From NCBI GenBank assembly GCA_023244815.1, contig JAHFLQ010000001.1, positions 31,037 through 95,036 of the forward strand: a stretch of 64,000 bases of DNA. Reading direction: 5' to 3'. This DNA comes from a bacterium. Lineage in GTDB: Bacteria; Patescibacteriota; Minisyncoccia; UBA6257; WO2-44-18. Positions 1 to 64,000 of this stretch are shown here, piece by piece. The number at the start of each line of letters is the position of its first letter. Positions within the stretch are counted from its first letter, which is position 1. The position numbers and the translations under genes are program-made. The notes under the pieces were generated by a model. It made no database searches, was not told where the DNA came from, and worked only from the letters and a program-made list of their open reading frames with translations.

Positions 1-45
1 TCCAAAACCAGAAAGTTTTCGGGTTTCTGGAGGCCCAAAAATAAA

Positions 46-651
46 ATGAGAAACGAAGCTCAGAACGAATATATGATCCCGACTGTCATTGAACGCGTTC
101 CCGGCGGGGAGCGGGCTTTTGATATTTATTCCCGCCTGCTGAAGGAGCGGATTATTTTCTTAGGCGGGCCGATTTCCGATGGGCTGGCCAACGTGATTAT
201 TGCCCAGCTTCTGCATTTAGAGCATGAGGATCCAAAAAAGGACATCAAGCTCTATATCAACAGCCCGGGCGGTTCGGTGACCGCCGGTATGGCAATCTAC
301 GACGCGATGCAATATGTGAAGCCGGATGTTTCCACGGTTTGTATTGGCATGGCCGCGTCTATGGCGGCGGTTTTGCTTGCGGCTGGCAAGAAAGGCAAAC
401 GCATCGTTCTGCCGAACGCCGAAATTTTGCTCCACCAGGTGATGGGTGGCGCGGAAGGGCAAGCGATTGAAATCGAAATTACCGCCAAGCAGATCATCAA
501 GATGAAAAATAAATTAAGCCAGATTCTCGCCAAACACACCGGCCAGTCGCTCGCTAAAATTGAGAAGGACACCGATCGTGACTTTTATATGTCCGCCGAA
601 GAGGCAAGGGCCTACGGAGTAGTGGACGAGATAATCAAGGGCAAGAAATAA
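46..651 (+). CDS. clpP: ATP-dependent Clp protease proteolytic subunit ClpP
   Basis: 201 aa. Canonical ClpP sequence (IIFLGG..., [16 protein letters not shown], active-site Ser/His context). Full-length ORF. Confidence 0.95.
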
Positions 652-757
652 CAGCTACTGGACTTTTTGTGTGTATTCTGCTAGTCTATTGTCTAGTCGT
701 TCTTTGATTTTTTGTGTTTCACTTTGACACCTAATGGTGTCAAGAAAGGAGAATGCT

Positions 758-1645
758 TTGGATCCGGAGGGGCTGGTAGCCAAAAGCAGAGCTCGAACCC
801 AGTTTCTGACGAGTCTTTCTTTTACAGAACTGCGGGGGTTGTTGGCTTACCTAAGTGAAAAACCGGAAACTCCGGGACCAATGCCCGATAACTACGTCCG
901 CAGCTTTAGCGCGATAGCCGCTTTCTCGGATTTCAATATGCGCGAAATGTTTCCGATTGGAAAAATTTTCGACTGTTTCGGTATTGTAACAGTCTACTGT
1001 GAGGTGAAGGATAGTTATCGTGAGGGTTTTAGGCAATCCGACATTTCCCAACTGATCGAAAAAATAAAATCCCTGCTTGTTTCTGGTAAGATCAAGGCGG
1101 TCCCAGAATCAAAGCAGGAACCAAAGCCGGTGCTTAATTTGCCGACATTGGATCAAAAAGTAATTCTTAATCCTTCCACACCAGCAGGACCAATAGGGAA
1201 AAAGCCAAAACTGGCACCATTGGTGACGAGCGTAAGTGGTAAGCCGATAGTATTCAAAAGGGGGATAGGAGAAGTTTTGGTTAGTCGGCATGCCTGGGAG
1301 CGGTGGCTGGAGAGGATTTACAACATTCCGCCGGCAGAAACCTGGGGGCGTCCCTATTCCGAGGACGAATTGGTTCGACTGCAGCAAAGTTTTTTCGATA
1401 CGGTGAGGCAAAATCTTCCAGAGAAAGCTGCCTTTCGGCGTTTATTGAACAACAGCTGTCAGCCCGTGATTTACTTTTATAGCAACAAGGATCACGTCCG
1501 TTTTGTTGTTACCAACAGCAAGCCCCACTGTCTGCTAACGATAGAGGTGCCGAAAACCAGCAGACGATTGCAGGGCCAGTCCCATCTTCCTGGCTGGGTA
1601 CGGCGCTACAGAGAAAACTTAAAGAAAATTAAGCAACAGCCCTAA
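758..1645 (+). CDS. hypothetical protein
   Basis: Long ORF 734..1645. An AAGGAG RBS at 746-751 favours the in-frame TTG at 758. No recognisable domain. Followed by a terminator. Confidence 0.5.
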   Translation: MDPEGLVAKSRARTQFLTSLSFTELRGLLAYLSEKPETPGPMPDNYVRSFSAIAAFSDFNMREMFPIGKIFDCFGIVTVYCEVKDSYREGFRQSDISQLIEKIKSLLVSGKIKAVPESKQEPKPVLNLPTLDQKVILNPSTPAGPIGKKPKLAPLVTSVSGKPIVFKRGIGEVLVSRHAWERWLERIYNIPPAETWGRPYSEDELVRLQQSFFDTVRQNLPEKAAFRRLLNNSCQPVIYFYSNKDHVRFVVTNSKPHCLLTIEVPKTSRRLQGQSHLPGWVRRYRENLKKIKQQP

Positions 1646-1659
1646 CGGGCTGTTTTTTT
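1637..1659 (+). terminator. rho-independent terminator
   Basis: Hairpin CAGCCCtaacGGGCTG followed by a T7 run. The loop contains CTAACGGG, which resembles the repeat-family motif. Confidence 0.6.
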
Positions 1660-1685
1660 ACTGATTTTTTAATTACAATTTAGCT

Positions 1686-2819
1686 ATGATCACAAGCGAG
1701 AAATTATTGAGCCATGGCGTGGAAGAGGTGATTGTCAAAGAACACTTGGAGGCCGCTTTGAAGTCCGACAAAAAATTGCGGATTAAATTTGGCGCCGACC
1801 CCACTGCGCCGGATTTGCATTTAGGTACGGCAGTAGTTTTGCGCAAGTTACGCGAGTTTCAGAATCTCGGGCATCAAGTAGTTTTTATAATCGGAGACTA
1901 TACCGCTAAAATCGGAGATCCCTCCGGCCGGTCCAAGGCGCGCCCGCCGCTGACGGACGCGGAAATCAAAGCCAACGCCAAGACCTATTTCCAGCAGGTC
2001 GGGAAAATTTTGGATGTTAAAAAAGCCGAAATTCACCACAACAGCGAGTGGTATAAAAAAGAAAAATTTGATTTCGCCATTGGGCTGATGGCGAAATTCA
2101 CGATCCAACGGATATTGGAGCGCGATGATTTTCAGAAAAGAATTAAAGATGGTGTGGAGGTATACGAACACGAAACTTTGTACCCAATGATGCAGGCCTA
2201 TGACTCGATGATGGTGAAGGCTGATGTGGAAATAGGCGGCAACGATCAAAAGTTTAATATGCTGACCGGACGGGATTTACAACGGCATATGGGTTTGCCG
2301 GAGCAGGATGTGATTACTGTGCCGCTACTGGTGGGCATCGATGGGCACAAGAAAATGTCCAAATCTGCTGGAAATTATATCGGCATTACCGAAGGCGCGA
2401 CCGTGATGTTCGGAAAAATTATGAGCGTTCCCGACACTTTGATTAACCAATATTACGAGCTTTGCACTAACACAGCCCGTTCTATTGAAGACCCGCGCGA
2501 AGCGAAGCTGGAACTCGCTAAAATTATTACCGGGACGTACCACAATGCAAAATTGGCCGAAAAAGCGAAAGAAGAATTTGTCCGGGTTTTTTCTAAACAT
2601 GGAAAGCCGAGTAAGCGACCGGTTGTAAAATCGGCCGGTGGACTGTCGCTCGTTGATGGGATGGTTAAGGCCGGAGCCGCCTCCAGTAAAGGCGAAGCTA
2701 GGAGGCTGGTGGAGCAGGGCGGTGTGGAGATAAATAACAAGAAGGCCACGAATCCGAGCGAAACGATTCCTGCCGGAGCTACCGTAAAGGTCGGCAAGCA
2801 TTATTATTTTGATACATAA
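1686..2819 (+). CDS. tyrS: tyrosyl-tRNA synthetase (class I, with C-terminal S4 domain)
   Basis: HIGH-like HLGT motif, KMSKS motif (KMSKSAGN) and a C-terminal S4-like RNA-binding domain. TrpRS not fully excluded. Confidence 0.75.
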   Translation: MITSEKLLSHGVEEVIVKEHLEAALKSDKKLRIKFGADPTAPDLHLGTAVVLRKLREFQNLGHQVVFIIGDYTAKIGDPSGRSKARPPLTDAEIKANAKTYFQQVGKILDVKKAEIHHNSEWYKKEKFDFAIGLMAKFTIQRILERDDFQKRIKDGVEVYEHETLYPMMQAYDSMMVKADVEIGGNDQKFNMLTGRDLQRHMGLPEQDVITVPLLVGIDGHKKMSKSAGNYIGITEGATVMFGKIMSVPDTLINQYYELCTNTARSIEDPREAKLELAKIITGTYHNAKLAEKAKEEFVRVFSKHGKPSKRPVVKSAGGLSLVDGMVKAGAASSKGEARRLVEQGGVEINNKKATNPSETIPAGATVKVGKHYYFDT

Positions 2820-2827
2820 TAAATTCA

Positions 2828-3121
2828 ATGAGCATAGAGAATCCAAAATTTGATCAAGGCCCGGAAGAAAATCCATCAGAAATGGTGGAAGAGGCGTTGC
2901 GTAAACTCAAAGAAGCTAAAAACTTGGCCTCTCCGGAGTTACGGAAAGAAATAGAGAAGATAGAGATTTTAGAAGGCGTTGGAGTGGAAAGCGTTCAGGA
3001 AGTTGAAGATATTTTAGGTGGCATTGAGGCTAGTCTTGAAGCGGACCCGGAAAACAAAGAGTTACTTGACCAGAAGACCTATTTTGCGGAAGTATTAAAG
3101 CAAATAAACGAATTAAAATGA
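2828..3121 (+). CDS. hypothetical small acidic coiled-coil protein
   Basis: 97 aa ORF 9 nt after the tyrS stop, Glu/Lys rich. Its N-terminus (ENPKFD) resembles that of the next ORF. Confidence 0.35.
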   Translation: MSIENPKFDQGPEENPSEMVEEALRKLKEAKNLASPELRKEIEKIEILEGVGVESVQEVEDILGGIEASLEADPENKELLDQKTYFAEVLKQINELK

Positions 3122-3336
3122 ATTTCGAAAATCCTGAATTAGAAAAGATAGAAGAACTTTGGAATAATCTATCCGAGGAAAAGAAAGAAAATTTAGAGAC
3201 GGGTCTTGGCATAGAAGAGGCAGAAACCCTTCATTTTTTGCTAAGCGGTGTGGAGATGACCAGCGATTCGCCCGACGCGGTTATTCTCTCTGACGAAGAG
3301 ATTGCAGAGAAGGTGCACGCTTTACTGGAAATGTAG
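3118..3336 (+). CDS. hypothetical small acidic protein, paralog of preceding ORF
   Basis: 72 aa, overlaps the previous stop by 4 nt. N-terminal MNFENPELE resembles MSIENPKFD of the previous ORF. Confidence 0.3.
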   Translation: MNFENPELEKIEELWNNLSEEKKENLETGLGIEEAETLHFLLSGVEMTSDSPDAVILSDEEIAEKVHALLEM

Positions 3337-3366
3337 CCGGTACCCCCTACTAGACCTTCTCACATT

Positions 3367-3396
3367 AAAAAAACAGCCCCGATGAGCATCGGGGCC
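3367..3396 (-). terminator. rho-independent terminator (minus strand)
   Basis: On the minus strand GGCCCCGATGctcATCGGGGC is followed by TGTTTTTTT, immediately after the stop at 3397. Confidence 0.65.
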
Positions 3397-3594
3397 TTAT
3401 ATTATCCTTTTTTGCTGTTCCAATATTTCATCGAGCTTTTTATTCACTGCAATAAGCGCTTCATCACTCATTTCGGAGGCATGTCCCAATATTTCTTTGA
3501 GCGCTTCCAGCTTCGCTTCAAAATCGTCGTGCAACTCTTGAGTCACCGGTTTGGATCCCTTTGATTCTATAGGAGGCTTCTCCAATTTAGGCAT
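3397..3594 (-). CDS. hypothetical 65-aa coiled-coil protein (within tmRNA-like transcript)
   Basis: The internal Met of ORF 3397..3738; its upstream part overlaps structured GC-rich RNA. The sequence MPKLEKPP...EQQKRII looks protein-like. No clear SD. Confidence 0.35.
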   Translation of the reverse strand: MPKLEKPPIESKGSKPVTQELHDDFEAKLEALKEILGHASEMSDEALIAVNKKLDEILEQQKRII

Positions 3595-3599
3595 GTCGT

Positions 3600-3760
3600 T
3601 ATTTAAGCAAAATTTTTGGTTTTTGGCAAGTGGATCGGGGTACGAGAACACGGGTTTCGCTCCGCTCAACCTCGAACCTCCCGCGGCACCCCGGCCCCCG
3701 TCTCGGACACCTTCTGGTTTCCGAGCGCCTTCCAACACGGGGTGCCGCTACGTTCGATTC
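3600..3760 (-). ncRNA. tmRNA-like 5' tRNA-like domain (possible ssrA, possibly permuted/two-piece)
   Basis: The minus strand reads GGGGUGCCGCGGGAGGUUCGAGGUUGAGCGGAGCGAAACCC. This matches the spacing of the E. coli tmRNA 5' end (GGGG, GGAUUCGACGGG, GCGAAACCC). Upstream lies the complementary acceptor-like strand GCGGCACCCC, forming an 11-bp perfect inverted repeat (3683-3693 / 3738-3748). No canonical tag ORF or 3' T-arm/CCA was found. Confidence 0.3.
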
Positions 3761-3813
3761 CCAAACCATCATTCGAATTTATAAAACCCCAGCAAGCGGG
3801 GTTTTATAAATTG

Positions 3814-3884
3814 AGCGGGGTACGAGAATCGAACTCGCATCTCTACCTTGGCAAGGTAGCGTATTGCCACTATACTAACCCCGC
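3814..3884 (-). tRNA. tRNA-Gly (anticodon GCC)
   Basis: Manual fold: acceptor GCGGGGT/ACCCCGC, D-arm GTAT..ATAC, anticodon stem CTACC/GGTAG with loop TTGCCAA, T-arm CGAGT TCGATTC TCGTA, discriminator U. Followed by a hairpin at 3786-3808. Confidence 0.9.
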
Positions 3885-3906
3885 ATTGCCAGCTTTATTC
3901 TACAAT

Positions 3907-4089
3907 TTACTTAACTGGCGGCAAGTCAGATGGGCCGGTGGTGGACGGAGCGTTGGTCGGACTGTTAACGCTAGCCTCGGTATTGGCTTGGTTAACCGTC
4001 TGCCGAGTCGTCGAACCCAAAAAACTATAGCTCGCTACTAAGCCCAAGATCACTATTGAGATAAAAACTATTTTTAACAGATTTTTCAT
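3907..4089 (-). CDS. hypothetical small secreted/membrane protein
   Basis: Internal Met of ORF 3907..4206 gives MKNLLKIVFISIVILGLVASYSF..., a signal/TM-like N-terminus. No SD. Confidence 0.3.
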   Translation of the reverse strand: MKNLLKIVFISIVILGLVASYSFLGSTTRQTVNQANTEASVNSPTNAPSTTGPSDLPPVK

Positions 4090-4180
4090 CGCTTGCTGAT
4101 TATGATAAGATAAATTATAATAAAACGCAACTAAAGGGCTTGGCCCAAGAGCGCGAAGCACGATTGGTTGCCAAACCTTT

Positions 4181-4287
4181 ACCCCGTTAGATAGCGGCCA
4201 ATCCATGAATAATCTACCACTTAAGAAACCAGAAAATAATCGTCGTATGGGTAAAAGCTATGTAGCCTTTTCCGCATCTAACGGGGT
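4181..4287. repeat. palindromic repeat element copy A (termini ACCCCGTTAGATAGCGGCCAATC ... CCGCATCTAACGGGGTG)
   Basis: Terminal inverted repeat CCCCGTTAGAT(A)GCGG. The 20-mer CCCGTTAGATAGCGGCCAATC is identical to copy B at 28099-28203. Lies 64 bp upstream of the ftsH start. Confidence 0.6.
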
Positions 4288-4350
4288 GCTCAATTTTGTA
4301 GCTAAATTTTCTTCGCTACAGTTGAGCTCGAAAATTTAGACAAAATTCGC

Positions 4351-6189
4351 ATGAAGAAATCGTTTTTTACAAACATTTTCTGGGCAGTAGTTGGCTTAAT
4401 GACGATTGCGCTTCTTTTTTCCGTTTTGTCCCAGTCGGGCGAGCCATCAGCGCATCTTACCGTCGATGGATTAGTTGCTAAAATTAATGCTGGGCAAGTA
4501 GAGAAAGTTACCGTTAACGGCAACAATCTTTCCATTGTACTGAAGGGGGGAGAGAAGGCGACCGCCAGAAAGGAAACCGAATCCGGCCTCACGGAAACTC
4601 TCAAAAATTATGGCGTAGATCCAAAAGCTCTGCAGGCGGTTTCTTTGGATTTTGAAGACGAGTCTGGGTTGAAATTCTGGCTGGGTATTCTTGTGCCGAC
4701 CATTCTGCCGCTCCTGATTATCGGCGTAATGTTTTGGCTGATTTTTCGGCGGTCGCAATCCGGGGCCTCGCAGGCGTTTACTTTCGGAAAGGCCAACCTG
4801 CGGCTTTTCGGGGCTTTTAAAGACAGGGCGAATTTTAAAGACGTCGCTGGGTTAAAGGAAGCCAAGCAGGAGCTGGAGGAGGTAGTGGATTTTCTTAAAA
4901 ACCCCAAAAAATACCTGGAAATCGGCGCCCGCATTCCCCGCGGTGTTTTGTTAATGGGCCAACCCGGTACTGGAAAAACCTTACTTGCCCGCGCCGTGGC
5001 CGGAGAAGCGAATGTTCCATTTTTCCACATTTCCGCGTCTGAATTCGTGGAAATGTTTGTGGGCGTCGGCGCCTCACGCACCCGAGACGCCTTTATGACC
5101 GCGAAAAAAGCCGCGCCGGCCATTTTATTCATTGATGAAATAGACGCTGTCGGAAGGGAGCGTGGGGCGGGTATCGGCGGCGGACACGATGAACGGGAAC
5201 AAACCCTCAACCAGATTCTAGTGGAAATGGACGGTTTCGAGCGGGATACTCGAGTGATTGTGATTGCCGCTACCAACCGGCCGGATATTTTGGACCGAGC
5301 GCTCCTGCGGCCGGGCCGGTTTGACCGACGGGTCGTTTTGGATCTGCCGGATATTAACGATAGGGAGGCGATTTTGAAAGTCCATGCTCGTGGCAAAGCG
5401 CTGGATAAGAACGTAGATTTGCGCCGCGTGGCGGTGCGGACGCCGGGATTTTCCGGTGCCGATCTGGCTAATCTAATGAACGAAGCGGCAATTCTTGCGG
5501 CTCGCAATAATCGTAAATTAGCCAGCCAGCAAGACCTGCTCGAATCCATCGAAAAGGTGATTCTTGGCCCGGAGCGCAAGGGACGGGCGATTTCGGAAAA
5601 AGAAAAGAAAATTACTGCCTACCACGAAGCTGGCCATGCATTGGTGGCGGTTAGCCTGAAAGACGCCGATCCGGTTCAGAAGGTGTCAATTATCAGCCGC
5701 GGTTCCGCCGGTGGTTATACGCTTAAATTACCCTTTGAAGAGAGTCGTTTACACACCAAATCCCAGTTTGTCGCCGATCTGGCCATGATGTTTGGCGGTT
5801 ATGCTTCGGAAAAAATGGTTTTCGGCGATATTACTACCGGCGCCTCCAACGATCTTAAGCAGGCGTCGGAGTTGGCGCGTCTGTTAGTGACTAAATATGG
5901 CATGAGCGAAAGGCTGGGGCCGCTGACTTTTGGCAAAACCGAGGAGTTGATATTTTTAGGCAAAGAAATTGGTTCCGAGCGGAATTATTCGGAAAAAGTA
6001 GCCGCAAAAATAGATGAAGAAGTTACGGGGATTGTTGAACGCGCTCATCAATTAGCCAAGAAGATTATTAATACTCGCAAGAAGGTCTTGGATGCGATTG
6101 CCCGCGCTTTGATAGAAAAAGAAACGTTGGAGCATGAAGATTTTTACGCGCTCCTGAAGCCTTTTAATTTAAAACCGCTCTCTATTTAG
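4351..6189 (+). CDS. ftsH: ATP-dependent zinc metalloprotease FtsH
   Basis: N-terminal TM, AAA+ Walker A GQPGTGKT, Walker B, second region of homology (SRH), and the zinc motif HEAGHALV. Confidence 0.95.
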
Positions 6190-6261
6190 TCGGCCCGGCA
6201 GGGATCGAACCTGCGACCCGCCGCTTATAAGACGGCTGCTCTGCCACTGAGCTACGGGCCG
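6190..6261 (-). tRNA. tRNA-Ile (anticodon UAU, unusual)
   Basis: Manual fold of the reverse complement: CGGCCCG ta GCTC agtggca GAGC a GCCGT CTTATAA GCGGC gggtc GCAGG TTCGATC CCTGC CGGGCCG A. Anticodon loop is CU-UAU-AA. Confidence 0.7.
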
Positions 6262-6379
6262 ATATTTAAGGCCAATTTAGCACAAATCTTGAAAGCCGAA
6301 AAGCGCCCAACATTTTCTATGGGCATAATTCGGGGAGTTCCATTTTTTGCCGTATGGTATAATATACACAGCTTTAAAG

Positions 6380-8539
6380 ATGATTAAGCTGGAAACCGAA
6401 CTTCGGAATATAAAAGGAATCAACGAAAAGTTTTTGACTAAGCTGGACAAGCTGGAGATCAAAACTGTTCGGGATTTACTTTGGCACTTCCCTTTCCGTT
6501 ACGATGACTTTTCCAGCGTAGTGAAAATCGCTGATTTAAAAATAAATCAAGCGGCTACCATTAGGGGAGTAGTGAAAAAAATTTCTTTGCGGCGCTCTTG
6601 GCGCCGCAAGTTTGTTATTATTGAAGTCTTGGTGACCGACGAAACCGGCGGCATCAAGGCGATTTGGTTTAATCAGCCCTATATCGCTAAAGTTCTGCGC
6701 GCCGGAATCCGGGTGAATTTTGCTGGTAAGGTGATTCTTTCCAATGAAGAATTAGTAATGCAAAGTCCGGCCTATGAGCCGGTTACGGCTACTACCCAGA
6801 CCAGGCATACCGCCGGTCTAATCCCGATTTATTCTGAGACCAAGGGACTGACTTCTAAGGGCTTCCGGTTTTTAATCTCAGCGATTCTCCGGGCGATGGA
6901 GTCGGTTAAAGATTTTATTCCCGAAGAAGTTTTGTCTAGTAACGAGATGCCCAATATTATGACCGCGCTCCGCAATATTCATTTTCCGCTGAATATGGGG
7001 CAGGCAGAAAGAGCGAGAGAAAGGTTCGCTTTTGCCGATCTATTTCTGCTTCAGCTGACTAACTTAAAAAATCGCATCGCGCTTTCGCGCGAGAAAGCGC
7101 CGCCATTGGTAATCGATGCAGTCTGGACGAACGAAGTTATTTCCAAATTGCCCTTTGTCCTAACCGAAGCCCAGCGGCGGAGTCTGGACGAGGTCTTGGC
7201 CGATCTTAGAAAATCCCAACCGATGAACCGTCTTTTACAGGGCGATGTCGGCTCTGGGAAGACAGTCGTGGCGGCGATTGCCGGTTTTGCCGCGGCCGAG
7301 AATGGAAAGCAGACGGCCTTTATGGCGCCCACTGAAGTGCTGGCGCGCCAGCACTACAAAACGTTTGCCAAAATTTTCAAAAATATGGCAATTGGCACCG
7401 GAATTTTGATGGGCGGTGAGACCCGCGCTTATTACGGCGATGATTTGGAGGCAAAGGTCAGCCGCAGCAAGCTTTTAGCAGAAGTGGAAAGCGGAAAGAT
7501 AAAAATTCTAATCGGCACTCACGCGCTGATTTCCGGCGGCAAAACTCGGAAGCCCGCCCAGTTCAAAGATTTAGCATTGGCCATTGTTGATGAACAGCAC
7601 CGGTTCGGCGTGGATCAGCGCGCCGCGCTGGTGAAGCAGGAAAAGACCCCCGGCGAAGAGACCACCGTCCATTTCTTATCCATGAGCGCGACGCCGATTC
7701 CGCGCACACTCGCGCTGACTGTTTTTGGCGATCTCGATTTGTCGATTATTGACGAATTGCCGGTTGGCCGGAAGCAAATCATTACCAAAATCGTGTCGCC
7801 GGCTAATCGCCAAAAAGCTTATGATTTTATCCGACAGCAGGTCAAAGCCGGACGGCAGGTGTTTGTAATCTGTCCGCGCATCGCGGCCGCGGAAGCTGAA
7901 GGGGAGGCGGTGGAAGACGAGCCACGCGATAAACGAAAAGATCTTTGGGCGGAAGTAAAGAACGTCACCGAAGAATATGAACGGCTGTCCAAATCGGTAT
8001 TTCCGGATCTGCGGATAGCGATGCTGCACGGGAAATTAAAAAGCACCGAGAAAGCTAAGCTAATGTCCGATTTTTCCGCCGGCCATACGGATATTCTGGT
8101 TTCTACCTCAGTGATAGAGGTTGGAGTGGACGTTCCGAATGCGACCATCATGATGATTGAAGGCGCGGATCGTTTTGGCCTCGCCCAGCTGTATCAGTTT
8201 CGCGGACGGGTCGGTCGGAGCGATCATCAGTCATATTGTCTGCTCTTCACCGATTCCACCGCGGAAACCACGCAGAGCCGTCTAAACGCTCTTCTCAAAG
8301 CCAAAAACGGATTTGAATTGGCGGAACAGGACCTGGCGCTTCGCGGCCCCGGAGAATTTATCGGTGATAAACAGACGGGCATTCCGGATCTCGCGATGAA
8401 GTCGCTCAATAACATGGAATTGGTCAAAGCCGCTCGCGATGCCGCCGCCAGCATTGTTAAAAAGGATGCCGAACTTTCCGGTTATCCTGCTCTTCGCGCC
8501 CAGCTGGCTAGTTTCCAACAACAAATTCACTTAGAGTAA
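6380..8539 (+). CDS. recG: ATP-dependent DNA helicase RecG
   Basis: N-terminal wedge region (WHFPFRYDD), Walker A GDVGSGKT, DEQH box (VDEQHRFGV), helicase C domain. Start taken at MIKLE; an upstream in-frame ATG at 6347 is possible. Confidence 0.9.
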   Translation: MIKLETELRNIKGINEKFLTKLDKLEIKTVRDLLWHFPFRYDDFSSVVKIADLKINQAATIRGVVKKISLRRSWRRKFVIIEVLVTDETGGIKAIWFNQPYIAKVLRAGIRVNFAGKVILSNEELVMQSPAYEPVTATTQTRHTAGLIPIYSETKGLTSKGFRFLISAILRAMESVKDFIPEEVLSSNEMPNIMTALRNIHFPLNMGQAERARERFAFADLFLLQLTNLKNRIALSREKAPPLVIDAVWTNEVISKLPFVLTEAQRRSLDEVLADLRKSQPMNRLLQGDVGSGKTVVAAIAGFAAAENGKQTAFMAPTEVLARQHYKTFAKIFKNMAIGTGILMGGETRAYYGDDLEAKVSRSKLLAEVESGKIKILIGTHALISGGKTRKPAQFKDLALAIVDEQHRFGVDQRAALVKQEKTPGEETTVHFLSMSATPIPRTLALTVFGDLDLSIIDELPVGRKQIITKIVSPANRQKAYDFIRQQVKAGRQVFVICPRIAAAEAEGEAVEDEPRDKRKDLWAEVKNVTEEYERLSKSVFPDLRIAMLHGKLKSTEKAKLMSDFSAGHTDILVSTSVIEVGVDVPNATIMMIEGADRFGLAQLYQFRGRVGRSDHQSYCLLFTDSTAETTQSRLNALLKAKNGFELAEQDLALRGPGEFIGDKQTGIPDLAMKSLNNMELVKAARDAAASIVKKDAELSGYPALRAQLASFQQQIHLE

Positions 8540-8607
8540 GTTGATATTTTGCCAAATTTCGACTTTTCTATTACAGTATCTATACTTAACTTAGCAATAG
8601 ATCGGAG

Positions 8608-8679
8608 CGCTCTCATCGTCTAATGGCTAGGACGTATCCCTTTCACGGATAAAATTCGGGTTCGATTCCCGATGAGAGC
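8608..8679 (+). tRNA. tRNA-Glu (anticodon UUC)
   Basis: Acceptor GCTCTCA/TGAGAGC, anticodon stem TATCC/GGATA with loop CTTTCAC, T-arm TCGGG TTCGATT CCCGA. Confidence 0.85.
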
Positions 8680-8685
8680 ACAACT

Positions 8686-9717
8686 ATGCGAATTTTAGCG
8701 ATCGAAACCAGCTGTGACGAAACCTCTGTGGCGTTAGTTGAGGCAAGCGGGGGATTAAGAAATCCGCGCTTTCGAGTTTTAAAAAACATTGTTTCGTCGC
8801 AGATTGAAGCGCATCGGCCATTCGGCGGCGTGGTGCCGATGCTGGCGAAACGCGAACATCTCCATAACCTACCCAAAATTTGGAAACAACTTTCCAAGAC
8901 AGAGCTAAGGCTTGATGAGATTGCTATCACCGTCGGCCCCGGGCTTTCGCCGGCGCTTTGGGCGGGTATAGAATTTTCAAAAACTTTAGCGAAAGAATTA
9001 AAAAAGCCGCTGATCGGCGCGAATCACATGGAAGGACACCTATACTCCAATTGGTTGTCACCAATGGGAAAATTTAAAAATTTAAATATTAAAGGTAAAA
9101 AAGTTAGGGTTAAATTTCCGGCGGTGGCGCTAGTGGTAAGCGGTGGGCACACCATTCTTCTAGCTATGAAATCACTGACCAGCTGGAAAAAGCTTGGCGA
9201 AACGCTTGATGACGCCGCCGGTGAGGCATTCGATAAAGTAGCGCGGATGTTAGATTTGCCATATCCGGGCGGGCCGGAAATAGAAAAACTGGCCAAGAAG
9301 GGGAATTCTAAGGCAGTCAACTTTCCTCGTCCGATGCTTCGTGATAAAAGCTATGACTTTAGTTTCTCCGGTCTGAAAACCTCCGTACTTTATTACATCC
9401 GCGACCATCCTAAAGCCAAGAAAACTGATTTAGCCGCCTCTTTCCAGCAGGCCGTTCTGGATGTGTTGGTCGGCAAGACAACACGAGCGGCACGTGAATA
9501 TGGAGCTAAATCGGTCCTGCTTTCCGGCGGTGTTTCGGCCAACCAAGCTTTGCAAATGGCTCTTCGTGAAGCTACCGAGAAAACTGGAGCGGAATTTTTT
9601 GTGCCGAATTCTCAGTTCAATACCGACAATGCCGCCATGATCGCCGCCGCCGCCTATATTCAGAAACTGCGCAAGAAAAGTCTGAAACTGGAAGCACAAC
9701 CAAATTTGAATCTATAA
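8686..9717 (+). CDS. tsaD: tRNA N6-adenosine threonylcarbamoyltransferase TsaD (Kae1/Gcp family)
   Basis: N-terminal MRILAIETSCDETSVAL, metal-binding His pair, ASKHA fold motifs. 343 aa. Confidence 0.9.
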   Translation: MRILAIETSCDETSVALVEASGGLRNPRFRVLKNIVSSQIEAHRPFGGVVPMLAKREHLHNLPKIWKQLSKTELRLDEIAITVGPGLSPALWAGIEFSKTLAKELKKPLIGANHMEGHLYSNWLSPMGKFKNLNIKGKKVRVKFPAVALVVSGGHTILLAMKSLTSWKKLGETLDDAAGEAFDKVARMLDLPYPGGPEIEKLAKKGNSKAVNFPRPMLRDKSYDFSFSGLKTSVLYYIRDHPKAKKTDLAASFQQAVLDVLVGKTTRAAREYGAKSVLLSGGVSANQALQMALREATEKTGAEFFVPNSQFNTDNAAMIAAAAYIQKLRKKSLKLEAQPNLNL

Positions 9718-9889
9718 CACTTACTAAACGATCGTCTAGTAAGTGTTATGCCTGTGGATAACTAGACATTGCGCTAGCCGAGTGTCGCCGTATAATGAAA
9801 TTAGTCCATTGAGATCTCAATAATACACATCCGCCCTCTAGGCGGACAAATGCGGACTATCAATGTCCGATCTTTTCTTCCAAATATAA

Positions 9890-9920
9890 AGCCCCACCAC
9901 CGGTGGGGCTTTTCTTTTCT
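9890..9920 (+). terminator. rho-independent terminator
   Basis: AGCCCCACCaccGGTGGGGCT followed by TTTCTTTTC, downstream of tsaD. Confidence 0.7.
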
Positions 9921-9990
9921 CATTAATAAGCCTGTTTCCAAAAAGCAAGTTTTAAGTTATAGTGTGGGCGGAACATTTAGAGGAGAATAT

Positions 9991-11319
9991 ATGTTTATGA
10001 CCGCGTGGGATAACGTCAAGGATCGTTATGTGAAAGCCGCTTCTATTTTGCGCTTGGAAGATGAGATTATCAGCGAACTGCTCGGTTTCAAACAGCGTCT
10101 CTCGTTCGACATGATGGCGCAGGTGAATGGGAAGATGGAATCTCTGAAGGTAGTGCGTGTTCGGCACCGCGCGCCGTTGAAAAAGATGGCATACAAGGGA
10201 GGGTTGCGCTTCCTGAAGGGAACGACCCTTTCTTCGATGGAGAGCCATGCCGCGGAGATGTCAGTGAAGTGCTGGATTCACGAATTGCCATATGGCGGCG
10301 CCAAGGGTGGCGTCGATCTTGATCCGAGGCAGTGTTCGCCGAAAGAGCTGGAAGCGATCTCAAAGAAGCTCGTCGACGAACTCGATGAACGCGTGGCAAT
10401 CGGACCAGCACTCGATGTGCCGGCGCCGGATGTCGGCACCAACGCGACCATCATGTTCTGGATGGCCGAACACTACTCTTTCAAACATCCGCGCGAATTT
10501 TTCACTCACGGCGTGGTAACCGGAAAGCCGGTGGTAAGCGGCAATGAATCCATCAACCGATACCTCGGAGGCATTCATGGACGCAAAGAGGCGACTGGCT
10601 TTGGGGTGATGCGCACCCTGTCGGCGTTCCGAAACAAACTTTTTTCTTTTGGCGAAACGCCGACCATGATCATTCAAGGATTTGGAAATGTCGGTTCCCA
10701 TACCGCCAAATTTGCCGAACAGGAAGGGTTCCGGATCATCGGCGTGAGCGACGAGTTCGGAGCGATCCATAATTCCATGGGCATCAGCGTGGCTGATTTG
10801 GAAGCCTATTGCTCGGCAAGTAAACCACGTTCAGTTGTTGGTTACCCACGGGCGGAGGCAGTCGACAAAGAAGAGCTGTTGGAAATGCCATGCGATGTTC
10901 TGGTGCCGGCGGCTCTCGAAGAAGTGATCACTAAGGATAACGCGGCTGCGATTCGCGCCAAGGTCATTCTCGAGGGAGCAAACGGTCCGACAACTCCAGA
11001 AGCGGATGAAATCCTTGAAGATCGCAGAATCGTTGTTGTCCCGGACATCTTGGCCAACAGCTGCGGCGTTACGGTTTCCTACTTTGAGTGGGGGCGGAAT
11101 ACCGACCAAAGCGATCCCCGCATTCCGATGGAAAACGATGCCGGTAAGGTGCTGATGGCCGCCGGTACCATGATGGACGAAGCGAGTGCGGCTGTGCTGA
11201 GACGCGTGGAGAAGTACAAAATTGCTCCACGTCTCGCGGCGTACGTGTTTGCTCTGGAAAAAGCAGAGCTTCTGCGGGTCAGGCGTATGCCCGAGTATGC
11301 GATGAAGCTTTTCGGTTAG
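9991..11319 (+). CDS. Glu/Leu/Phe/Val dehydrogenase family protein (likely glutamate dehydrogenase)
   Basis: GGAKGG motif (ELPYGGAKGGVDLDP), NAD(P)-binding Rossmann GFGNVG. AGAGGAG RBS before the ATG at 9991. The longer ORF from 9850 is unlikely. Confidence 0.85.
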   Translation: MFMTAWDNVKDRYVKAASILRLEDEIISELLGFKQRLSFDMMAQVNGKMESLKVVRVRHRAPLKKMAYKGGLRFLKGTTLSSMESHAAEMSVKCWIHELPYGGAKGGVDLDPRQCSPKELEAISKKLVDELDERVAIGPALDVPAPDVGTNATIMFWMAEHYSFKHPREFFTHGVVTGKPVVSGNESINRYLGGIHGRKEATGFGVMRTLSAFRNKLFSFGETPTMIIQGFGNVGSHTAKFAEQEGFRIIGVSDEFGAIHNSMGISVADLEAYCSASKPRSVVGYPRAEAVDKEELLEMPCDVLVPAALEEVITKDNAAAIRAKVILEGANGPTTPEADEILEDRRIVVVPDILANSCGVTVSYFEWGRNTDQSDPRIPMENDAGKVLMAAGTMMDEASAAVLRRVEKYKIAPRLAAYVFALEKAELLRVRRMPEYAMKLFG

Positions 11320-11328
11320 ACTTTCTTA

Positions 11329-11359
11329 ACCCGCCTTGGCTTGACCAGGCGGGTTTTTA
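11329..11359 (+). terminator. rho-independent terminator
   Basis: CCCGCCttggcttgaCCAGGCGGG followed by TTTTTATTT, after the GDH gene. Confidence 0.7.
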
Positions 11360-11393
11360 TTTGTAATATTGTGACAGAACGTTGGAGGGCCTC

Positions 11394-11627
11394 ATGCAAA
11401 AATTCTCGGTAGTTCTGGAATTAGAAACACCCATGCATAATGGCGGTATCTCGGTCAGTAAATCCGAGATAAGCGTTATTGCGCCAGACGAGAATCGCGC
11501 GTCAGAAATCCTCAAAATCAATTTTGGCGACAGAATCCATAACGATCAAGTTTATGCCCCAATCTGCAAAGGTAAAGCTCCTAACAGTACCATAGAAGCT
11601 ATTTTGATCAGGCCGCTTGGGAAATAA
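11394..11627 (+). CDS. hypothetical small protein (77 aa)
   Basis: GGAGGG RBS 5 nt upstream of the ATG. The ORF is bracketed by terminators on both sides. No recognisable domain. Confidence 0.4.
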   Translation: MQKFSVVLELETPMHNGGISVSKSEISVIAPDENRASEILKINFGDRIHNDQVYAPICKGKAPNSTIEAILIRPLGK

Positions 11628-11630
11628 TCT

Positions 11631-11663
11631 AAAGCGTCCGCCAGCTGGCGGACGCTTTTTTTA
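11631..11663 (+). terminator. rho-independent terminator
   Basis: AAAGCGTCCGCCagctGGCGGACGCTTTTTTT. Confidence 0.75.
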
Positions 11664-11691
11664 TCCAAAAATTCAAACTATAATAGTAGCA

Positions 11692-13851
11692 ATGAACGAA
11701 TTGTCTTCTGCCTACGACCCAAAACTCACTGAAGATAAAATCTACAAACTTTGGGAGGATTCGGGGGTTTTCAATCCGGATAATCTGAAAGGCGCGAAGA
11801 AACCCTATGCCATTCATCTCCCACCGCCGAATGTAACCGGCTCGCTTCATATGGGGCATGCCCTCAATGCCACCATTACCGATATTCTGATCCGCTATCA
11901 TCGGATGCGCGGCTATAAAGCGGTTTGGTTCCCCGGCACCGATCATGCCGGTATCGCTACCCAGAGCGTGGTTGAAAAGCAGTTAAAGAAAGAGGGGATT
12001 AGCCGCTGGGATTTGGGACGCGAGAAATTTGTGGAAAAAGTTTGGGAGTGGAGGAATAAATATGGCAGCATTATCCTTGATCAGTTGAAAAAACTTGGTG
12101 TTTCAGCCGATTGGTCGCGCCTGCGGTTTACTATGGACCCGGCCTATGCCGAGTGGGTGAAAAAGGTTTTCATTCATTACTACGAAAAGGGGTGGATTTA
12201 TCGCGGCAAAAGATTGGTCAACTGGTGTACCGCCTGCCAAACTGCGCTTTCCGATCTGGAAATTGAATACAAGGAAGAAAAAGGCAAACTCTGGCACATA
12301 AAATATCCGCTCGCCGACAAAAGCGGGTTCGTAGTTGTCGCTACCACCCGTCCGGAAACGATGCTGGGTGATGCCGCCGTAGCGGTCAATCCGAAAGATA
12401 GGCGTTATGAAAAACTGGTTGGCAAAAAAGTTTTACTGCCGATCATTAATCGTGAAATACCTATTATCGCTGACGATGCGATCGATATGTTTTTTGGTAC
12501 GGGAGCTGTGAAGGTGACGCCGGCGCACGACCAGCTTGACTCGGAAATCGGCCAGCGACACAAGCTGCCCGCGTACGAGCTCATCAACGAGCGGGGCAAG
12601 ATGACCGACGAAGCTGGAAAAGATTTTACTGGCCTAAAAATCATCCAAGCGCGCGAGAAAGTGGTTGCCGAGTTAGAAAAACTGGGACTATTGGAAAAGA
12701 CCGAAGATCTAACTCATAATGTCGCAGTTTGCTACCGGTCCGGTACTGTACTCGAGCCGCTCTTAAGCAATCAGTGGTTTTTAAAAATGGAGAAGCTTGC
12801 CAGGGGAGCGCTCAAGGCGGTGAAGTCCGGCAAGACGAAGATAGTGCCGGAAAATTTTGAGAAGCCCTATTTTACCTGGCTGGAAAATGTCCGCGACTGG
12901 TGTATTTCCCGCCAGATCTGGTGGGGCCACCAGTTGCCGGTCTGGTTTCACGAGCCGAAGTGTGTTCCAAAAGACGGCCATGGTGGCAAGGATTTTGATA
13001 AGTGCGAGGAGACGATTGTTTCGACTACCGAGCCAGAATGTGAGTACTGCGATGCGAAATTCCTACAATCTACAGACGTTTTGGACACCTGGTTCTCATC
13101 CGCACTCTGGCCATTCGCCGGTTTTGATCCGAAAGAAGAAAAAGGAATTTTAAAGCAGTTTTACCCCTCCAGCGTCTTGGTAACCGCCAGAGACATTATC
13201 AATCTCTGGGTAGCGAGAATGATTTTTTCCGGGTTGGAATTTATGAAGAAAGCCCCCTTTCCGGAAGTATTGATTCACGCGACCATTCTTACCAAAGAGG
13301 GAAAGCGGATGTCCAAAAGCTTGGGTACCGGCATTGATCCGGTTGAGTTGATCGAAAAGTACGGAGCCGACGCGACGCGCTTCGGTATTATTTGGCAGGC
13401 AATGGGTACGCAAGATATTCATTGGGATGAGACAGCGGTGATGGCTGGTAAAAAATTTGCCAACAAGCTTTGGAATATTGCCAGATTTTATCAGAGCAAA
13501 ATCGGAAGCCCACAGCCCACAGCTCACAGCCTGCGACTGGAAAACGCAGAGGACAAGGTCATTATGGAAAAATTAAAAAATTTGCAAAGCGCGATCGATC
13601 AGAATGTAAAATCCTATGAACTTGGTCCCGGATTGCATAAAATTTACGAGTTTATCTGGCACGAGGTTGCGGATAAATACATAGAATCTGCCAAAAACCG
13701 GGAAGACGAAAATGTTAAACTGATTTTAAACCACTTGTTGCTGTCCTGTCTCAAGCTCCTCCACCCGTTCATGCCATTTATCACCGAGGAGATTTACCAG
13801 CGATTATTCGCGCAAGACAGCAGATTCTTGATGGTGGAGCAATGTTCCTAA
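11692..13851 (+). CDS. valS: valyl-tRNA synthetase (short form lacking C-terminal coiled-coil)
   Basis: HIGH region PPPNVTGSLHMGHAL, KMSKS (KMSKSLGTG), CP1 editing domain and anticodon-binding region. 720 aa. Confidence 0.9.
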   Translation: MNELSSAYDPKLTEDKIYKLWEDSGVFNPDNLKGAKKPYAIHLPPPNVTGSLHMGHALNATITDILIRYHRMRGYKAVWFPGTDHAGIATQSVVEKQLKKEGISRWDLGREKFVEKVWEWRNKYGSIILDQLKKLGVSADWSRLRFTMDPAYAEWVKKVFIHYYEKGWIYRGKRLVNWCTACQTALSDLEIEYKEEKGKLWHIKYPLADKSGFVVVATTRPETMLGDAAVAVNPKDRRYEKLVGKKVLLPIINREIPIIADDAIDMFFGTGAVKVTPAHDQLDSEIGQRHKLPAYELINERGKMTDEAGKDFTGLKIIQAREKVVAELEKLGLLEKTEDLTHNVAVCYRSGTVLEPLLSNQWFLKMEKLARGALKAVKSGKTKIVPENFEKPYFTWLENVRDWCISRQIWWGHQLPVWFHEPKCVPKDGHGGKDFDKCEETIVSTTEPECEYCDAKFLQSTDVLDTWFSSALWPFAGFDPKEEKGILKQFYPSSVLVTARDIINLWVARMIFSGLEFMKKAPFPEVLIHATILTKEGKRMSKSLGTGIDPVELIEKYGADATRFGIIWQAMGTQDIHWDETAVMAGKKFANKLWNIARFYQSKIGSPQPTAHSLRLENAEDKVIMEKLKNLQSAIDQNVKSYELGPGLHKIYEFIWHEVADKYIESAKNREDENVKLILNHLLLSCLKLLHPFMPFITEEIYQRLFAQDSRFLMVEQCS

Positions 13852-14531
13852 CTATTTTATTAGTTTTGCTCGGCATGATTCCAAGTCTGGCTTGGCTGAT
13901 TTTTTATCTTCACGAGGACATGGAACATCCCGAGCCGAAAATTTTAATTTTTTACACTTTTATCGCCGGTGCGGTGGTCACTCTTCTGGTGTTGGGATTC
14001 CAGTTCGCGGCCCATAGTTGGTTGCGCGCCCAGGGCATCGCCACCTACAGCTTCACCTCATTTCTTTTCCTAGCCGGCATAGAAGAAATTTTCAAATTTC
14101 TGGCAGTGTATCTGACTGTCAGCAGGCGGAAAGAATTTGATGAGCCGGTAGACGCGATGGTGTATATGATTGTCGCCGCTCTCGGTTTTGCCACCGTGGA
14201 GAACATAGGGTCTATTTTCCAGGCAAACGCCGCCCCTTATCTGAGCCCTGGCCCGATTGAGACGACTGTTTTACGTTTTGTTGGCGCCACTTTGCTCCAT
14301 ACTTTGACTTCCGGAGTAGTCGGTTTTTACTGGGGGAAAGCTCTTGCCAAGCACGGCAGTTATGCCGGACTGATAGTGAAAGGTCTGCTGCTCGCGACTT
14401 TGTTGCACACCATTTTCAACTACCTTATAATTAAATCAGAGCCTCTAGCATTGCCATTAGTCTTTCTACTGTTCGTCGGAATGTTCGTTCTGAGTGATTT
14501 CGAAAAACTTAAACATTCAAAGCAAATATGA
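13842..14531 (+). CDS. PrsW-family intramembrane protease (putative)
   Basis: Polytopic membrane protein with PrsW signature motifs: EEIFK (EExxK), FATVEN (FxxxE), HTLTSG and HTIFN. Overlaps the valS stop by 10 nt. Confidence 0.6.
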   Translation: MFLTILLVLLGMIPSLAWLIFYLHEDMEHPEPKILIFYTFIAGAVVTLLVLGFQFAAHSWLRAQGIATYSFTSFLFLAGIEEIFKFLAVYLTVSRRKEFDEPVDAMVYMIVAALGFATVENIGSIFQANAAPYLSPGPIETTVLRFVGATLLHTLTSGVVGFYWGKALAKHGSYAGLIVKGLLLATLLHTIFNYLIIKSEPLALPLVFLLFVGMFVLSDFEKLKHSKQI

Positions 14532-15007
14532 ACGAAGAAGAAGTCCAAAATTTAGACGAAGAAATCCAGCCCGAAGGGGGTGCGGAAAATGAATCCGAGG
14601 TAGAACTTACCAAGGCGGGCGGTTCGGCGTTGAAAGAGCGGAAGATGAAAATGGATGAGGGACTTGATGATGAGGGTGACGGCCAGCTGACCATCGATCT
14701 TTATCAAACCCCCGATGAAATTATCTTAGAATCTCCGATTGCTGGCGTGAAGTCGGAGGATTTGGATATTTCCATTACCAACGAATCAGTTTCCATTTCC
14801 GGCAAGCGCGAGAAAGAGCGCAAGGTAAAAGACGAAGACTATTTTTATCAAGAAGCTTACTGGGGACGCTTTTCCCGATCCATAATTTTACCTCAAGAAG
14901 TAGATGCGGAAAAAGCCGAAGCGACTATCAAAAATGGAGTGCTGGTTATTAAACTGCCTAAACTAAACCGCCAACGCTCTAAGAAGTTGAAAGTTCAGTC
15001 AGAGTAG
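14528..15007 (+). CDS. Hsp20/alpha-crystallin family small heat shock protein
   Basis: Alpha-crystallin domain (DLYQTPDEIILESPIAGVK...GVLVIKLPK) with an acidic N-terminal extension. 4-nt overlap with the upstream gene. Confidence 0.8.
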   Translation: MNEEEVQNLDEEIQPEGGAENESEVELTKAGGSALKERKMKMDEGLDDEGDGQLTIDLYQTPDEIILESPIAGVKSEDLDISITNESVSISGKREKERKVKDEDYFYQEAYWGRFSRSIILPQEVDAEKAEATIKNGVLVIKLPKLNRQRSKKLKVQSE

Positions 15008-15128
15008 TCGGGCATTTACCAGGTAAGTAGAAACTCGAGTTTTCACTTTCTGGTTTACTTTTTTATTAAAAAATAGTAGTATCTAGGTGTAAGTTTTTGT
15101 ACATTGAAACTTCTTAAGGAATCATACT

Positions 15129-16067
15129 GTGTCGAAAGTCGCGCTAGTTTTGCCCGGAGGCGGATACCGAGGGGCGAAGCAAGTCGGCTTCGCCAAGGAA
15201 CTATTTGTACGCAAACAGCCGTCTATTATCCAGGGCGTTTCGGTTGGCGCTTTGAATGCCGCCGGGCTTGTGGAAATAGGCCCCGATGGCATAGAGGCGC
15301 GCTGGCGGGAGATTGAGCGAAAAGGCCCAAGCTCTATTTTCAACTGGATCAAAGCCCTTACCCGTTTTTTCTTCAGTAGCTATTTTTTTCCGGATAAGGG
15401 ATTGGCTGAGTTGGTGAATCAGATAGGCATAGAAAAAATCATCAATTCACCAATTGAGCTCCAGGTAGTGGTCCGCAATGAGAACACGAAAGAGAAGGTA
15501 GTTTTCAGCAGTCGCGACGATAGAATAATCAACAATCCGGAGATTTTGCGGAAAGCAATTAGGGCATCCGCCAGCCTGCCCGGGTTTTTCCCAGCCGTCG
15601 AAATTGAGGGCGAGTGGTATTCTGATGGCTACTATTTCGATCTGGAGGAGCTTGTTGATAACGACACTATTTGCGTTGTTTTCAATGACGACCCTGCTGC
15701 TATCAACAAGGACCTTCACGCGGCACACTGTTTTAAGCGCATGTTTGTTGGCTACGGCGAGGTTTTGGACGACATGATCGAGGAGAAGATCGATAATTTT
15801 CTCGAGCACCATTCAGAATTCAACGAATTTAAAGTTGATTCCAACCTGAATCCGATTTTGCGATCCGCTAAGAAGTTTATTGATCGGGGCAAGAAGCTGG
15901 TCGGTCTAGGGAAGCAGCTCATTGCCATAAGCCCTTCCTATAGTATCTCAACGCTGGAGTTAGACACCTTCAAGCCGCCAAACAAGAGCCAGGAAGGCGA
16001 CATTTCCAAGGCCATCCGTCTTAGCCAGGAGCAAGCCAAGCGACTGCTCGATCAGATTACTCTTTAA
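15129..16067 (+). CDS. patatin-like phospholipase
   Basis: Oxyanion GGGYRG, lipase GxSxG (GVSVGA), catalytic DG (SDGYY). GTG start after an AAGGA RBS. Confidence 0.8.
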   Translation: MSKVALVLPGGGYRGAKQVGFAKELFVRKQPSIIQGVSVGALNAAGLVEIGPDGIEARWREIERKGPSSIFNWIKALTRFFFSSYFFPDKGLAELVNQIGIEKIINSPIELQVVVRNENTKEKVVFSSRDDRIINNPEILRKAIRASASLPGFFPAVEIEGEWYSDGYYFDLEELVDNDTICVVFNDDPAAINKDLHAAHCFKRMFVGYGEVLDDMIEEKIDNFLEHHSEFNEFKVDSNLNPILRSAKKFIDRGKKLVGLGKQLIAISPSYSISTLELDTFKPPNKSQEGDISKAIRLSQEQAKRLLDQITL

Positions 16068-16103
16068 GAAAATCCCTTTCCGCACGGAAGGGGATTTTTA
16101 TTT
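16068..16103 (+). terminator. rho-independent terminator
   Basis: AAAATCCCTTTCCgcacGGAAGGGGATTTTTATTT. Confidence 0.7.
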
Positions 16104-16125
16104 GGAAAAATTGTAAGATTAAAAC

Positions 16126-16632
16126 GTGACCAACGAATACTTTACTGATGCGATTATATTAGACAAAGAACCAATTGGCGAATCGGATCTTCAAATTACT
16201 TTATACACAAAAGATCTGGGGCGCATTACCACCAGGGCGGTAAGCGCGAGGAAAATCACCTCTAAGCTGGCAAGCCATCTTGAACCGCTTAACCTGGTGC
16301 AAGCACGGCTGGTTCAAAAGAACCGGTTTCAAGTGGTGGACGCGCTCTGCAATGGAGCATTGCCGAAAAATTCCGATTCGATTGCCGTTCTGCAATTAGT
16401 CAAAGACCTTACTGCCGAGGGCCAGCCCGACTACGAATTATGGGAGCTTCTTAAAAGCGGGCAAGCAACTGGAGCCTCGGTTTTGCGGGCGCTGGGATTT
16501 GATGGCCAGTTTGCTGTTTGCGAGAACTGCGGCAATCAGAACCCAAGTTATTTTTTGGTTAAACAGCTAGAATATTTTTGCGCGCCCTGCTTTGTTAAAT
16601 CTGGAAAACCGGTCAGTTTCGCGCTAGAATAA
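16126..16632 (+). CDS. recO: DNA repair protein RecO (short form)
   Basis: N-terminal OB-fold pattern (AIIL..GESD..TL.T...G.I...AVSARK..SKL...LEPLN) and a C-terminal Cys4 zinc motif (CENCG...CAPC). 168 aa. Confidence 0.55.
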   Translation: MTNEYFTDAIILDKEPIGESDLQITLYTKDLGRITTRAVSARKITSKLASHLEPLNLVQARLVQKNRFQVVDALCNGALPKNSDSIAVLQLVKDLTAEGQPDYELWELLKSGQATGASVLRALGFDGQFAVCENCGNQNPSYFLVKQLEYFCAPCFVKSGKPVSFALE

Positions 16633-16641
16633 ATACTAACG

Positions 16642-18366
16642 ATGTCTGTCCGAGGTAAAGTCATTCTCATATTTTTAGTTGTCTTAATACTGGGCGGCGG
16701 AATGATCGCTTATTTTGCTTACCAGTCAAGCATTTCCAAGGGTTTGGAGATACAAATCACCGGTCCGGAAAAAGTTTTAATCGGAGTTCCTTTTGATCTT
16801 AAGGTGAACGTTGCCAATAGTTCCGAAAATTTGTTACAGCAAGCCCGACTCTCGGTGAATTTACCAGAAGGGATGGCGTTCGTTGGTTCGCCTCAGACGA
16901 AAAACGTGGATTTCCGCGACCTTGCCACGCTTGGCGCTGGAGGAGCGAGCCAGCAAATTTTCCGGCTGATCGCGCTCAATGGCGAGAACACTTTTAAAGA
17001 CATCAATGCCAGCGCCACCTACCTTTCTGGTTCTTTAAGTTCGCGCTTTCAAAAAAGCGTTGATTTCCAGTTAGCGATCGGCAATTACGGGATTACTTTG
17101 GATATAGCCACTCCCCAAAAAATTTTCAGCGGAGAATCTTTCGATTCCGAAATTACTTACAAAAACGTTTCCGGTGTTGATTTTGACAATCTTAAATTGA
17201 CAATGGATTATCCATTGACATTCAACTTAACTAAAGCTACCCTCAAGCCCGATATCGGCAATAATACCTGGCTGTTGGGCGGGCTTCGCAACGGATCAGA
17301 AGGGAAATTTAAAATTTCCGGCAATGTCATCGGGCCGGAAGGGGCCGCGTTCGACCTCAAGTCAATGATTGCCGCCAGTTTTCTCGGCCAGGAATATCCG
17401 ATCAGCGTTAACACGGCCACTCTTTCTATCGCTACTTCGCCACTTTCAATTCGGGTGGCGCTTAATGATAATCCTGAATATATCACTAACCCCGGCGACA
17501 CTTTGAATTACACGCTTACCTATGTGAATAATACCGATATTGGTTTGCGGGATGTGATTATAAAATCCCAACTTACCGGTACGCTGTTCGATTTCGGCCA
17601 GCTTTCCAGCAACGGCATCTTTCGTTCTACGGATAACACGCTGACCTGGAATGCTTCCAACGTTCCTGAACTGGGTACGCTGGCTCCGGGAGAATCCGGG
17701 TCGGTTACCTTTACAATCAAAGTTAAAAGCGCCTACCCGATCCGCCGTTTGAGCGACAAGAATTTCAGCCTTAAAATAAGGGCGACCATTGAATCGCCGA
17801 CGGTGCCCAGTTTCGTTCAGGCTGACCGCACTTTCAGTCTGGCCAGCTTAGAAACTAAAGTTGCCGGCAAATTAAAAATTGATTCCAAGGCCTATTTCCG
17901 TGACGCCGTTTCTGGAATAATCAATGAGGGGCCATTTCCTCCAAAAGTAAACCAGGTTACCGAATATACGGTTCATTGGCAGTTGACCAATTATGGTACA
18001 GACGCGAAAGATATTACCGTCAGCGCCTTTCTCGGAGGCAATGTAAAATTTACCGGAGTAGCTAAGGCCAGTGCCGGCGCTTCTGTGCCGACCTATAACG
18101 ATCGTACTCAGCAAATGACCTGGACGATTAGCCGTGTACCCGCGACGGTCGGCGTGATTTCTTCCCCATTGGAGGCTACTTTCCAGATAGCCGCGACGCC
18201 GTCTTCTTCCGACCTCAATACTTTTATGCCTCTTATTCAAGAAACTATTATTAGTGGAACAGATGAATTCACGAATGCTCAGCTTAATAGCGCGGATGGA
18301 CCAGTATCCACGCAATTGCCGGATGATCCGACAGTAGCGAATACGCCGGGCGTAGTTAAACAATAA
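16642..18366 (+). CDS. membrane-anchored surface protein with repeated beta-rich (DUF11/CARDB-like) domains
   Basis: N-terminal TM helix followed by about 5 repeated roughly 100-aa Ig-like segments rich in T/N/S with a recurrent TYxN/GxxF pattern. Confidence 0.5.
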   Translation: MSVRGKVILIFLVVLILGGGMIAYFAYQSSISKGLEIQITGPEKVLIGVPFDLKVNVANSSENLLQQARLSVNLPEGMAFVGSPQTKNVDFRDLATLGAGGASQQIFRLIALNGENTFKDINASATYLSGSLSSRFQKSVDFQLAIGNYGITLDIATPQKIFSGESFDSEITYKNVSGVDFDNLKLTMDYPLTFNLTKATLKPDIGNNTWLLGGLRNGSEGKFKISGNVIGPEGAAFDLKSMIAASFLGQEYPISVNTATLSIATSPLSIRVALNDNPEYITNPGDTLNYTLTYVNNTDIGLRDVIIKSQLTGTLFDFGQLSSNGIFRSTDNTLTWNASNVPELGTLAPGESGSVTFTIKVKSAYPIRRLSDKNFSLKIRATIESPTVPSFVQADRTFSLASLETKVAGKLKIDSKAYFRDAVSGIINEGPFPPKVNQVTEYTVHWQLTNYGTDAKDITVSAFLGGNVKFTGVAKASAGASVPTYNDRTQQMTWTISRVPATVGVISSPLEATFQIAATPSSSDLNTFMPLIQETIISGTDEFTNAQLNSADGPVSTQLPDDPTVANTPGVVKQ

Positions 18367-18370
18367 GATC

Positions 18371-19687
18371 ATGAACTTACTCGAAAAAATAGTTAATCTC
18401 TCTAAGCGTCGCGGATTCATATTTCCAGGATCCGAAATATACGGCGGTTTAGCTAATTCTTGGGATTATGGCCCGCTCGGCGCGGAGCTCAAAAAAAATA
18501 TTAAAGACGAGTGGTGGAAGCGGTTTGTCCATCAGCGCACCGACATGGTCGGCCTGGATGCCGCTTTGATGATGAATCCAAAGGTATGGGAGGCAAGCGG
18601 CCACGTCGCCGGTTTTTCCGACCCGCTAACGGAGTGCAAGAAATGCCACCATCGCTTTCGCGCCGATAAAGTGACCGGCAAAAAATGCCCTGACTGTGGT
18701 GGCGAGCTAACTGAGCCCAAGCAATTTAATTTAATGTTCCAGACTTTTATGGGGCCATCGCAGGAAAAATCCAGCGCGGTCTATCTGCGTCCGGAGACGG
18801 CACAGGCTATGTTCGTGGATTTCAAATCTATTTTGGAGACTACTCGCAAGCGTCTGCCGTTCGGTATCGCCCAAGTTGGCAAGGCCTTTCGCAACGAAAT
18901 AACCCCAGGCAATTTTATTTTCCGCACGCGCGAGTTCGAGCAAATGGAGATAGAGTATTTTGTCCGCCCGGATGAATGGGAAAAGTATTTTGAAAAATGG
19001 CTCAAAGAAATGAAGAAATGGCTCAAAGATTTGGGGGTTTCAGAAAAGAAACTGCACTATGCCGAAATTCCGGAAGGGGAGCGGGCGCACTACTCCAAGC
19101 GCACGGTGGATATTGAATATGATTATCCTTTTGGCAGAGAAGAACTCTATGGCCTAGCTTATCGCGGAGATTTTGATTTGCAAAATCATATGAAAGCAAG
19201 CGGACAGGATTTGAGTTATGCCGACCCGGAAAATCCCAAAGACAAATTTGTGCCGCACGTGATTGAACCGACCTGGGGCGTGGACCGCTCGGTGCTGGTG
19301 GCAATGCTGGAGGCTTACCATGAGGAAGAAGCACCGACGGCAGAAAAGGGCGAGAAGGAGCAGAGGACTGTGATGCGTTTCCCGAACTGGCTGGCGCCGA
19401 TTAAAGTCGCCGTTCTGCCGCTTTCCAAAAAGCCGGAGCTCGCGAAAATCGCCGAGCCCATCTACAAAGAGCTGACGCAAAAATTTGTCTGCGAATATGA
19501 CGAAACCCAGAGCATCGGCAAGCGCTACCGCCGCCAGGACGAGATCGGCACGCCGTATTGCGTGACGGTGGATTTTGACACCATTAAAGACAAAGCCGTT
19601 ACCGTGCGTGACCGCGACACGATGAAGCAGAAGCGGGTAAAGATTGCAAAGCTCGGAGGTTACCTAGGTGAGCAGTTGGCGAAATAA
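18371..19687 (+). CDS. glyQS: glycyl-tRNA synthetase (class II, dimeric GlyQS type)
   Basis: N-terminal RGFIFPGSEIYGGLANSWDYGPLG is the GlyRS hallmark. Class II motifs and a C-terminal anticodon-binding domain are present. Confidence 0.9.
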   Translation: MNLLEKIVNLSKRRGFIFPGSEIYGGLANSWDYGPLGAELKKNIKDEWWKRFVHQRTDMVGLDAALMMNPKVWEASGHVAGFSDPLTECKKCHHRFRADKVTGKKCPDCGGELTEPKQFNLMFQTFMGPSQEKSSAVYLRPETAQAMFVDFKSILETTRKRLPFGIAQVGKAFRNEITPGNFIFRTREFEQMEIEYFVRPDEWEKYFEKWLKEMKKWLKDLGVSEKKLHYAEIPEGERAHYSKRTVDIEYDYPFGREELYGLAYRGDFDLQNHMKASGQDLSYADPENPKDKFVPHVIEPTWGVDRSVLVAMLEAYHEEEAPTAEKGEKEQRTVMRFPNWLAPIKVAVLPLSKKPELAKIAEPIYKELTQKFVCEYDETQSIGKRYRRQDEIGTPYCVTVDFDTIKDKAVTVRDRDTMKQKRVKIAKLGGYLGEQLAK

Positions 19688-19715
19688 AAAATCCCCTTAT
19701 TCGTAGGGGGATTTT
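19686..19715. terminator. bidirectional rho-independent terminator
   Basis: AAAAAATCCCCttattcgtaGGGGGATTTT with A/T runs on both sides. Serves glyQS (+) and the convergent small membrane gene (-). Confidence 0.7.
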
Positions 19716-19720
19716 AGGTC

Positions 19721-20002
19721 TTACGAGTCGGCTGACGGCTTTTTCAGAGCCGTTCCTAATCGGCGAGCGCGGCCAAACCAACCCAAGGCCAGCAAGAAAA
19801 AAATCACCGAGAGGCATACAAAGTACCAGCTGATCCTTGGTCTTACCATGGCAGAAGAAAAAATGAGCAGGGAGATCACCACATTTGCCAATCCTATGGT
19901 CAAGAAGCTCATCGGTTCCTCAGGCCTCGCCTTAAGCATCAGGTACCAGCTTAAGACATAGCACGCCATGGCCGACCCAAACAGCGCATCCTCCAGTTCC
20001 AT
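19721..20002 (-). CDS. hypothetical small membrane protein (3 TM)
   Basis: GGGAG RBS 5 nt upstream of the ATG at 20002. Three hydrophobic helices. Convergent with glyQS. Confidence 0.45.
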   Translation of the reverse strand: MELEDALFGSAMACYVLSWYLMLKARPEEPMSFLTIGLANVVISLLIFSSAMVRPRISWYFVCLSVIFFLLALGWFGRARRLGTALKKPSADS

Positions 20003-20103
20003 CTGTCTCCCTACAATAAATGTACGTTACAGAGTTTATCACGGGGTTGTCAAAAGTCAAGTAGTACTGTCTTGGTAAGATAATTTTTGTTAAAATTACG
20101 CAT

Positions 20104-21375
20104 ATGGCCGAATTCCAAAAGAAAACCTTAAAAAATGGGCTTAGGGTAGTGATGATTCCCAGACCCGATAGTTTGTCGACTACGGTGTTGGTATTGGTGG
20201 AGGCCGGGTCCAAGTACGAAACTAAGAATATTAACGGCATCTCCCATTTTTTGGAGCACATGTGTTTTAAGGGGACGACCAAGCGGCCAAAAGCGATTGA
20301 TATTGCCGGCCAGCTTGACCGGATCGGTTCCGAATACAACGCCTTTACTTCGCAGGAATGGACCGGCTATTTTGCCAAAGCCGCGGCCAAGCATAACAGT
20401 ACGATTCTGGACGTGGTTTGCGATTTATATTTGAATCCGACACTCGATCCGGCAGAAATTGAAAAAGAAAAAGGCGTGGTGATCGAGGAACTGAATATGT
20501 ATGAAGATACGCCGCAAAGAAAGGTGCAGGATTTGTTTCTGGAGCTTGTCTACGGCGACCAGCCGGCCGGTTGGGACGTGGGCGGCAAGAAAGAAATTAT
20601 CCGCGCGCTCAATCGCGATAAAATTATTGATTATCGCAGCAAGCATTATGTTGGCAGGGCCACGGTAGTAGCGGTAGCGGGAAATTTTAACGAGAAAAAA
20701 ATGCTGGCGCAGATTGAAAAATGTTTTGCTAATGTCAGCGAAAAGAAAAAGTTCGGCAAAGTAAAAACAATTGAAAAGCAAACCAAGCCGGCAGTGCTGG
20801 TGCGCCACAAGGAGTCTGATCAAACCCATCTGGTAATTGGTTGCCGGGCGTTTGACCTTTTTGATCCCCGTAAGTACGCGCTGGAGGTTTTGGGCGACGT
20901 GTTGGGCGGGGGAATGAGCTCGCGGCTTTTCCAGCGCGTACGCGAACAGCTGGGGGCGGCTTATTATGTACGCGCCGGAGCGGACTTATCGACCGACCAC
21001 GGCCTTTTTGGCGTTTCTGCTGGCGTGGATCATAAAAAGCTCGAGGTGGTAATTAAGGCGATTCTGGATGAGCTGAATAGGTTGGCGAAGGGCGAGCTTG
21101 GCGACAGAGAGCTGGCCGATGCTAAAGACCATCTGACCGGAAAAATGATGTTGGGACTGGAAGGTTCGGACGAGCTGGCGATGTTCTATGGCGGCCAGGA
21201 GATTTTAGAGCGGGCAATGAAGACGCCAGCTGATGTAGTTACCGCTATAAACAAAGTTAAGGGAAAAGACGTTATATCAGTAGCGAGGGATATCTTTAAG
21301 GATGCCGGTCTAAATATGGCGTTAATTGGGCCATATAAGGACAAGGCCCCGTTCGCCAAGATTTTACATTTTTAA
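20104..21375 (+). CDS. M16 family (pitrilysin/insulinase-like) zinc peptidase
   Basis: Inverted zinc motif HxxEH (HFLEHMCFKGT) plus the downstream Glu. 423 aa. Confidence 0.8.
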   Translation: MAEFQKKTLKNGLRVVMIPRPDSLSTTVLVLVEAGSKYETKNINGISHFLEHMCFKGTTKRPKAIDIAGQLDRIGSEYNAFTSQEWTGYFAKAAAKHNSTILDVVCDLYLNPTLDPAEIEKEKGVVIEELNMYEDTPQRKVQDLFLELVYGDQPAGWDVGGKKEIIRALNRDKIIDYRSKHYVGRATVVAVAGNFNEKKMLAQIEKCFANVSEKKKFGKVKTIEKQTKPAVLVRHKESDQTHLVIGCRAFDLFDPRKYALEVLGDVLGGGMSSRLFQRVREQLGAAYYVRAGADLSTDHGLFGVSAGVDHKKLEVVIKAILDELNRLAKGELGDRELADAKDHLTGKMMLGLEGSDELAMFYGGQEILERAMKTPADVVTAINKVKGKDVISVARDIFKDAGLNMALIGPYKDKAPFAKILHF

Positions 21376-21397
21376 CAATTTATAGTTATATATAGGT

Positions 21398-21520
21398 AAT
21401 GCCTCCAGTTAGAGACAATCAAATGATGAATATGCGATTTATTAAAGCAATCACCACTTTTACTAATAACCGCTGTCGGGCGGTTGTGCTACGGTCGTCT
21501 AAGGACGACCGGTCTCTAAC
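21398..21520. repeat. diverged member of the GTTAGA-terminus palindromic repeat family
   Basis: cAGTTAGAGACa ... gGTCTCTAACg flank 105 bp that contains the internal hairpin CGGTCGTCtaagGACGACCG. The right end lies 3 nt before the ATG of the AI-2E gene. Confidence 0.4.
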
Positions 21521-21523
21521 GTA

Positions 21524-22543
21524 ATGGACCAGAAAGTTCCAAGTATTAGCTGGGGTAGCTTGTGGCGGGCCTTGTTTATGATCGTTTTAGCTGTCATTTT
21601 GTTTTTGGCGCGCGATATTCTATTATCGCTGTTTTTGGCTATTGTGATTTCTTCTGCCCTTGACCCGATTGTTACCTGGTTAGAGAAGAAAAAAATTCCG
21701 AGACTACTCAGCACCCTCGCCTTATACATAATCATCATCTTTTTAATTGCGCTCATCGCTTATGCTATTGTTCCGATCGCCCTTTCCGAATTTACCAATT
21801 TCTTGAGCAATATCGGGAAATATTCCGGCGCACTATTTAATGTTGTGAACACTTCTGGGCTGATCGAATCGGTGAATCAGGCGTTGGCTAAGGTTAGCAA
21901 CCTGCTCCTCTCCGGCAGCACCTCTCTTCTTGATGTGGGCAGTAAGTTTTTGGGCGGATTAGCCTCGGTTGTTTCTGTCTTTGTCCTTTCGTTTTATCTG
22001 ACTGTTGGCAAAGACGGCGTAGGGCGATTTTTAGTCACTATCTTGCCTTCGGCCTATGAATCAAAGGTAATCGGATTGTACGAAAGGATAAAAAAGAAAA
22101 TGGGCAATTGGCTGGCTGGCCAATTGGTCTTGAGTGGCGTTTTCGGACTGATGGTTTACATTGGCCTTACCATTTTGGGGGTTAAATACAGTCTGCTTTT
22201 AGGCGTTCTGGCCGGTATTCTTGAGCTGGTTCCTTTTGTTGGTCCGATTTTCAGTGGCAGCGTTGCCGTTTTAGTTGGGCTGACCGGCTCAGTTCAGCTC
22301 GCTTTTTACACGCTAATCTTTTTCATTATTCTTCAACAATTAGAGGGGCACTTATTAGTGCCGGCAGTTAGCAAATTTTCCACTGACCTTGATTCGGTGG
22401 TAGTACTGGTTTCGATTTTAATCGGAGCCAAAGTTTTTGGCATTATAGGTTTAGTCTTGGCAGTGCCGGCAGCGGTGCTTTTGCAGGAATTGGTGGAAGA
22501 CTGGTCTCAAGCTAAAGCCCGAAGGCGTGGACTTGGACTCTAA
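21524..22543 (+). CDS. AI-2E family transporter (UPF0118/PerM-like)
   Basis: 8 TM. Conserved region WLAGQLVLSGVFGLMVYIGLTILGV...ELVPFVGPIF. Confidence 0.8.
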   Translation: MDQKVPSISWGSLWRALFMIVLAVILFLARDILLSLFLAIVISSALDPIVTWLEKKKIPRLLSTLALYIIIIFLIALIAYAIVPIALSEFTNFLSNIGKYSGALFNVVNTSGLIESVNQALAKVSNLLLSGSTSLLDVGSKFLGGLASVVSVFVLSFYLTVGKDGVGRFLVTILPSAYESKVIGLYERIKKKMGNWLAGQLVLSGVFGLMVYIGLTILGVKYSLLLGVLAGILELVPFVGPIFSGSVAVLVGLTGSVQLAFYTLIFFIILQQLEGHLLVPAVSKFSTDLDSVVVLVSILIGAKVFGIIGLVLAVPAAVLLQELVEDWSQAKARRRGLGL

Positions 22544-22575
22544 AACCGCTATAATGACATAGCGGTTTTTAATTT

Positions 22576-24027
22576 ATGAACAAATTCTATATTACAACTT
22601 CAATTCCTTATGTGAATTCTGCTCCCCACCTGGGGAACGTTTTGGATTCTTTATACGCGGATGTACTGGCGCGTTACAAGCGCCAGCGCGGATTTGACGT
22701 CCGTTTTTTGACCGGATCGGATGAACACGGGGCTAAAATTATCCGGAGCGCGGCAGCGGCGGGATTAACTCCAAAAGAATTTGTTGATAAAAATTCAGCG
22801 GAATTTCGCAGTCTCAAGGAGACATTAAATTTATCTTGGGACGATTTTATTCGCACCAGCGATCGGGAGCGGCATTGGCCGGGGACGGAAAAATTTTGGA
22901 AAAAATTAGAAGAAGCAGGGGATTTGCATAAAAAAATATACAAAGGATTATACTGCGTTGGCCACGAGGCTTTTGTGACAGAGAAGGACTTAGAGAATGG
23001 TAATTGCAAAGACCATCAGAGGAAGCCGGAAATTATCGAAGAGGAGAACTGGTTTTTCAAGCTCTCCAAGTATTCCAAAGAAATCTACAAGCAGATTATT
23101 ACCGACAAGTTCAAAATCTTTCCGGAAACGCGCAAAAACGAAATCCTCTCACTGTTGGAGACCGGACTTGAAGACGTCAGTTTTTCCCGGCCCAGCAAAG
23201 ATTTAAACTGGGGCGTGCCGGTGCCGGGCGATTCGACGCAAACTATGTATGTCTGGGCGGAAGCCCTGGCCAGCTACATTTCCTCTCTGGGATACGGGAG
23301 CAAAAATGAATCGATGTTTGCAAAGTATTGGCCGGCAGATGTGCAGATAATCGGCAAAGATAATCTGCGGTTTCATGCCGCTATCTGGCCGGGAATGCTG
23401 CTCGCGGCTGGCTTACCTCTGCCTATATCTCTTTTTGTGCACGGATTTTTGACCGTGGACGGGCAGAAGATATCAAAAACTGTCGGCAACGTAATCGATC
23501 CGGTCGAGCTGGTTAAGAAATACGGCACCGATGCCGTACGTTATTATTTGCTGAAAGAGATTTCTCCATTTGAAGATGGCGATTTCAGCTATGAAAAATT
23601 CGAACAGCTTTATAACGGCGACTTGGCCAACGGCCTTGGTAATTTCGTCGCCCGCGTTTTGACTGTCGGGGAAAAGGCGGGCGAATTTGACCCAGCTCTG
23701 GAGAAGAAATTACCAAAAGAAATTTTAACCAAAATAGAATTAGTGAAAAAGGCAGTTGACGAAAAGCTGGACCAATTTAAATTAAACGAAGCACTCGTGG
23801 CGGTTTGGGAATTGGTTCATTATGGTGACAGTTATGTTAATACCCGGAAGCTTTGGGAAGGAGATAAAAAACAAGAAATCTTCAACACGCTAACTTTGCT
23901 GGACAACCTTGCGGCTATTCTTCGGCCATTTTTGCCGGAAACCGCAAAGAAAATTACCGATAGCATCTGCTGGACCAATAATCAATTAGAAATAAAAAAG
24001 TCCGCGGTTTTGTTTCCGAGGGTATGA
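22576..24027 (+). CDS. metG: methionyl-tRNA synthetase (short, no C-terminal tRNA-binding extension)
   Basis: HIGH region (PHLGNV), KMSKS variant KISKTVGN, anticodon-binding helical domain. No Cys4 zinc knuckle is obvious. Confidence 0.9.
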   Translation: MNKFYITTSIPYVNSAPHLGNVLDSLYADVLARYKRQRGFDVRFLTGSDEHGAKIIRSAAAAGLTPKEFVDKNSAEFRSLKETLNLSWDDFIRTSDRERHWPGTEKFWKKLEEAGDLHKKIYKGLYCVGHEAFVTEKDLENGNCKDHQRKPEIIEEENWFFKLSKYSKEIYKQIITDKFKIFPETRKNEILSLLETGLEDVSFSRPSKDLNWGVPVPGDSTQTMYVWAEALASYISSLGYGSKNESMFAKYWPADVQIIGKDNLRFHAAIWPGMLLAAGLPLPISLFVHGFLTVDGQKISKTVGNVIDPVELVKKYGTDAVRYYLLKEISPFEDGDFSYEKFEQLYNGDLANGLGNFVARVLTVGEKAGEFDPALEKKLPKEILTKIELVKKAVDEKLDQFKLNEALVAVWELVHYGDSYVNTRKLWEGDKKQEIFNTLTLLDNLAAILRPFLPETAKKITDSICWTNNQLEIKKSAVLFPRV

Positions 24028-24866
24028 TTTTTGACGTTCACACTCATATCCATTTCCCTGCCTACGACCAAGATAGAGCCGAAGTTTTAAAACGTGCCAA
24101 CGAATGCGGAGTTAAGATGATCTGTGTCGGGACGCAGGCCTCAACTTCGGAGTCTGCAATCAAACTGGCAGAAAAAAACCCAAACGATATATGGGCAACA
24201 GTCGGATTTCACCCGAACCACCTCGCCGAAGAATGGTACTACGACAAGAAAGAGCAATCTGCCGACTCGCCGGAGAAATTTGACATTGATCGCCTGCGGG
24301 AGCTTGCGGAGAATCCGAAAGTCGTTGCGATCGGAGAGTGCGGACTGGATTATTACCGGTTACCAGCTAATAACCAAGAACTAATAACTAATAACAAGAA
24401 ACGGCAAAGGGATGTTTTTAGCCAGCAAATCCAACTAGCGCTTTCGTCGACGAAGGCGCTGATGATTCACTCGCGACCATCAAAAGGAACGGACGACGCA
24501 TATGAGGACACTCTCAATCTCGTTGCTTCATTTAAAGCGCTACCGCCGGCGGTAGCGCACTTTTATGTTGGTTCGCTCGCTATTACAAAACGGCTTTTGG
24601 ATGCCGGATTTTATTTCACGTTTGGTGGTGTGATCACTTTTTCTCGCGATTATGACGAGATTTTAAAATATATTCCGCTCGATAGGATATTGCTTGAAAC
24701 CGACGCGCCGTATGTGGCGCCCGCACTATACCGCGGCCGTCGCAATGAACCGGCCTATATTGTCGAAACTGCCAAAGCGCTTGCGCAAATTAAGAACGTC
24801 AGTTTTGAAGAAGTCTCGCAACAGACAACCGTAAACGCTTTAAAAAATTTTCGTATTAGTATATAG
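24024..24866 (+). CDS. tatD: TatD family metal-dependent DNase/hydrolase
   Basis: N-terminal FDVHTHIHF, His/Asp/Glu metal ligands throughout. 4-nt overlap with metG. Confidence 0.85.
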   Translation: MIFDVHTHIHFPAYDQDRAEVLKRANECGVKMICVGTQASTSESAIKLAEKNPNDIWATVGFHPNHLAEEWYYDKKEQSADSPEKFDIDRLRELAENPKVVAIGECGLDYYRLPANNQELITNNKKRQRDVFSQQIQLALSSTKALMIHSRPSKGTDDAYEDTLNLVASFKALPPAVAHFYVGSLAITKRLLDAGFYFTFGGVITFSRDYDEILKYIPLDRILLETDAPYVAPALYRGRRNEPAYIVETAKALAQIKNVSFEEVSQQTTVNALKNFRISI

Positions 24867-24896
24867 TTTTACTAGTTATTTAAAAAGGAGGCGCAG

Positions 24897-25280
24897 GTGA
24901 TTAACTCGGCCAAGCTCCAGGAAGTGATTGCCAAATTGTCCGCCATGACCAAGAAGAAAGAAATCGAGTGGTCTGGTGGCGACCTGATCGCTTGGCAGTG
25001 CAATTTAAAGGGCTCTTGTATTTACGTCTGGTGGTATCAGGATGGCAAGCCCAATATTTCGATCAACGACGCAAATGCCGAAGGATACGACCTTGGTATC
25101 CACGAACTGTTAGTTGAAATCCGCAAGCAAAAAGAGCCGCCGAATTTCAAGGAATTGATCAAGCGAGGAGAAAACGATAAGACTCGAATTGCCGCAGAGA
25201 AAGCCATGGCGATGAATGCGGAAGTCGAGAAGTTTTTGGCTACTGCACCCAAACAAAAACCCAAACGCAAAAGCCGCTGA
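24897..25280 (+). CDS. hypothetical protein
   Basis: AAAAGGAGG RBS, GTG start, 127 aa with a Lys-rich C-terminus. Followed by a terminator. Confidence 0.5.
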   Translation: MINSAKLQEVIAKLSAMTKKKEIEWSGGDLIAWQCNLKGSCIYVWWYQDGKPNISINDANAEGYDLGIHELLVEIRKQKEPPNFKELIKRGENDKTRIAAEKAMAMNAEVEKFLATAPKQKPKRKSR

Positions 25281-25296
25281 AAAGCGGCTTTTTTTA
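25268..25296 (+). terminator. rho-independent terminator
   Basis: AAAAGCCGCTgaaaAGCGGCTTTTTTT. The stop codon lies inside the stem. Confidence 0.7.
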
Positions 25297-25313
25297 TTGA
25301 GCGAAGCGAAACC

Positions 25314-25345
25314 CCGTTAGATTGCAGCCTCGATCTAACAGGGTA
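25314..25345. repeat. minimal copy of palindromic repeat family (termini only)
   Basis: CCCCGTTAGAT tgcagcctcg ATCTAACAGGG: the two family termini separated by only 10 bp. Nested inside a second inverted repeat (GAGCGAAGCGAAA / GCTTTGTCGCTTTGCTTC). Lies 58 bp upstream of the leuS start. Confidence 0.5.
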
Positions 25346-25402
25346 GCTCTTAATTCTAGATAAGCTTTGTCGCTTTGCTTCAAATCTTATAGAATTAAGG
25401 CA

Positions 25403-27721
25403 ATGGCAAAGTACGATTTCAAAAAGATTGAAAAAAAGTGGCAGAAAATCTGGGCAAAAAATAACTATAAAATCTGGCACGCAGATGATTCCGGCAAGAA
25501 AAAAGCCTATGTGCTGGATATGTTTCCTTACCCGTCCGGCGACGGTTTGCATGTTGGACACGTGGAGGGGTATACCGCCTCCGACATTTACAGCCGATTT
25601 TTGCGGATGAACGGCCATAATGTACTCCATCCGATGGGCTGGGACGCTTTTGGTTTGCCGGCGGAAAATTATGCCATTAAAAAGAAAATCCACCCGAGCT
25701 TGGTAGTAAAAAACAATGTCAAGAATTTTACCCGCCAGTTAAATAGTCTGGGGTTTAGTTACGATTGGCAGAGAGAAATCAATACCACCGACCCACATTA
25801 TTACAGATGGACGCAGTGGATTTTTCTCCAGCTTTTCAAAAGGGGGCTAGCCTACGAAGCGGAGATACCGGTCAATTGGTGCCCGTCGGATAAAACCGTG
25901 CTGGCCAATGAAGAAGTAACGGAAGGATGCTGCGAGCGGTGCGGGTCCAGAGTTGAGCGGCGCCAGTTAAAGCAATGGATTTTGAAAATTACCGCCTATG
26001 CCGATCGATTGCTCACGGATTTGGAGGAGTTGAATTGGCCGGAGAAAGTTAAAGAAATGCAGAAAAACTGGATCGGCCGTTCCGAAGGAGCGTTGATCAA
26101 ATTTCATCTTGTTTGTGATCGAGTTTGTACCGAAGACGACGTCGAAGTTTTTACCACTCGCGCCGACACGCTGGCCGGCGCGACCTATCTAGTACTCGCT
26201 CCCGAGCACCCGTCAATCCAGAAGCTGGAATCTAGAATTCAGAATCTAGAATCAGTCAGGAAGTATATCGAACAAGCAAAAAACAAAAGCGAAAGAGAGC
26301 GGCAGGAAAATAAAGAAAAAACCGGGGTGGAGCTGAAAGGTATTCGGGCGGCCAATCCGATCAATGGAAAAGAAATTCCGGTTTGGATTTCCGACTATGT
26401 TCTGGTTCATTACGGTACCGGCGCGATCATGGCCGTGCCGCAGCACGACGAGCGCGATAAAGAATTTGCCACGAAATTTCATCTGCCGATTATTGATGAG
26501 CCGCTGATTCCAAAAGAGGAAGTGGTTGCCAAGGTTGGCGGTAAAAGAACAGTTAATTATAAATTGCGCGACTGGATCTTTTCCCGTCAGCGTTATTGGG
26601 GCGAGCCGATTCCGATTATCAAATGCGAACAATGCGGCAATCAGCCGGTGCCGGAAAAGGACTTGCCGGTTGAACTGCCTAAAGTTAAGAATTACGAACC
26701 GACTGGCAATGCCGAGTCGCCGTTAGCGGGGATTAAGAGTTGGGTTAATGTAAAATGCCCGAATTGCCAAGGACCAGCGAAGCGCGAGACTAATACTATG
26801 CCCCAATGGGCAGGATCCTGCTGGTATTATTTGCGCTATCTTGATCTCACAAATAAAAAAATACTCGTTGATCCAAAAAAAGAGAAGCACTGGATGCCGG
26901 TGGATCTTTACATCGGCGGCGTTGAACATGCGGTGCTTCATCTTTTATACGCTCGTTTTTGGCACAAAGTTTTATTTGATATCGGTGCGGCTTCCACGAA
27001 AGAACCTTTTACAAAGTTAGTGAATCAAGGATTGATTCTCGGGCCGGATGGCCAGAAGATGTCCAAATCGCGCGGCAATGTGGTTAATCCCGACGACATG
27101 GTTAAGGAATTCGGCGCCGATTCGCTCCGGCTGTACGAGATGTTTATGGGACCGTTAGAGGATGCCAAGCCGTGGGATCCCCGAGGGATTGTCGGCCTCT
27201 ACCGTTTTTTGGCCAGGGCATATAATCTTTTTTCCGTAGTAGCGAAAGGAGCGAAGTCCAGCGAAGCCGCGATTAAATTACTTAACAAAACGATCAAGAA
27301 GGTTAGCGAAGATATTCAGAGTTTCCATTTCAATACGGCAATTTCCGCCATGATGATTTTATTAAATGAAATGGAAAAATCAGGCGTTGGGCCAGTAGAG
27401 CTGGCCGTGCTGGCTAGAATGCTCTCACCATTCGCGCCTCACCTCGCGCAGGAGTGCTGGTCGCTACTCGGTAAAAAGTCCTTGCTAGACTATGAGCAAT
27501 GGCCGGCTTGGGACGAATCGTTAGTTGCCGAAGAAATTTTCGAACTGCTCATTCAAATCAACGGCAAGATGCGGCACAAAACGGTTGTGAAAAAGGGAAT
27601 TGGCCAGAGAGAAGCAGAAGCGCAGGCGCTCCAGCATCCGGAAATCAAAAAGTGGCTAAAGGGCAAACAACCGCAGAAGGTTATCTTCGTTAAAGACCGC
27701 TTGATTAATTTTATAGTTTAG
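25403..27721 (+). CDS. leuS: leucyl-tRNA synthetase
   Basis: HIGH (HVGHVEGY), KMSKS (KMSKSRGN), CP1 editing and zinc-binding inserts. Start taken at MAKYDFKKIEKKWQ. Confidence 0.9.
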   Translation: MAKYDFKKIEKKWQKIWAKNNYKIWHADDSGKKKAYVLDMFPYPSGDGLHVGHVEGYTASDIYSRFLRMNGHNVLHPMGWDAFGLPAENYAIKKKIHPSLVVKNNVKNFTRQLNSLGFSYDWQREINTTDPHYYRWTQWIFLQLFKRGLAYEAEIPVNWCPSDKTVLANEEVTEGCCERCGSRVERRQLKQWILKITAYADRLLTDLEELNWPEKVKEMQKNWIGRSEGALIKFHLVCDRVCTEDDVEVFTTRADTLAGATYLVLAPEHPSIQKLESRIQNLESVRKYIEQAKNKSERERQENKEKTGVELKGIRAANPINGKEIPVWISDYVLVHYGTGAIMAVPQHDERDKEFATKFHLPIIDEPLIPKEEVVAKVGGKRTVNYKLRDWIFSRQRYWGEPIPIIKCEQCGNQPVPEKDLPVELPKVKNYEPTGNAESPLAGIKSWVNVKCPNCQGPAKRETNTMPQWAGSCWYYLRYLDLTNKKILVDPKKEKHWMPVDLYIGGVEHAVLHLLYARFWHKVLFDIGAASTKEPFTKLVNQGLILGPDGQKMSKSRGNVVNPDDMVKEFGADSLRLYEMFMGPLEDAKPWDPRGIVGLYRFLARAYNLFSVVAKGAKSSEAAIKLLNKTIKKVSEDIQSFHFNTAISAMMILLNEMEKSGVGPVELAVLARMLSPFAPHLAQECWSLLGKKSLLDYEQWPAWDESLVAEEIFELLIQINGKMRHKTVVKKGIGQREAEAQALQHPEIKKWLKGKQPQKVIFVKDRLINFIV

Positions 27722-27759
27722 GGTATAGTATAGACAGATTTTTGAAATTGAGGTGCTTT

Positions 27760-28011
27760 GTGGGAGTTTGGTCGTTCAAGACATGTGGGTTTTGCCAAGG
27801 CACTGGGGTCAATGTGCCGAGGGCTAAATATGAACAGTGGCAGAGACTGTTTAAGAGCTTAATCACTAAGGCCGTGCAGAGAGGCGACTCCCGCCTGGTG
27901 TATGACCGGACCAGGAATCGCCTGGAAAAGATTTTGAAATCACGACCCCCATGCTCTTTTTGTAACGGTACAGGTGCATACAATAAAAAAGAAGCCGATG
28001 AAGAAATTTAG
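27760..28011 (+). CDS. small zinc-ribbon protein with two CxxCxGxG (DnaJ-type zinc finger-like) motifs
   Basis: CGFCQGTG and CSFCNGTG motifs. A GAGGTG RBS precedes the GTG at 27760; an upstream TTG at 27742 is the alternative. Confidence 0.4.
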   Translation: MGVWSFKTCGFCQGTGVNVPRAKYEQWQRLFKSLITKAVQRGDSRLVYDRTRNRLEKILKSRPPCSFCNGTGAYNKKEADEEI

Positions 28012-28098
28012 CCGCATTGCGCATAGTGCGGCTTTTTTAATTGCTGGCTCAAAATTTTCAATCCGTAGGAGTGGAAAATTTTGCAAGCAGCAATATAA

Positions 28099-28203
28099 TC
28101 CCGTTAGATGCGGGGAAGGTAATATAATTAATTTAATTCGTTATTTGTTAACCAATATACCAATTTAGCCAAAACTTTGATTGGCCGCTATCTAACGGGA
28201 TGC
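28099..28203. repeat. palindromic repeat element copy B (inverted relative to copy A)
   Basis: The reverse complement begins CCCGTTAGATAGCGGCCAATC (20/20 identical to copy A) and ends CCCCGCATCTAACGGGAT. Its AT-rich interior is unrelated to A. Lies 57 bp upstream of glmS. Confidence 0.6.
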
Positions 28204-28209
28204 TCGTAA

Positions 28210-28258
28210 TCTTATAAATTTCGCGCTTGCGTACGCAAGCTAAAATTTATAAGATTAC
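28210..28258 (+). promoter_or_regulatory. large perfect hairpin immediately upstream of glmS start
   Basis: 13-bp arms ATCTTATAAATTT / AAATTTATAAGAT enclose the 16-bp palindrome GCTTGCGTACGCAAGC. Ends 4 nt before the glmS ATG. Confidence 0.35.
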
Positions 28259-28261
28259 GGC

Positions 28262-30049
28262 ATGTGCGGCATCGCCGGATATATAGGAAAGAAAGAGGGT
28301 CTGCCGATTGTTTTCACTAATTTGCGGAAATTAGAATATCGGGGCTACGATTCAGCCGGCGTGGCCTTTTTCGATTTCCGCGGGAACGGCAAACTCATTA
28401 AAACTGTTGGCAAGCTGGACAACCTGGAAAAGCTTATAAAAAATAAAAAATCTTTACCACTGACGGCCGTTGTCGGCCACACTCGATGGGCTACCCACGG
28501 AGTGCCGAACAAAGCCAACGCGCATCCTCACGCGGACTGCGATGGCAAAATCTTTTTGGTTCATAACGGCATCATTGAAAATTATCAAGAACTAAAAGAA
28601 AGTTTAATTAAAAAAGGGCATAACTTTCGATCCCAAACTGATACAGAAGTCGCCGCTCATTTGGTAGAAGAATACGGCTTTGAACCGGCCCTGAAAAAGA
28701 TAGTTGGCGCTTACGCTCTCGCGGTAATTTATAAAAATGATCCGGGCAAAATTTATGTTGCGAGACTAGGCAGTCCCTTGGTAGTCGGTGTTGGGCAAGA
28801 TGAGTATTATGTAGCTTCCGACCCTACTGCCTTGGCTGGCTTAGTTAAAAAAGTAATTTATTTAAAAGATGGCCAACGAGGAGTTTTGTCGCTGAACAGC
28901 ATGCTCATTGGTCCGGCGCGGCCGAAAATAGAACCGCTGGATATTGATCCGGAACAAGCCCAAAAAGGCGACTTTCCGCACTTTATGCTCAAGGAGATTT
29001 TTGAGGGGCCGGAAGTTTTGCTTTCCGCTTTACGAGGGCGTTTGATGCCTGACAAAGGAATAGTGAAATTGGGCGGATTGGAGGGCGTAGCTGATCAACT
29101 GCGAAAAGTAGACAAAATGGAAATTCTTGCTTGCGGCACTTCTTACTATTCCGGCCTGGTGGGCGAGTTATTATTTGAAGAATTTGCCAGGATTCCTACC
29201 GAAGTTTTACTTGCTTCCGAGTACCGATATCGCAAACTTCCAGTGAAAAAGGGAACTGGAGCGCTGTTCATTTCTCAATCCGGAGAAACTGCTGACACTT
29301 TGGCGGCGCTCCGCAAGGCTAATAACCACAAACTTTTAACATTGGGGATTGTAAACGCGGTTGGTTCCAGCATTGCTCGCGAAACGAAAGCGGGAGTTTA
29401 TAATCATGCTGGTCCGGAAATTGGCGTTGCCTCCACCAAAGCCTTTCTCTCACAGCTTGGGGTCCTAACCCTGATGTCTCTTTACTTCAATCCCAGAAAA
29501 ACTAAGAATCACAAAGAATTTTTGGAAGAGTTGGCGGCCATACCGTTAAAAATAAGGAGCATTTTGAAAGAAAGCAATCAGATAAAAACACTGGCAAAAA
29601 AATATTTGAAATACAATAATTTTCTGTATTTGGGACGTGGCTACAATTATCCGACAGCTTTGGAAGGAGCATTAAAGCTTAAAGAAATTTCTTATGTGCA
29701 TGCCGAAGGTTACGCTGGCGGCGAGATGAAGCATGGACCGATAGCTCTTATAGATAAAAATTTCCCCACCATTGCCGTGGTAACTAAAAATCTGGTTTAT
29801 GAAAAGATGATCTCCAATTTAGAGGAGATCAAAGCGCGTTCCGGGCCAATTTTGGCCATTGCCACAGCCGGAGATAAAAAGATCGCTAAATTAGCTGACG
29901 ATGTTTTTTATGTTCCTAAGACGGCAGAACCCCTGGAGGCGATGCTGAATATCATACCTCTGCAGCTTTTCGCCTATTATTTTGGAACGCTCCGCGGGCA
30001 CGACGTGGACAAGCCGAGAAATCTTGCTAAAAGTGTAACGGTAGAGTAA
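28262..30049 (+). CDS. glmS: glutamine--fructose-6-phosphate aminotransferase (isomerising)
   Basis: N-terminal nucleophile MCGIAGYIG, glutaminase domain, two SIS domains. 595 aa. Confidence 0.9.
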   Translation: MCGIAGYIGKKEGLPIVFTNLRKLEYRGYDSAGVAFFDFRGNGKLIKTVGKLDNLEKLIKNKKSLPLTAVVGHTRWATHGVPNKANAHPHADCDGKIFLVHNGIIENYQELKESLIKKGHNFRSQTDTEVAAHLVEEYGFEPALKKIVGAYALAVIYKNDPGKIYVARLGSPLVVGVGQDEYYVASDPTALAGLVKKVIYLKDGQRGVLSLNSMLIGPARPKIEPLDIDPEQAQKGDFPHFMLKEIFEGPEVLLSALRGRLMPDKGIVKLGGLEGVADQLRKVDKMEILACGTSYYSGLVGELLFEEFARIPTEVLLASEYRYRKLPVKKGTGALFISQSGETADTLAALRKANNHKLLTLGIVNAVGSSIARETKAGVYNHAGPEIGVASTKAFLSQLGVLTLMSLYFNPRKTKNHKEFLEELAAIPLKIRSILKESNQIKTLAKKYLKYNNFLYLGRGYNYPTALEGALKLKEISYVHAEGYAGGEMKHGPIALIDKNFPTIAVVTKNLVYEKMISNLEEIKARSGPILAIATAGDKKIAKLADDVFYVPKTAEPLEAMLNIIPLQLFAYYFGTLRGHDVDKPRNLAKSVTVE

Positions 30050-30059
30050 GGTGGCGCTT

Positions 30060-30197
30060 ATGTCTTATTTCAGACTAATCCTGGCAATGGCTTTGATAGT
30101 GTTCGCGGTTTTTGCCTTACATAAATACACCCCGGATATGGTTCAGGGCGCACAGTTACTGTCGGCCGTGATATTTAACGTTATTTCCTCTCGGTAA
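30060..30197 (+). CDS. possible 45-aa membrane peptide
   Basis: AAGGTGG RBS 5 nt upstream of the ATG. Hydrophobic core (LILAMALIVFAVFAL). Its last 17 nt overlap the convergent htrA 3' end. Not in the ORF track (under 60 aa). Confidence 0.25.
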   Translation: MSYFRLILAMALIVFAVFALHKYTPDMVQGAQLLSAVIFNVISSR

Positions 30198-31266
30198 GCC
30201 TCACTTTCACGTTCAGCATTTTTTTGCCGCGCAATAATTTGAAGTTCAGAATATCGCCCACCTCTTTTTCTTCTAAAATATCCTGGATAGTGTGCCTGTC
30301 GGTAATGGGCGTGCTGTCACATTCTAAAATAATATCCTTTTCTTTTAGGCCGGCTTTATGCGCGGGACTTCCTGGTATGACGCCCGGTGTATGTGGCTGT
30401 TGGCCGAAAACCATCGCGCCGTGGTCTGTCGACAGCTTCATTCTGGCTTTCATATTTTCATCAATCGTCAGGTAGCGCACGCCTAACAAAGGGCGTTTAA
30501 TCCGGCCAAATTGTTTGAGATCGCCCAGATCCCTCTTGGCATAGTTAATCGGAATAGCAAAGCCTAGATTTTGCGCTCCGAAGACAATAGCCGCGTTAAT
30601 GCCGATGGCTTTTCCGTCCAGCGTTACCAACGGACCGCCAGAGTTACCCGGATTAATAGCGGCATCCGTTTGAATCAATCCGCGAAGTTCCTGTGGCGCA
30701 ACCATTGGCGCGGTGGCCGCTCGGATTGATCTGGAGAGTCCAGAAATAATACCCACGGACACGGTATTTTTGAAAATACCAAGCGCGTTGCCGATGGCCA
30801 GCACTTGCTCTCCTAGTTCCAAATGGCCGGACTCTCCAAGTTCCACAATCGGCAGATTTTTACCGCTGATTTTAAGGATAGCTACGTCGTCCACCGGATC
30901 GCGCGCTAATACCTCGGCCTTATATTTTTTGTCGTTATTAGCAATAACGGTGTATTCAGCGTTGGGATCAACTACCACGTGCTTATTGGTTAAGATAATG
31001 CCGTTGGGGTCAACGACGAATCCAGAGCCGCCGCCGATTTTTACCATTCCGTGCGCGTCTATTTCTTCTTCCGGAATATCCAGGTGCGGATGGCCGTACG
31101 GTAAAAATGGCAAAACCTCTGGTGGGATTTCTTTTTCAATCGCCTCTAGGCTTTTAGAAATAACGATTGATACTACGGCCGGCATCACTTTTTTAATAGT
31201 TTCTTTAATATTCATACTATCAATTATATCATAGACTGTTTTTTCAAATAAAAAGGCCTGATGCAC
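30181..31266 (-). CDS. htrA: HtrA/DegP family serine protease with PDZ domain
   Basis: Catalytic triad context (TNKHVV, DVAILKI, GNSGGPLV) and a C-terminal PDZ domain. Start may instead be the internal MNIKETIKK at 31215. Confidence 0.85.
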   Translation of the reverse strand: MHQAFLFEKTVYDIIDSMNIKETIKKVMPAVVSIVISKSLEAIEKEIPPEVLPFLPYGHPHLDIPEEEIDAHGMVKIGGGSGFVVDPNGIILTNKHVVVDPNAEYTVIANNDKKYKAEVLARDPVDDVAILKISGKNLPIVELGESGHLELGEQVLAIGNALGIFKNTVSVGIISGLSRSIRAATAPMVAPQELRGLIQTDAAINPGNSGGPLVTLDGKAIGINAAIVFGAQNLGFAIPINYAKRDLGDLKQFGRIKRPLLGVRYLTIDENMKARMKLSTDHGAMVFGQQPHTPGVIPGSPAHKAGLKEKDIILECDSTPITDRHTIQDILEEKEVGDILNFKLLRGKKMLNVKVRLTERK

Positions 31267-31406
31267 ATCTGGTCAAATCCGCCCGCTGCGGCAGACGGCT
31301 CGCAGCCCGCCCCTCGCTCATTTGCCTGCTGGCAAATTTCGCTGCGGTCTTCAAACCGCTCCTGGGCGTAATTTAATACGATCCCGCAAGCGGGATGAGA
31401 TTTTTG

Positions 31407-31488
31407 TGCCCAGGAGAGGATTTGAACCTCCATGCCTTTCGGCGCTACCACCTCAAGGTAGTGCGTCTGCCAGTTTCGCCACCTGGGC
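31407..31488 (-). tRNA. tRNA-Leu (anticodon GAG)
   Basis: Reverse complement: GCCCAGG tg GCGaaacTGGCag ... CTACC TTGAGGT GGTAG, a long variable arm, T-arm GGAGG TTCAAAT CCTCT. Confidence 0.85.
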
Positions 31489-31507
31489 TTACCAGCTAAT
31501 GTACCAA

Positions 31508-31539
31508 GAAAAAACCGCCTTGTTAAGCGGCGGTTTTTT
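31508..31539. terminator. bidirectional rho-independent terminator
   Basis: AAAAAACCGCCttgttaaGCGGCGGTTTTTT, immediately after the rplS stop (minus strand). Confidence 0.7.
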
Positions 31540-31885
31540 CTTCGCTGGCGGCTTGATTTGAGGCAACACCCAGCTTTTGCCGGGTTTCTTTTTTTGAAAG
31601 CTCGCGCACATAGTAAAGTTTAGCTCGGCGAACTTTTTTAGGAGAATTTAGGACATCCACCTTTTCAATTCGGGTAGAATGGACCGGATAAATCTTTTCC
31701 ACTCCGACACCGGCAACTATGGCGCGCACGGTGAAAGTGGCACCTTTTTCAGAGCCGTGTTTGCGGGCGAGCACAAGACCTTCAAAGCGGCTCAAGCGCT
31801 CCTTTTCTCCTTCTTTAATTTTTTCCCAGACCCGGACGTTGGCGCCCGGCTTAATCTTCTCCAAAACTTGAGCGGGAATCATGTG
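31523..31885 (-). CDS. rplS: 50S ribosomal protein L19
   Basis: Typical L19 sequence from MIPAQVLEKIKPGANVRV... with an extended basic C-terminus. Confidence 0.85.
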   Translation of the reverse strand, partial: HMIPAQVLEKIKPGANVRVWEKIKEGEKERLSRFEGLVLARKHGSEKGATFTVRAIVAGVGVEKIYPVHSTRIEKVDVLNSPKKVRRAKLYYVRELSKKETRQKLGVASNQAASEEKTAA

Positions 31886-31942
31886 AAATATATTAATCTT
31901 TTTCTCTGAAAAACGCAACTATCGGAGTATAATTACTTTATA

Positions 31943-33058
31943 ATGCGTATTTTAGCTGACATCCGTTTATTGAGCCGCGGAGGCGTTTCCGGAATAGAAG
32001 AATACACACGGAATTTGTTGACGTCTTTATTGGCGCTGGACAAGGAAAATCGGTACACGCTATTTTATAACGGACTTAGGAAGCTTCCGCTGGCCAGTCA
32101 ACTGCCGGCTGTTGGTTATCAGAATATCGCTGTTATAGACCGACGGATACCCAACAAAATTTTTGATTTCAGCGTAAAATTTTTGAATTTTCCCGCGGTC
32201 GACCGGTTTATGGAAGCTGACGTTGTTTTCAGCCCGCACTTCAATATTCTTAAGACCGCTAAGCCCCGCGTGATCACCTTTCACGACCTTTCCTTTTTGC
32301 ATCATCCTTATTTTTTCTCGCGCCGGCAAAAATTTTGGCATTGGATGCAGGATGTCCGGCGACAGGCGGCTGAGGCGGCGAAAATTATCGCCGTATCTGA
32401 GTTTACGAAAAGCGATCTGGTGAATTTATTGGGTGTGCCGTCGGAAAAAGTTGAGGTTATTTACTCGGGTATTTCTCCGGAATTTAAACATCTGACGCGT
32501 CCCATGCTCCACGATGCGCGTCCCTATATCTTGTATTTAGGAACATTAGAACCGCGGAAAAACGTTGCCGCCATCATCAGGGCTTTCAATGTTATAAAAA
32601 CTTATCCGGAGTTTAGCGATTGGCAATTAGTGCTGGCCGGGCGGCCGGGCTGGCTTTATGAGAACATTAACCGGGAAGTTAAGGCGTCGCCTTATGGCGC
32701 GGATATAGTATTCGCGGGATCGGTGAAAACCGAAGACCGGGTTTTGTTATATAATTTAGCTAAGGTTTTCGTTTACCCGTCTTTTTTTGAGGGTTTCGGA
32801 TTTCCGCCGCTGGAAGCGCAGGCTTGCGGATGTCCCGTGGTGGCTTCTGACCGCACTTCACTTCCGGAAACGCTGGGGGAGAGCGCGCTTTTGGTAAATC
32901 CTTGGAAAATAGAGGAGTTGGCCGAAGCCATTCGAGAAGCGGCGCTAAATCAAAAGACCAGAGCGCACCTGATCGAAGCCGGCGCCAAAAACGTGGCGCG
33001 ATTTAATTGGGCGAAGGCCGCCGGAGAAACCTTAAAAGTTTTACAAAAACTTGCCTAA
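31943..33058 (+). CDS. glycosyltransferase family 1 (GT4-like)
   Basis: C-terminal GT-B motif FVYPSFFEGFGFPPLEAQACGCPVVASD (EX7E). Confidence 0.8.
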   Translation: MRILADIRLLSRGGVSGIEEYTRNLLTSLLALDKENRYTLFYNGLRKLPLASQLPAVGYQNIAVIDRRIPNKIFDFSVKFLNFPAVDRFMEADVVFSPHFNILKTAKPRVITFHDLSFLHHPYFFSRRQKFWHWMQDVRRQAAEAAKIIAVSEFTKSDLVNLLGVPSEKVEVIYSGISPEFKHLTRPMLHDARPYILYLGTLEPRKNVAAIIRAFNVIKTYPEFSDWQLVLAGRPGWLYENINREVKASPYGADIVFAGSVKTEDRVLLYNLAKVFVYPSFFEGFGFPPLEAQACGCPVVASDRTSLPETLGESALLVNPWKIEELAEAIREAALNQKTRAHLIEAGAKNVARFNWAKAAGETLKVLQKLA

Positions 33059-34997
33059 AAAATTTTTAGACATAAAACATCCGCACTATAAAGCGCCGAC
33101 GCCGCGGATGGTTAGAATTCCGCTGAATTTGCCGTATATTCCCATCGGCCAAACCAACGCCAATTTCAGGAGAAGAATCCATGCCCTACTGCCGCTGGCG
33201 GTTTTTTTGATTGTGCTGGGGATATTTGGTTTCAGCGCCTTACGTTTTAAAGAACGCGCCGCCGATTCGGCGCCGAAAATTTACGCCGACTTCAAGGCCG
33301 GAGCGCAAGCGCTTTTCGGTTTTAATCTTAGTCAAGCGGAATCTTATTTCAATTCAGCCAATCGCCAGTTGGGAGAGTTGAGCGCGCAATCTCCCATCAA
33401 GACAGTGCCGGCGATTCTGAACACGCTTTTTCAGTTCAGCCAAAAAGCGTCCGAGTTGAGTTCGGAATTGGCTGATTTGCAAAGTAATGGTTTGGCAATG
33501 ATGCTTGGTAAAAAAGGCGCGTCTTTAATCCAAAAATTCCATAACGTCCAAAACCAGCTGACGGATATCGGGAATACAACCAAAGATTTGAAAGGGCAGG
33601 CGGGTAAATTTGGTTATAATTCAGGATCAGTATTTGGTGATTTAGACGTCAAATTGTCAGATGCGGACCAATTTTTAACCGCATTCTTAAATTGGCTGGA
33701 AACCCCTAAGAAACAGAGGTTACTGATACTCTTTCAGAATCCATCCGAAATGCGTCCGGGCGGAGGATTTATCGGCAGTTATGGTGTGGCCACCTTATTT
33801 CAAGGTAGCTTACTTGATGTTCAGACCCGAGATATTTACGACCCGGACGGGCAGTTGGGGATAAAGGTAATTCCACCTAAACCCCTCCAGGGCGTTACCG
33901 ACAGGTGGGGCGCTCGCGACGCCAACTGGTTTTTCGATTTTCCGACTTCCGCCAGAAAAGTTTTGGAATTTTTAGAGGCTTCCAAAATTTACAGCGAGCA
34001 AGGAATTAAATTCAGCGGCGCGGTAGCGGTGAATGTTGAGCTGATTAAGGATATTCTGGACGTTATCGGGCCGGTAGAGCTTACAAACTATAAATTAACA
34101 ATTACCAGCGCCAATTTTTTGTCGGAAGTTCAGCGAGAAGTTGAGGCTGGCGGCGATAAAACCAAAGGAGAGCCTAAGCGGATTTTGAAAGTGCTGACAC
34201 CGGTAATTTTTGACCGGCTGGCCGGATTAAACGCGGAAAAACGGCAGGATTTGTTCTCGAAATTTTCTCAGCGCTTCGCCAGCAAAGATATTATGGCCTA
34301 CTTTCAGGATAAAACCATCGAAGACTATCTGAAAAAACTTAATGCCGCTGGGGAAGTGGCGCGATTGCCGGAGAACTTTTTTGGAGATTATCTGGCGGTA
34401 GTGAATGCCAGTGTGGGCGGTGGAAAGAGCGATGCCTTCATCGATCAGAAAATCAATCTGATTAGCAGATTAGAAAGTGATGGCCGGATTCATAATCTAC
34501 TCTCGATTACTCGGGCGCACAATGGCGACAAAGAAAAAGACTGGTGGTACCGCTCTACCAATCATGATTATATTCAAGTTTACGCCCCACCGGGCGCCAA
34601 TTTATTGAAAATCAAGGGTGCGGACGCGAAAACTATCAAACCTTTAATTAGTTATGCCGGGAAAGGGTTCTCCATTGATCCGGATTTATCAGCTATTGAA
34701 AAATTCGCTTCCGCCTTTGGTAAAACCGTTTTTACAACTTGGCTGGACACCAAAGCCGGCGGGACGAAAGAGGTCTTTTTCGATTACTACAGCCCATACC
34801 AGTTTAATTTTCACCCGGGCCCCTACCAGTTTATTTTTGAAAAGCAGTCAGGAGCAAAGGGAGAGTTAAGTATTAATCTGGAAGCGCCCGCCGGTTTTAA
34901 ATGGAAAGAAAGCCAATCGCCTAGCTTCACTTATTCAATACGGGATTTGCCAGGGCGACTAATACTTGATTTAAATCTCGAGGCAATTCCGCGGTGA
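33051..34997 (+). CDS. hypothetical membrane-anchored protein (possibly DUF4012-like)
   Basis: 648 aa with a single N-terminal TM and a large extracytoplasmic domain. The conserved block PSEMRPGGGFIGSYG is the only basis for the DUF4012 guess. 8-nt overlap with the GT1 gene. Confidence 0.5.
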   Translation: MPKKFLDIKHPHYKAPTPRMVRIPLNLPYIPIGQTNANFRRRIHALLPLAVFLIVLGIFGFSALRFKERAADSAPKIYADFKAGAQALFGFNLSQAESYFNSANRQLGELSAQSPIKTVPAILNTLFQFSQKASELSSELADLQSNGLAMMLGKKGASLIQKFHNVQNQLTDIGNTTKDLKGQAGKFGYNSGSVFGDLDVKLSDADQFLTAFLNWLETPKKQRLLILFQNPSEMRPGGGFIGSYGVATLFQGSLLDVQTRDIYDPDGQLGIKVIPPKPLQGVTDRWGARDANWFFDFPTSARKVLEFLEASKIYSEQGIKFSGAVAVNVELIKDILDVIGPVELTNYKLTITSANFLSEVQREVEAGGDKTKGEPKRILKVLTPVIFDRLAGLNAEKRQDLFSKFSQRFASKDIMAYFQDKTIEDYLKKLNAAGEVARLPENFFGDYLAVVNASVGGGKSDAFIDQKINLISRLESDGRIHNLLSITRAHNGDKEKDWWYRSTNHDYIQVYAPPGANLLKIKGADAKTIKPLISYAGKGFSIDPDLSAIEKFASAFGKTVFTTWLDTKAGGTKEVFFDYYSPYQFNFHPGPYQFIFEKQSGAKGELSINLEAPAGFKWKESQSPSFTYSIRDLPGRLILDLNLEAIPR

Positions 34998-35640
34998 ATT
35001 TTTCATGTTTTCTGTTCGGCAGGTCGAGCTCCAGGGATTGGGCATGCAGAAATAATCTTTTGATGCCCGGAGGCAGTTCTCGTTGGCTGTATAGCCGGTC
35101 GCCGACGACCGGATGTTTAACCGATGCCAGATGAACGCGGATTTGGTGGGTACGGCCGGTGAGTGGTTCAACTTCAATCAAGCTGTATAGTCCCAGCTCT
35201 TTCTTTACCCGGTAAATAGTCTTAGCCTCTTTAACCATTTTTGTATTTTCGTCGATTTTTACCGTACGCTTCAGAGTGCCGCTCTTGATGCCTATCGGTT
35301 TTTCGATGATGCCGGAGCGCATTTCGAATTTTCCCCAGACCAGCGCGAGGTAATTTTTCTTGACGTGGCGATTTTGGAACTGTTTTTTTAGAAATTCAAA
35401 AGCCTTTTGAGTTTTGGCGACCACCATCGCGCCGGAAGTTTCTTTGTCGAGGCGATGGACAATGCCCGGGCGATTGGCCGGGTCATCGCCGACAGTTTTT
35501 ATTTTTGGATATTTTTTGGTCAGCCAAGCTACCAGCGTGTCTTTAGAGGGGTACGCCTTAATCGGATGAACTAAAAGCCCGGCCGGTTTATTGATAACCA
35601 GGATGTCCTTATCTTCGTAAATTATTTTCGGCTGGGTCAT
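34927..35640 (-). CDS. RluA family pseudouridine synthase (RluD-like)
   Basis: ILVINKPAGLLVHP and catalytic HRLDKETSG motifs. 237 aa; no obvious N-terminal S4 domain. Confidence 0.85.
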   Translation of the reverse strand: MTQPKIIYEDKDILVINKPAGLLVHPIKAYPSKDTLVAWLTKKYPKIKTVGDDPANRPGIVHRLDKETSGAMVVAKTQKAFEFLKKQFQNRHVKKNYLALVWGKFEMRSGIIEKPIGIKSGTLKRTVKIDENTKMVKEAKTIYRVKKELGLYSLIEVEPLTGRTHQIRVHLASVKHPVVGDRLYSQRELPPGIKRLFLHAQSLELDLPNRKHEKFTAELPRDLNQVLVALANPVLNK

Positions 35641-35692
35641 TTAAATATTAATAAGGAAATCCCACACATTGATTATGTGTGGGATGTTGAGT

Positions 35693-36235
35693 TTACACAA
35701 TCGCCGCGGCTTCGAGCAGGCTTTTCACCACGAAATCGGCATTCTGATTGGCCTCGGTGTTATCCCGGTTGTAGGGCCGGCGGATCAGAATCGTTTTACA
35801 GCCCGCCCGCTTACCAGCGAGCACATCATTTTCCGTGTCGCCGATCATAAAAGATTCAGCGAGATTGAGGTTGAGATTATCTTCAGCGTCTTTGAGCATT
35901 CCCGGCAAGGGTTTTTTGCGTGGACAGCCGTCTTTCTTGCCATGTCTGCAAATATATATCGCATCAGGTTTAACTTCTTTCATCGCGATGTCTTGGATTT
36001 CCTGCCAGCGTTCCTCGGTAATATTTCCATAAGTCACGTCGGGTTGGTTAGTAACTATAACAATCAGATAACCGAAATCGCGGAAAATTTTTAACGCTTC
36101 GCCCAAAGAAGGTTCAAAATTTATTTCATTTACATACCACGGCGACCAAGCCGTTGCATGATTTCTAATTTCTGGCCTAGATACGGCCCTAATCACGGTG
36201 CCGTCTCGATCCAGAAAAATTGCTCGGTTTGTCAT
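35693..36235 (-). CDS. HAD-IIIA phosphatase, GmhB-like (D,D-heptose 1,7-bisphosphate / histidinol phosphatase family)
   Basis: DRDGT motif, zinc-binding Cys cluster CRHGKKDGCPRKKPLPGM. Confidence 0.7.
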   Translation of the reverse strand: MTNRAIFLDRDGTVIRAVSRPEIRNHATAWSPWYVNEINFEPSLGEALKIFRDFGYLIVIVTNQPDVTYGNITEERWQEIQDIAMKEVKPDAIYICRHGKKDGCPRKKPLPGMLKDAEDNLNLNLAESFMIGDTENDVLAGKRAGCKTILIRRPYNRDNTEANQNADFVVKSLLEAAAIV

Positions 36236-36287
36236 AGAGCACCTCCGTCAAAGTTCTGTTGCTAGATTAACATAAAAGTTAAACATT

Positions 36288-36411
36288 TTGTAGTGCGCCC
36301 TGCGGGAAATCTCACTCGGCGCTTCGCGCCTCTTTAAAACCCAGCGGTTTTAATGTTTCCGCCACGGGAAAACTACCGTTTTCCCGACCCCTTTCCCGTT
36401 CGATCCCAGCA
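36288..36411. repeat. partial duplications of tRNA-Val 3' end
   Basis: TGCGCCCTGCggg (36289-36301) is a direct repeat of the tRNA-Val 3' end (36460-36471). CGTTCGATCCCAGCAGG (36395-36411) is a 17-bp inverted repeat of 36465-36481. The interval contains stable hairpins. Confidence 0.4.
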
Positions 36412-36427
36412 GGAAATACATAGAAAT

Positions 36428-36455
36428 ATAAAAGACCTTAACAAGGTCTTTTATA
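36428..36455. terminator. bidirectional terminator hairpin
   Basis: AAAAGACCTTaacAAGGTCTTTTAT, just 3' of tRNA-Val on the minus strand. Confidence 0.6.
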
Positions 36456-36459
36456 TTTG

Positions 36460-36531
36460 TGCGCCCTGCTGGGATCGAACCAGCGGCCTTTTCAATGTCA
36501 ATGAAACGCTCTACCACTGAGCTAAGGGCGC
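36460..36531 (-). tRNA. tRNA-Val (anticodon GAC)
   Basis: Reverse complement: GCGCCCT ta GCTC agtggta GAGC g TTTCA TTGACAT TGAAA aggcc GCTGG TTCGATC CCAGC AGGGCGC A. Confidence 0.85.
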
Positions 36532-36618
36532 AATAGGCAAATAAGAAAGAACTGATAAAATTATACATAATTTTATGTCTACGGCAAATAAAAACCGCCC
36601 CGATGTACGTCGGAACGG

Positions 36619-37182
36619 TTACTTTTTTCTTGGCCAGAAAATCAAGATTGCAATTGCGCAGTCGAAAGCGAACACGCAAATTGGGTAGACAGCGATGGCG
36701 AATAACCATCTTTCCACCGCGAAGAGATTAGCGCCGCAGGAAAATAAGAAGAGCATCCAGGCCAGCCGGCTTTCTCCCGACGGATCCAGATAAACTTTTC
36801 TTATGGTCGGGATTGTGCCTAGCGCCATAATCAAGATATTGACCAACAGAGCGGCAAGGGAGTTAAGGGCAAGCCACAGGGCGACACTGATTGCAGCGCC
36901 AACCAGGCAGCCGATATCCAAAGGAGCCCAGGACTTCTCGCCGTATTTCACCGATAGCATAGCCACAGTTGACGCCCCAACCATAAAGGCAATCGGCACC
37001 CAAAGCGTACTTCTTGCTCCCGCGCCAAAGTAACTGCCAACCACCAGGATATCAATCGTCGCCCAGATAAGCCAGGTTGCTTTGCTTGGCCTGGTCTGTT
37101 TGCGCAGGATTGCGACAATGTACGGTATGTATCCGGCTATTGCTAACGCGCCAGCAATCTTACCGGCAAAATCAGTGAGCAT
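36619..37182 (-). CDS. hypothetical polytopic membrane protein
   Basis: AAGGTGG RBS upstream of the ATG at 37182. 5-6 predicted TM helices. No family assignment. Confidence 0.55.
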   Translation of the reverse strand: MLTDFAGKIAGALAIAGYIPYIVAILRKQTRPSKATWLIWATIDILVVGSYFGAGARSTLWVPIAFMVGASTVAMLSVKYGEKSWAPLDIGCLVGAAISVALWLALNSLAALLVNILIMALGTIPTIRKVYLDPSGESRLAWMLFLFSCGANLFAVERWLFAIAVYPICVFAFDCAIAILIFWPRKK

Positions 37183-37295
37183 GGCACCACCTTCTTTAAA
37201 GATCGTTAATTCAAAGAACAGCTGAACTATACAAAAAAATTACAAAAAGTCAAAAAATAAAAACCGCCAATCAAATTAGCGATTTTTATTTTTTG

Positions 37296-37377
37296 TGCCG
37301 AGGGCGGGAGTCGAACCCGCATGCCGTAAGGCGCACGATTTTGAGTCGTGTGCGTCTGCCAGTTCCGCCACCTCGGC
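37296..37377 (-). tRNA. tRNA-Leu (anticodon CAA)
   Basis: Reverse complement: GCCGAGG tg GCGgaacTGGCag ... CACGA CTCAAAA TCGTG, a long variable arm, T-arm GCGGG TTCGACT CCCGC. A terminator-like hairpin plus T-run follows at 37260-37295. Confidence 0.85.
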
Positions 37378-37451
37378 TTTTTAAGATGAACTACTAATAA
37401 TTTAAGCGATTTTATAGTAAAATGGAAGAGTTATGCCCGGTGCTACAACTT

Positions 37452-37559
37452 CGACACTATTCTTTTTTGAAGTTCGCGCGAGGCATGCTATTTTAATCAA
37501 AATCATGAAAAGTCGCTTATTCCGGCGAGTTGGCGCCAACTCGCAGTCGAAGTTGTAGC
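37452..37559 (+). promoter_or_regulatory. nested palindromes upstream of parB (candidate centromere/operator)
   Basis: GCTACAACTTCGAC (37452-37465) and GTCGAAGTTGTAGC (37546-37559) form a 14-bp inverted repeat. It encloses the perfect 20-bp palindrome GCGAGTTGGCGCCAACTCGC (37525-37544). Ends 9 nt before the parB ATG. Confidence 0.35.
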
Positions 37560-37567
37560 AACCGGGT

Positions 37568-38440
37568 ATGCAGGAACACGATCTGCCTGTTCAAGGACCG
37601 GTATTCTTAATAGAAGTAGATAAGATATTGCCAAACCCGCAGCAACCGCGGCGGGATTTTGATGAAAATGCCTTGAAAGAGCTGGCGGCGTCCATCAGGG
37701 AATTCGGTATTCTCCAGCCGATTGTGGTTACCAAACTGGAAGAGATAAAAGAAGCCGGAACCGATGTTAAATATATTCTTGTTGCCGGTGAACGGCGGTG
37801 GCGGGCGGCTCAAATGGTAGGAATGGAACGCATTCCAGCGGTTATTAGAAGCGTGAATCTTGCCAAGGACCGTTTGGAGCTGGCGATTATTGAGAACGTT
37901 CAGCGGGAAAACTTAAACGCAATAGAAGCGGCGCGGGCCTACGCGAGACTTGCCGATGAATTTGGACTGACGCAGAGGGAAGTAGCCGCGCGTCTCGGTA
38001 AGAGTCGAGAAGTCATTGCTAACACCATCCGGCTTCTCAGTCTGCCAACAGCAATTCAGGATGCCATCGCGAAGAGCCAAATCAGTGAGAGCCAGGGGCG
38101 GCTTTTGTTGACCGTGCCTGATCTTGCTCAGCAACAGGCCTTATTTGAAGATCTTTTGCGCAGCACAATGAGCGTGCGTGAGTTACGAAGCCGTATCCAG
38201 TCCATCCAAAAACCGGCGCAGAGTCCATCTGCTATTCCTGTTATCAGCGTTGTTGATTCGGAAACGCTTTCTCTGCAGCGCGAGCTTGAAGGAGCGCTCG
38301 GCGCTCCCGTAAAAGTGGAGCATGCCGGTGAAACCGGAAAACTAATTATCACTTTTTATTCGCCGGAGGAGTTGAAGGGTATTGTCGACCGTCTGAAAGG
38401 CACTACACAAACCGATAGCTTGCCTCCCTTATCTCTTTAA
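37568..38440 (+). CDS. parB: chromosome partitioning protein ParB/Spo0J
   Basis: ParB box motifs (ILPNPQQPRRDFDE, GERRWRAA), HTH, C-terminal dimerisation region. No parA is adjacent. Confidence 0.85.
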   Translation: MQEHDLPVQGPVFLIEVDKILPNPQQPRRDFDENALKELAASIREFGILQPIVVTKLEEIKEAGTDVKYILVAGERRWRAAQMVGMERIPAVIRSVNLAKDRLELAIIENVQRENLNAIEAARAYARLADEFGLTQREVAARLGKSREVIANTIRLLSLPTAIQDAIAKSQISESQGRLLLTVPDLAQQQALFEDLLRSTMSVRELRSRIQSIQKPAQSPSAIPVISVVDSETLSLQRELEGALGAPVKVEHAGETGKLIITFYSPEELKGIVDRLKGTTQTDSLPPLSL

Positions 38441-40079
38441 TTTTTTTTAACTTGGCCAGCAATTTTTCCGCCTTCTCTTTTGGCAATGCTCCGCAAGTTA
38501 TTTTCACGGACGGCAACTTGGCATTAACGGTTTGAATATTCACGTGCGATCGGCTGATTACGCCAGTCAGCTCGCTCAATAGTCCGACACGGTCGCTGAT
38601 GGTAAATTTAAATTCCAGCGTTCGCAGTTCTTTTTTATTAAACATCGACGGGCCGGAATGGCGAAGTGCCGCGCGAATGTGGTTACGGGCGTTACCGGTG
38701 TGGACGAAGTTGAGCCAAGCCTCCGATGGGCCTTTGTTTTTTTGGGTCATAATTTCTACCATGTCGCCGGATTTCAGGGGGTGTTCCAGCGCGGCGATTT
38801 TGCCGTTTACTTTGGCACCGGAGCAGTGGTTGCCAATGTCAGTATGTATCTGGTAGGCGAAATCCACCGGTGTGGCGCCGACGGGCAAATCAATGACCTC
38901 GCCTTGAGGGGTGAGCGTTAAAATGCGATCTTTGAAAAAATCTATTTTTAAAGACTGGACGAACTCTTCCGAGTTAGTGAAATTTTTTTGCCAATTGCGA
39001 AGCTGTTGTATCCAGCCCAGCTCTTTTCTGTCGGCGAAAGCGACATTCCGCTCCAGGTAATTTTTGGTATTTTTTATTTGCTGATAGGCGAAGTGGGCAG
39101 CAATGCCGTTTTCCGCCTCGTCGTGCATTTGCTGGGTTTTGATTTGGATTTCGGTGATTTTATTTTCCGGCCCGAAAACAGTGGTATGGAGACTGCGGTA
39201 ACCGTTGGGTTTTGGCAGAGCGATGTAATCTTTGAAGCGATGGGGTACGGGCGGCCAGATTTTGTGAATCGTGCCCAGCGCGGCATAACAATCCTCCAGC
39301 GATTTCACGATGACACGCATGGCAACCAGATCGTAGATGCTTTCAATGTTCATATCATAGCGCAGCAGTTTTTTGTACAAACTGGTGTAGCGCTTGGCGC
39401 GCGAATCAATTTTGGTCATCTCCACCCCATCTTTGCGGAGCTCTTCTTCGAGAATCGGCTGGACGCGCCTGGAGTAACGTTCGCGCTCTTCAAAGCGTTC
39501 TTTCACGTTTTCGATCAGCCATTTATGTTCCTGCGGGTAGAGGTAGGGGAAGGCTAAATCTTCTAATTCACCGCTTAATTTTTGCATTCCAAGGCGATAG
39601 GCGAGCGGGGCGTAGATTTCCATTGTTTCTAGCGCTACGCGTTTCTGTTTCGATGGGTGGAGCGCGTAGAGCGTTTTCATATTGTTAAGGCGATCGGCAA
39701 GTTTCACCAAAATGACGCGGATATCCTGGCTCAAATACAAAATAAACTTGCGCAGATTTTCCACCTTGGCTTCTATGCCGCGATATTTAACTTTTCCAAT
39801 TTTGGTGACACCATCCACCAGAAACGACACTTCTTCGCCGAATTCGTTTCGTAAATCTTGAATCGTGAAGCTTGTATCCTCTACAGTGTCGTGCAGTAGA
39901 GCCGCGGCGATAGTCGGGTCGTCTAAACCCCATTCGACGATGGATTCGGCGGCCGCCAGAGGGTGATTGAAATACGGCTCGCCATTTTTCCTTTTCTGAC
40001 CGGCGTGCGCCTTTTTAGCAAAATCATAAGCCCGCCTGACCAAATCGCTCTTGCGGACTATTTCATTCAAAGTTGCCAT
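38403..40079 (-). CDS. rel: bifunctional (p)ppGpp synthetase/hydrolase Rel (short, 558 aa)
   Basis: HD hydrolase (HDTVEDT), RelA/SpoT synthetase domain, TGS and a C-terminal ACT-like domain. Confidence 0.9.
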   Translation of the reverse strand: MATLNEIVRKSDLVRRAYDFAKKAHAGQKRKNGEPYFNHPLAAAESIVEWGLDDPTIAAALLHDTVEDTSFTIQDLRNEFGEEVSFLVDGVTKIGKVKYRGIEAKVENLRKFILYLSQDIRVILVKLADRLNNMKTLYALHPSKQKRVALETMEIYAPLAYRLGMQKLSGELEDLAFPYLYPQEHKWLIENVKERFEERERYSRRVQPILEEELRKDGVEMTKIDSRAKRYTSLYKKLLRYDMNIESIYDLVAMRVIVKSLEDCYAALGTIHKIWPPVPHRFKDYIALPKPNGYRSLHTTVFGPENKITEIQIKTQQMHDEAENGIAAHFAYQQIKNTKNYLERNVAFADRKELGWIQQLRNWQKNFTNSEEFVQSLKIDFFKDRILTLTPQGEVIDLPVGATPVDFAYQIHTDIGNHCSGAKVNGKIAALEHPLKSGDMVEIMTQKNKGPSEAWLNFVHTGNARNHIRAALRHSGPSMFNKKELRTLEFKFTISDRVGLLSELTGVISRSHVNIQTVNAKLPSVKITCGALPKEKAEKLLAKLKKIKEIREASYRFV

Positions 40080-40129
40080 TTTCTTACTATTAACTTATTA
40101 TATGGTCAGCTTTTTCACAAGGAGAGGCG

Positions 40130-41179
40130 ATGAATTACTTTACCGACCGAATCCTCGATCGTTGGCGGGAAATGGTCCAGGACAATAGAAATGTCCACGT
40201 TTTCGTGGACGAACAGAAACTAGGCACAGTCGCCAGCGATTGGGCGAAGTTGAGCTTGGAGAAAGACGCACCACCGCCGAATTGGCGGACAAAGGGCGTC
40301 GAGCCGGAGAACAATATCGCTTTTGTCTCCCAACTGCTTTACAAATCCGCAATCGATTTCGCTTTCACGCTTTTTGATCCGCCCCACGACCAATACAAAG
40401 TGGAAGAATTTTCCGGTAGTTCGGCGATGGGCAGATGTTTTTACCGGTACTTTGGGGAAAATCCGGTGCCGGCCGAAACGTTTCTGCAAATGCGGAACGA
40501 CTGGTGCGAGGGTGACCATAGGGCGGCCACGGAATTTTTTCAAGGCGACAATCTTCCGTCGTTGCTTGGCGAGCGAGTTTTACACCTCGCTGAAGTTGCC
40601 GAGGTGATGGAGAGGGACTTCAGAGACGACATTATGCGGTTTGTCCGATTTCCCTTTTCCGACTTATGCGCCGTAAGTTCTTATGAGACATTGCAGATTG
40701 GATTGGTAGAAGTGCTGCTCAAAATTTTCCCAACTGCCTTTGGTCAGGATCACCACAACCACCAATTATATTTCGCGAAGCGCCCGCAGCTGTTTGTTTT
40801 GATGTATCACGGCCGCGCGCTAGATTCCGGCGGTGAGCTACCGCTTTTAAGGGACCCGGAGCATATCGGGCCCGTCGTGGATTACCAAGTGCCGAACTGT
40901 CTGCGTTCCCTCAATGTTCTGTGCTATTCGGAAACGCTGGGCAAAACAATCAATGATTGCAAGATGATTGCCAGGCAGTCTCCCGAAGAGCTGGAAATCC
41001 GCATCGCCACGACCTACGCGGTAGCCGAGCTTCTTGAGAGAATCAACAAAATCCGGCGCGCCGTGGTAGCTGATTGCCGCCCTTGGACGATGCTCGAGCT
41101 CGATTTCAAACTCTGGTCGGAAGGCCGCGAGGCCTCCAAGGAAATCCCGCACCACCTTTGCATAACCACCGACTACTAG
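40130..41179 (+). CDS. DUF2419/Qng1-like protein (queuosine salvage family, tentative)
   Basis: 349 aa. From memory, its C-terminal pattern (LDFKLW...IPHHLCITTDY) resembles the eukaryotic/bacterial DUF2419 C-terminus. Visibly GC-richer codon usage than its neighbours. GGAG RBS. Confidence 0.4.
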   Translation: MNYFTDRILDRWREMVQDNRNVHVFVDEQKLGTVASDWAKLSLEKDAPPPNWRTKGVEPENNIAFVSQLLYKSAIDFAFTLFDPPHDQYKVEEFSGSSAMGRCFYRYFGENPVPAETFLQMRNDWCEGDHRAATEFFQGDNLPSLLGERVLHLAEVAEVMERDFRDDIMRFVRFPFSDLCAVSSYETLQIGLVEVLLKIFPTAFGQDHHNHQLYFAKRPQLFVLMYHGRALDSGGELPLLRDPEHIGPVVDYQVPNCLRSLNVLCYSETLGKTINDCKMIARQSPEELEIRIATTYAVAELLERINKIRRAVVADCRPWTMLELDFKLWSEGREASKEIPHHLCITTDY

Positions 41180-41217
41180 CGGCTGTTCTTCAAGTGGAGC
41201 GGCAAAAAGTAAAAAAC

Positions 41218-41257
41218 CAAACCTCCGAATCCTAGGATTCGGAGGTTTTTATTTTTT
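41218..41257. terminator. bidirectional rho-independent terminator
   Basis: AAACCTCCGAATCctagGATTCGGAGGTTTTTATTTTTT. The topA stop codon TAG (minus strand) sits in the hairpin loop. Confidence 0.7.
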
Positions 41258-43250
41258 CGGTTGATTTTTCTTCCTTTGGCGGAGGGTTGAGTGGATTAGT
41301 CCAGGAAGCGTAGTCGCATTTCGGGTAGCGGGAACAGCCCCAGAACATTTTTCCTCGGGCGCGTCCCTTAGACACCTTTCTCTCAATTACCTCGCCTTCT
41401 AAGCACTTCGGGCATTTCATCCCGATCATTTTCGGCGGTTCTTTAGCCAGGGCTTTGGTAGTTTTGCAGTCGGGAAATCCGGAGCAGGCGAGGAATTTTC
41501 CGAAACGACCGTATTTAACCATCATCGGTTTGCCGCACTTCTCGCACTTCTCATCTGTCATCTCTTCCTTAACCAATTCGCTTTTGTTTACTTCCAGATA
41601 TTTTTCCTCCAGATTCTTCGCGAACGGAACGTAAAAATCGCCGATGACCTGTTGCCATTTTTCTTTGCCATGCGCGACGTTATCCAATTGTTCTTCCATT
41701 TTAGCGGTGAAATCAATGTCCACGATCTGCGGGAAATGCTCGGTGAGTACCTTATTGACCAATTCCCCGGTTTCGGTTGGTTTGAAATTGCCCTGTTCTT
41801 TTTGGACATAGTTGCGCGTCTGGATCACCGATAATGTTGGCGCGTAAGTGGACGGGCGACCGATCCCATGTTCTTCTAGCGCCTTGATCAGCGTGGCTTC
41901 CGAGTAGCGTGGCAGTGGTTCGGTGAAGTGTTGGAACGGAGTTATTTCTTTTGCGGATAACTTTTCTCCCTTTTCCAAATCCGGTAGGGTTTTTTCGGAA
42001 AATTTTTGTGGCCAGACTTTCAAATAGCCATCGAAAATAATCTGCTGGCCATTGGCGCGAAGTGTGTATTTGCCCTGGCCGGGCAGGCCGGCGGTGGCGT
42101 CGGCGGCGGTCAGAGAGATCTTTGCCTCCGGCATCTGTGAAGCGACGGCGCGTTGCCAGACCATTTTATAAAGTTTCTTTTCGCTGGCGTCGGTTAGGCC
42201 GATAGCGTCCGGAATTTCCGCGACATTGGTAGGGCGGATAGCTTCGTGCGCTTCTTGTACAAGCTTGGATTTGGATTTGAAAAAACGGGGAGCGGTAAGG
42301 GCGTATTCTTTACCAAGCTCTTTTTCCAGCCAGGTCTTCGCCACACCGACGAATTCGTTGGAAAGGTTTACCGAGTCAGTGCGCATGTAAGTGATGTGAC
42401 CGTTTTCATAAAGGTGTTGGGCGATGACCATTGTTTTTTTAGCAGAATAACCGAGCCGGCGGGCAGCTTCCTGCTGCATCGTGCTGGTGGTGAATGGCGC
42501 TGGGGGATTTTTAGTCGCTTCCTTGCTATGAAGGCCGGTAATTTCAAAATTTGATTTTCGGAGATCGGCGACAATTTCCTCGGCCCGCTCTTTAGTTTTA
42601 ATTTCAAATTTATCAATTGCCTTATCCTCAATCTTTGTTAGGTTAAACTCTATTGGAACGCCACTTTTTAGGAGCTGGGCGACAATCGTCCAGTATTCTT
42701 CCGGCTTGAAAGCGCGAATTTCGTTTTCCCGCTCGACGATAAGGCGGACGGCTACCGATTGCACGCGTCCCGCCGAAAGGCCACGCACTACTTTTTTCCA
42801 GAGAAATGGAGAAAGCTTGTAGCCGACCAGGCGATCTAAAATACGACGCGCTTGCTGGGCATCAATTAAATTGGAATCGAGCGCGCGCGGATGTTTGAGC
42901 GCGTTTTCAATCGCGCTTTTGGTGATTTCGTGGAAAACAATCCGGCGCGGTTTTTTGATGCCGAGCGTTTCTGCCAAGTGCCAGGCGATCGCCTCTCCTT
43001 CACGGTCTTCATCAGTAGCGAGAATAATTTCGCCGCTTTTTTTGGCGTCTTCTTTGAGCTGTTTAACAACTTTTTTGGCTTTGATCGGAACGATGTACTT
43101 GGGTTCGAAGTTTTTTTCCACATCGATGCCGAGCGTACTTTTCGGCAAATCTCGGATGTGCCCATAAGATGATTCCACCTTATAATCACTGCCGAGGAAT
43201 TTGCTAATAGTCTTGGCTTTAGTTGGCGACTCTACTATTACTAAATTCAT
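41232..43250 (-). CDS. topA: DNA topoisomerase I
   Basis: TOPRIM N-terminus (MNLVIVESPTKAKTI), catalytic Tyr region, C-terminal Cys4 zinc ribbons. 672 aa. Confidence 0.9.
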   Translation of the reverse strand: MNLVIVESPTKAKTISKFLGSDYKVESSYGHIRDLPKSTLGIDVEKNFEPKYIVPIKAKKVVKQLKEDAKKSGEIILATDEDREGEAIAWHLAETLGIKKPRRIVFHEITKSAIENALKHPRALDSNLIDAQQARRILDRLVGYKLSPFLWKKVVRGLSAGRVQSVAVRLIVERENEIRAFKPEEYWTIVAQLLKSGVPIEFNLTKIEDKAIDKFEIKTKERAEEIVADLRKSNFEITGLHSKEATKNPPAPFTTSTMQQEAARRLGYSAKKTMVIAQHLYENGHITYMRTDSVNLSNEFVGVAKTWLEKELGKEYALTAPRFFKSKSKLVQEAHEAIRPTNVAEIPDAIGLTDASEKKLYKMVWQRAVASQMPEAKISLTAADATAGLPGQGKYTLRANGQQIIFDGYLKVWPQKFSEKTLPDLEKGEKLSAKEITPFQHFTEPLPRYSEATLIKALEEHGIGRPSTYAPTLSVIQTRNYVQKEQGNFKPTETGELVNKVLTEHFPQIVDIDFTAKMEEQLDNVAHGKEKWQQVIGDFYVPFAKNLEEKYLEVNKSELVKEEMTDEKCEKCGKPMMVKYGRFGKFLACSGFPDCKTTKALAKEPPKMIGMKCPKCLEGEVIERKVSKGRARGKMFWGCSRYPKCDYASWTNPLNPPPKEEKSTEKIKTSES

Positions 43251-43369
43251 CCCGTTAGAAATTTATATTATAATTTATTGATTATTGTGTCCGCCGATTT
43301 TCCTTGAAAGAGTCTTGCCCGTAGAAATATTTTACTTTTAAAATTCCTAATGGGATTCATTTTTTATTT

Positions 43370-44251
43370 TTAACGCGCCAGAAAGTAGCGGCCGCTTTCT
43401 TCTTTAACGATACCCTGAATTAAAAGCAAAGTCAGGTTTCGATTGACGACAGAAATATCAATTTTCGTCAGATCGCGGATTTTGTCAACATCAACCGGTT
43501 CGCCCGAAGACCGCAAAACTGCGAGAACCGCCCGCTGGTCATCATTCAGCCCCGCCTCTTTCATATATAGCAAAGTCTGTTGGGTATGGGCGGGGGCGAG
43601 ATTTAAATCGTCCAGGATTTCCGCGGCGTTGGTAACGAGCCGGGCACCGGCACGAAGTAGAGCATGTGCGCCTTTGTAATTGTCATGATTTACCGGCCCA
43701 GGCACTACAAATACCTCTCTGTTTTGTTCGAGAGCGTGAGCGGCGGTAGAAAGCGCTCCGGATTTTTCCGGGGCTTCCACTACCACAACGCCAACAGACA
43801 GGCCGCTAACGATACGGTTGCGTTCCAGGAAATGATTTTTGAGGCTAGGTTTGCCGGGCTCGTATTCGCTGATAATGCCGCCGCCCATTTCTAAAATTTG
43901 TTTAGCGAGGTTTTCGTTTTGGGCAGGATAGATTCTGTTTATGCCAACTGGTAAGACAGCGATGGTTTTACCTTTGCCGGCAAGTGCGCCTTCATGAGCC
44001 GCGGCGTCAATTCCCAACGCCAAGCCGCTAACAATTGCCGCTCCTGCTTCGGCTAATTCCCTGGCTAATTTTTTGGCAATAGCTAAGCCAGTCGCGGTAG
44101 CTTTGCGTGTGCCGACAATCGCGATATGTGGCTGATCGGAATCCGGCAGCACGCCTTTATAGTAAATCGTCCCCGGAGGAACGGGGATTTCTGTTAAAAG
44201 AATCGGGTAATTTTTGTCACTGAGCCGCAAAATCTTAAAATCGGCAGGCAT
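43370..44251 (-). CDS. dprA: DNA processing protein DprA (Smf)
   Basis: Rossmann-like DprA core (IAIVGTRKAT...VVVEAPEKSGALSTA) with a C-terminal winged helix. Start taken at MPADFKIL; the longer ORF to 44407 is unlikely. Confidence 0.8.
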   Translation of the reverse strand: MPADFKILRLSDKNYPILLTEIPVPPGTIYYKGVLPDSDQPHIAIVGTRKATATGLAIAKKLARELAEAGAAIVSGLALGIDAAAHEGALAGKGKTIAVLPVGINRIYPAQNENLAKQILEMGGGIISEYEPGKPSLKNHFLERNRIVSGLSVGVVVVEAPEKSGALSTAAHALEQNREVFVVPGPVNHDNYKGAHALLRAGARLVTNAAEILDDLNLAPAHTQQTLLYMKEAGLNDDQRAVLAVLRSSGEPVDVDKIRDLTKIDISVVNRNLTLLLIQGIVKEESGRYFLAR

Positions 44252-44279
44252 GGGATTGTGATATAATAACAGTATAGTA

Positions 44280-44807
44280 ATGATAAACAGTTTTAAAAAG
44301 CAACTTTTAACACAACTGGGCATCGCTCTTGGAGCAGTGACATTGATGATATTTGCCGCCCAGTTTATTGCCGGTGATCTAGGCGCGCACGCTAGAAAAA
44401 TCCTCAATCAGAAAAGCGAACTTGCTTTTCGCACTCAGGCCACTGGTCAGCTGGCGACACTGAAAGCGGATTCCGACAAGGCCCAGCCGTTGTTTACAGC
44501 ATTAAATGGAGCTTTGCCGCTAAAAGATGATCTGATCAACTTCGGGCAATCTTTAATCTTAGTTGCCAAGAATGAAAAAATCGATCTTGGTTTCAATTTT
44601 GGCGGTGAGACCGCGCCGAAAGGGGATATACCGGGATTTATCCGTTTCTCTATTACCGGTAGTGGTTCTTACGAAAACTTTCAGAAATTTTTAAAGGATC
44701 TGGAAAAAAGTCGGTATTTTGTAAAGCTCAACTCCATTGACCTCACTCGCCAGCCAGGCAATACTGCTTACAGCATTCTCGCGGACGGGCAGGTATTTTA
44801 TCAATAA
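44280..44807 (+). CDS. hypothetical membrane-anchored protein (PilO-like topology?)
   Basis: N-terminal TM, coiled-coil, then a beta-rich C-terminal domain, adjacent to dprA. Assignment is weak. Confidence 0.3.
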   Translation: MINSFKKQLLTQLGIALGAVTLMIFAAQFIAGDLGAHARKILNQKSELAFRTQATGQLATLKADSDKAQPLFTALNGALPLKDDLINFGQSLILVAKNEKIDLGFNFGGETAPKGDIPGFIRFSITGSGSYENFQKFLKDLEKSRYFVKLNSIDLTRQPGNTAYSILADGQVFYQ

Positions 44808-44808
44808 T

Positions 44809-45000
44809 ATGGCCAACAAGAATCTTTTATTTTATGTAATTGGCGGCCTGCTATCGTTACTTTTGATAATTTATGTAGTTTATTTACTAAATTTTTTGGT
44901 TAGCCAGATATCCGTGGTTTCGGGCGCCGGTCCGTTGAATGTGCCTAAAATTGAGACTTACAACTTTGAAAAGTTTAGTCAGTTAAAGGGTTCGCAATAG
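44809..45000 (+). CDS. hypothetical small single-TM protein
   Basis: 63 aa from MANKNLLFYVIGGLLSLLLIIYVVYLL, starting 2 nt after the previous stop. Followed by a hairpin plus T-run near 45010-45050. Confidence 0.3.
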   Translation: MANKNLLFYVIGGLLSLLLIIYVVYLLNFLVSQISVVSGAGPLNVPKIETYNFEKFSQLKGSQ

Positions 45001-45052
45001 TTGATTTAGGTGACTAATTCGGTATACTAGCTATTATTGATTAGTCGGTTTT

Positions 45053-45149
45053 TGCGTGTGTAGTTCAGTGGGTCGAGGCCAGTAGGCCGAGACGGGTGGT
45101 CGATGTACCATATAATGGCCGCCCCGGGATGAACCTGTCCTGACCCAGC
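45053..45149 (+). pseudogene. tRNA-Ile 5'-half pseudo-copy with about 57-nt insertion in D-loop
   Basis: GCGTGTGTAGTTCAGTGGG...GAACCTGTCCTGACCCAGCAC parallels tRNA-Ile's GCGCATGTAGTTCAGTGGTAGAACGCTGTCCTGATAAGACAG. There is no complementary anticodon-stem 3' strand. Confidence 0.35.
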
Positions 45150-45221
45150 ACTAAAATATGCGCATGTAGTTCAGTGGTAGAACGCTGTCCTGATAAGACA
45201 GAGGTCGTAGGTTCGATTCCT
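45150..45221 (+). tRNA. tRNA-Ile (anticodon GAU)
   Basis: GCGCATG ta GTTC agtggta GAAC g CTGTC CTGATAA GACAG aggtc GTAGG TTCGATT CCTAC CATGCGC A(cc). Confidence 0.9.
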
Positions 45222-45324
45222 ACCATGCGCACCGCTATATTAGAATCGAACGCCGGAGCGATTTTTCCAGCAGGAAAAATCGTGAGGCGGTGCCCAGACC
45301 TCGGCGAGCGACGGCGAGCCGAGA

Positions 45325-45348
45325 GTCGCGGGTGATTCCTTCCACACG
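45325..45348 (+). other. tRNA-Ile 3'-end pseudo-copy
   Basis: GATTCCTTCCACACGCACCG parallels the tRNA-Ile 3' end GATTCCTACCATGCGCACCG. CACACGC is complementary to the GCGTGTG at 45053. Confidence 0.3.
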
Positions 45349-45386
45349 CACCGTGATTTAACTGAAAATGGCTTCTTTTAGCCCTA

Positions 45387-45421
45387 TTGACAAAATAGAA
45401 TTAGCGTGCTAAAGTAGGCTC
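45387..45421 (+). promoter_or_regulatory. sigma70-like promoter candidate
   Basis: TTGACA, a 17-nt spacer, then TAAAGT, upstream of the 3D-domain gene. Confidence 0.3.
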
Positions 45422-45483
45422 AAATAAAGGATCCCTTATGTGGGGGGTTTTTATTTCCTGCCACAGGCGGTAAACAAAAAAAC

Positions 45484-45945
45484 ATGAATATTTTTACTAC
45501 CAAATTCGTCCATGGAGCCATCGCCATAGCTCTGCTTGCGAATGCTTCTACCGGCTCAATCCCAGTAATTTACGCCGAAAGCGATCTCGGCCCAGTTTTT
45601 GAAAATGTCATTCAAGACACTTCAATTACCGCCAAGACCCCTTTGGAAGAGGGTGTTAAGCGTATTGCCGCGAAAGTGACCGCCTATTCTTCTACTCCGG
45701 ACCAGACCGACGATACGCCGTTTACTACAGCTTCCGGCGCTCATGTAGCGGACGGTATTGTAGCCGCTAACTTCTTGCCGCTTCATACCCACATCAAGAT
45801 TCCGGAATTATTTGGCGAAAAGGTTTTCGTAGTTGAGGACCGGATGGCCAAGCGCTTCCAAGACCGAGTGGATATTTGGATGCCGGATCGTTCCAGTGCT
45901 CGTAAGTTCGGTTTGCATAAAGCCGAAATCGTAGTGCTTCAGTAA
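45484..45945 (+). CDS. 3D (Asp-Asp-Asp) domain protein, MltA/RlpA-like double-psi beta-barrel, secreted
   Basis: Signal peptide, then TAYSSTPDQTDDTPFTTASG...V.DR...D.W, the 3D-domain signature. Confidence 0.55.
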   Translation: MNIFTTKFVHGAIAIALLANASTGSIPVIYAESDLGPVFENVIQDTSITAKTPLEEGVKRIAAKVTAYSSTPDQTDDTPFTTASGAHVADGIVAANFLPLHTHIKIPELFGEKVFVVEDRMAKRFQDRVDIWMPDRSSARKFGLHKAEIVVLQ

Positions 45946-45949
45946 CTAC

Positions 45950-45978
45950 AAACCCCCGATATACATCGGGGGTTTGTT
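45950..45978 (+). terminator. rho-independent terminator
   Basis: AAACCCCCGATatacATCGGGGGTTTGTT. Confidence 0.7.
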
Positions 45979-46012
45979 ATACTTAAAAGCAATGATGGGG
46001 CATATATTAAAG

Positions 46013-46351
46013 ATGCGGTTGGCAATTTTGCTTTTAAGCATTGGCCTTGCCGCCACATTTTTCTATGCCGCGATTTCTTCACTCCAGCGTCCAGACGACT
46101 GGGTCGGATTTCTCCCGGCATTTTTACGCAGCGATCCATTAGCTGGCACCTTGCTGACTATTTTTTCTATTTTTGAAATTGGCCTTGCGGTCTGGCTGGT
46201 TTCTGGAATTAAAACTACTTTTGCGGCGATGATTTCCGCGGCAGTGATGGTTGGAATAATTCTGGCGGACCCGGGCGCCTTAATTATTACTTTCCGCGAT
46301 ATCGGACTGGCTTTTGCCGCCGTCGCACTGGCTGTTTTAGCAAAGCATTAG
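46013..46351 (+). CDS. hypothetical small membrane protein (3-4 TM)
   Basis: Hydrophobic throughout. Start ambiguous (in-frame ATGs at 45974, 45992 and 46013). Confidence 0.4.
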   Translation: MRLAILLLSIGLAATFFYAAISSLQRPDDWVGFLPAFLRSDPLAGTLLTIFSIFEIGLAVWLVSGIKTTFAAMISAAVMVGIILADPGALIITFRDIGLAFAAVALAVLAKH

Positions 46352-46608
46352 CTGATAAACTGAAAATAGCTCAGCTGAAAGGAGACAGCCTGTGGACGAA
46401 CGCGACTTTTTGGTACGCAACGGTTTTTGGGTTCTTCTTGTTGTCGGCATCATCCTTTTTGTACTCAGATTGAAGTACCACCTTCGCGGCAAATGTTCTG
46501 GTTGTTCGCACTGTCCCTGCCGGTGCCAAGAATGTCTAAAGAAAAAAGAAAATCCCCAGAAATAGGGGATTTTACTTTTTGGTTTTTAATGGTAATAATG
46601 TTTACGAT

Positions 46609-46680
46609 GGCGCCGTAGCCAAGTGGTAAGGCAGGAGTCTGCAAAACTTCTATTCGGGAGTTCGATTCTCCCCGGCGCCT
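46609..46680 (+). tRNA. tRNA-Cys (anticodon GCA)
   Basis: GGCGCCG ta GCCA agtggtaa GGCA g GAGTC TGCAAAA CTTCT attc GGGAG TTCGATT CTCCC CGGCGCC U. Confidence 0.85.
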
Positions 46681-46693
46681 CAAAACCGAATAT

Positions 46694-46777
46694 GCCTGGG
46701 TGGCGAAATTGGTATACGCAGCAGACTTAAGATCTGCCGCTCGCAAGAGCGTGCCGGTTCGAGTCCGGCCCCAGGCA
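46694..46777 (+). tRNA. tRNA-Leu (anticodon UAA)
   Basis: GCCTGGG tg GCGaaattGGTAtaCGC a GCAGA CTTAAGA TCTGC, a long variable arm, T-arm GCCGG TTCGAGT CCGGC, acceptor CCCAGGC A. Confidence 0.85.
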
Positions 46778-46784
46778 CCGAATT

Positions 46785-46818
46785 AAAAACCAACTCCTTT
46801 GGGTTGGTTTTTAATTTT
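46785..46818. terminator. bidirectional rho-independent terminator
   Basis: AAAAACCAACtcctttGGGTTGGTTTTT, between the tRNA pair (+) and rbfA (-). Confidence 0.7.
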
Positions 46819-47158
46819 CTTCGCCCTCTTCGACTTCCAGCAATGCTTTTTCTACCTGCGCGGCTTTTTCCGGACCAAGATCCAGGCGGAAAGCGATTTG
46901 GGGCGTAGGTTTAATATTCATTTTGCGGACCAGCTGATATTGCAAACTCTTGCGGGCCTTCTCCAGAATTTTCAGAACCTCTCCGGCTTTTTCTGCCGGG
47001 AGCACGCTGATTTTCACCATCGCCTGCGTCACGTCTTTGCTGATCTGGACATCGGTAATAGTTAAAAGGGCGCCCGGGGTTTCAATTTCCCGCAGAATTA
47101 ATTGATTTAATTGATCGCGGAGCAGGGAGCTGACCCTGTCCGGCCTATGAAACTTCAT
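46811..47158 (-). CDS. rbfA: ribosome-binding factor A
   Basis: Typical RbfA KH-like sequence (RVSSLLRDQLNQLI...ITDVQISKDVTQAMV). Confidence 0.85.
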   Translation of the reverse strand: MKFHRPDRVSSLLRDQLNQLILREIETPGALLTITDVQISKDVTQAMVKISVLPAEKAGEVLKILEKARKSLQYQLVRKMNIKPTPQIAFRLDLGPEKAAQVEKALLEVEEGEEN

Positions 47159-48588
47159 TAGCGTTGAATTAGGATATCGCCAACTTTGATCTCGGTTTCC
47201 GTATCAAAAATCATCCCGCATTCACTGCCGACCGGCACGGACTTTATGTCTTTTTTGGATTGCTGAAGATTAACGATTTTTCCTTTGCCAACTACCGATG
47301 CTTTCCGTTCAATGTCCAGAGCGGCGTTGTTGGAAATAATTCCTTCCGTCACTTTGCCGCCGATAATCTGCTTGCCGGCTTTCTTGCCGAAAGTAGCGAG
47401 AATTTCCAGCTTGCCTCTGGCCATCGTTTTGCCGATGGAGAGCAGTGTCTCTTCCGCCACCTTTACAAGATCGTAGATAATTTCCGACTGCACAATTTTC
47501 ACATTTTGCGCGCGAGCTAATGTTTCCGCCGCTTTAGTGGCCGAGACGCGGAAGCCAATAATCAGCGATTTAGTGGAAAGCGCCAGTTTGACATCGCCGT
47601 CGGTGATGTCGCCGACCGACTCTTCAATGATTTCCAATGTCTGTCCCTGTTTTGTTGGTATCGCTTTGATTACTTGTGTAAGCGCCTCCAACGATCCGCT
47701 GACATCCGCTTTTAAAATTAAATTAACATTGCTTTCCTTAGCTTCTTTGCTCATCACTGCCCGCATCGCTTTTTTAGGAATAGGCTTTATTTCTTCTGCC
47801 CCGCCAATGTGGAATGGGTCACCGGCTTTTGGCAGAGTTTCAAATCCTATGACGACGGCGGGTGAGGATGGGCTAAGCGAATCAACTTTTTTGCCGAGGA
47901 AATTTTCCAATATCCTTACCTTGCCCTGAGCGGTGGCGGTCGCGATTGTGTCGCCGGTTTTGAGTGTGCCGTCGGTGATGATCAGGGTGGCAATAACGCC
48001 GCGGCGGCTGTCCATCGTAGATTCAAGCACGATGCCGCTCGCGTGATGGTTTGGATCAAAATCCAGACGCTCCACATCGGCAGCGAGTAGGATTAAATCC
48101 AAAAGATCGTTAATGCCCTCACCGGTTTTTGCCGACAGCGCTTGATAGCTGACACTGCCGCCATAGCCCTCCAGAAGCACGCCTGTCTGCATCAATTCAT
48201 TTTTGACTTTGGTAGTATCCGGAATGCGGTCAATCTTGTTGATGGCCACAATGAATGGCGTTTGTGATTCTTTGATAATTTTTAGAGCTTCTTTCGTCTG
48301 CGGCTGAACGCCATCGTCGGCGGCGACTACCAAAATGGCGATGTCGGCGATGTGGGCTCCCCGGGCTTTGATTTTAGAAAAGGCCTCATGGCCTGGTGTG
48401 TCAATAAAAGTAATATGTTGCGTTTGTCCTGAGCCAGTCGAAGAATGTTCTATTTCATAAGCGCCAACAGACTGGGTAATACCGCCGGCTTCTTTAGCGG
48501 CGACATTGGTTTTACGGATATAGTCGAGCAGGGTGGTTTTACCGTGATCGACGCTCCCCATTATTACTACGATCGGGGGTCTTTTCAT
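47158..48588 (-). CDS. infB: translation initiation factor IF-2 (N-terminally truncated short form, 476 aa)
   Basis: Begins directly at the G domain ([24 protein letters not shown]), followed by the beta-barrel and C2 domains. 1-nt overlap with rbfA. Confidence 0.9.
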
Positions 48589-48607
48589 GTGGTGTTATAA
48601 TAGTAGC

Positions 48608-49495
48608 ATGGCCAGTATTAAGCAACTTATCAAAGACTATCTTGATTATTTAGAGATCGAGAAAAACCGCTCGCCTAAGACACGTGAAAACTATGAACGC
48701 TACCTCCGTTCTTTTATAGACCACCAAAAGATAAAAGATAATAAAGATTTGACCTTGGATAAAATAAATAATTTTCGCATGGCCATTGCCCGTGAAAAGA
48801 ATTTAAAAAAAATAACCCAAGCCTACTACGTGATCGCTATCCGCAACTTTTTGAAATACTTGATCAAGAAAGATTATCATGCGGTGGCACCGGATAAGGT
48901 GGAATTGCCGAAGATTCCGCAGCGGCAGATTGAAATTATAGATGTTGCTGATCTGGAGCGGCTGTTAGCCGCTCCCTCGGGATCAGAATTGCGCGGTCTC
49001 CGAGACAAGGCAATTTTGGAACTACTTTTTTCTACCGGCCTTCGTTTGTCGGAGTTGTGCGGCTTGAATCGCTACTTAAATTTCGAACGGGGAGAATTAA
49101 CCGTGCGTGGGAAGGGCGAGAAATTGCGGTTGGTTTTCGTCTCCGATACCGCCAACAAAGCCCTAAAAGAATATTTAGATAAACGGCCTGACGCCCACGA
49201 ACATCTTTTTGTCAGCCTGACAAAGAATGGCAAAGTGATCGGCAAGATCACGCCTCGTTCGGTCCAGCGGTTAGTCAGCTACTACGCGAGGAAGGCCGGC
49301 ATCACCGAACGCATCACGCCGCATGGCCTCCGCCATCTTTTCGCCACCGACTTGCTCATGAACGGCGCGGACCTCCGCTCGGTGCAGGAATTACTCGGCC
49401 ACGCCAATGTTTCCACGACGCAGGTTTATACTCACCTTACCAACAAGCATCTCAAAGAAGTCCACGAGGCCTTTCACGGCAAGCAAAGAGATTAA
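48608..49495 (+). CDS. tyrosine site-specific recombinase XerC/XerD family
   Basis: N-terminal SAM-like domain. Catalytic R..HxxR..Y residues (LRHLFATDLL...GHANVSTTQVYTHL). Confidence 0.85.
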   Translation: MASIKQLIKDYLDYLEIEKNRSPKTRENYERYLRSFIDHQKIKDNKDLTLDKINNFRMAIAREKNLKKITQAYYVIAIRNFLKYLIKKDYHAVAPDKVELPKIPQRQIEIIDVADLERLLAAPSGSELRGLRDKAILELLFSTGLRLSELCGLNRYLNFERGELTVRGKGEKLRLVFVSDTANKALKEYLDKRPDAHEHLFVSLTKNGKVIGKITPRSVQRLVSYYARKAGITERITPHGLRHLFATDLLMNGADLRSVQELLGHANVSTTQVYTHLTNKHLKEVHEAFHGKQRD

Positions 49496-51024
49496 ACAAT
49501 ATCGATTCTGCCGATTGAATGAAGGAGGCTCTGGCCGGTCATTGTTTTTGGTTTGGGGATGCCCATAATTTCTAAAATAGTCGGAGCGACATCGGCGAGT
49601 AGGCCGTTGGCTTCGCCGGACACCACCGGCACCTGCTCAGCCTTATATTGGTTGCCGATGATCAGGAGCATCACCGGATTGGTGGAGTGTTCGGTATCGA
49701 TGCCGCCGGTTTGCTGATTAATCATTTCTTCGCAATTGCCGTGGTCGCCGGTGATTACCAGCACACCATCCTGTTCCAAAACTTTTTTCGCGATTTTAGC
49801 CAAACATTCGTCCATCACATCTATGGCTTTAGCCGTCGCTTCTAAATTTCCGGTGTGGCCAACCATATCGCCGTTGGCGAAATTTACGGCGAAGAAATCG
49901 TATTTGTTTTCATCTAATTTTTCCAGTACCGCATCGGTAATTTGTCGCGCGGACATCTCCGGTTTTTTGTCATAGCTGGAAATCTTAGGCGATGGAATGG
50001 TGGCGCGATCTTCACTGGGGAACGGCTCTTCGCGGCCGCCGTTTAAAAAGTAGGTAACGTGCGCGTATTTCTCACTTTCGGCAATGTGGAACTGCTTTTT
50101 GCCGGCGTCGGAAATCACTTTAGCAATGGGTTCGGTGATATATTGGGGCGGGAAAGCCACCTTGGCTTTTTGTCCTTCGGCATACTGCGTCATGGTTATC
50201 GTGAGCAGGCCGTCGATTTTGTCCAAAAGCTCGGTAAGCTGGCGGGCTCGATCCGGACGAATGTTCAAAAATATGGCGCAATCGGTTTTTTTCAACGCCG
50301 CCACCGGAGCGCCTTTAGTATCTGTAATGACTGTGGGCTCAATCATCTCGTCCTCAATTTCTTTCGCATAAGAATTTTTTAACACTTCTTCCGCGCTGGC
50401 CGCCATCGGTCCCTTGCCGTCCACCAACACGTCCAGAAACTTTTGGACGCGATCCCAGTTTTTGCTTCGGTCCATCGGCCAGTAGCGCCCGCTGACGCTC
50501 GCGATTTTACCGATGCGGTATTCTTTTATCGCGTCTTCGATTTGTTTGATAAACTGGGGCGCGGAACGATGAGGGGCATCTTCGCCATCGGTGAAGACGT
50601 GAATGAAAACACCGCCCTTATATTTTTTTAGCGAAAGCATCTTAAGCAGGCCGATCAGATGAGTGATGTGGGCGTGGATGCCGGAATTGGTAATCAGGCC
50701 CATCAGATGGACGTTCGGGCGCTGGATTGTCTCGTCCCACACGGGGATTTTAAAAAAGCTTCCATCTTGGATCGAAATACTGACGCGCGGATAATTTTGG
50801 TAAATCACTAGGCCGGCGCCGATATTAGTGTGGCCGACTTCGGAACTGCCAACCTCGCCCCAGGGCACTCCTACGTCGATGCCGGATGCTTTCAATTTCG
50901 TGCCGAGATAATTTTCGCTGAAAAATTTCAGATTGGGTTTTTTAGCAAGCGCGACGGCGTTGCCCTTCGGGTCATCCGAAAGTCCGGTTCCGTCCAGAAT
51001 TGCCAGCACAACAGGCTTCGGCAT
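49492..51024 (-). CDS. gpmI: 2,3-bisphosphoglycerate-independent phosphoglycerate mutase
   Basis: N-terminal VLAILDGTG..., phosphotransferase and phosphatase domains with the Mn-binding Ser/His/Asp pattern. Confidence 0.9.
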   Translation of the reverse strand: MPKPVVLAILDGTGLSDDPKGNAVALAKKPNLKFFSENYLGTKLKASGIDVGVPWGEVGSSEVGHTNIGAGLVIYQNYPRVSISIQDGSFFKIPVWDETIQRPNVHLMGLITNSGIHAHITHLIGLLKMLSLKKYKGGVFIHVFTDGEDAPHRSAPQFIKQIEDAIKEYRIGKIASVSGRYWPMDRSKNWDRVQKFLDVLVDGKGPMAASAEEVLKNSYAKEIEDEMIEPTVITDTKGAPVAALKKTDCAIFLNIRPDRARQLTELLDKIDGLLTITMTQYAEGQKAKVAFPPQYITEPIAKVISDAGKKQFHIAESEKYAHVTYFLNGGREEPFPSEDRATIPSPKISSYDKKPEMSARQITDAVLEKLDENKYDFFAVNFANGDMVGHTGNLEATAKAIDVMDECLAKIAKKVLEQDGVLVITGDHGNCEEMINQQTGGIDTEHSTNPVMLLIIGNQYKAEQVPVVSGEANGLLADVAPTILEIMGIPKPKTMTGQSLLHSIGRIDIV

Positions 51025-51065
51025 ATTGTTAATTATTATAAATCAGTAAAAGTTAATTAAAAAGA

Positions 51066-51100
51066 GAAACCCCTCTAGTGAGGGGTATTTTGATTGTTTT
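51066..51100. terminator. bidirectional terminator
   Basis: AAACCCCTCtagtGAGGGGTATTTTGATTGTTTTT. The stop codon of the minus-strand gene 51075.. lies in the loop. Confidence 0.6.
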
Positions 51101-51482
51101 TGGCTTCAACGTGCTTTGGCTTCCAAGCTCCGTTAAGCGGCATAGCTGAAAAAAGTAGAAAAATGAAAATAACACCAAACCAATAAACCTTAAACGGTTT
51201 ATTCTCAATTTTATGTAGCATAGCAGATCCTAGCATTGCGAATGTGGTTATAAATAGGCCAAAGGCCAAACTCTTAACAAGGGCAACAAAATACTTTCGG
51301 CCTCCAAGTGTATTCTTGAACTCAACGAGAAATCCGGCCAGAATCACGCTGGAATACATAAACCCCATCAGTCCGATCAGCAAGGTGTGCGTGCCGAGAG
51401 GAAGCTGTTTTGTTCCGACTTCAAAAAAATGAGTTGCCGTCGCAATCACTAATCCAATAAGCGCCGCAAGGACAACGATCAT
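51075..51482 (-). CDS. hypothetical membrane protein (4 TM)
   Basis: GGAGG RBS 6 nt upstream of the ATG at 51482; the longer ORF to 51512 is less likely. Confidence 0.5.
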   Translation of the reverse strand: MIVVLAALIGLVIATATHFFEVGTKQLPLGTHTLLIGLMGFMYSSVILAGFLVEFKNTLGGRKYFVALVKSLAFGLFITTFAMLGSAMLHKIENKPFKVYWFGVIFIFLLFSAMPLNGAWKPKHVEAKNNQNTPH

Positions 51483-51571
51483 ATGTCTGCCTCCAAAAAA
51501 TATATCAACCAACTACAGCTATGGTAGCCAACACAGACTAGTTTATCAAGGTGTTGTTAGCCGTATTAATG

Positions 51572-51655
51572 TGCTCTCGGGAGGATTTGAACCTCCAATC
51601 CCTTGCGGGAACATGGTCCTAAGCCATGCGCGTCTGCCAGTTCCGCCACGAGAGC
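51572..51655 (-). tRNA. tRNA-Leu (anticodon UAG)
   Basis: Reverse complement: GCTCTCG tg GCGgaacTGGCag ... CATGG CTTAGGA CCATG, a long variable arm, T-arm GGAGG TTCAAAT CCTCC. A 10-bp inverted repeat (CCCGGGTGCC/GGCACCGGGG) lies immediately upstream at 51656-51696. Confidence 0.85.
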
Positions 51656-51791
51656 AAGCTTGCCCGGGTGCCAACGCGAAGCTTTGGCACCGGGGTTATC
51701 CAAAGGTTATTAACAAGTAATCAACAAAACGAGCTTACCAGTCAATACTCTGATGATAATATTATTGTTAGTGCTTTGAAAGGCGAGAAAG

Positions 51792-52307
51792 ATGACTGGC
51801 AATGTTGTTGAGATCAGAGAAGGTCAGTTTGCGCGCGAGCAAAAAATTGCGGAAATTGTAAAAAGCCTTTGTCCCGGCCTATACCTGCATTCTCGTGCCG
51901 GCAGGGGAGTGATACGCGCCAGCGTGCCGCGGCTGCGCTTTGACAAGAGATCGGCGCTCAGATGGTTTTGGAGGATTTTCGGCAGCGCGGGTCACTTGGA
52001 CAACAATGTTGTTATGACGATCACTGCCAAAGGACGGCAGAGCCTTAATCTTGCCGGCGATTGGCCAGAAGTAGAAATCCATCTTTACGATTTGGATTTT
52101 TTGAAAAAGGCGCAGCGGCTAGCTTTAGAGTATAAGTGGCAGTTTTCGCGCTCAGCTGTTTTGATCGTTGACTTGATTGCAAAACAATCTCGCTGGCGGC
52201 CGTTCTTCCGTTTTGCCGCGTTCACGCTCGCACTTGCAACCGTTGTCGTTGGACTGCGACTCCTTTCGCTCCATTTTATAAAAAGTTTTTTAAGCCTGCT
52301 TTTTTAA
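51792..52307 (+). CDS. hypothetical protein with C-terminal TM helix (first gene of GC-richer island)
   Basis: 171 aa, Arg-rich, no recognisable domain. Visibly higher GC than the flanking genes. Confidence 0.45.
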   Translation: MTGNVVEIREGQFAREQKIAEIVKSLCPGLYLHSRAGRGVIRASVPRLRFDKRSALRWFWRIFGSAGHLDNNVVMTITAKGRQSLNLAGDWPEVEIHLYDLDFLKKAQRLALEYKWQFSRSAVLIVDLIAKQSRWRPFFRFAAFTLALATVVVGLRLLSLHFIKSFLSLLF

Positions 52308-52326
52308 GCAGGCCCTTTTGTTGTCT

Positions 52327-52400
52327 TATAGGCTAATTCGCACGAATTAGCCTATAAGACCAGGTTGTTTAAAAAAGATGTTTGACTTTTTAAACAACTC
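52327..52400 (+). promoter_or_regulatory. two adjacent long perfect palindromes in island intergenic region
   Basis: CTTATAGGCTAATTCGcaCGAATTAGCCTATAAG (16-bp arms) and GTTGTTTAAAAAgatgtttgacTTTTTAAACAAC (12-bp arms), upstream of the SPFH operon. Confidence 0.4.
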
Positions 52401-52457
52401 GTGATAAGGTCTAGCTAGTTTTTCGGATTGAAAATTTAATTTTTCAAGGAGGATCTT

Positions 52458-53459
52458 GTGCGAAGATTCATTCGCCGGTTGTGTATCGGATTTCTGCAGT
52501 TGCTCGCCGCCGGGTTTTTACTCGGAGCGAGCGGCGCCGCGATCTACGAGAGCTATCGCCACGGTGGCACGCTGGCAATCATTGGAGCGGCAGTGATGGT
52601 ATTTTTTCTGGTTTTTGTTCCGTCGGGACGGAAGATTCCGACTTTGAAAATCGGAATGGTGACGTTTCTTGGCATGAGAACGGGCCGGGTGCTCGAAGAA
52701 GGGTTCCACCTGATCATTCCCTGGTTCGAGGATGTGGCGCTGTTCGATAATAAGGTACGTACAGTTCAGGTGTCGGGGAAGTTTTTCTGCAAAGATAACC
52801 TCTCTGTGGTGCTCGGCGGCCTGGTAACCTGGAACAACGACAAAGAGCTTCTCCCGACTAGCTTTGTAATGAATCAGGAGAAGATTGACATCGAGCTGGC
52901 GAGCGTGGTTTTGAACCAACTCGCGATCATCGCCGGAGCAACCAATGCCGCCGACATCAAGGGTGCGCAGGAGGCTTTCGGCCATCTCGTCAATTGTTCA
53001 CTGCGCATGGGAATACCGCCGCATATAGAGCAGGGGATTCTGCCGGCGCAGCGCCTGGAGTTTTACGGAAATCCGGATCTGCATAACCGACTGGAAAGTG
53101 AGCATCGATTGGACGAAGAACGGTCGGAAATCGAAAACCGTTGTGGCGTTAACGTAATTTCTTTCACGCCCGATCCGGTGCAATACATCGGCGATACTGG
53201 CGAGGCGATGGAAGAAGAGGGCCGCGCCGCCCTCCGTTCGCGGGCGAAGAAAGTGCTTGCGGCCACCAAGCGTGAGATCTCCCGCGATCTTAGGGGAGAC
53301 GGCCTCACTCCGGATGGAGCCAATGCCTCCGCGGAACTGACGATGGGTCAGCAGGTGGAAAGGAAAGTTTACGACATTGGCGGTCTCGACAAATTTCGGC
53401 CGCTTTTGCCGCCCGAATCGTGCGACTACAGGAGGATAGAATGCCTGAATCGGAATTAG
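52458..53459 (+). CDS. SPFH/band-7 domain membrane protein (stomatin/flotillin-like) 1
   Basis: AAGGAGG RBS, GTG start. N-terminal TM hairpin, then an SPFH-like block (IPTLKIGMVTFLGMRTGRVLEEGFHLIIPWFEDV...KDNL). The C-terminal half is unassigned. Confidence 0.5.
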   Translation: MRRFIRRLCIGFLQLLAAGFLLGASGAAIYESYRHGGTLAIIGAAVMVFFLVFVPSGRKIPTLKIGMVTFLGMRTGRVLEEGFHLIIPWFEDVALFDNKVRTVQVSGKFFCKDNLSVVLGGLVTWNNDKELLPTSFVMNQEKIDIELASVVLNQLAIIAGATNAADIKGAQEAFGHLVNCSLRMGIPPHIEQGILPAQRLEFYGNPDLHNRLESEHRLDEERSEIENRCGVNVISFTPDPVQYIGDTGEAMEEEGRAALRSRAKKVLAATKREISRDLRGDGLTPDGANASAELTMGQQVERKVYDIGGLDKFRPLLPPESCDYRRIECLNRN

Positions 53460-53989
53460 CAAAGGCAAACCCGTTGGTTTCCAAGAAAAACATTCTGATT
53501 GGGTTAGCAATCGGTTCGCTGTTGATGACCGTCGGGTTTCTCTCGAAGTCCGGTGTGTTTTCCAAAGCGAAGACAGCGATTGTCGGTTGGTGGACTGCCA
53601 TGGGCAGAGAGACGTACCGAGCGGCAGATTTCGTCCCAGCGTCTACCACACCGGCGGTTAACGATAGTTTCGCGCGCCTCCGGCAATTTCCTTTGGATGA
53701 GCGTCCGCCGGCAGTCTTCAGGGGTCTCCAGAAAACTGTTACGGTAGAGCTCAAGGCCGACGAGTGGTCGCGGGAAATAACGGTTCCGGATCGCAAACTT
53801 TGGTGGCGGCTGGAAGTGGATCCGACTGACGGATACTATATGCTGTTCGCCGATAGCCAGATAGTGGAGCGTTTGCCAACGGATACCAGCGAGCGAGACT
53901 TGAGCAGTTACCGGTTGCCCTTCCGCCTTTTAGGGAAGAAGCCGAACCAGACGGCCAAAGTGGAGATTTTTACCAAGCCCCCTAAATAG
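53441..53989 (+). CDS. small membrane-anchored beta-rich protein (NfeD-like partner?), paralog of 55314..55847
   Basis: AGGAGG RBS. One TM, then the conserved block ...VELKADEWSREITVP...WRLEVDPTDGYYMLFADSQIVE, shared with 55314..55847. Confidence 0.45.
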   Translation: MPESELAKANPLVSKKNILIGLAIGSLLMTVGFLSKSGVFSKAKTAIVGWWTAMGRETYRAADFVPASTTPAVNDSFARLRQFPLDERPPAVFRGLQKTVTVELKADEWSREITVPDRKLWWRLEVDPTDGYYMLFADSQIVERLPTDTSERDLSSYRLPFRLLGKKPNQTAKVEIFTKPPK

Positions 53990-54092
53990 GGGGCTTTTCT
54001 TTAGCTTGACAAAATAAGAGAGAACGTGCTACCATTGTGGCAGTAGTTTGTCTGTACTTTTAGAATTGAAAAACAGAAAGAAGGAGGTTCGA

Positions 54093-55295
54093 ATGTTCAA
54101 GAAAGCGTTGTGGTCTCTGGTCATCGGCGCGGCAATTTTTGCTGGCGCCGTGTTCATCCCGTGGGGGACCATCGGTGACGTGATTGCAGGCTCTCTGCCC
54201 TGGGGGGCGGTCTTCGGTTGGACGTGGAAGACGTTCGCCGGATTGGTGGGTGCGCTGGCGTTGGTCATGGTCGCTACCAAAGTGATCCGGGAGCGGATAA
54301 ACGTTTCTCGTTTGCCGGTGCTTCTCTGGATCACCGGCATCGTCGGAGCGTTGCTCTACTACTGGCCGACGCTGGGACGGCTCCAGCTTCCGGCGCTTTG
54401 CGGCGCGGCCGTTTTGATCGCTTTGTGTTTCGGGATCGTTCAGCCCTTCAACGGCGGTATCGTAACTTTTCTCGGTCGCCCGGTGCGATCTGTTGGCGCC
54501 GGCGCGGTCTTGCTGTTCCGGCCGTTCGGGATTCCCTTTGAGGCAATCTCGGATCTGGTGGATCTCAAGAACACGGCTCTCAACGACGTAAAGTTGAGGG
54601 CCGAGACAGGCGGCGAAGCGGAGTCCGGCGTGGATAAGGGCTACGTGGACCTTGAAGTTGCTTTTCAATACGCGCCGGACCCGTCTAATCTGATCGCTTA
54701 CGTCAGTTTCCAGCAGGATAAGCTGGTGCAGACGCTCAAGGATCAGTTAGAGGCTCTGCTTAGCGCGGCAGTCGAGCGTCGTCCCAACGTGGACGCAGTC
54801 TACGAAGAGCTCGACGACATTTCCAGAGAAACCCTTCTGGCCTACGAGAAAGTCGCCAGCCGCTACGGAATCATTCCGAAAGTGGTGCTGATGGACGATC
54901 CGCAGTTGCCGGAAGAGACCATCAGGGCGAAAGTCGCGCGTGACAACCTGAAGGCCGATGCCCTCGCGAAAATCGAGGTGCAAAAGTCCGAAAACGCGCG
55001 GCGGCAGGCGGAGATGACGAAAGTGAGGCAGATGGCGGCGGGGTTAGTTAAAGAAGCCGCAGAGCGGGGCCATCAGATCACCTTCGAGCAGGCGCTCGAG
55101 CGGGTGCAGATCCAGCTTGGCGTCGTCAAGAAAACCATCAACGCGGTGGACATCGGTCCCGCGGCGGACAGCGCTCTTAAGCAAATTGTCCCGATGGTCG
55201 TCAACCGGTTCGGTTCCGAGCCGGTTACTGTGGAGAAGGGCTCGGCCTACACCAAGCCTCGTCCAGGTTTGGATGCGGGCAAGAACAAGAAGTAG
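54093..55295 (+). CDS. SPFH/band-7 domain membrane protein 2
   Basis: GAAGGAGG RBS. Four N-terminal TM helices, then an SPFH domain (GIVTFLGRPVRSVGAGAVLLFRPFGIPFEAI...DLEVAFQYAPDP) and a long C-terminal coiled-coil. Confidence 0.6.
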   Translation: MFKKALWSLVIGAAIFAGAVFIPWGTIGDVIAGSLPWGAVFGWTWKTFAGLVGALALVMVATKVIRERINVSRLPVLLWITGIVGALLYYWPTLGRLQLPALCGAAVLIALCFGIVQPFNGGIVTFLGRPVRSVGAGAVLLFRPFGIPFEAISDLVDLKNTALNDVKLRAETGGEAESGVDKGYVDLEVAFQYAPDPSNLIAYVSFQQDKLVQTLKDQLEALLSAAVERRPNVDAVYEELDDISRETLLAYEKVASRYGIIPKVVLMDDPQLPEETIRAKVARDNLKADALAKIEVQKSENARRQAEMTKVRQMAAGLVKEAAERGHQITFEQALERVQIQLGVVKKTINAVDIGPAADSALKQIVPMVVNRFGSEPVTVEKGSAYTKPRPGLDAGKNKK

Positions 55296-55313
55296 ATTCT
55301 GACAGAAAGGAGA

Positions 55314-55847
55314 ATGGTGATGCAGATCATCAATACGACGCATGACGGCAAGTTCAGGCAGTTTGGCGCGAAGTTCGCGTTGGCGATACTTCTCCTCATC
55401 GCGGTCGTTTCTCTCATCTGTTTCTACGGTGAGAAAATCAAGTCGGCGGTGAGCGGCTATGTGAATAGCCATGGCAGTCGCTCCAGCTCGGAGGTGGATG
55501 GAAGCACCCGTATCACAGCTGGTCCTCCGGATCGATTGTTTCCGGAGAGTAGCAAGCCAGTTGTAAGGTTCATCGGATCTAGTCGGGCGGTTGTTGATTT
55601 GTACACCAATGAGTGGTCGCAGCAAATTATAACACCAACGCATCCGACCAAGATCGTTGACTACCGCGTTGATGTTGAGCCACCCACAGGGTTCCTAATC
55701 AAGTTCCAGGATGGCTACATCGATGAGGTGCGTGTGGATCAAAGCAGAGTGAATGACTGGAGTATGCGCAGGGGGATTTTCCGAATACTCGGAACGTCTT
55801 CTGGGCAGAAAGCTACAGTCACCATCTCATACAGATTTGCTCGTTAG
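55314..55847 (+). CDS. small membrane-anchored beta-rich protein, paralog of 53441..53989
   Basis: One TM, then ...VVDLYTNEWSQQIITP...YRVDVEPPTGFLIKFQDGYIDEV, sharing the EWS...P...R.[ED]V[DE]P.TG[YF]...F.D block with its paralog. Confidence 0.45.
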   Translation: MVMQIINTTHDGKFRQFGAKFALAILLLIAVVSLICFYGEKIKSAVSGYVNSHGSRSSSEVDGSTRITAGPPDRLFPESSKPVVRFIGSSRAVVDLYTNEWSQQIITPTHPTKIVDYRVDVEPPTGFLIKFQDGYIDEVRVDQSRVNDWSMRRGIFRILGTSSGQKATVTISYRFAR

Positions 55848-55906
55848 TAACTCAAACTCCCCAAAGGGTAACCTTCTGGGGAGTTTTCTTTGATTAATCT
55901 CAAAAC

Positions 55907-56251
55907 CTATTTAACCAAAGCGGTTGCCAAGGAAACGAGTATCTGGGAAGCTAATCCCACTGCAACCGCCACCACGGCGTAGATAATCATATTTTTCGCT
56001 GTCTTAACTTTTTCTTCATCGCCAGCGGCTGTCAGATAGTTGTAGGCGGCGATGATCACAAAGATAACGGCGAGCGCGATCAAGCCGGTAAGCATCCAGT
56101 TGATCACGGTTTGGAGTATTCCCAGAATTCTTTGCACCGGGTCTCCCTGCACCGGCGCCGGCTGGACATAATTTGGCAGTTGCGCAGACGCAAACCACGG
56201 CAAAGCCATTGCCGTTACCGAACTGCCGATTGTTAAAGCTTTTCTGAACAT
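55907..56251 (-). CDS. pilin-like small membrane protein (VirB2/TrbC-like topology), paralog 1 of 3
   Basis: Signal peptide, variable region, TM1, the LTAAGDEEKVKTAKN loop, then TM2. It shares its C-terminal half with the next two genes. Confidence 0.5.
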   Translation of the reverse strand: MFRKALTIGSSVTAMALPWFASAQLPNYVQPAPVQGDPVQRILGILQTVINWMLTGLIALAVIFVIIAAYNYLTAAGDEEKVKTAKNMIIYAVVAVAVGLASQILVSLATALVK

Positions 56252-56307
56252 TTTTTATTTATTGGAATTAATCGACCTTGGTACATCTATTATTGTAGCA
56301 CAGCAGA

Positions 56308-56682
56308 TTAAACCCCGACTAATCTCTGGATAAGAGCGATAATTACCCGGAAGAGCAACATGATCGCGAGTCCGATGACGGTGTAGAAAATAGTTTTTTT
56401 ACCTCTTGCTACCTTCTCTTCATTTCCGGCGGAGGTGAGAATTTGAAAAGCCCCGAAGATTACCATAATGGTGGCTATTGCCACCGAAATGGTCAAAAGA
56501 AACCCGACTATATTATCAAGAAGTTCGGTTATGTTTGAAACACAGAGTGGATTTGGGAGACTTAACGGATCCGTACCTTGTTTGCCGCATCCTCCTGAGG
56601 GAGGGTTAGAGCCAATACCCGTTTGAGCTAGGGCTATGTTAGTAATAGCAAACGAGAAAATAGTCAACAATATTTTTTTCAT
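56308..56682 (-). CDS. pilin-like small membrane protein, paralog 2 of 3
   Basis: Signal peptide, a Cys-pair variable region (GGCGKQG...LCVSN), TM1, the LTSAGNEEKVARGKK loop, then TM2. Confidence 0.5.
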   Translation of the reverse strand: MKKILLTIFSFAITNIALAQTGIGSNPPSGGCGKQGTDPLSLPNPLCVSNITELLDNIVGFLLTISVAIATIMVIFGAFQILTSAGNEEKVARGKKTIFYTVIGLAIMLLFRVIIALIQRLVGV

Positions 56683-56684
56683 GT

Positions 56685-57086
<402 letters not shown>

Positions 57087-57124
57087 GGTTTTATTCTAGA
57101 TTCTATTTTCTAGCTTCTAAATTT

Positions 57125-58414
57125 TTATCTTGCCCGTCTTTGCATCAAATCCGTGACCTTGCTGGCAGCTTCGGAGAGGGCGCGGTTGGCAGGCAGGCGG
57201 TTGGCGATCACATTCGCGATCATACCGGAGAAAATACTGTCCACAGCGGCATTATCCACTTCCGGCCAGGAGCGAGCCGTCAAGGCTTGGTTGGCGAAGA
57301 TGCCAAGGTCCGGTTGGGTGGCGGCATATTGGGAGATTAGGCTACGCAAAGCTGGCGGCCGTCCGGAAAGTTCAAGATATTTTTTCGAAGCGTCGGCGTT
57401 GGTAGTCATATATAAGATGAAATCCTGGGCGAGCGCCTGATTTTGGGTTTTGTTGGAAACGGCGAGTCCCCAGTAGTTAGCAAAGTTTACGTCCTGTTGG
57501 CGGCTCTCCGGCTGGAGCATTGGCGCCACGCGGAATTTCAGAAAAGGACTTTTCTCTTTCAAAAATCCAATTTGATGCGAGTAGTTAAACATTATCGCTG
57601 TCTCGCCGGCGGCGAAACTATCCAACGAATACGGGAGTGACTCATTCCAGGTGTAGAGAGGATCGCGGGAGTTTGCAAACGAAGTGTAGAAATTCAGCGC
57701 CCGCTCGCCCTGACTGGAATCAAACGTAGCGGCGGAGAAATCGCTGGCCACCATTTCCGTGCCTGACTGGAGCATTAAGAGATTCAAAATGTCGGTGGCG
57801 CGATTGATGCTTTTATTGGATCCGCCAAGCGCCGCCGCGGCCTTCGTGATGCGGCCGAATTTATCTACCTCGCGGATTTTTGGCACGATTTTGGCGAACT
57901 CCTCCCAGGTTTTCGGCGGAAGCGCGATCCCTTTGTTGTCGAAAATATCCTGATTGTAAAACATTGCCAGCGTGTCTATATAAAGCGGCAGAGCGTAGAC
58001 TGCGTTATCCGGCGCGAAATCTTGCTGGGCGACGGTCGGGAAAAGGTTTTTGAAACTGGCGAGCGACATCGCGTCCGCGCTGATCGGGAAAATTTTGTTG
58101 ACGTGTTTGGGCAGCCAGGTGTTGTGGAACATAAACATGTCCGGCGGGTTGGTGCCGGCGAGCGAATCTACCAGTTTTTGCTCGTAGGTATCGCTATCCA
58201 CTTCTGTGTAAGTTATTTCTATTTTGGCTTTCGGATGAAGCGCTTTATAACTATCGATCAGCGGCTGCATCGTCGCCGAGTCGTCAAAGACGCCCCAAAA
58301 ACTCAAATTCCCGGAAAGCTGAGTCCCCGATTTCTGCGTTCCAAAAATAAACAACGCCACAACGCCGGCAATTACCACCGCTGCCAATATCAAAATAATC
58401 AATCTATTGCTCAC
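57125..58414 (-). CDS. extracellular solute-binding protein (ABC transporter SBP family 1), TM-anchored
   Basis: N-terminal TM anchor, then a family-1 sugar-type SBP fold (pattern of W/Y/F residues; TWLPKHV...). No permease or ATPase genes are adjacent. Confidence 0.6.
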   Translation of the reverse strand: MSNRLIILILAAVVIAGVVALFIFGTQKSGTQLSGNLSFWGVFDDSATMQPLIDSYKALHPKAKIEITYTEVDSDTYEQKLVDSLAGTNPPDMFMFHNTWLPKHVNKIFPISADAMSLASFKNLFPTVAQQDFAPDNAVYALPLYIDTLAMFYNQDIFDNKGIALPPKTWEEFAKIVPKIREVDKFGRITKAAAALGGSNKSINRATDILNLLMLQSGTEMVASDFSAATFDSSQGERALNFYTSFANSRDPLYTWNESLPYSLDSFAAGETAIMFNYSHQIGFLKEKSPFLKFRVAPMLQPESRQQDVNFANYWGLAVSNKTQNQALAQDFILYMTTNADASKKYLELSGRPPALRSLISQYAATQPDLGIFANQALTARSWPEVDNAAVDSIFSGMIANVIANRLPANRALSEAASKVTDLMQRRAR

Positions 58415-58445
58415 AGATTTATTTTAGCACATTCGAGAGGGCGAA

Positions 58446-60929
58446 TTAGAGGCAGATTATTCCGGCAACTTTGTCGCCGGGGTTTAAGGTCATAATGCGG
58501 ACGCCCTGGGTGGCGCGGCTGGCGATTCTAACAGTGGCAATTTTAGTTCGGATCACTTGTCCTTTGGCGGAAAGGGCAAGCAACTCTTCTTCGGCGTCCA
58601 CGATATGTGCGGCGACGAGCTGGCCGGTTTTGGCGGTAATTTTCGCGGTCTTTACGCCGGAGCCGCCGCGTCCCTGCGTTTTATATTGCGTGATTGGCGT
58701 CTGCTTGCCATAGCCGTTGGCCATCACCACCAACAGGCGGGCGTTCTTCAAACCTTTGGGTACGAGATCCATCGAGCTGACCTGGTCGCCCCCCTTCAGG
58801 CGGATGGCGTGCACGCCGGCGGCCACGCGCCCCATGGTGCGGACGGCTTTCTCGCGGAAACGGATGGACTGGCCTTTGGCGGTCGTGACGATCACATCGT
58901 CATCTCCGGAGGAGAGGCGCACCCAGTTCAGCTGGTCGCCCTTCTTCAGGCCGATGGCGATGATGCCGGTGCGGCGGACGTTGCCGAATTCTTTGAGCGA
59001 AGTTTTCTTCACGAGGCCGTTTTTGGTCACCATCGTCAGGTTGCCGTCGCTCGCTTTTTCGTAGGTGATCATCGCGCTGATCTTTTCTTCCGTCGGGACT
59101 TCGAGGAAGTTGTGGATCGGTTTGCCCTTGGAGGTGCGGGTGCCGGCGGGAATTTCGTAAACTTTGGTCTGGAAGACGCGGCCGCGATCGGTGAAGAAGA
59201 GAACATTGTCGTGCGTGTTGGCCGCCATAAAGTTGATCAGGAAATCTTCTTCGTTGACGTCCGAGCCGATCAAACCTTTACCGCCGCGTCCCTGCGTTTT
59301 GAAAGAAGTCGGCGGGACGCGTTTGATGTAGCCGCCCTGCGAGAGGGTGATGATCGTCTCTTCCTGCGGAATCAGGTCTTCTTCTTTGAACTCGGAGAGT
59401 CCGCTTGCGACCACTTTCGTGCGCCGATCGCCCTTATATTTTTCTTTCAACTCGGAAATTTCGTTTTTGATAACCTGCAGGATTTTAGCCGGGCTCTTTA
59501 ACAAAAGTGTCAGCTCGGCGATGATTTTTTGTTTTTCTTTCAGTTCATTTTCTATCTTTTCACGCTCCAAGTTGGCGAGTGTCTGAAGTTTCATTTCCAA
59601 AATAGCGTCGGTCTGGCGTTCGGAGAACTTGAAATTCTTCATCAAATTCACTTTGGCGTCGTCGCGATCCCTGGACTTCTTAATGGTAGAGATCACCTTA
59701 TCTATAATAGAAAGCGCTTTGGAGAGACCCGTCAGGATATGCGCGCGTTCTTCGGCTTTCTTCAGATCAAACTGGGCGCGGCGGCGGACGACTTCATTTC
59801 GGTGCGCGAGAAACGCCGCCAGCACATCCTTGATGGACATTACTTCCGGCTGGAGGCCGCCGGCGAGCGCAAGCATGTTTAAGTTAAAATTCTTCTGGAG
59901 ATCGGTGTATTGGTAGAGCTGGTTCAGTACTTTCTGCGGCGTGGCGTTGGATTTCATTTCAATGATAATACTGATACCTTCCTTGCCCGATTCGTCACGC
60001 ACGTCGCGGATGCCTTCAATTTTTTTCTCGGTGACCAGTTCGGCAATTTTGATAATCAACTCGGATTTATTCACCTGATAGGGGATGGAGGAAATTTCAA
60101 TGTAGTAATCGTGCTTGCTTTCGCCCTTCCCTTCCTTGATCTCGGCGGTGCCGCGAGTGGTAATCGTGCCGTGGCCGGAAACATAGGCTTCGGTAATCGC
60201 TTTTTTGTCATAAATAACGCCGCCAGTCGGGAAATCCGGACCTTTCACGAATTCCATCAGATCGTGCGTCGTGGCTTTCGGATTATCCGCCAAATGCAAA
60301 ATCGCGTCGGAGACTTCGCCAAGATTATGCGGCGGGATGCTGGTGGCCATGCCGACGGCGATGCCCACCGCTCCGTTCAATAATAAATTAGGGAGTTTTG
60401 CGGGCAGGACTTTCGGTTCCTGGCGAGTGCCGTCATAGTTGGGATTCCAGTCCACCGTTTCTTTATCGATATCTTCGAGCATTTCCTCGGCGATACGCGA
60501 GAGGCGGGCTTCGGTGTAGCGGTAAGCGGCGGCAGAGTCGCCGTCGATCGAGCCGAAGTTTCCTTGTCCCTCCACCAGCGGATAGCGGAGCGAGAATTCC
60601 TGCGCCATGCGGACGAGGGCGTCGTAGACCGCCATATCTCCGTGCGGGTGGTATTTACCAAGCACATCGCCGATGACGGTGGCAGACTTCCGGAATTTGG
60701 CGCCGTGGGTCAGGCCGGCTTCCCACATTGTCCAGAGAATGCGGCGGTGCACCGGCTTCATACCGTCGCGCACATCCGGCAGGGCGCGGCTGACGATGAC
60801 CGACATCGCATAATCCAAATAAGACTCCTGGAGCTCGGTGGAAATTTCTCGGTTCTCAACATTCACCCGTGGCGCGGCGGCCTTCGGCTCCTCTTCCTTT
60901 TTACCTTTTGGTTCTTTTTTCTTTGCCAT
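58446..60929 (-). CDS. gyrA: DNA gyrase subunit A
   Basis: [26 protein letters not shown] and the active-site Tyr region, plus a C-terminal beta-pinwheel with GyrA-box. 827 aa. Confidence 0.95.
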
Positions 60930-61184
60930 TTACCCCGTTAGATAGTTATTTAATCGACTCTTGATGTATCGTTTGCCCCAAGCGGTTTTTAGATATTTCT
61001 CGCGATGTGTTGCGTCCTGCTGATTCGCGCACGCTTCGAAATAAACGAGCTTAACGGGCAAACGATTCTTCGTGGACACAACCATACCATTGTTATGCAA
61101 ATTCAGAAGTTGTTTAAGATCGTGCGTGTAGCCGGTATAAAACTGGCGATCTTTCTTACTTTGTAGAATATATGTGTAATGCAT
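60930..61184 (-). CDS. GIY-YIG nuclease superfamily protein (YhbQ/UPF0213-like, 84 aa)
   Basis: MHYTYILQSKKDRQFYTGYTHDLKQLLNLHNNG...LVYFEA carries the GIY-YIG signature. The stop codon directly abuts the gyrA ATG. The CDS lies inside a repeat-family element. Confidence 0.7.
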   Translation of the reverse strand: MHYTYILQSKKDRQFYTGYTHDLKQLLNLHNNGMVVSTKNRLPVKLVYFEACANQQDATHREKYLKTAWGKRYIKSRLNNYLTG

Positions 61185-61200
61185 AGTATCTAACGGGGTG
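60933..61200. mobile_element. repeat-family element carrying the GIY-YIG gene (candidate autonomous or cargo-carrying copy)
   Basis: Left end TTACCCCGTTAGATAG (60933-60948) and right end ATCTAACGGGGTG (61188-61200) match the termini of elements A and B. The left terminus encodes the last codons of the GIY-YIG gene (Y-L-T-G-stop). Confidence 0.4.
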
Positions 61201-61203
61201 AAT

Positions 61204-61569
61204 CTAGTGAAGTTTCGTCGGTGAAATTGGTGCCAGTCCTTCCAGCACGAAATTCTGCTCTGAGTTTTCAATAACGATGTTATTTTGAGTGGAAATTTTC
61301 GCGTTAATTAACGCCGCCACCTTATCATAAATGATTTTCGCTCCAGCGCTGAAGATCGCGAAAAATCCTGTAGTATTATTTTCGGCATTTTCCACCGCCA
61401 CGACGTCTGAAGGGGGAGTAACCGTCGCTACAGTCAGCTTCATATATGTAAGCCAGAGCGCGACTACAACGACCATCGAGAGCCCGCTCAAAACTACCAG
61501 CCAGACTTTTTTGGCGGACTCGTCGGAGTTTTGGATTTTGAGGACGAAGTTTTTTACCATTTTTAACAT
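61204..61569 (-). CDS. hypothetical membrane-anchored protein
   Basis: One TM (WLVVLSGLSMVVVVALWL), 121 aa, no domain assignment. Confidence 0.45.
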   Translation of the reverse strand: MLKMVKNFVLKIQNSDESAKKVWLVVLSGLSMVVVVALWLTYMKLTVATVTPPSDVVAVENAENNTTGFFAIFSAGAKIIYDKVAALINAKISTQNNIVIENSEQNFVLEGLAPISPTKLH

Positions 61570-61599
61570 TTGGGCTCGGCAGACTTTATGAATTTTTGG

Positions 61600-62130
61600 T
61601 TAGGGCTTTAACACGACGACTTTCGTGCCCGGCACCAGCTCTTTTTTCTTGACCACCAATTTTTCTTCCGGCTCCGCCTTCTTCTCCACTTCTTCCAAAA
61701 ATGCTTTCAGCTCCGCCGGCTTCATGTATGAAGGGATGACGATTTTCGGCTGGATCTGCTTGATCACTTTCGCGCTCACGCCCGCCGGGACGAAAAGAAT
61801 ATCCACTTCGCCGAGTTTATCCAAAAGCCCCGGCTCCATTTCTTTCATCGGCTCGCCCATAAAAACCAGCCGCATCTCTTCCGTCTTTACCAGGTAGGTG
61901 GCGCTAGCATCTTTATTTCCCCAGCCGGCAATTTCCACTTCCAGCATTTCGTATTCGCCCGGTCCGTAAATATGCCCCGCTTCCGGCGGCCACATTTCTT
62001 TCGCGTCTTTGGAGCGCGCCTCGGTATGCAAAGTAACATCGCCCTTGAAACGCGGCAGGGGATCAGCGGCAATACTCACCTTACCGCTCTGAACCTTAAA
62101 ACACCGCTCCCCGCAGTAGTTGATTACCAT
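61600..62130 (-). CDS. UPF0173-like MBL-fold protein with degenerate metal-binding motif
   Basis: Collinear with UPF0173 metal-dependent hydrolases (MVINYCGERCFKV..., VDILFVPAGV, PKIVIPSY). The HxHxDH block is replaced by HTEARSKD. Confidence 0.5.
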   Translation of the reverse strand: MVINYCGERCFKVQSGKVSIAADPLPRFKGDVTLHTEARSKDAKEMWPPEAGHIYGPGEYEMLEVEIAGWGNKDASATYLVKTEEMRLVFMGEPMKEMEPGLLDKLGEVDILFVPAGVSAKVIKQIQPKIVIPSYMKPAELKAFLEEVEKKAEPEEKLVVKKKELVPGTKVVVLKP

Positions 62131-62197
62131 ACAGGTATTAGTGTAGCGCTATTTTGACTAATTTTCAACGTCTTGCTACTATTAATGCCAATATTCT

Positions 62198-63289
62198 ATG
62201 ACCAGTGGAACGAACAGGGTTAATTCACAGCTCGGGAATCTTTTGAAGACCGGGGCCAATCTGGTTACGATTTTAAAACAAGGGGATTTAGTGGAGGCCA
62301 AATTATTGAAAAGAGCGCCGCGCGCGGTTTATTTTGATCTTGGCAATTTTGGCACCGGCATTGTTTACGGCTATGAGTTGATGAACGGACAGGACGCCAT
62401 CAAGAATCTGGAAGTCGGTGGCGCGACTACCGCGAAAGTAGTGGATCCGGAAAACGCCGAAGGTTATGTGGAGCTCTCGCTTCGCGAAGTCGGCAAGCAA
62501 AAAGCCTGGCAGGAGGTCAAAGAATTGAAAGAAAAAGGCGAAGTGGTCAGCGTGAAAATCACCGGCGCGAACAGCGGCGGCCTGATGACCGACATCAACC
62601 AGCTGAAGGCTTTCCTGCCGGTGTCCCAGCTTTCCACTGATCACTTTCCGAAAGTGGAAGATGGCAACAAGGATAAAATTTCTGAAGAGTTGAAAAAGTT
62701 GATCGGCGCAGAGCTTAAAGTGAAAATCATTGACGTTAATCCCCGCAATTACAAATTAATTTTGTCCGAGCGGGAGAGTGTCAGCGAGAACGTCAAAGAG
62801 CTTTTGAATAAATATAAAGTTGGCGACCTGGTAGACGGCACGATTTCCGGCGTGGCCGATTTCGGCGCCTTCTTCCAGTTTGCCGACAACCCGGCGATCG
62901 AAGGCTTAATCCATATTTCCGAATTGAGCCATCGTCTGATTGAAAATCCGAAAGACGTGGTGAAAATTGGCGACGCGGTGAAGGCGAAAATCGTGGAAAT
63001 CAAAGACGGCCGCGTGTCGCTTTCTATTAAAGTCCTCCAGCCGAATCCGTGGGACAAGGTGGAAGAGCGCTACAAGGCGGGCGAGACTTACAAAGGCACG
63101 GTGATTCGCTTTAATCCGTTCGGCGCCTTCATCGGTTTGGATTCGGAAATTCAGGGCCTCATTCACGTTTCCGAATTCGGCGGCATTGATGAAATGAAAA
63201 AGAAAATCGAGCAGGGCAAGTCCTATGATTTCGTCATTGATTCAATTAAGCCGGCGGAAAAGCGCATCATTCTCAAACTGAAAAAATAA
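62198..63289 (+). CDS. rpsA: 30S ribosomal protein S1 (4 S1 domains)
   Basis: Repeated S1 OB-fold motifs (GDLVEAKLL..., GDLVDGTISGVADFGAFFQF, GDAVKAKIVEI, GETYKGTVIRFNPFGAFI). Confidence 0.85.
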   Translation: MTSGTNRVNSQLGNLLKTGANLVTILKQGDLVEAKLLKRAPRAVYFDLGNFGTGIVYGYELMNGQDAIKNLEVGGATTAKVVDPENAEGYVELSLREVGKQKAWQEVKELKEKGEVVSVKITGANSGGLMTDINQLKAFLPVSQLSTDHFPKVEDGNKDKISEELKKLIGAELKVKIIDVNPRNYKLILSERESVSENVKELLNKYKVGDLVDGTISGVADFGAFFQFADNPAIEGLIHISELSHRLIENPKDVVKIGDAVKAKIVEIKDGRVSLSIKVLQPNPWDKVEERYKAGETYKGTVIRFNPFGAFIGLDSEIQGLIHVSEFGGIDEMKKKIEQGKSYDFVIDSIKPAEKRIILKLKK

Positions 63290-63304
63290 TGTTAAAATAG
63301 AAAA

Positions 63305-63574
63305 ATGTTAACTTCTCGTAAAAAGAAATCAGTCATCAAAGAGCACGGCGAACACGAAACCGATACCGGTTCGGCCGCGGTGCAGATCGGTTTGCTTTCC
63401 AAGTCGATTGAGGAGCTGACCAGCCACCTCAAAAAACACCCGAAGGACAATCATTCCCGACGCGGACTGTTGCAGATGGTCGGCAAGCGCCGCCGCCTGC
63501 TGGTCTATTTGGAAAAGCACGACAACAAAGGCTATAACACGGTGGTGAAGAAGTTGGGACTCAAGAGCCGGTAA
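63305..63574 (+). CDS. rpsO: 30S ribosomal protein S15
   Basis: Typical S15 sequence (GSAAVQIGLLSKSIEELTSHLKKHPKDNHSRRGLLQMVGKRRRLLVYL). Confidence 0.9.
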   Translation: MLTSRKKKSVIKEHGEHETDTGSAAVQIGLLSKSIEELTSHLKKHPKDNHSRRGLLQMVGKRRRLLVYLEKHDNKGYNTVVKKLGLKSR

Positions 63575-63587
63575 TTATTTATTTTAA

Positions 63588-64000
63588 ATGAAAAATAAGG
63601 AACAGCGTGTAGGGATTTTCATAGACGTACAAAATCTCTATCATTCAGCGAAAAATTTATATAAAGCCCGGGTCAATTTTAAAGAACTGGTAAAGTCTTT
63701 GACGGGCGGGCGGAAGCTGATCCGCGCCATTGCTTATGTGGTGAAGGCCGAAGGCGTTGCTACCGAAGGGGAGCCCGCGAGCCACGGTCCCGCCACAGGC
63801 GAAGCGGCTTTTTTTGACGCGCTGAAAAATGCGGGTATTGAGCTCCGGATGAAAGACATTCAGATTTATCCCGGCGGGGCGAAAAAGGCGGATTGGGACG
63901 TCGGCATGGCGGTGGATGCCATTCGGATGTCGAGTTTTCTTGACGTAGTGGTATTGGTAACCGGCGACGGCGATTTTTTGCCGCTAGTGGATTATTTAAA
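63588..64000 (+). CDS. NYN/LabA-like PIN-fold domain protein (partial, runs off window end)
   Basis: GIFIDVQNLYHSAK...DVVVLVTGDGDFLPLV is the NYN domain signature. Truncated by the window edge. Confidence 0.6.
   Translation, partial: MKNKEQRVGIFIDVQNLYHSAKNLYKARVNFKELVKSLTGGRKLIRAIAYVVKAEGVATEGEPASHGPATGEAAFFDALKNAGIELRMKDIQIYPGGAKKADWDVGMAVDAIRMSSFLDVVVLVTGDGDFLPLVDYL

Follow-up and report, generated by a model that had tools for sequence, protein, structure and literature searches.

The closest known counterparts of the elements described here are the Ssn nucleases and their NTS/SRM repeats, which were described only in 2025. Ssn nucleases are single-domain GIY-YIG proteins of ~94 amino acids that cut single-stranded DNA (ssDNA) beside hairpin repeats (Chenal et al., Nat Commun 2025, PMC11893778). 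These repeats, mostly intergenic, number in the hundreds and also bound the gene itself; a hairpin assembled from two separate oligonucleotides still supports cleavage (PMC11893778). The authors likened the NTS-ssnA-NTS arrangement to an insertion sequence, speculated about its present or past mobility, and also drew the comparison with REP/RAYT systems, whereas the main text says nothing of bacteria of the candidate phyla radiation (CPR) (PMC11893778). Here, we describe a 64-kb stretch of DNA from a CPR bacterium (hereafter, the window) that, as judged from its sequence, carries a so far undescribed variant, with predicted activity, of the systems that combine an Ssn nuclease with hairpin repeats. 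This extends Ssn-like systems to the CPR, the tiny, gene-dense genomes of which otherwise hold little repetitive DNA.

Repeat elements in the window

The arms of the repeat are non-random and sharply bounded. The sequence CCCGTTAGAT or its complement occurs seven times exactly in the window (4183+, 4276−, 25313+, 28100+, 28190−, 60934+, and 61188−) against an expectation of 0.08, and none of 100 dinucleotide shuffles reached seven exact matches. When one mismatch was allowed, additional sites appeared at 25333− and 43251+; a further one-mismatch match, at 36395 inside a tRNA-like fragment, is probably due to chance. In the window, CCCGTTAGAT arms were always found in inverted pairs in hairpin orientation. 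The repeated unit is a 16-nt arm, TT(C/T)ACCCCGTTAGATA, with sharp limits: the information content is at the background level one base beyond the arm, and its profile revealed no flanking target motif beside the arm ends. The two arms, each of 16 nt (TTYACCCCGTTAGATA), correspond to the CCCCGTTAGAT/ATCTAACGGGG motifs; the 5′ arm carries a TAG stop and the 3′ arm a TAA or TGA stop.

An earlier note on this stretch had proposed a dispersed repeat family in which inverted termini are conserved and interiors vary, and the counts above show that the family is genuine. Some of the positions given there are off by 1–2 nt (4274 for 4276, 25335 for 25333, and 28191 for 28190). In total, the window contains six elements: one 273-bp cassette, four gene-less copies (105–120 bp), and one minimal hairpin. 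These elements and the hairpins adjoining them are as follows, with a strand given only for the cassette and its gene.

4133–4180: X hairpin adjoining the left arm of copy A; unique; weak fold (z = −1.4)
4178–4290: copy A, in the ftsH 5′ leader; arms TTTACCCCGTTAGATA (4178–4193) and ATCTAACGGGGT (4276–4287)
4292–4347: Y hairpin, from the right arm of copy A to the ftsH ATG (4351); unique; fold z = −3.35
21405–21523: diverged gene-less copy; arms CCAGTTAGAGAC and GTCTCTAACGTA; fold z = −5.2
25308–25347: minimal hairpin upstream of leuS; CCCCGTTAGAT, 10-nt loop, ATCTAACAGGGT; fold z = −3.5
25348–25401: Y hairpin, from the minimal hairpin to the leuS ATG (25403); unique; fold z = −5.0
28041–28093: X hairpin left of copy B; unique; fold z = −5.1
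28096–28203: copy B; arms CCCGTTAGAT (28100–28109) and ATCTAACGGG (28190–28199); fold z = −3.7
28202–28261: Y hairpin, from copy B to the glmS ATG (28262); 17-bp perfect stem; fold z = −7.1
43251–43355: probable decayed copy at topA; arm CCCGTTAGAA (43251–43260) and degenerate partner TTCCTAATGGG (43344–43354)
60930–61202, minus strand: complete cassette; 5′ arm TTCACCCCGTTAGATA (61202–61187), GIY-YIG ORF, 3′ arm TATCTAACGGGGTAA (60944–60930); profile E = 1e-68
60930–61184, minus strand: ssn-like gene for a predicted 84-aa single-domain GIY-YIG nuclease; Pfam PF01541, E = 5e-13

Copies A and B lie in opposite orientation and, as the earlier note had recognized, are identical at one terminus: a 21-mer is perfectly conserved at one end, and at the other, 22 of 27 nt agree, the subterminal sequences of copy B being those of copy A inverted. 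Their interiors (83 nt in copy A; 80 nt and AT-rich in copy B) are unique and could not be aligned with each other. The stem of copy A is lengthened by GCGG/CCGC, and its arms close in the ssDNA fold (z = −4.6). The same note had also correctly described the leuS copy as reduced to two termini 10 nt apart, the diverged pair GTTAGAGAC/GTCTCTAAC (found at 21408–21520), and the GIY-YIG gene held by one copy. It had called for folding of the elements; the arms and hairpins mostly do fold (z down to −7.1), whereas the X hairpin at ftsH is weak and the topA copy, with arms 83 nt apart, has lost a stable fold (z = 0.3). The topA partner arm TTCCTAATGGG and the Y hairpins before ftsH, leuS, and glmS had been overlooked.

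The elements sit in the leaders of the essential genes ftsH, leuS, glmS, gyrA, and topA. The arm-to-start distances are 59–64 nt at ftsH, leuS, and glmS and 0–3 nt at topA, gyrA, and the AI-2E transporter gene, in agreement with those first reported. At ftsH, leuS, and glmS, a long, near-perfect, unique hairpin occupies the space from the arm to the ATG, leaving only 2–8 unpaired nt. The diverged copy is flush with the AI-2E transporter ATG (21524), the topA arm overlaps the topA start codon by one base (minus strand, ATG 43250–43248), and the cassette lies exactly between the stop codon of a 121-aa gene (61204–61206) and the gyrA ATG (60929). The copies had all been described as intergenic, which holds generally but not for the 3′ arm of the cassette, which forms the last four codons and the stop (tat cta acg ggg taa; YLTG*) of the GIY-YIG ORF. 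The X and Y hairpins and the interiors had no second copy in the 1.64 Mb searched, and they were accordingly rejected as members of other repeat families. Derivation of the Y hairpins as inverted duplications of native 5′ UTRs was also rejected, because their 3′ halves are unlike the UTRs of relatives (p = 0.16–0.9). An Rfam search of the window yielded only tRNAs.

Palindromic sites upstream of several essential genes might be taken as operators of a transcription factor shared by ftsH, leuS, glmS, topA, and gyrA, or as a promoter consensus, both of which had been considered in the earlier note. However, the motif is found upstream of only six of the ~60 genes in the window, and the orthologous promoters of close relatives lack it. 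Moreover, the spacing of the arms varies from 6 to >250 nt, and in other genomes the arms tightly bracket tRNA genes and copies interrupt coding sequence (genome L140). A regulatory site of either kind is extremely unlikely to explain the family.

The GIY-YIG gene and its product

The link to the nuclease gene is the key to the repeat family. The gene had been noticed from the beginning, but its causal tie to the repeats had not been drawn. The Pfam GIY-YIG domain spans residues 1–70 of the 84-aa protein, and no further domain was found; NCBIfam gave no match for this protein. More than 3000 homologues were identified, and the best 120 of them were 73–85% identical to the window protein, apart from the copy of the source contig itself (100%). 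Residues Y3, Y5, Y16, G18, Y19, H30, N31, R41, and E50 were among the invariant columns of a 20-sequence alignment. The nearest solved structures in the PDB were UPF0213 proteins (E = 2e-5). The family profile matched a small GIY-YIG protein of S. meliloti with an hhalign probability of 96.8% and 39% identity, and the gene for that protein is flanked by complete NTS/dRS3-like hairpins. This profile match is indirect evidence of a putative kinship with the Ssn clade (cd10448), and the Ssn/NTS-SRM systems are the closest known.

Like the Ssn systems, in which the proteins are about 85–95 aa long, the window encodes a single-domain GIY-YIG protein of fewer than 150 aa with no added DNA-binding domain, and the gene is bounded by inverted-repeat sequence, in the window as two arms that can pair with each other into a single hairpin. 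The repeat is likewise dispersed, mostly intergenic, and often beside important genes, with six elements in 64 kb; repeat variants also differ by lineage, which is seen as arm covariation in the window family. The base of the stem is similar as well (NTS, GTCATTCCCGCG; window family, TTCACCCCGTTAG). In contrast, the window-family gene usually lies inside one split palindrome, whereas the Ssn gene lies between two complete hairpins; the stem is 15–17 bp long rather than ~8–9 bp; and the interiors range from 6 nt to >100 nt and are arbitrary, even including tRNA genes. The published SRM pattern (HGTCWY..YYVSBRH..WNVSBRG..RNCYNB; PMC11893778) had no matches in the window, and the consensus hairpins of the window family failed it, whereas NTS controls matched. 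The predicted pair of a long-stem hairpin and its enzyme would be a new addition to the ssDNA-cutting tools proposed for the Ssn family.

Arms and nuclease gene across genomes

The earlier note had named confinement of the copies to the window as an observation that would count against a mobile family; instead, the 16-nt arm is present in at least 120 metagenome contigs, and the same two arms bracket a GIY-YIG ORF in ~70 genomes of many phyla. In most of 80 genome loci, the 5′ arm lies 0–36 nt upstream of the ORF, the ORF ends in the 3′ arm, and the gene is enclosed by a single hairpin to which both arms contribute, not by two complete ones. Genome L002 additionally has a second GIY-YIG gene, a paralogue, that is flanked by two complete hairpins of the window family. 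Arm pairs 230–300 nt apart were found 53 times in 827 kb. Gene-less arm copies were also numerous in other genomes, and minimal hairpins with loops of 6–10 nt made up 22 of the 116 paired arms in a sample drawn without regard to the gene.

The arms not only bracket the nuclease gene across phyla but also covary. Among 55 distinct cassettes, 8 of the 17 stem pairs had changed on both sides, with 50 covarying cells as opposed to 21 in shuffles (none of 500 shuffles was as high) and 1–6 cells in slid registers. Synonymous changes in the last codons (CTA>TTA, ACG>ACA, and TTA>TTG/CTC) are mirrored in the non-coding 5′ arm. This covariation points to selection for pairing, and the repeat and the 3′ end of the gene co-evolve as a single structure. 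The cross-phylum spread of the family, at 62–82% identity, suggests horizontal transfer. A phage origin was considered and rejected, as the arm occurs in only seven viral contigs. Lineages with variant arms had no extra arm copies within ~12 kb of the gene, indicating that dispersal is not a universal property of the family; these genomes thus offered no dispersed copies near the gene in which co-evolution with the variant arms could be followed, and that idea was dropped. Literature matches to the repeat seem, by their titles, to be chance occurrences in unrelated papers rather than earlier descriptions of it.

Filled and empty sites

Mobility was examined in relatives with housekeeping proteins 78–88% identical to those of the window, by the comparison of orthologous loci that the earlier note had called for. 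The gene order is LactB-121aa-ssn-gyrA in the window and LactB-ssn-120aa-gyrA in relative L016 (GyrA, 88% identical), and the two orders give reciprocal empty sites, the gyrA junction reading TAA-cc-ATG in L016 and, with the cassette in place, TAG-at-cassette-ATG in the window. Copy A and its X and Y hairpins are missing from the orthologous ftsH leader of L231 and L233. At the AI-2E site of L099, the same left flank is followed by the ATG after ~10 nt, with no element. The minimal hairpin and its Y hairpin at leuS, and copy B with its X and Y hairpins at glmS, are missing in L099, L101, and L102. In L140, one gene is split by three copies with an identical interior, and removal of the copies restores an ORF of 470–478 aa with an N-terminal AlbA_2 domain and a C-terminal HTH. 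No target-site duplication (TSD) was found at gyrA/L016, AI-2E/L099, ftsH/L231, or the three L140 copies.

The absence of the elements at the ftsH, AI-2E, leuS, and glmS sites of relatives and the presence of the cassette at a neighboring junction in one relative indicate that the elements are mobile. They are insertions with respect to the relatives; related genomes carry them at different junctions, and no target duplication marks the site. These base-precise filled and empty sites show that the nuclease-plus-hairpin unit moves and make its landing sites visible. Compared with the work on Ssn, this comparative evidence of insertion at stop/start junctions, drawn from genome sequences, is new. 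The landing place is typically the gap that separates a stop codon from the following ATG; strict placement right before start codons was rejected, since nearness to a start codon was only ~2-fold enriched in the broad sample. No ongoing population polymorphism was detected, four contigs of the same population being 100% identical across the cassette.

The earlier suggestion of miniature inverted-repeat transposable elements (MITEs) is partly borne out. The copies form a dispersed family and, being insertions relative to orthologous sites, behave like a MITE family. Terminal inverted repeats (16-nt arms with sharp ends), lengths of ~40–120 bp, several copies per genome, and local clusters with identical interiors, as in L140, would all be expected of ordinary MITEs that a conventional transposase, encoded at another place in the genome, moves in trans, with the GIY-YIG gene as captured cargo. 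Nevertheless, a TSD is absent at every filled/empty comparison, the interiors are arbitrary, and, the 10 interiors of gene size in the unselected sample aside, no transposase was seen between the arms; across genomes, the GIY-YIG nuclease is the recurrent protein-coding gene there. In ~70 genomes of many phyla, the coding sequence of the GIY-YIG gene includes the 3′ arm as an integral and co-varying component, an arrangement that repeated capture of cargo could not produce. We therefore regard ordinary MITEs as very unlikely.

A function at the RNA level would be compatible with the location of all window copies in transcribed leaders or operon junctions, three of them abutting an ATG and three joined to it by a hairpin. 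The arms in the transcript would then form a stem for processing, stability, or translational coupling, with the nuclease gene as one passenger; in a variant, the stem joins the upstream stop with the downstream start, or the GGGG of the 3′ arm serves as a Shine-Dalgarno-like element. The bracketed tRNA genes point the same way, as do the Correia/NEMIS repeats of Neisseria, the mRNA stems of which are cleaved by RNase III. Furthermore, a co-directional ORF starts at −4 to +12 nt of the stop in 34 of 85 cassettes, although nine of these starts, each read from a GTG overlapping a TGA stop, may be spurious. On the other hand, a wobble bias expected of RNA structure was sought and not found, the core-stem mismatches (G.T, 14; A.C, 9) showing no sense-strand preference for G.U. 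The corresponding leaders of close relatives lack the elements, which are therefore not conserved regulators; they also split a coding gene (L140) and are only weakly enriched near start codons. Neisseria SsnA, moreover, does not bind RNA (PMC11893778). An RNA-level role, in either form, is quite improbable as the basis of the family, although an effect on RNA could arise as a secondary consequence.

Proposed mode of movement

We consider it fairly probable that CCCCGTTAGAT and ATCTAACGGGG are the arms of a mobile palindrome, the complete form of which encloses an Ssn-related GIY-YIG nuclease that acts as follows. When the DNA becomes single-stranded during replication, repair, or uptake, the arms would pair into a stem of 15–17 bp. 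The nuclease would recognize this stem as its cognate hairpin and cut beside it, and processing of the break by the host would then lead to the spread or removal of arm-bounded segments. The gene-less copies (A, B, and those at leuS, AI-2E, and topA) would be non-autonomous members that need the nuclease in trans. New copies would come to rest at sites where a gene-dense genome suffers little damage from them, typically in the gaps between stop and start codons. That the nuclease binds or cuts the arms, that its substrate is ssDNA, and that it drives the mobility of the elements are each inferred. GIY-YIG enzymes are hydrolytic nucleases, which counts against insertion driven by the nuclease.

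Homing offers a different route. The nuclease gene would sit in its own palindromic target and cut unoccupied minimal hairpins, which pre-exist for some other reason, and repair from an occupied copy through 16-nt arm homology would convert them. GIY-YIG homing endonucleases are an established class, and homing is consistent with the lack of a TSD, with the frequency of minimal hairpins noted above, and with the gene holding the half-sites ~250 nt apart, which would protect occupied sites. However, the two well-resolved empty sites (gyrA in L016 and AI-2E in L099) contain no hairpin, indicating that insertion needs no pre-existing palindrome. Homing also leaves unexplained the origin of hairpins with arbitrary interiors or tRNA genes, and a homology of 16 nt is very short for recombinational repair. 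Overall, homing appears improbable.

A stronger form of the mobile-palindrome reading is tentative and rather unlikely to hold in full. The 273-bp unit, consisting of two 16-nt arms and an 84-aa ORF, might be a fully autonomous element that moves through an ssDNA hairpin intermediate by means of its hydrolytic nuclease and host repair, inserts seamlessly at stop/start junctions without a TSD, mobilizes in trans any DNA between arms, including tRNA genes, and has spread horizontally over many phyla. If so, it would be among the smallest known mobile elements, and the X and Y hairpins would be scars left by the repair of nuclease cuts in either strand.

One side observation concerns the origin of copy A, which has a 20-nt colinear match to the 5′ end of the nuclease gene (p about 0.04) together with an in-frame reading, unconfirmed by profile. 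The idea that copies A and B are internally deleted nuclease genes was rejected, because a DNA profile of 84 cassettes (nhmmer) matched their arms only.

Comparison with other repeat and nuclease families

REP/BIME repeats are served by RAYT (Y1 HUH) transposases, with IS200/IS605 'peel and paste' as the related mode of movement. As in REP/RAYT systems, the window family comprises short extragenic palindromes dispersed in intergenic regions, with a cognate enzyme gene flanked by inverted repeats, ssDNA hairpins as presumed substrates, no TSD, and mosaics with other hairpins; a larger hairpin mosaic in L127 and L147 matched no Rfam family. Unlike in REP/RAYT, the enzyme is a hydrolytic GIY-YIG nuclease rather than an HUH tyrosine transposase with covalent intermediates, and no conserved target tetra- or pentanucleotide was seen adjoining the arm ends. 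The flanked gene is GIY-YIG, and none of the elements examined was seen to have an HUH gene beside it.

The Neisseria dRS3/NIME and Correia (NEMIS) elements likewise have inverted repeats that bracket variable segments of 50–150 bp beside genes, and a 5′-leader position with effects on the transcript is possible in both cases. Correia elements have 26-bp terminal inverted repeats and TA duplications. The window family differs from these elements in its unrelated sequence and in that its arms also bracket a nuclease gene. Free-standing GIY-YIG homing endonucleases, such as T4 Seg and I-TevI, resemble the cassette as selfish genes placed between host genes without disruption. The Seg and I-TevI enzymes have separate DNA-binding domains and cut double-stranded DNA, and, unlike the window family, their genes lack bounding inverted repeats and dispersed gene-less repeats.

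Integron attC sites are also imperfect palindromes whose length varies and which function as folded single strands, and GTTAGAT fits the attC core GTTRRRY, as ATCTAAC fits RYYYAAC. Among the called genes beside the minority of loci with gene tables, neither an integron integrase nor attI was seen. The arms are near-perfect palindromes that lack the extrahelical bases setting strand choice in attC, which, together with the order of the cores, separates the family from attC. As the earlier note had already remarked, that order is reversed: the window family runs GTTAGAT...ATCTAAC on both strands, with GTTRRRY first.

Repeat elements in the window and the extent of the repeated unit

Exact matches to CCCGTTAGAT or its complement occurred seven times in the 64-kb window (4183+, 4276-, 25313+, 28100+, 28190-, 60934+, and 61188-), whereas the mean in dinucleotide shuffles was 0.08 and none of 100 shuffles reached seven, so that the repeat flagged in the earlier note is indeed non-random. 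Allowing one mismatch added 25333- and 43251+. All copies of CCCGTTAGAT were arranged in plus-then-minus pairs, and each pair is therefore able to fold as a hairpin. Six elements were delimited, each bounded by paired inverted repeats (arms, named 5' and 3' relative to a GIY-YIG gene):

60930-61202, minus strand: complete cassette, with a 5' arm (TTCACCCCGTTAGATA), 1 nt, an 84-codon GIY-YIG ORF, and a coding 3' arm
4178-4290: copy A, gene-less, on the ftsH side
28096-28203: copy B, gene-less, inverted relative to copy A
before leuS: minimal hairpin with a 10-nt loop
before the AI-2E transporter gene: diverged copy, its end flush with the ATG
at topA: decayed copy, its arm sharing one base with the start codon and its degenerate partner 83 nt away

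The 3' arm of the cassette consists of the last codons of the ORF (tat cta acg ggg taa), and this TAA abuts the gyrA ATG. Copies A and B have 21 nt in common at one end and 22/27 nt at the other, with interiors that could not be aligned, which bears out the earlier description of shared termini, opposite orientation, and unrelated interiors. The gene names proposed there (FtsH, LeuS, GlmS, TopA, GyrA, AI-2E transporter, and GIY-YIG protein) were also right, and the closest named homologues of LeuS and FtsH were from Patescibacteria (Harrisonbacteria, Paceibacterota), which places the window in the candidate phyla radiation (CPR). In single-stranded DNA folds, the arms closed a stem in copies A and B and in the leuS and AI-2E copies (z -3.5 to -5.2); those of the topA copy no longer did so. 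The resemblance to attC that had been noted fails, because the polarity is contrary.

The ends of the unit are sharp. Among 490 distinct arms, part of which were chosen by an exact 16-mer match, the information content was high over exactly 16 positions, TT(C/T)ACCCCGTTAGATA, and was at background one base outside and inside the arm. The family also extends far beyond the window: arms were found in many phyla, and a gene-independent scan of metagenomes with the 16-mer alone identified at least 120 contigs, in which 116 of 133 arms had a downstream partner enclosing an interior of widely varying length. The arm was rare in viral contigs (seven matches).

Interior lengths of arm pairs among the 16-mer matches listed
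5-10 nt: 22 pairs
20-60 nt: 39 pairs
60-80 nt: 34 pairs, about 14 of them from one recurrent mosaic
80-130 nt: 8 pairs
130-230 nt: 3 pairs
230-270 nt (gene-sized): 10 pairs

Two interiors were complete tRNA genes lying 4-5 nt inside the pair of 16-nt arms, as though carried by the element as cargo (tRNA-Val CAC, L170 494-586; tRNA-Ala CGC, L150 9775-9880). Many gene-less copies had GGGGTAAAT at one end, which is the nuclease gene's stop codon and not the perfectly pairing TGAA, a hint that these copies may descend from gene cassettes. Arms with a conserved 69-nt interior formed part of a longer non-coding mosaic, itself conserved and made up of several different hairpins (...gatggtttcg...agatgcaaggcgcgcaaaaactgaggagtgaagcgcac...); this mosaic occurred in many metagenomes in more than one copy per contig (L127 about 5300-5660 and 11040-11400, minus strand; L147, L111, L122, L123, L137, L152, L153, L162, and L205) and had no Rfam match.

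Linkage to the GIY-YIG nuclease gene and covariation of the arms

More than 3000 homologues of the 84-amino-acid GIY-YIG protein were found. Identity among the best 120 was 73-85%, or 100% in the case of the copy on the source contig itself, and most of 20 aligned homologues ended in ...NYLTG. Scanning 185,579 species genomes yielded 80 loci at 62-82% identity in the CPR, Bacteroidota, Planctomycetota, Verrucomicrobiota, Elusimicrobiota, Ignavibacteria, Cloacimonadota, and other phyla. At most of these loci, a 5' arm was located 0-36 nt upstream of the ORF and the 3' arm formed the ORF end, and the arms co-varied between lineages.

Arm pairs of different lineages (5' arm / 3' arm)
CCCCGTGAGATA / TATCTCACGGGG
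CCCTGTGTAATA / TATTACACAGGG
CCCTGTTAAATAA / TTATTTAACAGGG
CCCTGTCAAATAA / TTATTTGACRGGG
CCCTGTGAAATAA / TTATTTCACAGGG

Two-sided changes were observed at 8 of 17 stem pairs across 55 distinct cassettes. There were 50 covariation cells, compared with 21 in column shuffles, none of 500 of which reached 50, and 1-6 when the pairing register was slid, in a count for which the 5' arm was taken to be the most complementary stretch within 60 nt and the sequences have common ancestry. Most coding-side changes were synonymous (CTA/TTA/TTG/CTC for Leu and ACG/ACA for Thr), meaning that the non-coding arm follows silent changes in the nuclease gene. This points to selection on pairing, not on the protein sequence.

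Filled and empty sites in related genomes

The orthologous loci lacking the element, whose comparison the earlier note had called for, were found in relatives. Those with LeuS 78-83% identical retained the order M16 - AI-2E - aaRS - TatD - small - leuS - small - glmS, and had no arms at the AI-2E, leuS, and glmS sites; their intergenic gaps were 29/66, 33-59, and 51-68 nt vs 148, 122, and 250 nt in the window. At the AI-2E site, the relative L099 had the same left flank (atatagttatatatagg) followed by the ATG after about 10 nt, whereas the window carried about 119 extra nt running up to the ATG. At the ftsH site, a divergent small gene and a promoter block extending to ...gcaact were common to all; the ATG followed 9-15 nt later in the relatives, whereas the window had a 215-nt block comprising a hairpin designated X, copy A, and a hairpin designated Y. 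In the relative L016 (GyrA 88% and nuclease 80% identical), the cassette was located between a Lactamase_B gene and a 120-amino-acid gene, whereas in the window it separates a 121-amino-acid gene from gyrA (TAA-cc-ATG in L016 vs TAG-at-(TCACCCCGTTAGATACT ATG ... GGGGTAA)-ATG in the window), so that each genome displays the other's empty site. Furthermore, in the metagenome contig L140 (1102-1553), one AlbA_2...HTH gene was interrupted over a stretch of 450 nt by three elements whose interiors were nearly identical, and their deletion in silico restored an ORF of 470-478 amino acids with AlbA_2 at the N-terminus and HTH at the C-terminus.

No target-site duplication, another feature sought in the earlier note, was visible in the AI-2E/L099, ftsH, L016, or L140 comparisons. 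The proposal of a MITE-like family stands in so far as the elements are dispersed and mobile, with conserved arms and variable interiors; conventional MITEs fail, given the missing duplication and a 3' arm that is coding and co-varying. The case for homing into pre-existing hairpins is weaker, as neither of the two resolved empty sites holds a hairpin.

Placement relative to genes

Stop codons accompany the arms in either direction, as a TAG within the 5' arm and a TAA/TGA following the 3' arm, and upstream ORFs sometimes ended in the 5' arm (AbiEi in L002 and the split gene in L140). A co-directional stop occurred no more than 40 nt before 57 of 85 cassettes, and a co-directional ORF started -4 to +12 nt from the cassette stop in 34 of 85 (seven flush), although nine of these 34 starts, read as GTG across a TGA stop, may be spurious. 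Location at operon junctions is thus common without being obligatory. Operators or promoters, the other alternative raised earlier, do not fit the way the elements are distributed. A primarily RNA-level role of the arms is suggested by the elements that adjoin start codons and surround tRNAs; on the other hand, the stems had no sense-strand wobble bias (G.T 14 vs A.C 9), the elements lacked conservation across orthologous leaders, and a gene was split by them as well. Effects on RNA may nonetheless arise as a by-product.

In the contigs L001-L010 (e.g., L002 2384-3962), an AbiEi/AbiEii toxin-antitoxin operon was split by a nuclease cassette; AbiEi then terminated at the 5' arm's internal TAG, while four further codons of the nuclease ORF led it to overlap the AbiEii ATG. 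The gene content of these sibling contigs diverged right after a minimal hairpin, as if the hairpins marked recombination junctions.

Comparison with the Ssn/NTS system

SsnA of Neisseria meningitidis, a single-domain GIY-YIG protein of 94 amino acids, binds the hairpin repeat NTS and cuts ssDNA just upstream, is inactive on dsDNA and RNA, and still cleaves next to a hairpin put together from two oligonucleotides (Chenal et al. 2025, PMC11893778). Its homologues (CDD cd10448) occur in many phyla, each flanked by its own hairpin variants (SRM), which reach hundreds of copies and are mostly intergenic; the authors likened NTS-ssnA-NTS to an insertion sequence and drew a comparison with REP/RAYT, and their main text does not mention CPR bacteria (PMC11893778). 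The window system is similar in protein size and architecture, gene-repeat linkage, dispersal, and lineage-specific repeat variants. However, it did not match the published SRM pattern, its stem is about twice as long, its interiors are arbitrary, and its gene normally lies inside one split palindrome with a coding 3' arm, whereas the Ssn gene lies between hairpins. Both layouts exist, since a paralogous GIY-YIG gene in L002 sits between two complete hairpins of the window type. In hhalign, the family profile matched a small GIY-YIG protein of S. meliloti (probability 96.8%, 39% identity); complete dRS3/NTS-like hairpins (ATTCCTGTG..CACAGGAAT) flank the gene of this protein. The stem bases were alike in the compared systems (GTCATTCCCGCG, CTCATCCCTGTG, and TTCACCCCGTTAG). 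This S. meliloti locus (L230; pSymB CP090106.1 1664101-1665513) encodes 96 amino acids between ATTCCTGTG-acagg-CACAGGAAT and CATCCCTGTG-ctcgt-CACAGGGATG, and these hairpins, which are like dRS3/NTS of Neisseria, also fail the published SRM pattern.

The finding is real and more than a curiosity. The system appears, from sequence comparison, to be of the kind described in 2025 and is best classed as a variant of the Ssn type, set apart by its gene-in-palindrome layout, a new repeat sequence, its occurrence in CPR bacteria, and mobility evidenced directly by genome comparison. With moderate confidence, we consider the arms to be the cognate hairpin of the encoded nuclease, the two together forming a mobile unit with non-autonomous derivatives. 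By analogy with Ssn, the nuclease would recognize the arm stem in ssDNA and cut beside it, and insertion would follow this hydrolytic action, presumably via host repair or replication.

Additional hairpins and tRNA genes

Copies A and B each had a further hairpin on the left (X), and long, near-perfect Y hairpins of unique sequence filled the 59-64 nt that separate the right arm from the start codons of ftsH, leuS, and glmS (z -3.4 to -7.1):

4133-4180, 4292-4347, 25348-25401, 28041-28093, and 28202-28261: X and Y hairpins, directly adjoining the arms

The three right-hand hairpins started with GGGRT(A)GCTC and ended 0-3 nt short of the ATG. The X and Y hairpins were lineage-specific, being absent from the relatives, and had no second copy in the compared sequence. 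Comparison with the native UTR gave no indication that the Y hairpins are inverted copies of it. Speculatively, the X and Y hairpins could be fold-back repair scars from cuts on either strand beside the palindrome. In the public annotation of the source contig, FtsH has 596 amino acids and starts 16 codons downstream of the ATG at 4351; the relatives' proteins have 611-613 amino acids, which favors the ATG at 4351, right after the Y hairpin.

A second, unrelated palindrome at 37436-37565 (CCCGGTGCTACAACTTCGAC ... GTCGAAGTTGTAGCAACCGG; 20-nt arms, 90% complementary, 90 nt apart) ended 2 nt short of the ATG at 37568, a placement like that of the main family, and had no further copy in the compared sequence. 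A tRNA-Val fragment was present as a perfect 16-nt inverted copy (GTTCGATCCCAGCAGG; 36398-36413 and 36465-36480) at a distance of 51 nt from the gene; this copy may have been left by an integration event and explains a chance one-mismatch motif match at 36395. Just downstream of ftsH (6189-6261) lies a tRNA-Ile gene with the anticodon TAT (UAU), which is uncommon in bacteria, and its position was conserved in three relatives (L231 4365-4437, L232 4348-4421, and L233 4449-4523).

Follow-up and report, generated by a model that had tools for sequence, protein, structure and literature searches.

A tRNA-Ile(GAU) gene nested between the ends of an invaded resident tRNA-Ile gene in a member of the Patescibacteria

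The 64,000-nucleotide stretch of DNA analyzed here (the window) encodes a short IF-2, TopA, DprA, and a PilO-like protein, which, together with the sources of the DprA homologues, place it within the Patescibacteria/Paceibacteria. The locus under study is identical in two other assemblies. It centers on one of the ten tRNA genes of the window, an intact tRNA-Ile(GAU) assigned to positions 45160-45233 by ARAGORN and to 45160-45231 by Rfam; the coordinates given in a preliminary description of this DNA (45150-45221) were thus about 10 nt too low. The gene scored 78.7 bits against an Rfam tRNA threshold of 29 and forms a canonical bacterial cloverleaf with a GAU anticodon, with its CCA incompletely encoded (..ACCg). 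The preliminary description had placed this gene between pseudo-copies of its own 5' half and 3' end, and sequence matches, folding, and 100 shuffles bear this arrangement out. The features of the locus are given below; relatives and their loci are denoted by L and a number.

45001-45028, plus strand: promoter-like site TTGATT-16-TATACT of the resident tRNA-Ile, now upstream of the outer 5' half
45054-45072, plus strand: outer tRNA-Ile, nt 1 to about 19/20 (acceptor GCGTGTG, U8-A9, D-stem GTTC, D-loop AGTGGG)
45073-45092, plus strand: hp1, the first hairpin of the D-loop insert, which folds with tandem G.A/A.G mismatches in its stem and uses G45072 in its basal pair
45093-45126, plus strand: hp2, the second hairpin of the D-loop insert, which folds with a GGGYG/CRCCC base and an A/T-rich loop containing TATAAT
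45127-45143, plus strand: remainder of the outer 5' half (GGAT, D-stem 3' strand GAAC, anticodon-stem (C)CTGTC, loop nt 32-35 CTGA)
45144-45159, plus strand: 5' arm of the cassette inverted repeat plus spacer, CCCAGCAC TAAAATAT, homologous to L009 and L166
45160-45233, plus strand: inner intact tRNA-Ile(GAU), the working gene (acceptor GCGCATG/CATGCGC, T stem GTAGG/CCTAC)
45234-45242, plus strand: spacer GCTATATTA, with weak A/U complementarity, as read from the sequence, to TAAAATAT upstream of the tRNA
45243-45333, plus strand: R1 three-way-junction element, with a 5' arm, GAATCGAAC, antisense to the tRNA T loop
45334-45352, plus strand: tail, the displaced resident tRNA-Ile nt 57-76 (GATT, T-stem CCTTC, acceptor CACACGC, A73, CC)

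The first 18 nt of the tRNA had a single additional match in the 64 kb at up to three mismatches (45054-45071, 2 mismatches), as did the last 19 nt (45334-45352, 3 mismatches), and a second match was obtained in 0 of 100 shuffles in either search. The two strings described upstream of the tRNA lie at 45054-45072 (GCGTGTGTAGTTCAGTGGG) and 45131-45151 (GAACCTGTCCTGACCCAGCAC), and the insert between them measures 58 nt rather than the 57 nt first counted. The string described about 100 bp downstream (GATTCCTTCCACACGCACCG) was located at 45334-45353, 101 nt past the tRNA. As had been claimed, GCGTGTG and CACACGC are perfectly complementary, with the outer acceptor strands paired at 7/7 positions; two compensatory base-pair switches separate this outer stem from the inner acceptor stem (GCGCATG/CATGCGC). 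The minimum-free-energy (MFE) fold of 45054-45352 (299 nt) reached -134.9 kcal/mol (z = -7.0 versus shuffles) with the outer ends paired, and pairing of GCTATATTA with TAAAATAT is absent from it. A further question raised earlier was whether the flanking similarity outruns these strings. It does so on the 5' side, where the D-stem 3' strand, loop nt 32-35, and the anticodon-stem 5' strand between them are similar as well, and only weakly on the 3' side.

Orthologous loci were taken from nine relatives at 60 to 70% DprA identity by way of contigs with DprA homologues, the DprA gene adjoining the locus. A DprA scan of a genome collection added at least about 18 tRNA-Ile loci from more distant Paceibacteria, the closest relatives not being among the matches listed. 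A JGI metagenome scan for the D-loop-insert/junction pattern returned 76 matches, of which two were real (L096, which is the same as L017, and L166) and the rest were due to chance; this pattern was too narrow. A scan of viral contigs with a 14-base junction pattern returned 120 chance matches and no real one.

At this site, L004, L011, L016, L014, L170, and L171 have an intact tRNA-Ile with the acceptor stem GCGTGTG/CACACGC and the T stem GAAGG/CCTTC, the very type represented by the outer pieces of the window. Outer nt 1 to about 19/20 are the same as in the intact tRNA-Ile of L004, L011, L016, L170, and L171. The promoter motif TATACT followed by AGCTA(A/T)TATTG lies at an equal distance upstream of the intact tRNA in L004, L011, L170, and L171, and in the window and L009 it stands before the outer 5' half. 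The inner allele (GCGCATG, GTAGG/CCTAC) is like the tRNA-Ile of the distant L080 and unlike the resident type of the clade. The relatives' intact allele and the position of the promoter therefore show that the outer pieces represent both ends of the allele resident in this clade and that the inner gene belongs to another allele. Pairing between the outer acceptor strands follows from their being ends of one resident gene.

The outer 5' half (45054-45143) stops exactly at anticodon position 35, and the break after CTGA is common to the window, L009, L017, L025, and L166. When the outer pieces of the window were joined, ARAGORN found no complete cloverleaf, outer nt 36-56 being missing. With these nucleotides and any bulge-helix-bulge motif absent from the window, a split or trans-spliced outer tRNA is not supported there.

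Complete outer tRNA-Ile genes, split exactly between anticodon nt 35 and 36, are found in L166 and L017. In L166, the outer 5' part reads GCGAGTG TA GTTC AGTGGG, hp1-hp2, GGAA GAAC G CTGTC CTGA; the insert then consists of CCCCGCACTAAAAATTTCTT AAATAT, the inner tRNA-Ile, and ATAAAA AAGAAATTTTAGTGCGGGG CACG, and the outer 3' part reads TAA GACAG AGGTC GAAGG TTCGATT CCTTC CACTCGC A CCA. The inner tRNA thus sits on a 19-bp inverted-repeat stem set exactly between nt 35 and 36, the 5' arm (CCCCGCACTAAAAATTTCTTAAATAT) pairing over 19 bp with AAGAAATTTTAGTGCGGGG downstream of the inner tRNA. Without its D-loop and 35/36 inserts, the L166 outer gene is a perfect tRNA-Ile(GAU) in ARAGORN with CCA encoded; the L017 outer gene without both inserts is likewise called as tRNA-Ile(GAU), with one T-stem mismatch and one extra nucleotide. 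Both CCCAGCACTAAAATAT of the window and CCCCGCACTAAAATAT of L009 are homologous to the 5' arm of the L166 stem, and the 3' partner arm is missing in the window.

The outer copies form a continuum of decay in the order L166, L017, L025, window, and L009, with the outer acceptor pairing broken in L009. Other relatives hold partial or clean states, and these were placed on the DprA tree. Of the inverted repeat, L171 has the 3' arm alone (..TTTAGTACGGGGCAAG, then, across the break, TAAGACAG..), and it also keeps outer nt 36-60, the element, and the tail; L004 retains the element and tail alone, with no 5' pseudo-half. The L170 locus, from one of the closest relatives by DprA identity (67 to 69%), is clean, and the flank directly past its tRNA is the flank found past the tail in L004. 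The locus of the window is a decayed version of the nested form seen in L166 and L017, having since lost outer nt 36-56 and the 3' arm of the repeat.

Three interruptions are found in loops of the resident gene: the D-loop module, the tRNA cassette at 35/36, and R1 with the displaced 3' end. The 58-nt D-loop insert is a conserved two-hairpin module at about nt 20. The position of hp1 is matched in L009, L025, L017, L166, and L019, the last being the 5' remnant of a tRNA-Val, and the stems covary. In these five examples and the window (6/6), hp2 directly abuts hp1, and all six place the module after AGUGG(G) and before GGRAGA and the D-stem 3' strand. The base of hp1 varies between C-G and U-A, and its tandem G.A mismatches are kept in three genomes. 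The hp2 hairpin keeps its GGGYG/CRCCC base and has variable upper pairs, and its loop includes either TATAAT (window, L009) or TAAAAT (L025, L166).

R1 (~110 nt) folds as a three-way junction closed by GAAUC/GAUUC; in the window, arm A has an AGCA loop and arm B carries GCGAGCGACGGCGAGC. The tail pairs through GATTC (45334-45338) with GAATC (45243-45247) and through CACACGC with 45054-45060. It is a direct repeat of the tRNA 3' part, as are the tails in L004, L031, and L029, and R1 is followed by the same tail in L004. A consensus structure was derived from five members, and the resulting covariance model found two more. Across the 7 sequences, 86.9% of cells were paired and 19/31 pairs had changed on both sides, neither value being reached in 500 shuffles; slid-control alignments had about 38% of cells paired. 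The model gave 103 bits on the window, whose sequence is part of the seed, and 22.7 bits (L026) and 25.8 bits (L031 topA) on the independent members. R1 is a real structured family.

Members of the family lie past tRNA-Ile in the window, L004, L009, and L031, past tRNA-Leu(gag) in L031, and past tRNA-Leu(caa) in L026. Another lies past a protein-coding gene, following the topA stop codon in L031, where R1 leads into a 72-nt second topA end that is 80% identical to the first and encodes nearly the same peptide, the differences between the two ends being mostly synonymous. R1-like layouts also occur past tRNA-Leu(taa) (L009), tRNA-Thr (L029), and tRNA-Asn (L296). In every case, the R1 5' arm is complementary to the displaced copy over the latter's first 7 to 10 nt. 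L171 has an extended version of R1 that interrupts the outer 3' half within its T loop, after nt 60. The outer 3' end of the window is therefore the tail of a separate R1 element and not merely the partner half of a split gene. BLAST of the 64 kb revealed no second copy of the D-loop/5' element or of R1, and the R1 covariance model matches the window once. An integron attC site, an IS200/IS605 end, a TnpB omega-RNA, and a retron ncRNA were considered as identities for R1 and set aside: it has no adjacent protein gene and no family match, and its architecture differs from theirs.

Between the window and L009, the 5' element shows 86% identity; R1 with its tail shows 78% when the window is compared with L004. 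For the tRNA itself the figure is 90 to 92%, and for adjoining intergenic DNA it is 50 to 51%, the level of shuffled sequence. Given these values, the pseudo-copies are not drifting freely. Their conservation is explained as well by purifying selection for a host function as by recent transfer or by a selfish element that is itself under selection. At 48587-49495, 3 kb from the locus, is a gene for a XerC/D-type recombinase, which is a syntenic housekeeping gene. At the gathering score, Rfam found no RNA families in the whole window besides tRNA and an antisense look-alike, with the same outcome for 44900-45500 at E ≤ 10, for 10 related loci at the gathering score, and for 4 loci at E ≤ 1. These searches of the window and related loci lend no support to YrlA, ribozymes, or families of the omega-RNA type. 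A tmRNA, including the two-piece form, was rejected as well, with no call from ARAGORN or Rfam and with G3-C70, which is not the alanine identity pair.

The same layout is found at other tRNA genes. At the tRNA-Thr, tRNA-Asn, and tRNA-His loci, a 5' remnant containing an inserted hairpin breaks off in the D or anticodon loop and is accompanied by a complete tRNA, and these layouts hold a GIY-YIG open reading frame (ORF) (Pfam E = 1.3e-13, L029). At the tRNA-Thr of L029, the 5' remnant has a 22-nt hairpin in the D arm and breaks in the anticodon loop, at the start codon of an 86-amino-acid GIY-YIG ORF; behind the intact tRNA-Thr come an R1-like element and the tRNA 3' end, copied exactly. Homologues of this ORF stand in the same layout at tRNA-Asn (L296, L297/L298) and tRNA-His (L295). 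At the Thr and Asn loci, the stop codon is formed by U8-A9-G10 (TAG) of the intact tRNA. The ORFs encode 80 to 90 amino acids comprising the catalytic domain alone, with no DNA-binding domain evident. With the GIY-YIG cassettes (L029, L295-L297), the window shares a 5' remnant with a D-arm insert (45054-45143) followed by a complete tRNA; the window yielded no GIY-YIG ORF in a motif scan, and its gap between remnant and tRNA is just 16 nt. Nesting is also seen for a tRNA-Val in L031, which is broken at 35/36 and whose outer T loop contains a 20-nt palindrome, CCTGCC..GGCAGG. The preliminary description had reasoned that the same flanks around unrelated tRNAs would point to a generic context, and this is not what was found: the flanks at other tRNAs are copies of those very tRNAs and not generic sequence. 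Members of the hp1-hp2 and R1 families are also present in other genomes and at other genes, and their ends match the respective target.

Several known systems resemble parts of this locus. Integrative elements that target tRNA genes regenerate their target and leave partial tRNA genes behind (PMC9897764). Like them, the locus keeps a working tRNA, with a displaced 3' copy (T loop to end) beyond the insert, and in both the element-borne and resident copies can be different alleles. Unlike them, the unit in the window has no integrase, and its insert is a covarying three-way junction of ~110 nt; moreover, a complete tRNA is nested at 35/36, 5' remnants are found besides 3' remnants, and the 5' arm complements the target. 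HEG (homing endonuclease gene) insertions that duplicate the end of the invaded gene have been described in organelle genomes. Intron-less homing by a free-standing GIY-YIG endonuclease is exemplified by SegB of T4 in a tRNA gene cluster (PMC2330249), and in the Thr, Asn, and His relatives the space between the remnant and the new copy of the tRNA is exactly where a GIY-YIG ORF lies. As with homing genes, flanking gene sequence could act as homology arms, and the displaced end is a pseudo-copy (topA, L031). In contrast to homing endonuclease genes, the window cassette lacks an ORF, and its inner copy would stay a target; the ORFs of the relatives encode a catalytic domain only, in 80 to 90 amino acids, and their cleavage and homing are putative.

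Archaeal tRNA genes with multiple introns or split genes are spliced at bulge-helix-bulge motifs. They share with this locus the interruptions of the D, anticodon, and T loops and intron ends that pair with exon nucleotides, whereas here the host is bacterial, the canonical 3-4-3 motif is absent, an intact tRNA is redundant with the outer copy, and outer copies decay. Inspection by hand of L017, L025, L166, and L171 revealed no canonical bulge-helix-bulge (two 3-nt bulges and a 4-bp helix); their exon-intron borders fold into a 2- to 3-bp helix (CUG/CAG) with a 1-nt bulge (A35) and a 3- to 4-nt bulge, and the cut sites lie at the bulge edges. We know of no endonuclease for splicing of the archaeal type at this bacterial locus. 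Group I introns, which interrupt Patescibacteria tRNA genes at 35/36 (PMC13011429), occupy the same unusual point in the same phylum and are likewise missed by standard annotation. Intron_gpI had no match in 44900-45500 (E ≤ 10), in 10 loci (gathering score), or in L166, L171, L011, and L096 (E ≤ 1). Unlike in group I introns, the 5' exon ends in A35 and not U in the window, L009, L017, L025, and L166, and the L166 insert comprises about 55 nt of non-tRNA sequence with a whole tRNA inside, for which self-splicing is not expected. Invading an essential gene while supplying a replacement is a known principle, seen in integrative elements and free-standing homing endonuclease genes. A complete tRNA nested in the anticodon loop of another, loop-specific structured modules, and R1 with its target-complementary arm had no counterpart in the Rfam and literature searches. 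The literature searched on nested or invaded bacterial tRNA genes, on bulge-helix-bulge motifs in Patescibacteria, and on GIY-YIG genes with tRNA remnants describes no such layout.

The structure of the locus and its origin as an invaded resident gene are well supported. With a probability of roughly 0.6, we read it as the trace left by small cassettes that enter tRNA genes and carry a replacement with them. The folded DNA insertions appear to be an undescribed kind of gene-invading element. Neither a nuclease nor a recombinase lies inside the window's unit or any Ile cassette, and mobility is for this reason something we infer. The cassettes would be copied into tRNA genes through break repair or recombination, with the tRNA-derived flanks serving as homology arms, and the replacement gene carried along would keep the invasion from being lethal. 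By analogy with intron-less homing (PMC2330249), the break may come from the small GIY-YIG nuclease of ORF-bearing relatives. Deletion between direct repeats, the outer and inner halves, would then produce the partial forms and finally a clean tRNA gene. At present, a single transcript from the resident promoter (-10 at 45023-45028) would cover a folded leader of 106 nt, then the inner tRNA, and then R1; cleavage by RNase P and a 3' endonuclease would release the inner tRNA, leaving the flanks as by-products. The absence of an enzyme gene from the Ile cassettes weighs against a simple mobile-element account, as does the strong conservation, which could equally reflect a host function. An endonuclease recognizing the tRNA would cut the inner copy too, and the inner tRNAs of the five nested Ile loci (duplicate contigs excluded) are all different, a diversity that does not fit one recently spreading cassette. 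With five such loci and two real matches from the metagenome scan, the sample is small. Of the origins put forward in the preliminary description, the comparative data support that of an older tRNA gene into which a segment with a new copy of tRNA-Ile was inserted: the split by insertion is borne out by the resident allele in relatives and by L166 and L017, and the D-loop module, the separate R1, and the recurrence elsewhere went unseen in that proposal.

That the flanks have been exapted as a processing scaffold is a doubtful alternative. Here the leader on the 5' side, made up of the pseudo-half and hp1-hp2, and the trailer on the 3' side, made up of R1 and its tail, would be kept to help make the inner tRNA, with the outer acceptor strands closing the precursor like an rRNA processing stem or offering a tRNA-like handle to RNase P and 3' nucleases; hp2 might also provide an internal promoter. 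It would account for flanks about as conserved as the tRNA beside randomized intergenic DNA, for covarying stems, for the tandem G.A mismatches of hp1, which are a motif of RNA type, for outer ends paired in the MFE fold, and for TATAAT (window, L009) or TAAAAT (L025, L166) in the hp2 loop. The long processing stem proposed earlier is possible, yet such a stem is not conserved, its outer pairing being broken in L009. Furthermore, L171 and L004 lack the 5' element, L166 and L017 lack R1, and L170 has neither element and yet the same tRNA and promoter, while the R1 behind topA stands where tRNA processing is irrelevant. A living nested gene is less probable still: in forms like L166, the outer tRNA would still be matured and the 35/36 intron would encode a second tRNA, the window being a dead descendant. 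The inner tRNA would be excised by RNase P and RNase Z and the outer halves joined through some further trimming and ligation; the modules in the D loop (and T loop) would be expansions that the tRNA tolerates, at positions that are flipped out. To our knowledge, no bacterial RNA ligase, RtcB included, joins the ends left by RNase P and RNase Z. The flawless outer gene of L166, including its encoded CCA, and the nearly flawless one of L017 argue for this reading, as do inserts at structurally permissive positions (D loop at about nt 20, T loop at nt 56-60), an intron 3' end that can pair with C32-U33-G34 in a helix-bulge loosely like a bulge-helix-bulge, and the status of 35/36 as a proven intron site in Patescibacteria tRNAs (PMC13011429). 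It is inapplicable to the window, where outer nt 36-56 are missing, and the canonical 3-4-3 bulge-helix-bulge is absent. A group I core is excluded by an insert that is too short, a 5' exon ending in A and not U, and the lack of an Rfam match, and the outer copies decay in most lineages.

Scars of tyrosine integrases are about as improbable as a living nested gene. Islands or phages would have integrated at anticodon-loop and T-loop sublocations, duplicating attL/attR, and then been almost totally deleted. These two loops are the classical crossover sublocations of integrases that target tRNA genes, and the remnants of the window end and start in them. The tRNA 3' end is directly repeated, a XerC/D-type recombinase gene lies 3 kb off, and tRNA fragments from integrated elements are common (PMC9897764). 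The att-type duplication named in the preliminary description applies formally to the 3' tail, and the integrase that it calls for is absent from the unit. An integrase was found in 0 of about 15 loci, and the Xer-like gene is, as noted, a syntenic housekeeping gene. Only 100 to 270 nt separate the repeats; this DNA is non-coding, conserved, and covarying across genomes and targets, unlike deletion scars. Integration in the anticodon loop gives hybrid tRNAs at the element ends and not a complete tRNA nested at 35/36, as in L166. The most improbable of the explanations considered is a local tandem duplication of the tRNA gene with subsequent decay of the outer copies, also proposed earlier. It would produce direct repeats of tRNA parts on both sides; it also requires three copies and two precise deletions, and it leaves unexplained the clean split at 35/36, with contiguous outer halves and inverted-repeat arms in L166 and L017, the different alleles of the inner and outer genes, and the same modules at Val, Leu, and topA.

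If the cassette reading is true, tRNA genes of CPR bacteria have been invaded repeatedly by very small structured cassettes that spare the host by supplying a replacement tRNA or a replacement gene end. This would give mobile elements a third way to live in an essential RNA gene, besides self-splicing introns and integrase-borne att copies, and would explain stray tRNA halves in CPR genomes, which call for caution from annotators. The target-complementary arms raise the question of whether base pairing directs targeting. The flawless outer genes of L166 and L017 raise that of whether bacteria can mature a tRNA interrupted by another tRNA; were the nested gene alive, bacteria would have a novel type of tRNA intron, a "tRNA within a tRNA." The analysis defines two RNA/DNA motif families, hp1-hp2 and R1, together with tiny GIY-YIG genes that overlap tRNA 5' ends.

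Nested or remnant-flanked tRNA-Val and tRNA-Leu genes were found in the related genomes, whose contigs or loci carry L-numbers:

L031 2340-2530, minus strand: tRNA-Val(GAC) inside an older tRNA-Val
L019 about 3040-3200, minus strand: tRNA-Val 5' pseudo-half, 166 nt upstream of an intact tRNA-Val(GAC)
L025 7810-8040, plus strand: tRNA-Leu(caa) with a decayed 5' remnant and CCTGCC palindromes upstream

In L031, the 5' half of the outer tRNA-Val ends between anticodon nucleotides 35 and 36 and is without a D-loop insert; the outer acceptor strands (GGGCGTT/AACGCCC) are paired, and the outer T loop holds a 20-nt palindrome, CCTGCCTGCCAGCAGGCAGG. The L019 pseudo-half, which is without a 3' partner, has the two-hairpin module (hp1-hp2) of the tRNA-Ile loci, with AAATTTTACGAAGTAAAATTT located in hp1. 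Downstream of tRNA-Leu(caa) lies a 3' end that belongs to another type of tRNA-Leu, GACTCCCACCCCGGGCAC. In these genomes, short palindromes rich in GC, of the CCTGCC(N)GGCAGG or CCCGCC(N)GGCGGG type, are recurrent (L024 2151, L025 7861, L034 7989, L046 3494, and L295 to L297), often within tRNA remnants or adjoining tRNA genes. Both types of palindrome may be REP-like repeats or sites for a nuclease.

At other tRNA genes, a small GIY-YIG open reading frame (ORF) of 80 to 90 aa separates the complete tRNA from a 5' tRNA remnant that carries a hairpin:

L029 1380-1860: locus at tRNA-Thr
L296 1400-2000: locus at tRNA-Asn
L297/L298 1400-1820: locus at tRNA-Asn
L295 1440-1881: locus at tRNA-His

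At tRNA-Thr and tRNA-Asn, the TAG of tRNA positions 8 to 10 serves as the ORF's stop codon, and the start codon in L029 is formed by nucleotides 32 to 34 of the remnant's anticodon loop.

An element of the R1 type, the three-way-junction element of the tRNA-Ile unit, was also detected behind a protein-coding gene:

L031 7087-7300, plus strand: R1-type element directly 3' of the topA stop codon

A hairpin with a CTGC loop precedes this element; behind the element, the final ~70 nt of topA recur as a displaced copy whose divergence is mostly synonymous. The R1 family is therefore not tRNA specific.

Within the tRNA-Ile unit of the window, the hp2 loop (45108-45120) contains a perfect -10 hexamer, TATAAT; the corresponding loop has TGCTATAAT, an extended -10, in L009 and TAAAAT in L025 and L166. 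The inner tRNA may have an internal promoter here. With respect to the flanking genes, the L009 unit (2860-3290) is inverted as a whole, promoter and tail included, and an imperfect, inverted duplicate of the small upstream ORF's end brackets it (TTGAGTTGCAGATAA versus TTATCGCAACTGCTCAA). Downstream of the window's unit are the following features:

45387-45456: promoter of the next gene and, in its leader, a hairpin and U-run, GATCCC..GGGGG TTTTTATT
45484-45945: next gene, 153 aa

The leader hairpin and U-run are kept in L004, L009 (where the tRNA unit is inverted), L011, and L170; they may constitute a leader attenuator or a riboswitch-like element. A strong promoter, TTGACA-17-TAAAGT, precedes the 153-aa gene.

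The window also encodes another isoleucine tRNA:

6189-6261, minus strand: tRNA-Ile, anticodon UAU

Decoding of AUA by a UAU tRNA is uncommon in bacteria, the alternative being a lysidine-modified CAU tRNA.

Follow-up and report, generated by a model that had tools for sequence, protein, structure and literature searches.

Results

Five plus-strand genes lie side by side in the window, the 64,000-nt stretch of Candidatus Saccharibacteria chromosome analysed here, and were designated as leader, A1, B1, A2, and B2. In the list of open reading frames, the leader gene (51792..52307) encodes a 171-aa protein with a soluble N-terminal domain. A1 (52458..53459) and A2 (54093..55295) encode divergent SPFH/band-7 proteins of 333 and 400 aa. 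Each is followed by the gene for a single-pass membrane protein, namely B1 (53441..53989; 182 aa, with a C-terminal beta-sandwich domain) and B2 (55320..55847; 175 aa). These four ORFs were present where the initial annotation had placed them. The ATG of B1 at 53441 is preceded by AGGAGGA and lies within a 19-nt overlap with the end of A1, and the ATG of A2 at 54093 is preceded by GAAGGAGG. For B2, ATG 55320 is a more likely start than ATG 55314, which would give 177 aa, because of its spacing to the ribosome-binding site. Three VirB2-like T4SS_pilin genes (55907..57086, minus strand; PF18895, E=2.9e-7, 2e-11, and 2.6e-8) form an array convergent with the module, and beyond them lies a solute-binding protein (SBP) gene (57125..58414, minus strand; SBP_bac_8, E=6e-31).

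The two A proteins were compared with known SPFH families. Both scored above the Pfam gathering cut-off of 23.6 for Band_7 (PF01145), A1 with 39.7 bits (E=7.1e-10) and A2 with 30.5 bits (E=4.5e-7), as expected from their initial description as SPFH proteins. A Band_7 match was also precomputed for most orthologues in five related loci, some of these matches being weak. None of the named SPFH subfamilies fits A1 or A2, whose Band_7 match is weak. The best named sequence matches were weak similarities to HflC and prohibitin, and the HflC equivalog level was not reached (TIGR01932/TIGR01933, best score 18 bits against a cut-off of 134.4). A scan of the genome collection with the A1 profile retrieved three Saccharibacteria genomes only. 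A1 has two N-terminal hydrophobic segments and is laid out as a positively charged N-terminus, a TM hairpin, the SPFH domain, a helical C-terminal region, and a conserved C-terminal Cys/Arg. The SPFH domain of A2 lies between about four TM segments and a long helical C-terminus. TM counts of A2-type proteins vary from 2 to 5 in a crude hydropathy scan, and the helical regions of A1 and A2 are predicted from sequence only.

We then examined the proposed tandem duplication. B1 and B2 were 32% identical over 160 residues by BLASTP (E=3e-14), so the two small proteins are homologous, and both carry the block EWS..I..P...[WY]R[LV][ED]V[DE]P..G[YF]...F.D..I.E that had been noticed initially. A1 and A2 were not similar by BLASTP (E=0.75), but alignment of their families by hhalign gave 93.9% probability (E=1.6e-7) over 256 columns, from the last TM hairpin through the C-terminal helices. 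Judged from these alignments, the duplication is real but old, since the homology of A1 and A2 is visible at profile level only. A1 orthologues were 42-55% identical, and A2 orthologues merely 22-34%.

An exhaustive profile search of 1.84 billion proteins returned 37 representatives of the B family. Of these, 36 are credible; P0044, a low-complexity repeat protein, is probably a spurious member. Each partner begins with an N-terminal tail and a single TM helix, which a disordered stalk of ~40 residues separates from a 7-8-stranded beta-sandwich. In the AF2 model of B2 (35-sequence alignment; mean pLDDT 82, beta domain >90), the TM helix spans residues 19-46, the disordered stalk about 47-75, and the beta-sandwich 90-175. 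B1-type linkers are helical and highly charged, and in P0029 a PKD domain is inserted between the TM and the B domain. Collagenase collagen-binding/PPC-type, GOLD, and cupin-like beta-sandwiches resembled B at the level of scores of generic sandwiches, with sequence identity of at most 14%, no motif in common, and no Pfam match.

The initial annotation had suggested that the small proteins are short NfeD/OB-fold partners. However, Pfam searches gave no NfeD match (PF01957) to B1 or B2 at E<=10 or to 35 B-family members at E<=1, and a PDB profile search was also negative, so that NfeD homology was rejected. NfeD proteins of ~140-150 aa have three hydrophobic stretches and a C-terminal five-stranded OB barrel (PMC2636767, PMC4208085), an architecture that B does not share. 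One could still regard the small proteins as very divergent NfeD, whose beta domain would be an OB-type barrel in the cytoplasm bound to the C-terminus of the SPFH protein, as in QmcA-YbbJ, FloT-YuaF, and PH1511-PH1510. Each is indeed a small membrane-anchored all-beta protein whose gene is tightly linked to that of an SPFH protein, members of NfeD families can hardly be recognised from sequence (YuaF and PH0471 share 21% identity; PMC2636767), and some distant B variants have several TMs ahead of the beta domain, as NfeD does. Operonic linkage to SPFH, an NfeD trait, was found at every locus examined, but linkage alone does not define the family. With the 7-8-strand sandwich given by AF2 and the lack of any NfeD profile match, we consider such a relationship very unlikely. 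These results show that B is an undescribed membrane-anchored beta-sandwich family, not NfeD. They define a previously unannotated family, recognisable by its TM, stalk, and 'EWS...FRLLG..GQ.A.V' beta-sandwich, and correct its likely mis-annotation as NfeD.

The arrangement of the two gene types was investigated in the window (two pairs) and at L001, L006, L011, L013, L014, L016, L017, and L020. Each B gene examined immediately follows a gene for an SPFH protein, or for an SPFH-like protein scoring below threshold, with an overlap or a gap of at most about 30 nt. The same order was found in 17 further pairs from metagenomic loci. Divergent TM-plus-beta ORFs also lie downstream of most of 11 'SPFH-only' genes. 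In a targeted hmmsearch these gave E=1e-6 to 4e-2, compared with 2-3.5 for decoy frames; the 'SPFH-only' loci L067 and L092 gave no B match in this search. An SPFH gene with its small partner is thus a conserved unit that recurs beyond the window, as had been anticipated. In each pair, the B gene is translationally coupled to its SPFH gene. As far as sampled, this type of gene pair is confined to Candidatus Saccharibacteria. The A and B proteins, linked here by gene adjacency and start-stop overlap, may interact. A1-type with B1-type and A2-type with B2-type pairing was concordant in 8/16 cases outside the close clade, a figure that says nothing on co-duplication because distant B proteins cannot be subtyped.

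Topology was predicted by the positive-inside rule. When Lys+Arg content was compared across the TM of 35 B proteins, 22 had an excess on the N-terminal side and 3 the reverse, the charge bias of the single-TM proteins being modest. The PKD domain between the TM and the B domain of P0029 also points to an outward-facing B domain. In our reading, the same rule suggests that the B domain is also outside in the multi-TM variants P0043, L035, L066, and L092. For L076, also a multi-TM variant, a reading with the B domain inside is possible. Most A proteins have a positive loop followed by a hairpin and the SPFH domain. Because this layout is conserved, the SPFH domain and the helical C-terminus are predicted to be cytoplasmic.

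The five genes had been described as a compact operon. Hairpin scanning of the plus strand placed a terminator-like stem-loop with a T-rich tail (52294-52313) and an 18-nt perfect inverted repeat (52323-52360) after the leader gene, and, where B1 ends, a terminator-like hairpin made up of AAGCCCCCTA/TAGGGGGCTT with TTCTTT after it (53975..53996). A consensus scan found a promoter-like TTGACA-18-TACCAT with 10/12 matches and an extended TG upstream of A2 (54006..54035, plus strand). Between the convergent B2 and pilin genes lies an inverted repeat with 16-nt arms that are 88% complementary (55854..55886), which is likely a bidirectional terminator. In the related locus L001, hairpins were found after the leader orthologue (7023-7048) and after B1 (8592-8606), a promoter-like TTGACA-18-TATTAT (11/12) lies in the same relative place, and a 14-bp stem occupies the site of the B2/pilin inverted repeat. 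Rfam identified no known RNA element in the intergenic hairpins, its only match being the tRNA gene. These hairpin and promoter calls are purely sequence-based consensus scans. Since the terminator-like hairpins and the internal promoter-like site are kept in L001, they suggest three transcription units rather than one five-gene operon.

The leader protein matched no family in Pfam, NCBIfam, PHROG, or PADLOC. Its one TM candidate (residues 142-158) is a C-terminal hydrophobic segment resembling a tail anchor. Only 7 relatives were found among 5.8 billion clusters, and they adjoin A1 orthologues wherever the contig reaches far enough to show this, which supports the assignment of the leader gene as a conserved neighbour of the module. 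At L013, a 161-aa gene matched to the leader homologue P0051 by its length and that of the contig adjoins A1 on the opposite strand, which also speaks against a single operon.

The module had also been assigned to an island. Horizontal acquisition of the region, as an island or as an anti-phage defence cassette that inserted beside a tRNA gene, would agree with a tRNA-Leu(tag) gene directly upstream (51571-51655, minus strand), a tyrosine recombinase gene 2.3 kb upstream, and a GC content of 0.537 in the module compared with 0.479 in the rest of the window. However, the module lies on the 5' side of the tRNA, whereas integrases insert at the 3' side. The recombinase is Xer-like, syntenic in relatives, and 81% identical in L001. 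No att-like direct repeats flanking the module were found. PADLOC-DB gave a sole match, not a meaningful one, between the helical part of A2 and the AAA region of GajA (E=0.031), and none for the other four proteins; besides this, the defence, phage, and NCBIfam scans returned only a partial PHROG 'lipoprotein' match at the start of the A1 SPFH domain. All five genes occupy the corresponding chromosomal position in four or more related lineages, at 33-57% protein identity for the module genes between the window and L001, and the module occupies the same site in all close relatives found. Its surroundings in the window are rich in housekeeping genes. The GC excess recurs in all seven lineages, with a similar GC content in gyrA. 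These results largely refute acquisition as an island or defence cassette, which we now regard as extremely improbable, and place the module in the housekeeping chromosome.

We next examined the pilin neighbourhood, where the SBP gene and gyrA anchor a conserved SBP-pilin block. Between the window and L001, pilins were 43-52% identical, SBP 69%, and RbfA, IF2, Xer, iPGM, and GyrA 74-89%. The module and pilin genes are therefore a fast-evolving patch in a slow-evolving backbone. A search with the SBP profile retrieved 80 related loci. At 33 or more of the 45 metagenomic loci that were informative, one or both of the SPFH and B genes are convergent with the pilin array. In the remaining 12 of 45, an iterated search detected no convergent module, and VanW or PMT genes were found there instead. 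Because of these 12 loci, the link between module and pilins is not obligatory.

These observations bear on a possible role as an accessory of the pilins or of type IV secretion. The SPFH ring would then be a membrane platform at which pilin subunits, which have two TMs before assembly, are pooled, chaperoned, or quality-controlled, and B would be a surface component. The convergent loci, the elevated evolutionary rate common to module and pilin genes, and the orientation of four different module architectures, each pointing towards the pilin array and each with its own neighbour on the other side (iPGM; EPSP synthase with DGR; a He_PIG protein; Cas2-like), are in line with such a role. Agrobacterium T4SS components are reportedly recovered from detergent-resistant membranes. 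Pilin arrays are essential in Southlakia epibionticum ML1, the one saccharibacterium tested genetically (PMC10633639). However, the module and pilin genes are convergent and not co-transcribed, 12/45 arrays have no detectable module, and no virB4 gene lies within the 64-kb window. Because Saccharibacterial genomes are highly syntenic, the adjacency may be inherited rather than selected. In addition, the one annotated SPFH gene of cultivated Southlakia epibionticum is a canonical slipin away from its T4SS cluster, SEML1_0006-0019 (PMC10633639, supplement file 2). A pilin-accessory role is thus doubtful on present evidence.

Discussion

SPFH proteins are universal membrane organisers, and their clients are known in few cases. 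To our knowledge, no operon partner of bacterial SPFH proteins other than NfeD is widely recognised. In this study, we found a second, unrelated partner family in the same genomic role in Saccharibacteria. These ultra-small episymbionts depend on surface machinery that decides host attachment, and the partner B is probably surface-exposed and fast-evolving. Lying next to the VirB2-like pilin arrays, the module is a testable candidate for the way in which such reduced cells arrange the surface that contacts the host. Literature searches found no joint mention of Saccharibacteria and SPFH, only an unrelated topic for Patescibacteria and flotillin, and no mention of SPFH in the main text of the T4SS and Tn-seq papers examined.

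We slightly favour a reading in which a cytoplasmic SPFH ring holds the surface-exposed B in a membrane microdomain. The SPFH domain and helical C-terminus of A would face the cytoplasm, and the A domains would form a ring- or cage-like assembly enclosing a membrane patch, by analogy with HflK/C, flotillin, stomatin, and prohibitin. A1 and A2 may form homo- or hetero-oligomers, as HflK/HflC do. B would be made in step with its SPFH partner through translational coupling, with its TM helix held in or at the ring and its beta-sandwich facing outward. The outcome would be a clustered surface display of a fast-evolving binding domain on the episymbiont envelope. By analogy, such a unit would work like an SPFH-NfeD pair with an unrelated partner on the opposite side of the membrane.

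Alternatively, the module may be an envelope-stress or membrane-maintenance unit like PspA-YdjGHI/SamGHI or HflK/C-FtsH, with B as an extracellular sensor or client. Several reports link bacterial SPFH proteins with membrane stress and with the control of proteases (PMC8581546, PMC10434171, bioRxiv 10.64898/2026.02.06.704340). The similarity of the A proteins to HflC and prohibitin, although weak, points the same way, and a role as cytoplasmic adaptor is conceivable for the tail-anchored leader protein. However, no FtsH, PspA, or protease gene was linked in any locus examined, and the very fast divergence of B and A2 would be unusual for a housekeeping stress system. We consider such a function improbable.

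An extension of the scaffold reading is that the SPFH-B pairs are a dedicated microdomain platform of the saccharibacterial episymbiosis surface apparatus. Its cytoplasmic SPFH rings would organise the fast-diversifying B ectodomains and the pool of VirB2-like pilin subunits encoded nearby, with selection by hosts or phages driving co-evolution of B and the pilin paralogues. This is a speculative proposal that we put forward only tentatively. If true, no earlier SPFH scaffold would have been connected with a pilin array, and none would have had an operon partner acting at the outer face of the membrane.

Among known systems, SPFH-NfeD operons such as E. coli QmcA/YbbK-YbbJ and YqiK-YqiJ, B. 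subtilis FloT-YuaF and FloA-YqeZ, and Pyrococcus PH1510/PH1511, a stomatin and an NfeD protease, are similar to the module in several respects. In both, an SPFH gene lies in close linkage with that of a small all-beta protein anchored in the membrane, the two proteins are strongly divergent, and the SPFH domain is cytoplasmic, here by prediction, as in stomatin/flotillin-type members. Duplications within the unit occur in some lineages, and duplicated SPFH genes in one operon are already documented (PMC2636767), so the duplication and gene order are less unusual than initially thought; the unusual feature is the identity of the partner. B differs from NfeD in having no NfeD sequence signal, one TM instead of three, a ~40-residue stalk, a 7-8-strand sandwich where NfeD has a 5-strand OB barrel, and a domain predicted outside the cell.

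Like HflK/HflC and the eukaryotic pairs PHB1/PHB2 and Flot1/Flot2, A1 and A2 are divergent SPFH paralogues encoded side by side, and a hetero-oligomeric ring is plausible for them as well. However, HflK/C are single-TM proteins whose SPFH domain is periplasmic, whereas A1 and A2 have 2-4 TMs and a predicted cytoplasmic domain. HflK/C are adjacent with no partner genes between them and enclose FtsH, whereas no ftsH is linked here and A1 and A2 each have their own partner gene and probably their own promoter. In B. subtilis PspA-YdjG/YdjH/YdjI (SamGHI), small membrane proteins reportedly co-encoded with the SPFH protein set its membrane site, which resembles the pairing described here. YdjI/SamI is soluble and recruited by its partners, whereas A1 and A2 are polytopic, their partners are not homologous to those of YdjI, and the module has no PspA gene.

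Results

Five co-oriented open reading frames were found on the plus strand at 51.8-55.9 kb of the window: a leader gene (171 aa, 51792-52307), the SPFH/band-7 gene A1 (333 aa, 52458-53459), its small partner B1 (182 aa, 53441-53989), the second SPFH gene A2 (400 aa, 54093-55295), and its partner B2 (177 or 175 aa, from 55314 or 55320 to 55847). Ribosome-binding sites set the start of B1 at ATG 53441, which gives a 19-nt overlap with A1, and that of A2 at ATG 54093; for B2, ATG 55320 was the most likely start by the same measure. In Pfam, both A1 and A2 exceeded the gathering score of the Band_7/SPFH family (E=7.1e-10 and E=4.5e-7, respectively). B1 and B2 were 32% identical across 160 residues in BLASTP (E=3e-14), a significant pairwise similarity, and both contained the motif quoted in the initial annotation. 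These ORFs and matches confirm its description of two SPFH genes, each with a small partner. The duplication was also borne out, yet it is old: BLASTP showed no similarity between A1 and A2, and their homology was visible at the profile level, where hhalign of the orthologue profiles aligned 256 columns (93.9% probability, E=1.6e-7), a stretch that begins at the last transmembrane (TM) hairpin, spans the SPFH domain, and ends in the C-terminal helices. An insertion at residues ~178-203 of A1-type proteins (window ~52989-53066), with invariant N179, L182, H189, P196, R199, L200, F202, and Y203, has no counterpart in A2. A1-type SPFH proteins also have a conserved PP...C..R motif at the C-terminus (residues 318-333).

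An SPFH gene or a sub-threshold Band_7 gene was located immediately upstream of every B gene with readable context. The two genes overlapped by 19, 16, 16, 13, 4, 4, or 1 nt, or else were separated by a gap of at most about 30 nt. Eighty metagenomic loci were fetched via the conserved solute-binding protein (SBP) gene adjoining the VirB2-like pilin array, and their ORFs were scanned with custom HMMs. Forty-five loci were informative, having a pilin array and either sufficient downstream sequence or a module match. A B and SPFH pair was recognisable in 17 of these 45, an SPFH gene alone in 11, and a B gene alone in five, most of them with a contig end close by; in one B-only locus (L048), the gene upstream of B was a sub-threshold SPFH (E=2.9e-4). 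The HMM scan detected no convergent SPFH or B gene in 12 of the 45; among these 12, L043 and L046 had an SPFH match on the other strand, and in L071 an SPFH gene recognised by Pfam lay 1.3 kb away from the pilin array. In most SPFH-only loci, the gap before the pilins contained an ORF on the strand of the SPFH gene that encodes one or more TM segments and, C-terminally, a beta-rich domain. In a targeted search, these gap ORFs matched the B profile at E=1e-6 to 4e-2, with decoy frames at 2-3.5; the gaps of L067 and L092 gave no such match. The B partner thus diverges to the edge of detectability. Partner copy number is also plastic, as indicated by expanded modules in L039 (8565-13190, two SPFH genes and four B-like genes) and L016 (5132-9113, three B-like genes), which include the proteins P0036 and P0038 with two B domains each. 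These results show that the SPFH-partner pair is conserved, translationally coupled, and present twice, and that the partner belongs to a new family.

The small proteins had been proposed to be NfeD/OB-fold-type partners. Searches of Pfam, NCBIfam, PHROG, and PADLOC gave no assignment for B1 or B2, and nothing relevant was found in the PDB with a B profile. An exhaustive HMMER search of 1.84 billion representatives with the B profile yielded 37 proteins at E<=1e-3, one of which (P0044, a low-complexity repeat protein) is probably spurious. None of the 35 scanned B-family members matched NfeD at E<=1. In an AlphaFold2 model of B2 from a 35-sequence alignment (mean pLDDT 82, C-terminal domain >90), residues 19-46 are predicted to form a TM helix, ~47-75 a disordered stalk, and 90-175 a beta-sandwich of 7-8 strands. 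Published descriptions give NfeD a length of about 140-150 aa, three hydrophobic stretches, and an OB barrel of five strands (PMC2636767, PMC4208085). B departs from them in sequence, architecture, and predicted fold, and the NfeD proposal was rejected; an NfeD-like cytoplasmic partner is very unlikely. The B-profile search also returned P0030 (1612 aa), a large surface protein with Listeria-Bacteroides repeats (Flg_new) and an fn3 domain. In it, an unannotated domain located between the repeats (W.DG.IT...E.WY.FDV..G..YYVWWND) occurs six times and weakly matches B-profile positions 94-135; this domain may share distant ancestry with the B sandwich, or the motif may match by chance.

The membrane topology was then read from charge distribution. 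Most A proteins share a conserved core in which a positively charged segment (MRRFIRR in A1, KVIRERINVSR in A2, KHRAKKKPIKIVYRK in L017) precedes a TM hairpin and the SPFH domain. By the positive-inside rule, this layout places the SPFH domain in the cytoplasm. For the B domain, three features point outside. Lys and Arg were more frequent on the N-terminal side of the TM segment in 22 of 35 B proteins and on the C-terminal side in three. In P0029, a PKD domain, which is a typical extracellular domain, sits between the TM segment and the B domain. Among the multi-TM variants (P0043, L035, L066, L076, and L092), four of five were read by us, from strongly basic loops, with the C-terminal domain outside. 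This reading is weakened by the charged, helical linkers found in B1-type proteins and by the ambiguous variant L076. An arrangement with SPFH inside and B outside is fairly likely from these sequence features, and the B family is probably extracytoplasmic.

The module had been regarded as one compact five-gene operon. Terminator-like hairpins mark the ends of the leader gene (52294-52313) and B1 (53975-53996), and another follows B2 (55854-55886); a consensus scan identified a promoter-like TTGACA-18-TACCAT with extended TG upstream of A2. The same arrangement was seen in L001, a related locus with module proteins 33-57% identical, where TTGACA-18-TATTAT precedes A2. In L013, the 161-aa gene adjoining A1, which matches the leader homologue P0051 in its own length and that of the contig, is on the opposite strand. 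The leader family has seven members only. Going by these consensus scans, the module is probably not a single operon, and three transcription units are likely, namely leader, A1-B1, and A2-B2. The leader-A1 gap contains an 18-nt perfect inverted repeat at 52323-52360 (arms GTCTTATAGGCTAATTCG and CGAATTAGCCTATAAGAC, 2-nt loop) and, in the 52323-52398 region, a 12-nt inverted repeat (arms GTTGTTTAAAAA and TTTTTAAACAAC). They had no match in Rfam; a terminator, an operator, and an RNA element are all conceivable.

An island location had also been suggested. The window is rich in housekeeping genes (several aminoacyl-tRNA synthetases, topA, relA/spoT, IF2, rbfA, iPGM, gyrA, and an S1 protein), with ten tRNA genes and a triple array of VirB2-like T4SS_pilin genes. 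At least three further lineages (L001, L006-L009, L010/L011) carry all five module genes at this site, flanked by iPGM on one side and the pilin array on the other; the contig of L013 is short and covers part of the module only. A1 identity to the window was 46-55% in these loci. Genomes with such modules come from groundwater and sludge samples. No att-like repeats were found flanking the module, the tRNA-Leu gene faces it with the 5' rather than the 3' end, and the nearby recombinase is Xer-type, syntenic, and 81% identical in L001. Module GC exceeded that of the flanks by 4-8 points in all seven lineages (window, L001, L006, L011, L016, L017, and L020). These findings speak against an island, and the module's GC excess (window 51792-55847 and equivalents) is a stable compositional feature rather than a sign of recent transfer. 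The GC of gyrA was similar to that of the module, and GC3 was 0.74 in A2 versus 0.44-0.59 in the pilin genes. An island or defence cassette is extremely unlikely. The tRNA-Leu(tag) gene (51571-51655, minus strand) is directly upstream of the leader; the protein-coding gene calls of L001 show nothing in the matching iPGM-leader gap. A 145-aa membrane protein gene (51075-51512) has no called counterpart in L001. Compared with the window, L001 carries additional DUF4145 and SduA_C (Shedu-type defence nuclease) genes inserted between Lactamase_B_3 and S1 (17470-19699); this position, some 7 kb away from the module, is a small and variable defence site.

Four module architectures were observed: leader with double pairs, extra B genes (L016), a single pair (L017), and a PKD-B partner (L020). 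All four faced the pilin array, SBP, and gyrA in tail-to-tail orientation, and the opposite flank varied. Identities between the window and L001 were 89% for GyrA, 81% for Xer, 78% for iPGM, 77% for RbfA, 74% for IF2, and 69% for SBP; they were 57% for B2, 54% for A1, 43-52% for the pilins, 39% for the leader, and 33% for both A2 and B1. By these two groups of values, the module and pilin array are a single rapidly evolving patch within a slowly evolving backbone, a pattern that envelope or host-interface genes would be expected to show. That the module is instead a stress or quality-control unit appears unlikely; that the pilins are further clients of the SPFH-B unit is conceivable, if doubtful. 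SBP followed by a pilin array of 1 to 6 or more copies occurred in nearly all 80 SBP-profile loci (L025-L104); the window block is at 55907-58414, minus strand, and gyrA adjoins SBP in the window, L001, L010, L017, and L020. Where the module is absent, the gene that faces the pilin array encodes a VanW/PG_binding_4 protein or a PMT-type glycosyltransferase (L096 12657-14381; L091 13653-14885; L097 14056-15462); these replacements are envelope functions too. In the lineage with the single SPFH-B pair, a diversity-generating retroelement with bAvd accessory protein and RVT_1 reverse transcriptase (L017 50-1427; L018 142-1128) precedes the pair by ~1.5 kb, and an EPSP synthase gene separates the two.

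Discussion

In this study, we found a lineage-restricted SPFH system with an undescribed partner family, associated with VirB2-like pilin arrays in a conserved way. Such arrays have been reported as frequent among Saccharimonadia and as essential for Southlakia epibionticum (PMC12102498, PMC10633639); the main text of these reports does not mention an SPFH neighbour. The Southlakia annotation has a canonical slipin only, elsewhere in the genome.

By analogy with HflK/C, flotillin, stomatin, and prohibitin, the C-terminal helices of A1 and A2 would drive oligomerisation into rings or cages at the cytoplasmic face of the membrane, with the TM hairpins fencing off a membrane patch. Gene linkage and topology suggest that the B TM helix may lie in or at this fence, so that the rapidly evolving beta-sandwich would be displayed in clusters on the cell surface. 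The module is no surprise in kind; it offers a testable lead where surface organisation matters and annotation is sparse.

The module resembles the SPFH-NfeD pair in how it would work, but B lacks the sequence, architecture, and fold features that define NfeD. HflK and HflC are likewise two adjacent divergent SPFH paralogues; however, A1 and A2 score below the equivalog level for them and differ in predicted topology.
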